Below, one piece after another: positions 1-37,593 of a stretch of 37,593 nucleotides of DNA. The notes beneath the pieces were generated by a model. That model searched no databases. It worked only from the letters and a program-made list of their open reading frames with translations, and was not told the DNA's origin. Source of the DNA: Promethearchaeota archaeon. GTDB lineage: Archaea; Asgardarchaeota; Lokiarchaeia; Sigyniarchaeales; SOKP01. Where the stretch lies: the NCBI GenBank assembly GCA_019057865.1, contig JAHLWP010000039.1:1-37593 (forward strand), read 5' to 3'. Numbering within the stretch: the stretch's first letter is position 1; every line of letters starts with the position of its first letter. A program made the translations under genes and the position numbers.

Positions 1-9001: not shown

Positions 9002-10666
9002 ATGATAAGGAAACGGTATCAACTAAATTGGATGTTTGAATGTCCTGAAGCGGTTTTAACGTGTTCTATTTTAAGATGTCATAATAATAATTACTTAGTA
9101 TTTGGTGGACACGATAAGACATTATATCTTATGGACGAGAAAATGAATATTGTAGATGATAGAGCATTTGATGGTTGGTGTCGATGTAGTTATGCTATTG
9201 ATTTAGATGGAGATGGAATTGATGAGATTTTAGTTGGAGCAGGAGATGGAAGTTTCATGGTTTTAAAGTTAAACATCGAGAAGCAGAAGTTAGTAGGGAT
9301 TATGCGATATAGATCTACAGGGAAGGTAAATTGTTGTATTGCTGGCGATTTTACTAGAAATAGTAAAGCAGATTTAATATTTGGAGGCGAAGACAAAACT
9401 CTTAAAATTTTTGATAGTGTAAGTTCTAAAGAACCAAAATTCGTATTCTATTATGATTCTTGGGTAACAGCTTGTACTTTGGGATATTTAAAATTACCTG
9501 ATAATAAAATACCTATATATGGATTATTAGTTGGTACTAAAAATGGTTCAGTTCAATTAATCCAAATTCAAGAAGGTAGCCCTGATATTATTTGGCAAAA
9601 AGATTTTCATTCCCAGATTAATGATATTAAAGTTGGAGATGTCACAAATGATGGATTTAATGAAATTATTTTATGTACTGACGATTCTAACATTAAAGTC
9701 CTTAACAGTGAAGGCGAACTCTTAAAAGAGATCCCAACCGATGAAGGACGGCCACTTTCCTTATTAATTGAAGATATAGACGGTGATAATGCCAAGGAAA
9801 TTATTGCTGGATGTGCTGATGGCTCATTAAAAATTTTTCACAATCCTTCCTTGAATTCTAAAGAGATTGAGTTAAAATGGAAAACAAAAGTATCCACTTC
9901 TATTCAAGACATCTGTTATCTTATGGGGACGGAACAAGATGTAAAACATATAGTATTCGGGGGATATGATAGAGCTATACGAAATCTTACAGATTTTGAA
10001 TGGGGAAAAAAACCTATTTTGGAAATTCCTCAACAAATTCAAATTCCAGAAGTGCAAATAAGTGAAGAGAAGAAGATTGAAGAAGAGTTTAAAATAGAAA
10101 AAGTACCCACCAATATAAGAGAATATATTTTTAAAATCCTAAAAGATGTAGGATTTTTGCAGGATTTAATTAAGGAATTAATGAAGCTAGGATATACTCG
10201 TAGTGAGATTCTTGAAGAATTTGAAATAATGAGAACACAGAAAATGATCACCTATGAAAAAGTCACATATCCAGTTTGGAGTTTGCCTGGAGAAGAAAAG
10301 CCAGAAAAAGCTGAGGAAGTTGAAATTCCAGCAGAGGAACCAAAAGTTGTTGTGAAACCTATGGTAATTGAAGAAGTTACCAAATCTGATAAAGAAAGAT
10401 TAGTTGATGCACTTGATCTTTATTCAGAAGAATCTGAAGAAGCTGTCCCAACTGCTAAACCTACTTCTGATAAATCATTAAATAATGTTATTATTGATTA
10501 TTTAAAACAAAATAAACTTGTTACTACTAAAAATAAATTTGTAGAGGATATAGTGAAGAAAGGATTTAAGAAAAATATTGTTGAAAAAGAAATCGAATCA
10601 TTGAAAGAACAAGGAATAATTACCTATTCACGAGGAAAACCACGTGGTTGGAGTTTAGCTAAATAA
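9002..10666 (+). CDS. FG-GAP/VCBS-type beta-propeller protein (BBS2/ITFG2-like blades) with two C-terminal winged-helix-like domains
   Basis: Four DxxxDGxxE(I/L)-type blades: DLDGDGIDEILVG, GDFTRNSKADLIFG, GDVTNDGFNEIIL, EDIDGDNAKEIIAG. These alternate with WD-like blades (VFGGHDKTL, LVGTKNGSV, VFGGYDRAI). Two related helical modules end in ITY...WSL. No signal peptide. Confidence 0.75.
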   Translation: MIRKRYQLNWMFECPEAVLTCSILRCHNNNYLVFGGHDKTLYLMDEKMNIVDDRAFDGWCRCSYAIDLDGDGIDEILVGAGDGSFMVLKLNIEKQKLVGIMRYRSTGKVNCCIAGDFTRNSKADLIFGGEDKTLKIFDSVSSKEPKFVFYYDSWVTACTLGYLKLPDNKIPIYGLLVGTKNGSVQLIQIQEGSPDIIWQKDFHSQINDIKVGDVTNDGFNEIILCTDDSNIKVLNSEGELLKEIPTDEGRPLSLLIEDIDGDNAKEIIAGCADGSLKIFHNPSLNSKEIELKWKTKVSTSIQDICYLMGTEQDVKHIVFGGYDRAIRNLTDFEWGKKPILEIPQQIQIPEVQISEEKKIEEEFKIEKVPTNIREYIFKILKDVGFLQDLIKELMKLGYTRSEILEEFEIMRTQKMITYEKVTYPVWSLPGEEKPEKAEEVEIPAEEPKVVVKPMVIEEVTKSDKERLVDALDLYSEESEEAVPTAKPTSDKSLNNVIIDYLKQNKLVTTKNKFVEDIVKKGFKKNIVEKEIESLKEQGIITYSRGKPRGWSLAK

Positions 10667-10696
10667 TAAAGTTTTAGAATTCTTAAAAAGGAAAAC

Positions 10697-11131
10697 TTAT
10701 TCGAAGAATGCTTTTATCTCATCTAAAAAAGATTCGAATTGATTTAATTCTGTAAAATCGCTATTGTAATATCTTTGATTAAATAATTCTAAAATAGGTT
10801 CTGCAGTATCAAAAAACTTCTTTACTAATTTATCTGGATTCTTCTTTTTTTTGTCTACTAAGCCATACATAATAATAGGTTCTTTTGAATTACTATCGTT
10901 TGATTTTATTTCTGAAATTTTGAAAATAAAAAGAATTGAACCCGATTCTAAATATTCTAAAGATGTGTTATTGAATGCGCTTTGAGCAAATGTGTTTATT
11001 GCTGAAATAAAAGCCCCTCTTAGATCTTTTGCAACACCCTTTTTTTTTTGAGTAGGTAACTCTTTAAGGCTGTAATTTATAAGCACAAAACCTCGAAAGA
11101 CTATTCCTAACTCATAGAGATATTCGCTCAA
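10697..11131 (-). CDS. Stand-alone longin-fold (sigma/sedlin-like) protein
   Basis: 144 aa with a beta-beta-alpha-beta-beta-beta-alpha-alpha pattern. 'DLRGAFISAINTFA', 'LEYLESGSILFIF', 'ILELFNQRY' and 'FESF...I' match my recollection of Asgard longin-like proteins. The TTG start is uncertain. Confidence 0.7.
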   Translation of the reverse strand: MSEYLYELGIVFRGFVLINYSLKELPTQKKKGVAKDLRGAFISAINTFAQSAFNNTSLEYLESGSILFIFKISEIKSNDSNSKEPIIMYGLVDKKKKNPDKLVKKFFDTAEPILELFNQRYYNSDFTELNQFESFLDEIKAFFE

Positions 11132-11342
11132 AGGCGCGATAACAGATCCACCTAGTTTAAAATGATGTAAAAAGATTAATTTAAGGTTTTAACAAATTTT
11201 ATTAGTTAAATTTCCAATAGATCATATTAAGAAATTAAAAGACTTTTTACTATTTAATTTTAAATATAATTTTAAACTTGCTTAAAAATTGCGATTTACT
11301 AAAAGATATAATAAATTGTAATATACTTATATGTAAATAATA

Positions 11343-12029
11343 TTAAAATAAGAAAGAATTTCCTACACATATTCTTTGATATTGGTTAGGAAATTGTTCA
11401 CGAATCAATTTTATGTGTTTTGTGCAATGACATGCTCCGATTACATTAACCCCATTTAAATAAGAAAACTTATCAAAACCATGAAATCCGCCTATTATAG
11501 CTGTAATTTTGTATAATTTTTGTGCTTCTAGAATAAATTTCTCTAATCCTGGATGAGCACAACCAACAATTATTATAATTTCATTATTTTTAGTTCTTAA
11601 AAATAGAGCCTGTTCCTTTGTAGAATGCTGCCCAAATTGACCTGACGAATATAAATTTTTTCCAATTATGGTTAATTCTGAAATACCATAAACTTTCGAT
11701 TCAAAAAATGCTTTTTTATACGGTATTAGATTTGCTATAGGGACATATATTTCAATATTAGGGTTTAATTTATAGATTCCCTCTAAACCACCAGCATGGT
11801 CGCTATGATTGTGTGAAATTATAACTTTTTTAATTCTGGAGATATCGACATTTAATTTACTAATATTATGAAGTAAAGTCTTGCTATTTCCTCCTGTGTC
11901 AAAAAGTAAATAATCTTGAGATGAAAAATTATAAATTAATACCGAAAATCCAAATCCGGGTAAAAATCCTTCCTCTACACACTTATTATCGAATACAATA
12001 CTAAGTTGAAAGGACAAATTTGAATTCAT
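11343..12029 (-). CDS. MBL-fold metallo-hydrolase (archaeal MJ0301/MJ0448-like family)
   Basis: FDN...GFS.LI, LLFDTG, ISHNHSDHAGG (HxHxDH), EQAL, GCAHPG, IIGGFH, CHCT. Confidence 0.85.
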   Translation of the reverse strand: MNSNLSFQLSIVFDNKCVEEGFLPGFGFSVLIYNFSSQDYLLFDTGGNSKTLLHNISKLNVDISRIKKVIISHNHSDHAGGLEGIYKLNPNIEIYVPIANLIPYKKAFFESKVYGISELTIIGKNLYSSGQFGQHSTKEQALFLRTKNNEIIIIVGCAHPGLEKFILEAQKLYKITAIIGGFHGFDKFSYLNGVNVIGACHCTKHIKLIREQFPNQYQRICVGNSFLF

Positions 12030-12063
12030 ATATTTTGAATAATGATTCTTTATTCAAAAACTA

Positions 12064-12849
12064 CTATAATTTTTTAATTAAAATAATAGCATTGTTTGGA
12101 CATTTAGAGACACATATACCACAACCAAAACATCTAATAGAATTGAATTGCAATTCTCCATCTTCTATAGTTCTCGCACCAAAATAACACCAATCTTTGC
12201 AATCTTCACAATTAGAACATTTTTCTAAATATGTTTTGGCTAAAAAATCACTTTTTATCATTTGTGGAGATCCACTTGATAGAAATTTATTTAAAATAAC
12301 ACAACAACAAGGACAGCAATTACAAATTATATAATAAAATTGAGGATTTGGGAAGTAAATTAATTGATGAACTAATCCTCTTTTATCACATTCTTCTAAT
12401 AGCTTTATTATTTTCCTTTTTGGAACTTTTTTTAGATTGTAAGATTTATAGGGGATTTCATATAAAGATTTCCCAAAACTAAGATGAATACAGGTATAAA
12501 GTGGATGATCACAATTAGGATCTCCATATTTTCGTTGTACAGATCTGCAATAACACCAACTAATCCCTGCAACCTTTGAACGAGCCAAAATTTCTAATAT
12601 TTCTTGTGAAGGCACAAATCTTGAATCAAAATTAATATTTTTATTTAGGGGTACAACTCTTCCTCCCCAACGCCCTTTTAAAATATATTTATTGAGTATA
12701 CCCATAGTATATATATTGAATTTTTTATCGATTCGACGAAAAAATTCGAGGATATAGAATTCAGAGATTCCAAATAAACTTGAAAGTAGTTTGCCAAGAG
12801 CAGGAATCCTTTTTATGATTCTATCGATCTTAGATCCAAATAATTTCAA
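12064..12849 (-). CDS. 4Fe-4S binding protein with a Cys-rich central domain
   Basis: CYCR, CDHP..TCI, ICNCCPCCC, and two ferredoxin motifs (CSNCEDCKDWC, CFGCGICVSKCP). Confidence 0.85.
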   Translation of the reverse strand: MKLFGSKIDRIIKRIPALGKLLSSLFGISEFYILEFFRRIDKKFNIYTMGILNKYILKGRWGGRVVPLNKNINFDSRFVPSQEILEILARSKVAGISWCYCRSVQRKYGDPNCDHPLYTCIHLSFGKSLYEIPYKSYNLKKVPKRKIIKLLEECDKRGLVHQLIYFPNPQFYYIICNCCPCCCVILNKFLSSGSPQMIKSDFLAKTYLEKCSNCEDCKDWCYFGARTIEDGELQFNSIRCFGCGICVSKCPNNAIILIKKL

Positions 12850-12922
12850 TATAATCGAAAAATTAATCCACTCAATTTAATTTTTATTATAAGATAATAA
12901 TAAATAATTGAGGTTAAAGAAA

Positions 12923-13465
12923 ATGGGAGAAAAAGTGGTATTTATTCAAGGAGAGCAAATAGATTTATTAGTAAAAAATATAGATCATAGTAAGATATAT
13001 CATAAATGGGTGAATAATCCAATTGTTCGGAAGTATCTATCTGTAGAGGTTCCAGAATCTCTAGAAGTAATAAAAAAGGAGTGGTTTCCAGACTATAGAG
13101 ATTACAAGAATATATGGTTTGAAATTTGGCATAAAGAAGACCAAATACCAATAGGAATGGTTGGTTTAATTAGAATAAATTACATCTATCGAAATGCAGA
13201 AATAGGTATTTATATCGGAGAGACTGAATATTGGGGAAAAGGTATAGGCACTGAAGCTATTAATTTAATGCTTGGTTATGCCTTTAACACGTTGAACTTT
13301 CACAAGATAGTGGTGGGTGTTAATGCGAATAATACTCAATCATTAAAAATATTTAAGAAAATTGGGTTTGTCGAAGAGGGGCATCTAAAAGATATGGAGT
13401 TTATTAATGGAGAATGGACAGATTTAAAATGGTTAAGTATATTTAAGAAAAATAGAAAAGGTTAG
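12923..13465 (+). CDS. GNAT family N-acetyltransferase (RimJ/RimL/SpeG-like)
   Basis: AEIGIYIGE..YWGKGIGTEA, AF..LN.HKI, N..S...FKKIGF.EEG. Start taken at ATG 12923 (track gives TTG 12908). Confidence 0.9.
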   Translation: MGEKVVFIQGEQIDLLVKNIDHSKIYHKWVNNPIVRKYLSVEVPESLEVIKKEWFPDYRDYKNIWFEIWHKEDQIPIGMVGLIRINYIYRNAEIGIYIGETEYWGKGIGTEAINLMLGYAFNTLNFHKIVVGVNANNTQSLKIFKKIGFVEEGHLKDMEFINGEWTDLKWLSIFKKNRKG

Positions 13466-13561
13466 GAAAATGAGAAAGAAAGTAAAAGAATTTGATGAAA
13501 ATATTTTTATAATTATCGCAAACCCAAAAATTATATTCAATTTCCTTCAAATGTAATAATT

Positions 13562-14080
13562 ATGACGAAAAAAAATATCAATGTTTTATTTGATGAAAAA
13601 ATTAAAGAATTAGAAGAAATTTTACCTAAAATAGAAACTGATAGAAACTGTGCTGCGCTTACTCTAACAAATATCCTTGAGATTCTTGGACTAGATAACT
13701 TTTATTTTTATAATCTTGCGGTCCCTCTAGCAGGAGGATTTGGCGGTTTCAAGTCACTAAAAGGCTGGAAAGGACCTTGTGGTGCAGTTTGTGGAGGTTG
13801 TGCGGCAATTGGTATAATTCTTGGAGGGCATAAAAAATTAAAATATGACCAACAATTGGAAGCATATCAAACAGCAGCTAAATTTGTGCATTACTTCGAA
13901 AAGAAATTTGGGTCGACCTCTTGTTATGAATTGTGTGGAATAGAGTTTAATGATTTAGATTCTGTGAATAATTATATTGAGAATAAAAAATGGGAAAATC
14001 AATGTTATAAGTATGTAATATTTGCTATTGATAAAGTAAGGGAATTAACAGCCTCAGATCTAAAAAAGAAATGGAAATAG
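13562..14080 (+). CDS. C-GCAxxG-C-C family putative redox protein
   Basis: NCA, LAGGFGG, GPCGAVCGG, FEKKFGSTSCYEL.G, and a late Cys. Confidence 0.85.
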   Translation: MTKKNINVLFDEKIKELEEILPKIETDRNCAALTLTNILEILGLDNFYFYNLAVPLAGGFGGFKSLKGWKGPCGAVCGGCAAIGIILGGHKKLKYDQQLEAYQTAAKFVHYFEKKFGSTSCYELCGIEFNDLDSVNNYIENKKWENQCYKYVIFAIDKVRELTASDLKKKWK

Positions 14081-14224
14081 CAATCAATAATATCTTGTAT
14101 ATAAAAAATATCATTTAGTCTGAGTAAAAATTATACTTTCGAAATTATAAATTTTTTAAACTAATATTGGTTTATTACAATTATTCAAAAAAAATTATTT
14201 TCTATACGAAAATAGGTAATTGAT

Positions 14225-14470
14225 ATGGCTTACGAAGAAGAATCAAGATTTTGTCCTTATTGTGGTGTGAAGTTAAAACATCCTTACTGGCAACATGTTC
14301 AGAAAAAGCATCCAGATAAATATTCTCAAAAAGAAACTTGGGTTAAATTATATCAAGATTATATTGGTGTAGGAATGGACAAAGAAAAATCTTTAGAGGT
14401 CATTTCTGAATTATTCAATGCAACTGAAGATGAAATTGAATCTTTTCTGAGAAATTCTAATGCCTTATAA
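14225..14470 (+). CDS. Small C2H2-type zinc-finger protein with a helical C-terminus
   Basis: CPYC-x10-H-x4-H (CPYCGVKLKHPYWQHVQKKHP). Confidence 0.75.
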   Translation: MAYEEESRFCPYCGVKLKHPYWQHVQKKHPDKYSQKETWVKLYQDYIGVGMDKEKSLEVISELFNATEDEIESFLRNSNAL

Positions 14471-14574
14471 CGTATTTTTTAACATTCTTCAAATAATTTG
14501 CTTAAAAAAATATAGTAAAAAAATTAAAATAATTAAGAATTAAATAAAACTTCATTAAAGCTAAAAAATTTGAA

Positions 14575-14871
14575 TTAAAACTCCTCTTCTTCTTCGTCTT
14601 CTTTTAGGAGTCCTGCCTGTTTTAGCATGTCTTCAACACTATCCCGAGTTTTAATAACTTGCTCATTTTCCTGGAGATTTAACCTTTCTATCATATCGTC
14701 ACTAAATTCCACGAATTTTTTTATAGCATCACTTGAAAAATCTTTCACTTTTTCAGCAGTTTCCTCAATAAATTCTTTTCCAGATTCTCCGAAAACACTC
14801 CCTACAAAATCTACGAATGCTTGATTCATTTTCTCTAAGAAATTTTCTTTTTCTTCTCCTTCATCACTCAT
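14575..14871 (-). CDS. Hypothetical acidic alpha-helical protein
   Basis: ATG start, amphipathic helical pattern, acidic tail EDEEEEEF. Confidence 0.75.
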   Translation of the reverse strand: MSDEGEEKENFLEKMNQAFVDFVGSVFGESGKEFIEETAEKVKDFSSDAIKKFVEFSDDMIERLNLQENEQVIKTRDSVEDMLKQAGLLKEDEEEEEF

Positions 14872-14956
14872 TTTATTTCACTAATTTTTAATGTTTATTA
14901 TAGTAATTTTTTAAAATATTAAAATCCATACTTCTTTTTCTTAAATCTTAATCTAT

Positions 14957-16156
14957 TTATATAATTTTTTTTCGCTTCAAATTCTTCAGATCATCACTAG
15001 TATAACCAAGTAATCCACAATAAATCTCTTCATTATTAGCACCAAATTCCGGACCTGGAGCATTAACAGAACCTTTTGTTTCGGAGAAATTGATTAATCT
15101 ATTGGGAATTGTTGCTTTTTCAACACCCCATTTGGCAAAATCAAACTGATCACATAACATTCCTCTTGCCCTTAGGTTTGGATGATTATGAACTTCATTA
15201 ATGGTTAGGGTTTTTCCACATGGAATTCTGAATTCGTCAAGTTGGTTTATAGCTTCTTCTCTTGTTACAGTACTTGTCCATTCTTCTATAATCTTATCTA
15301 ATTCATCTACGTAAGAAAACCGCTTAATTATATTATTAAATCTATTATCTTTTTGTAAATCTGGTCTCTTCAAAACTTTTTCACATAGTCTTATCCATTG
15401 GTTTTCAGTCAGAGTTGTAAATACAATTTTTTTACCATCTTTAGTATTGTATTGATTGTAAACAGGTAGAAATTTCCCTCCTACATCAATTTTTGATGCC
15501 AAAGGGATAAATTCTTTTGCTTGAGCTCTAATATTGATGGCAAACATGATATCATGCATAGAAATATCAATAAATTGACCTTTTCCTGTCTTTTCTCTAT
15601 AATAAAGTGCTTGACTAATCCCAATAGCCGCGATATGACCTGCGGTATAATCTGCAATAGGAAGTCTCGGAGGGCCTTCTTTAAATCCTAAAGCATCTAA
15701 GATACCTGCCTCTGCTTGAATAATAATATCGAAAGCTGTTTTATTGATGTATTCTTCTAAACCCTCATTACCATATCCCGAAATTTTGGCATATATTAAT
15801 TTTGGATTGATTTTTTTTAATATATCATATCCGATACCCCACTTTTCCATTGTTCCTCTTACAAAGTTTTCTAATACTACATCTGATTTTTCCACTAATT
15901 TCTTGAAAATTTCTTGAGCTTCTACTTTTCTTAAATCCAAGGAAATTGATTTTTTTCCTCTGTTTAATATAGAAAATAAGGGAAACATGGTTTTATCATA
16001 TAAAACAAAATATCGGAAACTTTCACCAAATGGCGGGGGCTCTACCTTAATTACCTCTGCTCCTTGGTCAGTAAAAAATATACCAGTCCAAGGTCCAGAG
16101 ATAAATTGAGAGCAATCTAAAATTCTCAATCCATCAAATATTTTAGACATAAACAT
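14957..16156 (-). CDS. CoA transferase family III (CaiB/BaiF)
   Basis: GLRILD...ISGP, GAEVIKVEPP..GE..R, NRGKKSISLDL, DVVLENF..G.MEKWG.GY..L..INP.LIY..ISGYG, and the catalytic-region 'IADY.AG'. Confidence 0.93.
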   Translation of the reverse strand: MFMSKIFDGLRILDCSQFISGPWTGIFFTDQGAEVIKVEPPPFGESFRYFVLYDKTMFPLFSILNRGKKSISLDLRKVEAQEIFKKLVEKSDVVLENFVRGTMEKWGIGYDILKKINPKLIYAKISGYGNEGLEEYINKTAFDIIIQAEAGILDALGFKEGPPRLPIADYTAGHIAAIGISQALYYREKTGKGQFIDISMHDIMFAINIRAQAKEFIPLASKIDVGGKFLPVYNQYNTKDGKKIVFTTLTENQWIRLCEKVLKRPDLQKDNRFNNIIKRFSYVDELDKIIEEWTSTVTREEAINQLDEFRIPCGKTLTINEVHNHPNLRARGMLCDQFDFAKWGVEKATIPNRLINFSETKGSVNAPGPEFGANNEEIYCGLLGYTSDDLKNLKRKKII

Positions 16157-16218
16157 CGTAGATATGTTTTATTTATATTTTAAAGTGATGAAATCTTTTT
16201 AAAAATAAGTGAAAATAT

Positions 16219-17709
16219 ATGAGTGAACATCATTTCCTGCATGGATTTCTAAATCCTAAAAGTATTGCGATTTATGGAGCTAATAATAAAGGTAATTCCT
16301 TAGCTGCCCTTCAAATTATGAATTTAATCAAATCAGGATATGATGGAAAGGTATACCCTATACATTTAAATTTAAAGACAGTGATGGGATTTAAAGCACA
16401 TAAATCTATTGCTAACGTTCCAGAGATTCCTGATCTTGTAGTTATCGTCCTCCCAGCTAAAGTAGTCCCTCAAATTTTTAGGGAGTGTGGAGTAAAAGGA
16501 GTAAAAAGGATAGTTTTAATTTCGGGAGGTTTTCGTGAATTAGTTGGAGATCGCAAAAATACCCTAACAGAAGAAATAAACGATATAGCTAAAGAGTATG
16601 GAATTAGATTTATTGGTCCTAATTGTTTGGGTGTTTTTAATAATTGGTATGGACCAGAAAAAGAAATAAAATCGTTCAATATCTTTATTTGGGAGAACCT
16701 TAAAAGGAGTAAATTTTCAATTGCATCGCAAAGTGGTACACTTTCATGCCACATTTGGTATGATCCAGAAAATTTAGATTTAGGATTGAGTAGATCTTTA
16801 TCTGTAGGAAATGAGGCTAATATTGATATTGTTGATTGCTTGGAATATTATAAAGATGATCCCTACACAGAAATTATAGGAATATATATTGAAGAACTAA
16901 AAAGAGGGAAAAGATTTTTAGAATTAGCAAGAGAAATTAATCCCAAGAAACCAATTATTGCTATGTATGTAGGTGGTACTGAAGCAGGAAATCGTGCTTT
17001 ACAGAGTCACACAGGAGCACTAACAGGTGATTCAAAGATATTTGATGCAGTGCCTAAAGAAGCGGGAATAATCAGAACAGATTATGTTCAAGAATTTTTA
17101 GATATTGCGTTAATTTTATCAAGGGGAATCCTACCAAAAGGCAATCGATTAGGAATTATTACAAATTCAGGTGGTCCAGGGGCAATGGTTGCTAATAACG
17201 CTGAAAAGCATGGTTTAGTAGTCCCAGAACTTTCTAAAAGGCTCCAAGAAGAGTTAAAAGAAATTTTACCTGTAACAGCAAGTTTTAAAAATCCTATAGA
17301 TTGTACTTTCGACATGAATTTAGCATATTTCTACATTGCCTTACCCGAAATCTTAATGAAATCAGGAGAAATTGATGCTATTATTCAATATGGAGTTGTG
17401 GGATTTCAGGATGTAATGGATGATTATTTATCATATGAAAAGATTGCTAAACACGCTGAATTTCAGCATCAACCTGAGCAAATTATTGATGCCTTAGCTG
17501 AAAAATTAGTTCAACCAACAATAAAAAATTCAAAAAAGTATTCAATACCAATATTACATATAAGCCCTATGAATTATAATACTCCTTGGTCTAAGCAATT
17601 AAGGAAAAATGGTGTAATTCTTTTTAGATTATGGGATCGTCCAGTTAATGCTTTAGCAAAAATTTGCGAATATGTTAAGTTTAAACGAAACATCTTAAAA
17701 TTAAATTAA
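16219..17709 (+). CDS. ADP-forming acyl/acetate-CoA ligase, alpha subunit (CoA-binding)
   Basis: NPKSIAIYGA, PDLVVIVLPA, GPNCLG, SQSG, SVGNEA, phospho-His motif SHTGAL, TNSGGPG, NPID. Confidence 0.9.
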   Translation: MSEHHFLHGFLNPKSIAIYGANNKGNSLAALQIMNLIKSGYDGKVYPIHLNLKTVMGFKAHKSIANVPEIPDLVVIVLPAKVVPQIFRECGVKGVKRIVLISGGFRELVGDRKNTLTEEINDIAKEYGIRFIGPNCLGVFNNWYGPEKEIKSFNIFIWENLKRSKFSIASQSGTLSCHIWYDPENLDLGLSRSLSVGNEANIDIVDCLEYYKDDPYTEIIGIYIEELKRGKRFLELAREINPKKPIIAMYVGGTEAGNRALQSHTGALTGDSKIFDAVPKEAGIIRTDYVQEFLDIALILSRGILPKGNRLGIITNSGGPGAMVANNAEKHGLVVPELSKRLQEELKEILPVTASFKNPIDCTFDMNLAYFYIALPEILMKSGEIDAIIQYGVVGFQDVMDDYLSYEKIAKHAEFQHQPEQIIDALAEKLVQPTIKNSKKYSIPILHISPMNYNTPWSKQLRKNGVILFRLWDRPVNALAKICEYVKFKRNILKLN

Positions 17710-17760
17710 TTTTATTTCAATTATTGGAGAATCATTTAACAGAAATAAGTTGTGAATATT

Positions 17761-19749
17761 ATGAGCGATAAGCGAAAAAAATTATGGGAACCATCTAAAA
17801 AATGGATTAAAAATGCAGAAGTGACCCGTTTTATTGAGTTTGTCAATAAGGAATATGGACAGAATATAAAAGGAGGGAAAGATCTATATAGGTGGTCAGT
17901 TGAAAAAATATCTGATTTCTGGGAAGCAATGTGGAATTTTTCGGGAATTATTGCTTCTAAATCTTATGAAAAAGTTATTGAAGACTTAAATGTATTTCCC
18001 GGTACAAAATGGTTTCCTGGTGCAAAGTTAAATTTTGCTGAAAACCTTCTGAAGTATAAAGATGATCAATTAGCTTTTATATTTCAGGGTGAAACTAAGG
18101 TATCAAAGAAAATAACTTACGCAGAATTATACAAAACTGTAGCTCGCCTAGTAAAATCTCTTAAAGATATGGGAATCACTGTTGGTGATCGAATTGTGTC
18201 TTATATTCCAAATCTTATTGAAACACCTACCGTAATGCTGGCAGCTACAGCTATTGGCGCGATTTGGGCTTCTTGTGGTGCTGAGCTTCAACCTAGTGCT
18301 GTTATTGATAGATTTAGTCAAATTGAACCTAAAGTGCTATTTGCTGTAGATGGATATTTTTATAGAGGTAAAGAATTTGATATTAGGGAGAATATTAAAG
18401 CCGTAGTTGATGCTATTCCTTCTATTGAAAATGTTTTCGTGGTGTCTTATATTTCCGATGGTAAAGCTGATGTAAGCAGAATACCAAAGGCAATAAATTG
18501 GGAAGATTTTATTTCCCAAGAGGAAAACCCAGAACTTTATTTTGAGCAATTACCTTTTGATCATCCTATTTATGTGATGTTTTCTTCTGGAACAACTGGG
18601 AAGCCAAAATGTATGGTACAGAGTGGAGGGGGAGTTCTCATCAATCATTTAAAGGAACTTATTCTCTCTACTGATTGTAAAAGAAGTGATGTGATAACTT
18701 ATATTACCGCTCCAAGTTGGATGATGTGGAATTGGTTGATTAGTGCTCTAGCAGTGGGTGCAACTATCTTTTTATATGATGGTAATCCCCTTTATCCCGA
18801 TCCTCTTAGATTTTTTGAATTGATAGAAAAACATAAAATTTCAATATTTGGGACAAGCGCTGCCTATATTCATTATCTTATGGGTCTTGAACTTAAACCT
18901 GCGGAAAAACACGATTTAAGTTCACTTAGAGAAATCTCACAAACGGCATCTACTCTATCCCCTGAAGGATTTGAATATGTTTATCGTGAAATTAAAAAGG
19001 ATTTATTCTTTAACTCGATAAGTGGTGGTACTGATATTAACGGATGTTTTTCGGGGGCAATACCTATTTTACCTGTTTATTCTGGTGAATTACAAGGGAG
19101 AGCACTAGCGATGAAAGTTGAATCCTATAATGATAATGCAGAACCAATAGAAGACGAGCAAGCTGAGCTTGTGTGCGAAGCCCCATCGCCATCTATGCCT
19201 GTATATTTCTGGGGTGACGATGATAATATGACTAAATATAAGGCAGCTTACTTTGACCATTTTAAGGATACTGGAAAGAATGTATGGAGGCATGGTGATT
19301 ATATCGTTATTCACAGCGATACTGGAGGAATTACATTCTGGGGAAGATCTGATGCTGTTCTTAAACCAAGTGGAGTTCGAATTGGAACTGCTGAAATTTA
19401 TAATGTAATTGAACAAGTTCCAGAAATAGCTGATTCGTTAGTGATTGGACAAAAGATCAGTGGTGATATCCGAATTGTAATGTTTGTATTATTAAATGAG
19501 GGTTATGAACTAACAGATGGATTGAAAGAAAAAATTAGAAAAGAACTCCGAACAAAAACATCTCCAAGGCATGTACCTAAAGTTATTTTACAAGCACCCC
19601 CCGACGGTATTCCATATACATTTAGTAATAAAAAAGTCGAGATTGCAGTTACAAAAATCATCCATGGTATGCCTATTGCAAACCGAGGAGCTTTAAGAAA
19701 CCCTGAATCTTTGGATTTCTATGAAAAAATGAGAGATGAATTAGAATAG
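17761..19749 (+). CDS. Acetoacetate--CoA ligase (acetoacetyl-CoA synthetase)
   Basis: WFPGAKLNFAENLL, FSSGTTGKPKC, WMMWNWL, SISGGTDI..CF, PSMPVYFW, W.HGD, GRSDAVL.P.GVRIGTAEIY, SPRHVP. Start taken at ATG 17761. Confidence 0.93.
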   Translation: MSDKRKKLWEPSKKWIKNAEVTRFIEFVNKEYGQNIKGGKDLYRWSVEKISDFWEAMWNFSGIIASKSYEKVIEDLNVFPGTKWFPGAKLNFAENLLKYKDDQLAFIFQGETKVSKKITYAELYKTVARLVKSLKDMGITVGDRIVSYIPNLIETPTVMLAATAIGAIWASCGAELQPSAVIDRFSQIEPKVLFAVDGYFYRGKEFDIRENIKAVVDAIPSIENVFVVSYISDGKADVSRIPKAINWEDFISQEENPELYFEQLPFDHPIYVMFSSGTTGKPKCMVQSGGGVLINHLKELILSTDCKRSDVITYITAPSWMMWNWLISALAVGATIFLYDGNPLYPDPLRFFELIEKHKISIFGTSAAYIHYLMGLELKPAEKHDLSSLREISQTASTLSPEGFEYVYREIKKDLFFNSISGGTDINGCFSGAIPILPVYSGELQGRALAMKVESYNDNAEPIEDEQAELVCEAPSPSMPVYFWGDDDNMTKYKAAYFDHFKDTGKNVWRHGDYIVIHSDTGGITFWGRSDAVLKPSGVRIGTAEIYNVIEQVPEIADSLVIGQKISGDIRIVMFVLLNEGYELTDGLKEKIRKELRTKTSPRHVPKVILQAPPDGIPYTFSNKKVEIAVTKIIHGMPIANRGALRNPESLDFYEKMRDELE

Positions 19750-19768
19750 ATTCAATTTCTTTTTATTC

Positions 19769-20194
19769 TTACTTATTCTTTTTGAATATATTAATTTTCT
19801 TGATTAGATCCTCTGTTGATAGCACTTTTATGTGATTTTGTTCCTTTTTTAGCTTTTTATCATTTGACCAAACTGCAGATTTAAGTGCTAAAGCTAGTGC
19901 TAAATAAACTGAATCTTTAGGATCTGGTGAAAATGCATTCGCTTTTTCAAGAAAGGGAGTAATATTTTTCTGAGGGATAAAAGTAATATATTCTTTTAAT
20001 ATTCGTACAAAATTTCCAAAATTTTCTTTTGATCTGTGTGTTTTTTCAAGAATTTGGTTTTGATATTTGGAAAATTCTTCTAATAAAAATTCTGGCGCAA
20101 ATAATTGAAGTTCATTACTAATAATTAACTCAGCAGTTAAACCTCTCTTTATTAATGCTGCAAATATAATATTAGCATCAATTACCAGTTTCAA
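19769..20194 (-). CDS. vapC: PIN-domain toxin (VapC-like)
   Basis: LVIDANI, EE, DPKD..YLALA, WSNDK acidic PIN motifs. TTG start 5 nt after the antitoxin stop, with GAGGT upstream. Confidence 0.85.
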   Translation of the reverse strand: MKLVIDANIIFAALIKRGLTAELIISNELQLFAPEFLLEEFSKYQNQILEKTHRSKENFGNFVRILKEYITFIPQKNITPFLEKANAFSPDPKDSVYLALALALKSAVWSNDKKLKKEQNHIKVLSTEDLIKKINIFKKNK

Positions 20195-20199
20195 TGTTA

Positions 20200-20421
20200 T
20201 TACCTCATATAACGCTCAGCCAACAATTTACTTACTTCTTTTCCTAATTTTAGGGCGTCTTCAGGAGTAATTTCACTATCCATACGAAATCCTTTTAGAA
20301 ATTTAAGATGGGCTATTTTTTGTTTAATAGATGTTCGAGCGACTTCTGACCAATTAATTTCAGGGAATTCTTCCATTTCCTTTTTTAAATCTTCTGGGAT
20401 TGAAAGGGTTATGTTTGTCAT
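20200..20421 (-). CDS. Ribbon-helix-helix antitoxin (VapB/CopG-like)
   Basis: MTNITLSIPEDLKKEM...INWSEVAR.SI is an RHH pattern; lies directly upstream of the PIN gene. Confidence 0.85.
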   Translation of the reverse strand: MTNITLSIPEDLKKEMEEFPEINWSEVARTSIKQKIAHLKFLKGFRMDSEITPEDALKLGKEVSKLLAERYMR

Positions 20422-20634
20422 TTTTTTAAATTTTTTTTAATCTATGTGAATTTATGTGAATACACATATTAATATTTTTCTTTTAAATAATATAACTTAA
20501 ACAAATTGGATTTGTAAATGTTCTATTTTTACTCTTAAAAATTGATTATAAACCTAAAATAAATTTATTTTCTTTTTTTCGTTATTAATAAAAAATATTA
20601 GAAAATTAGAAGCTTATTAATAACTATTACTGCT

Positions 20635-22509
20635 CTAACTATTTGATTTTTTTATTTCAAGTTTTTCCAAGGTTTCTTCTAAAGGAAAACCCGTATCCCA
20701 ATCCCAACCTCGCTTTTTATAATAAACTTTCAAGTTTTCTTCTAAATCCACAGCAATTCCTGCACTACCACCCGATTTTAGAGCGGTTGATACTATTTTT
20801 GGTAGATAATCATCTTCTCGCTTACAACCAAGTTTACACGAAATTAATCTTTTCAAATTTGAAGCTCGTTCTCCAATTTTAAACAAAGTTCCACTACTCC
20901 CAAAAGATTGAATCCCCGTAGCTGCTTTGAGTAACCTTGTTAAAGCAATGTCATTAATATGTGTAAAATTGCAAATAACAGCTGAATCGTATATATTAGT
21001 TAAATCTTGATATGCTATAATTGCATTCTCTCTTTTATTTACAGTAAATCTATCTTTCTTTCTAATTTTTGTATATGAAGCAGCGTCTCCATCAATATTA
21101 TAGAAATCTCCTTTATTATGGTTAGCTCCGGTACAACTTGTCATATAAGAAAGAGCCTGTCCTAGATAAGCACGTGGATCATGCATTGGTATTTCTAAAC
21201 CTTTTACATGTGCAGCTAAATCAGGATCAACTCCAAACTTTTCAGCCATTACTTTTACCCCTTCTGCTAAAATAGCTCCAATCCCTTCTCGTTTGATGAT
21301 TAGTTCTAGTAAGGATAATACAATTACCTCATTCCCCCAGCGAATATCTTCTAATTTAATAGGGGCTATATATTTTTTAATCTCTTCTATGGCGATTTTA
21401 TTTTCAACTAGGTAGATTAAAAAGGATATGGACACGCCACTAGAAATAGTATCTACACCATCAAGATTACATATGTGATTTGCTTTTATTATCGGTTTAA
21501 AATCTAAGATGCCACACATTGGCCCAAATGCGGCAGTGGTTTCATACTCGGGACCATCAACTTCTATCTCCTTGCCATCCATCTCAAAGAGTGTTGTTCT
21601 ACCACATCCAATAGAACATCCCGCACAAGCATATTTTAATACAACATATTGCTCTTTTAAAGCTCTTCCTGTTAAATTTTCTGCAACAAATTCACTACTT
21701 GTGAAATATTTTGCGGGAACATCTCCAATAACCATACCCATATCTGTATAAATTAGAGTCCCGTAGTGAGCAAAAAAGTTTGTAGCAAATGGGATTAGTA
21801 TCTTTTCCAGCGTATCTTTACCTTGAATTCTCAATTCTTCACTATCAAAATATTCAATCGTTTGATTTCCTTTAATAGCGATTGCTTTTAGTTTCTTTTT
21901 TCCCATCACTGCTCCTAATCCGCACCTACCTGCTGCTCTTCCTTCATCATTGATAATTCCGGCGTATTTTACTAAATTCTCACCCGCCTTCCCAATACAG
22001 GCTACTCTAAATTTCTCATCGTTTAAAAGCGCTCTAACGGAAGTAATTGTGTCTTGGGTGTTTTTTCCCCATAAGGAATCAGCATCCTTAATTTCTATTT
22101 TACCATCAATAATCACAATGATCTTAGGCTTTTCCGCATTACCAGTGACAACAATTGCATCATATCCACTTCTCTTTAAAGCAATAGGAAAAAATCCTCC
22201 TGAAGTTGATTCACCCCAAATTCCAGTAAGAGGTGAAATCCCTGTAACACAATATCTACTACTAGAAGGTGTCATTGTTCCTGTTAATGGACCCGTAGCG
22301 AAAATTAAGGGATTAATACTTGAGAAAGGGTCTTTTTGTAAGGTTTGAAAATCACTATCCGAAAGCAAATCATATGTAAGTTTTGCTGAAAGTCCTGCTC
22401 CTCCCAGATAATCTTCGGCAATTTTATGGTCAAGATCCTTTACTTCTATTTTCATTGAATCTAAATCAATATACGCAATTTTACCGTTATAACCATTTAA
22501 TTTTTCCAT
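20635..22509 (-). CDS. aor: Aldehyde ferredoxin oxidoreductase family (tungstopterin)
   Basis: GYNGKI..IDL, YLGG.GL, GPLTG, SPLTG..GES.SGG, GR.G.GAVMG.K.LKAI, ACAGCSIGC, GPEYET, DTIS.G, VKGLEIP.HDPR, YY..RGWD..G.P. Confidence 0.93.
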   Translation of the reverse strand: MEKLNGYNGKIAYIDLDSMKIEVKDLDHKIAEDYLGGAGLSAKLTYDLLSDSDFQTLQKDPFSSINPLIFATGPLTGTMTPSSSRYCVTGISPLTGIWGESTSGGFFPIALKRSGYDAIVVTGNAEKPKIIVIIDGKIEIKDADSLWGKNTQDTITSVRALLNDEKFRVACIGKAGENLVKYAGIINDEGRAAGRCGLGAVMGKKKLKAIAIKGNQTIEYFDSEELRIQGKDTLEKILIPFATNFFAHYGTLIYTDMGMVIGDVPAKYFTSSEFVAENLTGRALKEQYVVLKYACAGCSIGCGRTTLFEMDGKEIEVDGPEYETTAAFGPMCGILDFKPIIKANHICNLDGVDTISSGVSISFLIYLVENKIAIEEIKKYIAPIKLEDIRWGNEVIVLSLLELIIKREGIGAILAEGVKVMAEKFGVDPDLAAHVKGLEIPMHDPRAYLGQALSYMTSCTGANHNKGDFYNIDGDAASYTKIRKKDRFTVNKRENAIIAYQDLTNIYDSAVICNFTHINDIALTRLLKAATGIQSFGSSGTLFKIGERASNLKRLISCKLGCKREDDYLPKIVSTALKSGGSAGIAVDLEENLKVYYKKRGWDWDTGFPLEETLEKLEIKKSNS

Positions 22510-22521
22510 TTTTATTTCCTC

Positions 22522-23829
22522 CTAAGAATAATACAAATTCATTAAATCTTCTAATTTATTTTCATAAGTAATTTCCAATATCTTTCTATATTGTAATTCA
22601 CTGATCTTTCGAGTAGAGGAGAGTGTACAATAATCATTGAAAGCAAAATCGACCATTTGATCCATTTGCGCCATATATTCCTCTTTTGAGATTTTAGGGC
22701 TTTCAATCTCCAAAATAGATAAGGGACAATTTACGTTACTCATAAATGTTCTTAAACCAACTAATAATTCCTTTAAAATCTCATCTCTAGGACGGTCTTC
22801 TACATCGATTTTAAAAAGTTTTGCAAGCTCATAAAATCGGTTGGTAACCTTTGACTGAAAAGCAATAGAAGCACATAAAAATACTCCTACACAGATGCCA
22901 TGATGAACATGAAATAGTGCTCCAAATGAGTGTCCTAAAGAATGTTCTATACCTCCAGAAATATTTCCAAAACCTATTCCTGCGATATATGCTGCCATCT
23001 GCATTTTTTCACGAGCTTCCATATCATTTCCTCGTTTCACCGAACGAGGTAAATAGTCTAAAATAAGCTCTATTGCTTTCAAGTTATGCATATCAGTAAA
23101 CAATGTACTCATTGTAAGCATGTACGATCCCATAGAGTGAGCAAGTGCATCCATGCCAGTACCCATGGTTAAGGTTGGTGGCATTGTTTTTACAAAATCA
23201 GGATGGAGTACCACAAAATCAGGGCAAAATTCATATAAAACAACCTCCGTCTTCTTAGGTGGATCTCTATCTGTATCCGTTACAACTGCTATAAACGTGG
23301 TTTCTGCACCTGTTCCAGAAGTTGTTGGTATCGCTGCTAGAATTTTAACTTTTTTCCGAAGACCTGCATAATAAGGAGCACTCATATTATTGATATTAAT
23401 CTCTGGTTTTTCATAAAATAATAGAATTAACTTCGCAGTATCCATGGCAGATCCACCTCCTACGGCTAGAATTATTTTAGGATCATATTCTTCACAAATT
23501 TTTGCGCCCTCAAGTATCGTATTTCTAGGCGCATCAGGAAGGACATTATCATAAAATTTACTATCAATACCTCTTTGACCCATTCTATCGGCAACCCTTT
23601 CTCCGAGTCTTCGCAAATCTTTATCAACGACGATTAACACACGCTTCTCATCATCAGATAAATACGCAGAAATGTGATTAATAAAATCGTTTAAACTATT
23701 AGTTCCAACGAAAGTAGTTTTTGGACTTATAATAGGTGAATGGTAACCCCTAAAAGCATTGCTGCCTGCTTTAATATACAGACTTTTAAGCATGTCATTT
23801 TCATACCATGCAATATCTCTTCTTGACAT
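22522..23829 (-). CDS. Iron-containing alcohol dehydrogenase
   Basis: AVGGGSAMDTAK, AIPTTSGTGAE, GMDALAH, HSLGH, HVHHG. The stop overlaps a GGAGG site for aor (12-bp gap). Confidence 0.92.
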   Translation of the reverse strand: MSRRDIAWYENDMLKSLYIKAGSNAFRGYHSPIISPKTTFVGTNSLNDFINHISAYLSDDEKRVLIVVDKDLRRLGERVADRMGQRGIDSKFYDNVLPDAPRNTILEGAKICEEYDPKIILAVGGGSAMDTAKLILLFYEKPEININNMSAPYYAGLRKKVKILAAIPTTSGTGAETTFIAVVTDTDRDPPKKTEVVLYEFCPDFVVLHPDFVKTMPPTLTMGTGMDALAHSMGSYMLTMSTLFTDMHNLKAIELILDYLPRSVKRGNDMEAREKMQMAAYIAGIGFGNISGGIEHSLGHSFGALFHVHHGICVGVFLCASIAFQSKVTNRFYELAKLFKIDVEDRPRDEILKELLVGLRTFMSNVNCPLSILEIESPKISKEEYMAQMDQMVDFAFNDYCTLSSTRKISELQYRKILEITYENKLEDLMNLYYS

Positions 23830-24144
23830 AGAAATTTTCCCTTTTATGGTGAGTAAATAATATTCATTATTTTACAATGAATTTATATTTTCATAGAAGT
23901 TTAAATTTTATTCCTTTCAGCATTTCGAAAGAAATGGAGTTTTGACATTTTAGTATAATAGATCTTTTGAGTAGAGCCATAGCCCTCGAAAAATCTTTAT
24001 TATTAAATTTACTTTTCTCATTAATTTATTTATTTCTCAAAAAAAATTCGAGAAGGAAAAAAATAAACAATATTTTTTTCTATTTGGTTGAGATTTGGGA
24101 ATGTAATCTAATCTAATTTTTTCATGTTGTTCTATGTAATTGAT

Positions 24145-24276
24145 CTACCCAACATTCATATTCTTGAAGTCCGATATATTCCTTAAAAAAACAGTGATAT
24201 AGAGAAATTTGCCTCCTGCTATGCCAACGAATTTGGCACTCTCATGTTGCCCAAGCTCTTTACTAACTTCATTTAT
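24145..24276 (-). pseudogene. Possible fragment of an Lrp/AsnC-type regulator gene
   Basis: A start-less minus frame reads INEVSKELGQHESAKFVGIAGGKFLYITVFLRNIS and continues as LQEY after a 1-nt shift. It resembles my recollection of archaeal tandem Lrp/AsnC regulators ('GG.FLYI..YLRNISEL'). Confidence 0.35.
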
Positions 24277-24294
24277 AAATATATTTTCTTTTGT

Positions 24295-25128
24295 TTAATC
24301 AACCCAAAAGTCTTTTGCCAATCGTCTTCTAGTCTGCCACAAGCCATCTTTGCGAATAAATCCGATAACACCCTTTCCTTGATCAGCGTCTTTTATTTTC
24401 CACATTCCATTAACAGCTCCAGTCAAGCCAGCTGATAAAACTTCAAAACCTTGAGCAGTATACAAGTCGCATTCAACTCCACGGTTAATTATAAATTTAA
24501 GCTGACGCATGCCTTGCTGGTTTTTAGATTTAAGTACTTCCAATAACTTTTCCACCTCATTATCGAGTTGGTCATCAGGAACTAATCTATTCCATAAATT
24601 CCATTCGACGGCTTTTCTACCAGAATGAAGTGCACCAAGAAGATTTATTTCTTTCGCCCTCCTTCGACCAATTAGTCGAGCCAATCGTGTCGTACCCCCC
24701 CATCCAGGTGTTATTCCAACATCTACTTCAGGCATACCCCATTTTGAGCGTTCAGTAGCGATAACAAAATCACACGCCATGGTTATTTCTAAACCACCAC
24801 CGACCGCATATCCGTCTACTGCAGCAATTGTAATTTTATCTAACTCTTCAAGTTGATTAGCCATATTTTGATAATACCTTGCACGTCTAGTAATATCGTT
24901 TGCATCACCCCACCTCATCATTTCACTAATATCGTCACCAACACAGAAATTATTCCCTGCTCCCTTTATAACTAAAAATTTAAGATTTTTAGATCTTCTG
25001 ACAATTTCTATTGCTGAAACTATCTCATCAGAGAGTTTCATGCTTAACGCATTCTTAACTTCGGGACGATTAAGCGTTATAAACGCTGTTTTATCCTTCA
25101 CTTCATATATTAAATTTTCAAAATTCAT
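24295..25128 (-). CDS. Enoyl-CoA hydratase/isomerase family protein
   Basis: ITLNRPEVKNALS, FCVGDDI, IAAVDGYAVGGGLE..MACD, GMPEVDVGITPGWGGTTRL.RLIG; both catalytic Glu are present. Confidence 0.93.
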   Translation of the reverse strand: MNFENLIYEVKDKTAFITLNRPEVKNALSMKLSDEIVSAIEIVRRSKNLKFLVIKGAGNNFCVGDDISEMMRWGDANDITRRARYYQNMANQLEELDKITIAAVDGYAVGGGLEITMACDFVIATERSKWGMPEVDVGITPGWGGTTRLARLIGRRRAKEINLLGALHSGRKAVEWNLWNRLVPDDQLDNEVEKLLEVLKSKNQQGMRQLKFIINRGVECDLYTAQGFEVLSAGLTGAVNGMWKIKDADQGKGVIGFIRKDGLWQTRRRLAKDFWVD

Positions 25129-25239
25129 AATTTACTCTTAATTAAAACATAAAAATAAATTTACCCAGATTTCTACATGTGAGTGAAAAATAACTTTTTT
25201 TTCAATATTATTTTAAATAATTAGGATAAAACTTTTAAA

Positions 25240-25872
25240 ATGGAGATATTTGGATTTATTATGGATTCATATGATAAATTACCTGATGTAGAGATCAAAC
25301 CTGTTGGAAAATTATCAAAAAAGTTTTTAGAGCTAGGTATTAAATCATTTAGAGAAGCCTGCGATTATGTACATCATAGTGAGTATGGGTATAATACCAA
25401 TGTTGATGATAAAATGATATTTTTTAAGGAAAATATGGGTACGTGCACAACCAAACATGCGGTAATAGCTGGTCTTGCGGAAGAACTTAATATACCACTA
25501 CATAAACATGTAGGTGTCTATAAATTTACAGAAGAAATCTCTACTGGTGCAAATGAAATTCTAAAAAAATATAATTTACCTTATGTACCTATGGCTCACT
25601 GTTTTTTGGTATATAATGATCATCGTTTTGATCTAACAGAAGGTAATAGCAACGGGAAAAATACATCTATCGAGGAATTTATTTACACAGAAAAAGTAGA
25701 TCCGTTTATCAGCAGAAAAGATGAGTATTTATTGTATAAAAAAGCATTAAAGGAATATGTTCTATCATCTAAGGAAATAGAAGGAATTACTGAGAGAACC
25801 ATATTAAAGGCAAGAGAAGAATCCATTATTCTTTTAAAGAAAAATGTGGAGAAGCAAAAAAGTATAGTATAG
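25240..25872 (+). CDS. Hypothetical protein, possible transglutaminase-like Cys-His-Asp fold
   Basis: GTCTTKHA ... AHCFL ... RFDLT, in the order and context of transglutaminase-like triads. Confidence 0.6.
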   Translation: MEIFGFIMDSYDKLPDVEIKPVGKLSKKFLELGIKSFREACDYVHHSEYGYNTNVDDKMIFFKENMGTCTTKHAVIAGLAEELNIPLHKHVGVYKFTEEISTGANEILKKYNLPYVPMAHCFLVYNDHRFDLTEGNSNGKNTSIEEFIYTEKVDPFISRKDEYLLYKKALKEYVLSSKEIEGITERTILKAREESIILLKKNVEKQKSIV

Positions 25873-26027
25873 AGTATACTTATTTTTATAAAAATAATGA
25901 TTTTTAAAATATTAATTAAAAAAAAAAGATAAGGTTCGATAACAATCGCAAAAAAAGATTTTTACTAATTATTATTTAATACTTATACGAAATTATTTCT
26001 TTTGTAGATTTATAGTAATTCCTAAAA

Positions 26028-26288
26028 TTAAATCCGAAATCCACTTTTATATGCACTTTGAGGTGCTTTTTCAATAACAACAACATTACTTGCCTGAGGC
26101 CCTTTGTTACCTTGAATAACATCAAATTCAACTTTGTCCAACTCATTCAAAGTTAAATATTCATCTTCTCCTCCAGCTAAAGCACTGTAATGAACAAATA
26201 CATCATTTCCTTCTTCAGAATTTATAAATCCATAACCTTTACGGCTATTAAACCATTTTACTGTTCCTTTGACCAATTTTATAACCAA
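26028..26288 (-). CDS. Cold-shock domain protein
   Basis: [14 protein letters not shown] (RNP1), DVFVHYS (RNP2), V.F....G.KGPQA.NV. Start uncertain (TTG 26288 or 26276). Confidence 0.93.
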
Positions 26289-26402
26289 ATTTTTTTTTCG
26301 AAATTAATTCTTAAAGTTTTAATACTAAAAGAATTAATTAATGAAAGAATCCAAGTGTAATAAACTTTTGACTTTTTTGATATTATGGGAAAAAAAGAGT
26401 TG

Positions 26403-26834
26403 TTAAAAATAATCTAAAGCTCCGGTGTGCATAATTAATTTCCATTCATTATTAGACATTCTTGTATAAACCTTACACACACGACCTTTCCAATGGTTTT
26501 TATTTCCTTCAGAATCTATCCAGAGTGAATCAATATCAACAACTGCAAATGCGCCATCCCCTTCTTTAGAGATTTCAATTTTCTTAATTTCTCTTTTATT
26601 ATGAACTAGCTTATGGGTATCAAATAGAGTCTTCCACCCCTTTTTCCATCTCTCATAATCATATCTCCCTAATTCAAAATACCATTCCATTGGATCGTGA
26701 GAGTGAGATGTTTTTGGGAATGGCCAAACTATATCTGGATGAAAAATAGTCATTAATAAGTCAACATCTTGTGTATCCCATGCTTTTGTCTCTCGATTTA
26801 CAATTTCTTCAATTTCTTTTTCAATTTCTGCCAT
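26403..26834 (-). CDS. NTF2-like / SnoaL-like (DUF4440) protein
   Basis: AW...DVD.L..IFHPD, GD.AFAV, terminal 'WKLIMH'. Confidence 0.8.
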   Translation of the reverse strand: MAEIEKEIEEIVNRETKAWDTQDVDLLMTIFHPDIVWPFPKTSHSHDPMEWYFELGRYDYERWKKGWKTLFDTHKLVHNKREIKKIEISKEGDGAFAVVDIDSLWIDSEGNKNHWKGRVCKVYTRMSNNEWKLIMHTGALDYF

Positions 26835-26972
26835 ATAAATCGAAATAATTTTTTATAATTTATTGTCTTAGCTTTTTTATTAATCTAATTCTTATCGTTT
26901 TAATAAATCTAATACTGAATAATTAACATAATTGGAAATCACTGCCTTCAAAATTGAAGTAAATAAAAAAAT

Positions 26973-27764
26973 CTAAAAAATAAATAACTTTATTAATGAA
27001 AATAATCCAATACCAATAGCGTATATAGGTATAAAGTACTTCCAAATTTTATTAGGAAGAACTCTTACTAAATAAGGGGCAATAAGTGCCGCAAAAAATC
27101 CTCCTGTAAATAATGATGGAAGAAGTACGAGATCTACTTCGATACCAGCAAAACTTATAAGAAAAAACGTTATAATACCTACAATTGAAACAATAGATTC
27201 TGCAAAAGATACTATTGCGGTTGCACTTTTTTCATAAACCCCCGAAAATAGTTGACCCATTGTAATAACTGGACCATATCCCCCTCCTCCAATCCCTTTA
27301 TTAAAACCTGCTAATGCAGAAAAGCCTATTAGCATTTTCAGGCGTTTTTTAGATTGTTCCGTTTTACTTAGTTTTATTCTAATAAATCCCGAAATACCCA
27401 TAAAAATAACTAAGATTGCTACATATATTTTTATCAACAAATCAGGGAATTTAATTACAAAATAACCAAGAAGAACTGATGTAAATATAGCTAAACAACC
27501 AAAAAAAGCAATCATCAGAGAAATTTTTGTGGCATCATTTAAAGGATGGAAAGAATAACGAACATTTTTAAATTCATGATCAAAAAATGTATCAATAAAC
27601 CCTGTTATTGCTTCTGAAATTAAAATAGCTGGAACAACTTGAAGTGGAGTATAATTAAATAAGAATAATAATGGTGATAATGCAGTTCCGAAACCCATAC
27701 CAGCCATAGAATCCATAGATTCAAAAAGAAACGCTAATAAAATTATATATAAAATTAGATCCAT
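26973..27764 (-). CDS. Sulfite exporter TauE/SafE family membrane protein
   Basis: Multiple TM helices; GMGFGT..SPLL in the first half and GIGGGGYGP in the second (duplicated TSUP motif). Confidence 0.88.
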   Translation of the reverse strand: MDLILYIILLAFLFESMDSMAGMGFGTALSPLLFLFNYTPLQVVPAILISEAITGFIDTFFDHEFKNVRYSFHPLNDATKISLMIAFFGCLAIFTSVLLGYFVIKFPDLLIKIYVAILVIFMGISGFIRIKLSKTEQSKKRLKMLIGFSALAGFNKGIGGGGYGPVITMGQLFSGVYEKSATAIVSFAESIVSIVGIITFFLISFAGIEVDLVLLPSLFTGGFFAALIAPYLVRVLPNKIWKYFIPIYAIGIGLFSLIKLFIF

Positions 27765-27776
27765 ACCTTTATAACC

Positions 27777-27932
27777 TTATAAGAAGATACTGAAAATTAT
27801 CATGGTTATAAAATAGATCAAGGTAGCTCCAACTACTTTTTTAAAAATACTCTTTTCTACTCTTATTCTTTCTGAAATATGTTTACTATCTAATTCCTTA
27901 GCCTCTGTGCCAATTTCCCAATTATTATTCAT
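27777..27932 (-). CDS. Unannotated 51-aa protein with a single C-terminal TM helix
   Basis: Hand translation: MNNNWEIGTEAKELDSKHISERIRVEKSIFKKVVGATLIYFITMIIFSIFL*. Stops 12 nt before the TauE ATG. Confidence 0.6.
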   Translation of the reverse strand: MNNNWEIGTEAKELDSKHISERIRVEKSIFKKVVGATLIYFITMIIFSIFL

Positions 27933-28074
27933 ATTTCGTCAAGTTGTATTTAATTATAAAATATTATCTATAATTAAATATAATTACATACCATTATTTA
28001 AAACTTTTGAATTTTATAATTGATTATATCTTATACTGAAAAATTAATTATTCACTACTTCATTAATGTGCTTT

Positions 28075-28090
28075 AAGAAAAAATTTATAA
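28075..28090 (+). promoter_or_regulatory. Candidate BRE/TATA promoter for the leader-leuS transcript
   Basis: Purine run AAGAAAAAA followed by TTTATAA (28084-28090), 27 nt before ATG 28118. This spacing fits a leaderless archaeal transcript. Confidence 0.45.
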
Positions 28091-28117
28091 GACATAAAAG
28101 ATAAGATTTCAATATTA

Positions 28118-28204
28118 ATGATCTCTAATAATTCTGCATTAAGAACATTGTCCAAAGGGATTTTATCCTTAGATGATTTACTCTTAGCAGTTTTATTATT
28201 ATGA
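28118..28204 (+). CDS. Putative leucine-rich leader peptide of leuS
   Basis: Hand translation: MISNNSALRTLSKGILSLDDLLLAVLLL*. 10 of 28 residues are Leu, including 6 of the last 8. Ends 158 nt upstream of leuS. Confidence 0.55.
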   Translation: MISNNSALRTLSKGILSLDDLLLAVLLL

Positions 28205-28274
28205 GCAAAACAAATCCACTTAATCTTTTTCTTATAGATTTTTCACGGATTTGTTTGCTTGGTGTGTAATTTTT
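28203..28274 (+). promoter_or_regulatory. Stem-loop with U-tracts in the leuS leader (candidate attenuator)
   Basis: AGCAAAACAAATCC (28204-28217) pairs with GGATTTGTTTGCT (28247-28259): 13 bp with one bulged A. Inner stem AATCT/AGATT. T5 tracts at 28226, 28239 and 28270. Confidence 0.55.
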
Positions 28275-28362
28275 ATAAAAAAAGGTTAAAAATGGGTGAT
28301 TGTTCTATTGAGATCAAAATATAAAATTAAGATAATCAAGTATTTAGGAAGTATTTAAAATT

Positions 28363-31251
28363 ATGTACAACCCAGAACAAATAGAAAAGAAATGGCAAGA
28401 TAAATGGGAAAAAGCAAAAGTTTTTGAAGCTAATCCTGATCCAGATAAGAAAAAGATATTTTTCACATCACCTTATCCATATGCTTCTGGTACCTTACAT
28501 ATTGGCCATGGAAGGAGTTTTGTAAATGGTGATATATTTGCTAGATATTATCGAGTTAAAGGCTATAATGTTTTATATCCTATGGCTTTTCATATTACAG
28601 GGACTCCTGTTTTAGCAATATCTTCTTCTATCGAAAGAAACGATCAAGAAACAATTGTAAGAATGAAAGATTATGTGTCATTACACACTAAAGATCAAAA
28701 GAAGATAGGGCAAATTGTAAAAAGTTTTGTAGATCCTTGGAATGTGGTAAGATATTTTTCTAATACAATGAAGATTGATTTTAAATCAATTGGAATGAGT
28801 ATAGATTGGAGAAGAGAATTTACTACAGGAGACAAATTATATAATAAATTCATAGAATGGCAATACTATCAATTATCTGAACTAGGATACTTGGAAAAAG
28901 GTGAATATCCAATCCTTTATTGCCCACGATGTGAAAATGCAGTAGGTGAAGATGATATTGCAAGAGGAGACGAACTTAATTTAGATATTAATGAATACAT
29001 ATGTATAAAATTTCCTTTTAACGATGCTTATTTAGTTCCTGCTACATTAAGACCAGAGACAATTTATGGTGCAACTAATTTATGGATAAATCCAAATGGA
29101 AAATATGTCTATGCAAAAGTAAATGGAGAGAGTTGGATAATATCTGAAGAGGCAACAGATCTATTGAAAAATCAAAATAAAAATGTGAATATATTGGAGA
29201 AAATAAAAGGAGAGGAACTAATTGGCAAAAAAGCAAAAAACGTATATGGAAAAAAAGACCTTTCAGTTTTACCAGGAAATTTTGTAGATACATCAGTAGC
29301 TACCGGAGTAGTATACTCTGTACCTGCTCATGCTCCCTATGATTATATTGCCTTAATTGATTTACAAAAAAATGATGCAATAATTAAAGAATTTAATCTA
29401 AATAAGGAAGAAATAGATGGTATAGTTCCAATTCAAATTATAGATCTAGTCGGATTTGATGATATTCCTGCAAAAATCTATTGCGAAAAATTTAAAGTTC
29501 AATCACAAAAAGATATAGAGCAATTAGATAATGCAACTTCAGAAAATTATAAACATGAATTCTATAATGGTATTTTAAATGATAAATGTGACAAATATGA
29601 AGGAAAGAAAGTATTTGAAGTAGTAACGGAAGTAATTGACGATCTAATTGAGACTAATAAGGCAGAAAAATTGTACATTCCAATTACTAAAGATCTTAAA
29701 TGTAGATGTGGAGAACAGATAATTGTCTCAATTTTGAAGGATCAATGGTTTTTGAATTTCAATGCCGGAGATTGGAAGCAGAAAGCATTTGATTGCTTAA
29801 ACGAGATGGTTATTGCACCTAAAAAGTATAGAATGAATTTAGAAAATGTATTTCATTGGTTAGAGAAAAGACCTTGTGCTAGAAAGAGAGGTTTAGGAAC
29901 TAAACTTCCATTTAACAAAGAATGGATTATAGAATCTTTAAGCGATTCTACAATATATATGAGTTTCTATACAATATCATATTTGCTGAAAAAGCATAAT
30001 ATTACACCTGAGCAGTTAATACCAGAATTTTTTGATTTTGTTTTCTTGGAGAAAGGGGAACTCTCAGACATATCAAAAAAGACGAAAATCGATTCTAGGC
30101 TATTGAAACAAATGCAAGATGAATTTTTTTATTGGTATCCTGTAGATCATCGACATACTGCTATAATGCATATATCGAATCATTTGAGTTTTTATATTTT
30201 TCATCATGTCGCCATCTTTCCAAAAAAACATTGGCCAAAAATTGTTTCGCTAATCGAACCTGTGATTATAGAAGGTCAGAAAATGGGAAAGTCGAAAGGA
30301 AATATCATTCCATTGGGTTCTATTCAATCAAACTATTCTGCAGATTTATTTAGGTTCTATATCTCTCATAACGCTGATTTTGGAATAAATATGGATTGGA
30401 GAGAGAAACAGATTCAAACAGTAAGAAATCATATAAACCGATTTTATAAATTTATAGTTGAAAATATAGAAAAGATAAGAGATATTGAAGGAAAAATCGA
30501 AAATATTCAATCTAAATATTCAAAAGTAATCTTATCAAAATGTCTCAGAAAATTTATCGAAGCAGTAGATGGGTTAGAAAAATTGAATTTAAGAAAATAT
30601 CTACAATTATCATTCTACGAGGTTTTTAACCTGCTACAAGATTATATTAGATATTGTGAGGACCCAGATGATATTAAAATAGTATTCAAAATCATTTTTC
30701 CTGATTGGATTCAAATTCTCTCTTTAACTATGCCCCATCTATGTGAAGAACTATGGCAATTGATGGGAAATAAAGGATTTATATCAGAGACGATTTGGGG
30801 TGATTTTCACAGTTACCTTATTAATGATAAACTGGAAAAAGAGTATGACTACATAGCAACTGTTATAGATGATATCTCAAATATTAAGAAAATAGTAAAA
30901 TCTGGAGTTTCAAATGATATTTATTTATATACGGCTCCTAAGTGGAAAATTGCCATCTCAGACATAATCTTTTCAGAGAAAGGGAATTTCAATGAAATAT
31001 TGGCTGAATGTAAAAAAAATAAAGAGCTAATAAAAAATAAAGATCTAATTTCTTACGTTAAGAACCAAATCAAAAATAGAATTTGGGAAAAAGAACAATT
31101 TAACTTTAATGAGAATGAAATTCTAGAAGAATACAAAAACCATATTGAAAAGAGAATCAATAATACAATAATTATCAATTCAGAATATGATCCAAATACT
31201 CGTGCCGGAAAAGCTGTACCCTATAAACCAGCAATTTACATAAAAACTTAA
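28363..31251 (+). CDS. leuS: Leucine--tRNA ligase, archaeal/eukaryotic type
   Basis: PYPY.SG.LHIGH, PMAFHITGTP, IDWRREFTT, editing domain ATLRPETIYG.TN.W and GVV.SVPAHAPYDY, WIIESLSDSTIYM.FYTI, YWYP.D, NHL.F, KMGKSKGN. Confidence 0.97.
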   Translation: MYNPEQIEKKWQDKWEKAKVFEANPDPDKKKIFFTSPYPYASGTLHIGHGRSFVNGDIFARYYRVKGYNVLYPMAFHITGTPVLAISSSIERNDQETIVRMKDYVSLHTKDQKKIGQIVKSFVDPWNVVRYFSNTMKIDFKSIGMSIDWRREFTTGDKLYNKFIEWQYYQLSELGYLEKGEYPILYCPRCENAVGEDDIARGDELNLDINEYICIKFPFNDAYLVPATLRPETIYGATNLWINPNGKYVYAKVNGESWIISEEATDLLKNQNKNVNILEKIKGEELIGKKAKNVYGKKDLSVLPGNFVDTSVATGVVYSVPAHAPYDYIALIDLQKNDAIIKEFNLNKEEIDGIVPIQIIDLVGFDDIPAKIYCEKFKVQSQKDIEQLDNATSENYKHEFYNGILNDKCDKYEGKKVFEVVTEVIDDLIETNKAEKLYIPITKDLKCRCGEQIIVSILKDQWFLNFNAGDWKQKAFDCLNEMVIAPKKYRMNLENVFHWLEKRPCARKRGLGTKLPFNKEWIIESLSDSTIYMSFYTISYLLKKHNITPEQLIPEFFDFVFLEKGELSDISKKTKIDSRLLKQMQDEFFYWYPVDHRHTAIMHISNHLSFYIFHHVAIFPKKHWPKIVSLIEPVIIEGQKMGKSKGNIIPLGSIQSNYSADLFRFYISHNADFGINMDWREKQIQTVRNHINRFYKFIVENIEKIRDIEGKIENIQSKYSKVILSKCLRKFIEAVDGLEKLNLRKYLQLSFYEVFNLLQDYIRYCEDPDDIKIVFKIIFPDWIQILSLTMPHLCEELWQLMGNKGFISETIWGDFHSYLINDKLEKEYDYIATVIDDISNIKKIVKSGVSNDIYLYTAPKWKIAISDIIFSEKGNFNEILAECKKNKELIKNKDLISYVKNQIKNRIWEKEQFNFNENEILEEYKNHIEKRINNTIIINSEYDPNTRAGKAVPYKPAIYIKT

Positions 31252-31263
31252 GCTTAAAATTCA

Positions 31264-31824
31264 TTAGTTTTCTCCTTTTTCTAATTTGCTTATAAAATTA
31301 GGAGGAATAAAATCTGTCAAATATAAATCTCCAGATTCATAAAAAATCATTCCCTCTTTTCTAGCAGTTTCAGTATTTATTTTAAGAATTATCGGATCAT
31401 TCGTCCTACGCTTTCCTACTAATATAGCATCTTCGACATTGCCTGATAAATGAACATATTGGCGATTCTCACTTTTTAACCCTTCCTTAATTATTCTTTC
31501 ATATGCTTTTTTAGTAGTCCCATGAAATAAAAAAGGAGGTAAAATTTCTGCTTCCTTCATTTTAATTTTCTTTTTTAGGCTATGACCATAAAATGCTCTA
31601 ATCTTATTCTCAACTATTTCAAACCTTCTCTTATCAGATTCAAGTATAATTTTTTCAATTAATTCTTCTGTAATTTCTTTATCTTGGTATCTAGAGTTTA
31701 GAATTTTCAAAACAGCATTTAAATCAGCATAACCTTCTAAATCAAGCTGTAAATGGAATTTTTCCGGATCATGTCTCAAAATGTATGCTAAAAATTTTGA
31801 GATTTTAATATAAAACTCTTTCAA
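31264..31824 (-). CDS. kptA: RNA 2'-phosphotransferase (KptA/Tpt1)
   Basis: SKFL.YILRH.P, KRRFE, IRAFYGHS, LFHGT, R.YVHLS, A..VGKR. Confidence 0.93.
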   Translation of the reverse strand: MKEFYIKISKFLAYILRHDPEKFHLQLDLEGYADLNAVLKILNSRYQDKEITEELIEKIILESDKRRFEIVENKIRAFYGHSLKKKIKMKEAEILPPFLFHGTTKKAYERIIKEGLKSENRQYVHLSGNVEDAILVGKRRTNDPIILKINTETARKEGMIFYESGDLYLTDFIPPNFISKLEKGEN

Positions 31825-31834
31825 TTGTTAGCCT

Positions 31835-32740
31835 CTATTCTTCTAATCCATACACTTGTTTTGGTCCAAGATACTGAGGAAATTTATCTAATAGAGCTAA
31901 TCGTGCCATATAACAGAGATGGCACTCATCTACATAGGTGTTTTCATGTTCAATATTGTATTCTCTTACTAATTCAACAGGACCTCCTCTAAGTAAAGGT
32001 CCACAAATAGGATGAGTTTCTGGTTTATAATTCTTGATTAATTCTGAAAGTGGAGTTTCCCAAAAGTTTCCAATACTTAAACCTTGACATATATGAGCAT
32101 TACCAAAGGGATCTATATGAATTCTTCCAAGGCCTTCTAAGTCTTCATAAGTGCATTCAACCATTTCCGTCCAAGGTCTTTGGGGTAATCCTTCAATTAA
32201 AGTTTCAACAGCTCTTCCTCTAAACATTGCTCCTCCTCCAATCACGGGCTCTCCCTTTTCTTGATCTTTATCAAAACCCTCCTTAATCGTAGGCTCATCA
32301 ATAGTAATAGAATCTGCAGGCAAATTCAAATTATTTGCTGCTTTTCGTGCTATTTTTGCTAAATTTTCTGTTTCATCTTCAAAATGAAATGTATCATCAC
32401 TTACACTAAAATCTGCTATGCCTAATTCAGTAATAGGTTTAAGCCAGAGTTCGGCATTCTCTGTGTTTGTCGCCCAATATGAATTAGTAACAATTCCATT
32501 CTTAAATCCCCTTTCTTTAGCAAGTTTCATTCCTTCAAGCATGATTGGATAAAAAAGAAATGGTTCACCACCTTCCCAATATGTCCATTCCACTGTTCCA
32601 ATCTTCACTGCTTCATCAAGAACTTGTTTAATCTGTTTTAATGTAAAAGTCCCTTTTGATTCAGGACTACAATATAAAAAACAATGATCACAAGTATAAT
32701 TACAAGAATAGGTTAGAAGAAAATGAATACCTTTTAACAT
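31835..32740 (-). CDS. Radical SAM protein
   Basis: TYSCNYTCDHC (CxxxCxxC), EGGEPFL, IVTNSYWA, C-terminal Cys residues. Start taken at ATG 32740, which has GAGG upstream (track gives 32752). Confidence 0.9.
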   Translation of the reverse strand: MLKGIHFLLTYSCNYTCDHCFLYCSPESKGTFTLKQIKQVLDEAVKIGTVEWTYWEGGEPFLFYPIMLEGMKLAKERGFKNGIVTNSYWATNTENAELWLKPITELGIADFSVSDDTFHFEDETENLAKIARKAANNLNLPADSITIDEPTIKEGFDKDQEKGEPVIGGGAMFRGRAVETLIEGLPQRPWTEMVECTYEDLEGLGRIHIDPFGNAHICQGLSIGNFWETPLSELIKNYKPETHPICGPLLRGGPVELVREYNIEHENTYVDECHLCYMARLALLDKFPQYLGPKQVYGLEE

Positions 32741-32907
32741 AATAATCCTCATAAATAACGAATTTCTATTATTAAAAACTATTTAGGAAAGCATTTATTC
32801 TTTTTACTTTTATGGAAATAGTAAGTATTCAAAAAATAGACTCTAAAATAAAATTAATTAATCAAAATACATTTGATTCTATAAAATTTTATAAAATGTG
32901 AATATAT

Positions 32908-34254
32908 ATGGCAGAACCAGTAAATATGTATGAGAAGTATTTCAAGGATCCTAAACGAGAACCCGTGTTGGTTGATTATGTGAGAACACCAGTGGGAAGG
33001 AGAAATGGAACTGTAGGGCTCCATAGAGGAGATGATCTAGTGGTGCATTGCTATGAAACAATATTAAATCGTATAGAAATTGATCAAAACATAATAGGCG
33101 ATTCTATCGTTTCATGTAATAGTCAAATTGGTGATTGTGCTTTGGATATAGGAAGAACTGCTGCTTTGGCTGCTCACTTACCAGTAAGTGTGCCTGGAAT
33201 GTCTATAAACCGCCAATGTGCTAGTGGAGCTCAGGTAGTTATGAGCGCATGGCAAGATATAGCATCAGGAATACATGATTGTGTTATCTGCGGTGGAGTT
33301 GAAGTTCAAAATAGATATCCAATAATGGCTGACTCGTATATTTTTGATAAAGAACAAAATAAGCAAGTAATGATAGCACCAAATGGAAAGATAATGACGC
33401 ATCCTGACGTGGCTCAAAAATTAAAAGAACACAAGACATCATTTGCGGGGCAAATTAATTCTGCCCACGTTATGGGTTTACATTGGATGCAAAAATCTGG
33501 AAAAACCCTCGAAGAATTTAGACTAGAAATGGATGGGCTCTCATTTCATTCCCATCATAAAGCTTGCTCAACTTGGGATGAAAGAGGAAAAGAGATTGAA
33601 CCAATTTGGTGTCCAAAGTTAGATGAGAATGGTAAACCTATTTTAGATGATAATCACCAAGTTGCCAAAGATACGAGTCTTTCAGTCTTAACAGAAAAAG
33701 ATGAAGCCCCTCGACCAAATACATCAACGGAAAGACTAGCTACTTTGAGAACGATAATAGGGAGGAAAAGCAAGGCTTTTTTAACCGCAGGCAATAGTTG
33801 TCCTACAAGCGATGGCGCCGCAGCACAATTGTGGATGACACGTCAATTGGCTGAAGAATATGGATTTAAAATTAGGGCAACAATAGTAAATTTTGCTGTA
33901 GTTGGAACAGATCCTATTTTAATGCTCACAGGACCCATCGAATCAATCCCTATGGCTTTAGAGAGGGCAAATATGACCTTGGATGATATGGCTTTCATAG
34001 AAATTAATGAGGCATTCAGCCCAGTAGTTTACGCAAGTTGTTATGAACTTGGTCTAGATTGGAAAGATCCCCGTTTTAATGTATGGGGCGGAGCACTAGC
34101 ATTAGGACATCCAACTGGAGCAACAGGTATGAGATTAATCGGGACCAATCTACATCAATTAGAGCAAACCGGCAATGAATATGCTATATCTTCTATGTGC
34201 GTAGGTTTAGGAATGGGTGCTGCAACAATAGTAAGAAATGAAAACCCTAAATAA
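32908..34254 (+). CDS. Thiolase (acetyl-CoA C-acyltransferase)
   Basis: VRTPVG, INRQCASG, TAGNSCP.SDGAAA, EINEAF, GGALALGHP.GATG, SMCVG.GMG.A. Confidence 0.95.
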   Translation: MAEPVNMYEKYFKDPKREPVLVDYVRTPVGRRNGTVGLHRGDDLVVHCYETILNRIEIDQNIIGDSIVSCNSQIGDCALDIGRTAALAAHLPVSVPGMSINRQCASGAQVVMSAWQDIASGIHDCVICGGVEVQNRYPIMADSYIFDKEQNKQVMIAPNGKIMTHPDVAQKLKEHKTSFAGQINSAHVMGLHWMQKSGKTLEEFRLEMDGLSFHSHHKACSTWDERGKEIEPIWCPKLDENGKPILDDNHQVAKDTSLSVLTEKDEAPRPNTSTERLATLRTIIGRKSKAFLTAGNSCPTSDGAAAQLWMTRQLAEEYGFKIRATIVNFAVVGTDPILMLTGPIESIPMALERANMTLDDMAFIEINEAFSPVVYASCYELGLDWKDPRFNVWGGALALGHPTGATGMRLIGTNLHQLEQTGNEYAISSMCVGLGMGAATIVRNENPK

Positions 34255-34458
34255 TATTATTTTCTAAAATTATTTTTTTCTATTATCTATAGAAATGAAA
34301 AATAGATAAAATCTTAATTTCATAATTTTGGATTTTTAATTTGAAACTTATTTTAAATCAAAGTTATGGATTCTTAGCGAAAAAATAATAAATAATGAAG
34401 AAAATTAATATATTAAGGATATAAATAATTAAAACCCTAACAATTCGGATTATAACTA

Positions 34459-34938
34459 ATGTCTGAAAAAAAAGCTGAAACTACCAATAATAGATTTAAA
34501 GTGTATAATTTTTCAGAAATCTTTCAATTAATTTATAAAATCAATAAAAAGTACGAAAAATTACAACGTGGTATAATTCAAGAGGAAAATCTAACATCAT
34601 CTCAATATTCCATTTTGCAACAGTTATGGAAATCAGATAGTAAGCCTTTTAAGGCTCTAGCAACTGCATGTTGTTGTTCTTCATCAACTATTACTGGAGT
34701 TATAGATACTATGGAAAAAAAAGATTTGGTTGTTCGTGAAATGAATCCGAATGATAGGAGAAGTCTTTTGGTAGTACTTACTGATAAGGGAAAGACTCTA
34801 AAGAAAGTTACTCCTCCTATCGATTCTATTTTAAAAAACTGTTGCGAGGGTATAAAACCAGAAGAAATTGAACAATTAACGACATTATTAAAAAAATTAT
34901 CTGATTCTTTTGAATTAGGCGAACAAGATGAGTGTTAA
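34459..34938 (+). CDS. MarR family transcriptional regulator, Cys-rich
   Basis: LT.SQY.IL..L, LA...(CCC)SSSTIT..ID.MEKK.LV.R..NP.DRRS..V.LT.KG. Confidence 0.9.
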   Translation: MSEKKAETTNNRFKVYNFSEIFQLIYKINKKYEKLQRGIIQEENLTSSQYSILQQLWKSDSKPFKALATACCCSSSTITGVIDTMEKKDLVVREMNPNDRRSLLVVLTDKGKTLKKVTPPIDSILKNCCEGIKPEEIEQLTTLLKKLSDSFELGEQDEC

Positions 34939-34979
34939 ATAATTTACTTATTTTCAAGGAGAAAATTTTGATTTTATTA

Positions 34980-35010
34980 TTCGGATCCTAAATATCCGGA
35001 ACCTTTATAT
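34980..35010 (+). promoter_or_regulatory. Candidate operator and TATA box upstream of arsM
   Basis: Imperfect inverted repeat TTCGGAT-N7-ATCCGGA directly before TTTATAT (35004-35010). ATTCGGAT also occurs at 34443-34450, just before the marR ATG. Confidence 0.45.
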
Positions 35011-35097
35011 ATTGATGTTAATTATTAATATATAAACAAATAAAAATTTTAAATATAATAGATAAACCTCAATAATTCTAAAAACGTGAAATAATAA

Positions 35098-35976
35098 ATG
35101 GAAGACCATGAAATAAAAAAGATTGTAAGAGATCGATATGGCAAAGTTGCAAAATCAGCAAGTTGTTGTGGTCCGTCCGAAGCCCCAAGATTAGAATTAA
35201 CTCCAAAAACTACGAATACTTCAAGAATAGAAATAACTCCAAAAACTACAAATACTTCCTGTAGTTGTAGTTCTGGGATTGGGTACACATTAGAAGATAT
35301 TGAAAGTATTCCTGAAGGTGCAGATTTAGGTTTAGGATGTGGTAATCCTACGGCTTCAGCAGATTTAAAAAAAGGCGAAACGGTCCTTGATCTTGGATCT
35401 GGAGGAGGTATTGATTGTTTTTTAGCAGCTAATAAGGTTGGAGGAGAAGGAAAAGTCATTGGCGTAGATATGACTCCAGACATGATTGATGTAGCACGAG
35501 AAAATGCTTTAAAGAGAAATTATGAAAATGTAGAATTTAGACTTGGAGAAATTGAAAATTTGCCAGTTGCAGACAATTATGTTGATGTGATTATCTCAAA
35601 TTGCGTAATTAATCTATCAACTGATAAAGATAAAGTTTTTCAAGAAGCATATAGAGTACTAAAGCCAAATGGGAGGGTATTAATTTCGGATATTGTTCTA
35701 ACTAAAGAAATACCTGAATCTCTTAGGAATAATCCTGATGCTTATGCAGGTTGTATTGCAGGAGCAATTTTAAAAGAAGACTATTTACAAAAAATTGCGA
35801 ATGCAGGATTTAAGGACATTAGTGTGATTGAAGAAAACACTTTTCCAGAAGCAGCTATAGAGGAAGATCCAGATACACTTGAAAAGATTGAAAAAAGTAG
35901 CTTCACTCTTGAAGATATAAAAAGTGTATTGGCTTCAACACAAAGTGTAAAGGTTAAAGCAATTAAAAAACCTTAA
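35098..35976 (+). CDS. arsM: Arsenite methyltransferase
   Basis: VR.RY..VA..SCC, LGLGCGNP, VLDLGSGGGIDC, GVDMT..M, ISNCVINL, EAYRVLKP.GR..ISD, GCIAGA. Confidence 0.93.
   Translation: MEDHEIKKIVRDRYGKVAKSASCCGPSEAPRLELTPKTTNTSRIEITPKTTNTSCSCSSGIGYTLEDIESIPEGADLGLGCGNPTASADLKKGETVLDLGSGGGIDCFLAANKVGGEGKVIGVDMTPDMIDVARENALKRNYENVEFRLGEIENLPVADNYVDVIISNCVINLSTDKDKVFQEAYRVLKPNGRVLISDIVLTKEIPESLRNNPDAYAGCIAGAILKEDYLQKIANAGFKDISVIEENTFPEAAIEEDPDTLEKIEKSSFTLEDIKSVLASTQSVKVKAIKKP
35186..35257 (+). repeat. 36-bp in-frame tandem duplication within arsM
   Basis: CAAGATTAGAATTAACTCCAAAAACTACGAATACTT / CAAGAATAGAAATAACTCCAAAAACTACAAATACTT, 33 of 36 identical. Confidence 0.9.
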
Positions 35977-36041
35977 AATAATTATTTTTTTCTTTTTTTA
36001 ATATTTAGTATTTAAGTATTTATTTTTTTTTCTATTATTTT

Positions 36042-37591
36042 CCGTGTTCGGAGAGCCGACATTATTTTAAATTTAACCAATCACCCCCCGTGATTTTTTC
36101 TCCCTTGTTAGAAATAGCTGCTTCAAGTAATCCTGATTTTGAACTAAACTCCATTTTCTCCTTTTTCTCTCCCGCGTTCCGGCATTTTTGATCAATTTTT
36201 TGTTCATTTTCCACGAATTATAAAGCAGCAGTCTTGCCAGCATGTCAAGATATCGCACGTTATCGTGATTCGATTTCCATCGACGATTGATCCGATTTAA
36301 GTCGCTGAATCCCGTTTCGATCAACCATCGTCGTCGATAAAATAATGAAGTGCGGGACGCCCAAGAACTTGTCTTTCCTTTAGGTTTCTCAGTAGTCATG
36401 ATGGCAAACACCCGCTTCCGGGCATCGTCTAAAGATATTTTCCCCATTCGATAGTCTCGTTTCACGCCCTGAAGAGTGAAACTGCGTTTTGCTTTTATTA
36501 TCAGGTAAACATGTTGAAAAAATCGATGTTTTGCTTCGGTGGCACTTGAGAACGTGTATCTCCGTACCCGATTTCCTTCTCCCTTTATGTAGGCTTCAAT
36601 CATCCCCCGAACCTTTTTATATTCTTTGGTTGGAATTAAGACATTACCATTCTTGGCCTTTATCTCATGTAAGAGCACCGCTCTATAAAACTCTCGATCC
36701 ATTAATACGTAGCTCAACTCAAATCTGAGATCGAGTAGGTGATCAAGGAATTCGAGGATTATGGGTATTTTAGACTGCCCGTTAGCCACGTGCTCCAATC
36801 CCGCATAAAGATGGACATTCTTCGACAAAATCGAGAAACCAAGATAATGCCTCATTTTCTTCGTTCCTTTTTGCCGATTGGTACCCTTTATCATTTTATC
36901 CTCACGCTTACCATAATAGGGGTGTTCCGTGAAGTCAATGAGGATGTTGACCTTTCTCGAGATGAGTCCAAGTTTCAAAGCTTCCGTTAGTTGAAAATCC
37001 AAGCATGTTCGCAAAATATTGCGTGCTTTATTTAATCCAATCCTATGGAGATACTTGTTTACTTCGGTTTGATGCGGAATGACGCGTTTTCTTCTCCCAT
37101 CAGAGAATAATTTGCGTCTTCCTTTTTTATTCTTTAGTAGATACTCGTTGAGCATTTCACTGGTATCATGAATCGATCTACCGATAATTTCGGAGAAGAA
37201 AAACACCTTTAAAAAGTCTTGATCCTCATATCTTGCGTTTTTAGCTCTTTTGAATTTCCACATGCGAGAAACAACTGCATCACAAAACTTTTTAAAAAAT
37301 GCGAGCATATAATGGTTGGAAAGAAGTGATTTAATTCCAGATGTCTTAACTGAATATGGAGATATATTGTTTGCATGCATATATAAATATAATCACTTCT
37401 TTCTAATAAATTTAGCGGTAAATAATTTTATATTTATATTTTATAAATATAATATTTCAAAATATTAATTAAGGTATAGAAATAAATAGAATAAGTCATA
37501 GTTCGTTAGGATTCAGACTTCTAAATCCTTTGATACTGTAATATTTTTAAATATATTTGAGAAAAATTCCTAAATTTTATTTCGAACAAAG
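36042..37591 (-). mobile_element. Insertion sequence, ISH3/IS4-like (boundaries tentative)
   Basis: Contains a single transposase. Composition shifts by eye to higher GC at about 36042. Weak terminal inverted match: CCGTGTTCGGA vs CTTTGTTCGAA (reverse complement of 37581-37591), 8 of 11. Confidence 0.55.
36073..37380 (-). CDS. DDE transposase, ISH3 family (IS4 superfamily)
   Basis: ILIDFTEHPYYG (D1), VLMDREFY (D2), YRRRWLIETGF (YREK-type with E), LLYNSW. Confidence 0.9.
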   Translation of the reverse strand: MHANNISPYSVKTSGIKSLLSNHYMLAFFKKFCDAVVSRMWKFKRAKNARYEDQDFLKVFFFSEIIGRSIHDTSEMLNEYLLKNKKGRRKLFSDGRRKRVIPHQTEVNKYLHRIGLNKARNILRTCLDFQLTEALKLGLISRKVNILIDFTEHPYYGKREDKMIKGTNRQKGTKKMRHYLGFSILSKNVHLYAGLEHVANGQSKIPIILEFLDHLLDLRFELSYVLMDREFYRAVLLHEIKAKNGNVLIPTKEYKKVRGMIEAYIKGEGNRVRRYTFSSATEAKHRFFQHVYLIIKAKRSFTLQGVKRDYRMGKISLDDARKRVFAIMTTEKPKGKTSSWASRTSLFYRRRWLIETGFSDLNRINRRWKSNHDNVRYLDMLARLLLYNSWKMNKKLIKNAGTRERKRRKWSLVQNQDYLKQLFLTREKKSRGVIG

Positions 37592-37593
37592 TC

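Follow-up and report, generated by a model that had tools for sequence, protein, structure and literature searches.

Ribosome-mediated attenuation in response to amino acids is a textbook bacterial mechanism. In the trpL and leuL leaders of Escherichia coli, the sensing codons are base-paired to the 5′ region of the leader in a 1:2-like helix, which is followed by two competing helices; in Rho-dependent leader-peptide attenuators of the Salmonella mgtA/mgtL type, the site at which a termination factor loads is exposed in one fold and hidden in a competing one. A study of a Trp minigene at trpY of Methanothermobacter reportedly offers a possible archaeal precedent. No published report of archaeal ribosome-mediated amino-acid attenuation was found in the literature searched, beyond whose reach most subscription papers lay. 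The corA leader is of the Rho-dependent leader-peptide type (PMC13675443). The ilvB and leuA leaders of Streptomyces coelicolor, which look similar to the leader described here, did not act as attenuators of the classical kind (PMC1262725).

Here, we describe a leader upstream of leuS on a 37,593-nt stretch of DNA (the window) from a Promethearchaeota genome with a GC content of 29%. The leader is real, conserved, and very probably regulatory, and its mechanism is predicted from comparisons of sequences and folds. It combines a Leu-rich upstream ORF (uORF) with three RNA helices, P1, P2, and P3 (Table 1). With E. coli pheM-pheST and the predicted Streptomyces leuS and trpS attenuators (PMC1262725), it shares a cognate-rich ORF at a synthetase gene, alternative helices, and one helix arm lying under a ribosome at the stop codon. 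Unlike these systems, it has an archaeal TATA promoter, a probably near-leaderless uORF, and no GC hairpin with a U-run terminator, and its U-tracts sit inside the loop of the stop-proximal helix, to be hidden by a third helix. The succession of a 1:2-like helix and a competing pair of helices recalls trpL and leuL, from which the leader differs in that P1 does not overlap P2, an intrinsic terminator is missing, the effector would be a CPSF73-type nuclease, and no Rfam family (Leu_leader, T-box, or others) matches at gathering score, the only hits being sub-threshold chance matches. A T-box-like UGGN 3′ of P2 was, as judged by eye, not conserved.

Closest in logic are the Rho-dependent attenuators, although the putative factor here is aCPSF1/FttA on U4 tracts rather than Rho on C-rich RNA. 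The leaderless polycysteine uORFs of mycobacteria (10.1101/834739) likewise are short ORFs with a terminal run of cognate codons, whereas the switch helices at leuS sit well upstream of the regulated start codon. Set beside classical leader-peptide attenuators, the leader has a cognate-rich ORF conserved at the cognate gene and, judging from folding models and topology, exclusive helices of which one is blocked by a ribosome at the stop, but it lacks the intrinsic terminator; set beside factor-dependent (Rho-like) ones, it has a candidate loading site inside the switchable region and a factor encoded in the genome. It thus resembles bacterial synthetase attenuators and Rho-gated leaders in logic without being a member of these classes, failing on the intrinsic terminator and on the Rfam match.

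The Rfam family RF03001 (leuA-Halobacteria) is, like the leuS leader, an archaeal RNA motif at a leucine-related gene, but it has no match in this genome. It was rejected as a precedent for a Leu leader peptide, since the ORFs over 16 halobacterial matches contain no Leu run. At these matches (L236-L251, Halobacteriota), the motif is spanned by a short ORF, conserved in its DRGSR-like core, which overlaps, in another frame, a leuA/cimA-like open frame that has no clear start there. The overlap looks like a programmed frameshift or a non-canonical start site.

Layout and promoter of the leuS leader

The TATA word, the ORF, the 13-bp stem, the U5 tracts, and leuS were all found where the original prediction had placed them. 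The gene product scored 936.7 bits against the archaeal LeuRS profile TIGR00395 (leuS_arch; cut-off, 648.5). The gene upstream is divergent, so the leuS leader needs its own promoter. Relative to the uORF ATG, a TATA-like word starts at −34 in 34 of the 60 family loci examined and between −35 and −28 in 56 of them; in this leader it reads TTTATAA (28084-28090). This spacing approximates that of leaderless genes, for which TTTAWA peaks genome-wide at −32 to −29 from start codons, and makes a near-leaderless transcript probable, with a predicted start at about 28111-28117. No SD-like word precedes the uORF ATG in this leader. A promoter near 28272, downstream of the hairpin, had been considered as a possible source of leuS transcripts; a TATA-like word occurs there in only 5 of 60 loci and in this leader forms part of the P3 3′ arm.

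Table 1. Features of the leuS leader and the downstream gene, in window positions
Feature	Positions	Strand	Evidence
Putative promoter: purine-rich BRE-like stretch and TATA box (34 nt 5′ of the uORF ATG)	28075-28091	+	
Leu-rich leader ORF, 28 codons, 10 Leu	28118-28204	+	Present in 60/60 family loci
P1 5′ arm (uORF codons 3-7)	28126-28137	+	Swapped-partner test, z = −8.7; fold
P1 3′ arm (start of the terminal Leu run)	28187-28198	+	Swapped-partner test, covariation, fold
P2 5′ arm, from the uORF stop codon	28204-28217	+	Covariation; swapped-partner test, z = −10.1
P3 5′ arm, in the P2 loop, including the first U5 tract (28226-28230)	28214-28238	+	Covariation; swapped-partner test, z = −9.6
Two U-tracts, candidate aCPSF1/FttA signal	28226-28230, 28239-28243	+	U4 tract counts across leaders
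P2 3′ arm	28247-28260	+	Fold, swapped-partner test, covariation
P3 3′ arm (purine tract and outer extension)	28272-28297	+	Folds across leaders
Short pyrimidine-rich stretch, then A-rich spacer with SD-like AGGA at 28346-28349	28298-28362	+	
leuS, archaeal-type leucine–tRNA ligase, putatively regulated gene	28363-31251	+	NF008957 and TIGR00395 over cut-off

A conserved Leu-rich uORF at leuS

With 8 Leu in its last 13 codons, the leuS uORF ranks first, and alone at that count, among the 3,933 intergenic ATG-uORFs of this genome; by the best-window binomial score for Leu it is second. The Leu enrichment proposed in the original prediction thus exceeds chance, and the worry raised with it, that equally Leu-rich uORFs might be frequent in intergenic DNA, found no instance for the 3′ end. 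Genomes of the same family matched this leuS in 73 of 135 cases, and 60 loci from four genera were examined, which are kin rather than independent samples. The uORF is present at all 60, with an intact frame of 26 to 31 codons, including loci whose LeuRS is only ∼37% identical. The ATG is invariant, the stop codons are exchanged (TGA, 36; TAA, 21; TAG, 3), and no fixed frame links the uORF to leuS across the 60 loci. Both leuS loci examined from another family lack the uORF. A reinitiated second ORF at the uORF stop was ruled out, not being conserved in the family loci.

The middle of the peptide is nearly free to vary, differing at rates of 0.37, 0.43, and 0.45 at the three codon positions, and is always free of stop codons, versus ∼29% of shuffled middles. 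Because the uORFs had been selected for an open frame, what is not circular here is the constant placement of ATG and stop with respect to promoter and helices. The Leu codons are spread over positions 8 to 28, the last three being the most invariant. A caveat attached to the original prediction, that 8 of the 10 Leu codons are TTA (the others are one TTG and one CTC) and that TTA is common in AT-rich DNA, is largely answered: TTA makes up 52% of Leu codons genome-wide, P1 pairing constrains the terminal codons, and Leu 18, 21, and 22 are kept through TTA/TTG/CTA and CTC/CTT exchanges outside P1 and any other conserved helix. Conserved Leu-rich uORFs, synonymous variation, and stem covariation, which had been suggested as checks at leuS of relatives, were all found in the family loci.

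At four loci (L022 and L101-L103), the same leader lies 5′ of a LeuRS gene whose product is only ∼40% identical. The leader DNA of L022 is 63-69% identical to the others, and its LeuRS, 36-38% identical, is archaeal-type and lies at the syntenic site; gene replacement in place behind a retained leader is possible.

Covarying helices and ribosome positions

The leuS leader folds more stably than expected from 200 shuffles (z = −3.5), and three helices are supported by the comparison of leaders. P1 brings together the 5′ part of the uORF and its terminal Leu run; P2, in this leader a 13-bp stem with one bulged base that pairs 28204-28217 with 28247-28259, starts at the stop codon; and P3 pairs a U-tract of the P2 loop with a purine tract ∼70-90 nt 3′ of the stop. 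When arms were swapped among 58 leaders, own arms outpaired foreign arms for each helix (z values in Table 1), and four control pairings were null in the same test. Alternative partners for the P1 arms were null too. P2 has 92% of its cells paired (slid controls, 37-51%) and, by parsimony, no fewer than 16 independent compensatory changes, and the P3 core has 85% (slid controls, 53-60%), with at least 20 such changes; pair counts for P1, taken in whichever register fits each sequence best, are biased upward. P1 and P2 persist in the most distant locus (L088), where P3 was not recovered. A weak covarying pairing (z = −4.3) also joins the P2 5′ arm to the pyrimidine-rich stretch 3′ of P3.

Folding models suggest an order among these helices. 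P2 appears in 58/58 prefix folds and P3 in 52/59 full-leader folds, consistent with P2 being able to form first on the growing RNA and P3 winning on the full-length RNA. Given its length (median, 20 bp in 58 leaders), P3 could probably not form alongside P2 in a pseudoknot, and models and topology together point to mutual exclusion of the two.

Ribosomes were placed on the folds with a distance of 15-16 nt from the P-site to the 3′ edge of the footprint (PMC7261190). The proposal that a ribosome at the stop codon covers the 5′ arm of the stem agrees with the outcome: this position removes P2 in 58 of 59 leaders, and a stall 7 codons earlier leaves it in all 59. Stalls on the last Leu codons weaken P2 stepwise, the mean fold rising from −16.8 to −7.3 kcal/mol at the last Leu; with the ribosome stalled there, P2 still forms in 49 of 59 leaders.

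U-tracts in the P2 loop

U-tracts had been proposed as an archaeal termination-type signal, and a conserved candidate of the aCPSF1 type emerged. At least two U4 tracts lie in the P2 loop of 42 of 58 leaders, versus 26% of shuffled loops and 10% and 17% of two genomic controls, and such sets of tracts occur almost nowhere else in the 58 leaders. In 12 of these leaders, the U4 run is missing from the P3 5′ arm and the pairing is still kept. Two U4 tracts are required by aCPSF1, a Lokiarchaeal orthologue of which showed the same preference in M. maripaludis (PMC8716108), and FttA favors U-rich sequence at −30 to −36 (PMC11616081). This genome encodes aCPSF1 (TIGR03675 over cut-off). Two parts of the original prediction did not survive the comparison: masking of the U-tracts by pairing within the stem is not conserved, since they sit in the ∼30-nt P2 loop and it is the competing helix P3 that pairs them, and the third U5 tract (28270-28274) is not conserved across the family as part of the element.

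No bacterial-type intrinsic terminator, i.e., a compact GC hairpin with an immediate U-run, was found at the leuS leader. TTTT follows P3 in only 9 of 58 leaders, and the sequence there is ∼50% T with no conserved U-run; P3 without a following U-run reads as a mask rather than a terminator hairpin. P3 ends ∼40-70 nt 5′ of the leuS start, in an A-rich region (the 50 nt directly 5′ of leuS average 50% A). That the helices end well 5′ of the start, before an A-rich spacer, argues against a hidden ribosome-binding site.

Cognate-rich uORFs at other genes

The expectation that further synthetase and biosynthesis genes carry cognate-rich uORFs held for Trp at trpB2 and Phe at pheS, and failed at ten other synthetase genes of this genome: no leader with an ATG start was found at ileS, valS, thrS, hisS, tyrS, trpS, cysS, serS, proS, or glyS. 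None was found at two HMGL-family genes and asd either, and members of the trpE and hisG families were searched for in this genome without a match.

The top-ranking Trp-rich uORF is located upstream of trpB2 (L033:2964-3036; G000 C80), and its WQWPW core is conserved in the genus. Such uORFs occur at 17/17 trpB2 loci of the genus and at 12/13 loci from three other families; candidate Trp-rich frames, unconfirmed by alignment, also lie 5′ of trpB2 in single loci of at least 4 further families of the phylum. Named Promethearchaeota MAGs have the same leader type and motif at trpB2, which fits an Asgard origin of the window. Outside Asgard archaea, 13 of 76 trpB2 loci pass a loose two-Trp filter, of which ∼4 are convincing, all bacterial; the Trp-run uORFs at L154, L155, L165, and L198 are probably ordinary trp leaders. 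The trpB2 leaders of family f2 (L061-L067) have a strong hairpin that begins ∼5 nt beyond the final Trp codon; a short conserved motif and U4 come after it.

At pheS, a uORF rich in Phe, its stop codon covered by a hairpin, lies 296-209 nt upstream on the minus strand (L109; G000 C66). The arrangement recurs in 10/10 distinct readable loci of the genus and probably in two loci of another family. A 3-codon mini-ORF precedes the uORF in five pheS leaders, and in three others its ATG opens the uORF. The pheS and f2 trpB2 hairpins both begin ∼5 nt beyond the final cognate codon and almost vanish when the ribosome stalls on that codon.

A predicted race between ribosome and polymerase

Conservation of the Leu codons and covariation of the helices support the core of the original prediction, namely that a leader peptide reads leucine and is linked to an RNA switch. 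Leucine sensing by a ribosome reading the leuS leader is highly probable on these grounds; the direction of the switch and its effector, which we infer, are an evenly balanced matter. Our best model, held with equal reserve and conviction, is a race between ribosome and polymerase that would gauge Leu-tRNA charging and control read-through into leuS. P1 would act as a pause or synchronizing hairpin that starts both machines on a race of ∼26 codons; it ends ∼7-10 nt before the uORF end, so the pause would sit near the stop. When leucine is plentiful, the ribosome would reach the stop as the P2 3′ arm emerges and block P2, leaving the U-rich stretch single-stranded for cleavage by aCPSF1/FttA and premature termination (OFF). 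When Leu-tRNA is scarce, a delay at any Leu codon would let P2 close over the U-tracts while the polymerase passes the window for termination, and P3 would later pair the U-tract and lock the read-through RNA (ON). Assuming equal speeds, the polymerase would be ∼80 nt past the stop 26 codons later, between the points at which P2 (∼+72) and P3 (∼+94) can first form. The race model would account for P1, the fixed uORF length with its free middle, the Leu spread from 8 to 28, the position of P2 at the stop, the U4 pair, and P3 without a U-run. Against it stand a P1 pause borrowed by analogy from bacteria; the FttA register (PMC11616081), by which the first U-tract would be in register before P2 forms, so that P2 could protect only a later window; and the U-tracts lying unpaired inside the P2 loop, together with the weakening of P2 by terminal-Leu stalls, which fits a reverse logic. 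The 12 leaders that keep the P3 pairing without a U4 run in its 5′ arm, the kinship of the loci, and the behavior of the S. coelicolor ilvB and leuA leaders also count against it.

That reverse logic keeps the sensor and turns the switch around: P2 would be the OFF fold adopted after the ribosome leaves, with the U-tracts exposed and P3 forbidden, and a ribosome on the terminal Leu run would weaken P2, so that P3 hides the U-tract and leuS is read. It draws on the pairing of the U-tract by P3 and not by P2, on the invariance of the last three Leu codons, and on the near-removal of the pheS and f2 trpB2 hairpins by a stall on the last cognate codon, a geometry that fits the reverse switch as well as the race. 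We nevertheless consider it unlikely, if the most serious contender, because at leuS P2 is only weakened by a terminal stall (still formed in 49/59 leaders) but lost with the ribosome at the stop, stalls at Leu 18, 21, and 22, which are conserved, would yield the wrong output, and P3 is possible only with the U-tracts 50-70 nt behind the polymerase, beyond the FttA optimum (PMC11616081). The same sensor could also feed an output other than aCPSF1-dependent termination, with P3 as a hairpin-assisted terminator or with RNA decay or translation initiation as the regulated step. The rarity of TTTT after P3 (9/58), the lack of a bacterial-type terminator, and the end of P3 ∼40-70 nt before the leuS start in an A-rich region, with no ribosome-binding site hidden, make this improbable, despite the length of P3 (median, 20 bp) and the ∼50% T beyond it, the ability of hairpin/U terminators to stop archaeal polymerase (review PMC13675443), and the control of downstream genes by leaderless cognate-codon uORFs in mycobacteria (10.1101/834739).

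Readings that dispense with decoding of the Leu codons fare worse. An invariant ATG, a fixed frame, exchanged stop codons, and synonymous Leu changes outside P1 are hard to reconcile with a protein-binding or tRNA-mimic element (e.g., LeuRS autoregulation) whose Leu codons are a by-product of AT-rich pairing, as are Trp and Phe leaders matched to their own genes; an acting peptide sits poorly with an unconserved middle. Although P1 does constrain part of the Leu run and the actinobacterial LEU element (PMC1262725) is a precedent, we regard this explanation as quite improbable. Frameshifting or read-through from the uORF into leuS, or a pattern due wholly to chance, is the least credible: of 59 loci, none has a read-through frame that comes within 20 nt of leuS, 4 do so in the +1 frame and 3 in the −1 frame, with no frame conserved, and chance is excluded by the rank among 3,933 uORFs, the 60/60 recurrence, and the swapped-partner covariation.

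The ribosome-polymerase race, if true, would mean that transcription and translation are tightly coupled and timed in the closest archaeal relatives of eukaryotes and that aCPSF1/FttA has a regulatory role, and the leader would be a compact element for testing both. Tentatively, and with slightly more doubt than for leuS itself, Asgard archaea may gauge tRNA charging through a set of leader peptides (Leu, Trp, and Phe), with a ribosome-timed switch gating aCPSF1, a CPSF73/INTS11 homologue, in regulated premature termination.

Other LeuRS copies and neighboring genes

Most genomes of the genus that carry this leuS encode a second LeuRS of ∼931-955 aa, which has a bacterial-type catalytic region and no such leader; the leader-bearing leuS looks like an adjustable second enzyme. 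Two LeuRS copies of the other type in this assembly appear broken (L035 and L036; C73:12022-13041 and C49:5011-7941), one lying in several reading frames and one truncated after ∼340 aa, through possible assembly error or decay. Many genomes of the genus have a further class-I synthetase-like ORF of ∼950-970 aa with 27-31% identity to this LeuRS. In the window, a bacterial-type cold-shock protein of the CspA/CspE family is encoded two genes from the leader (26028-26288, minus strand), and an RNA 2′-phosphotransferase (KptA/Tpt1-like; 31264-31824, minus strand) is convergent with leuS, with 12 nt between the stop codons.
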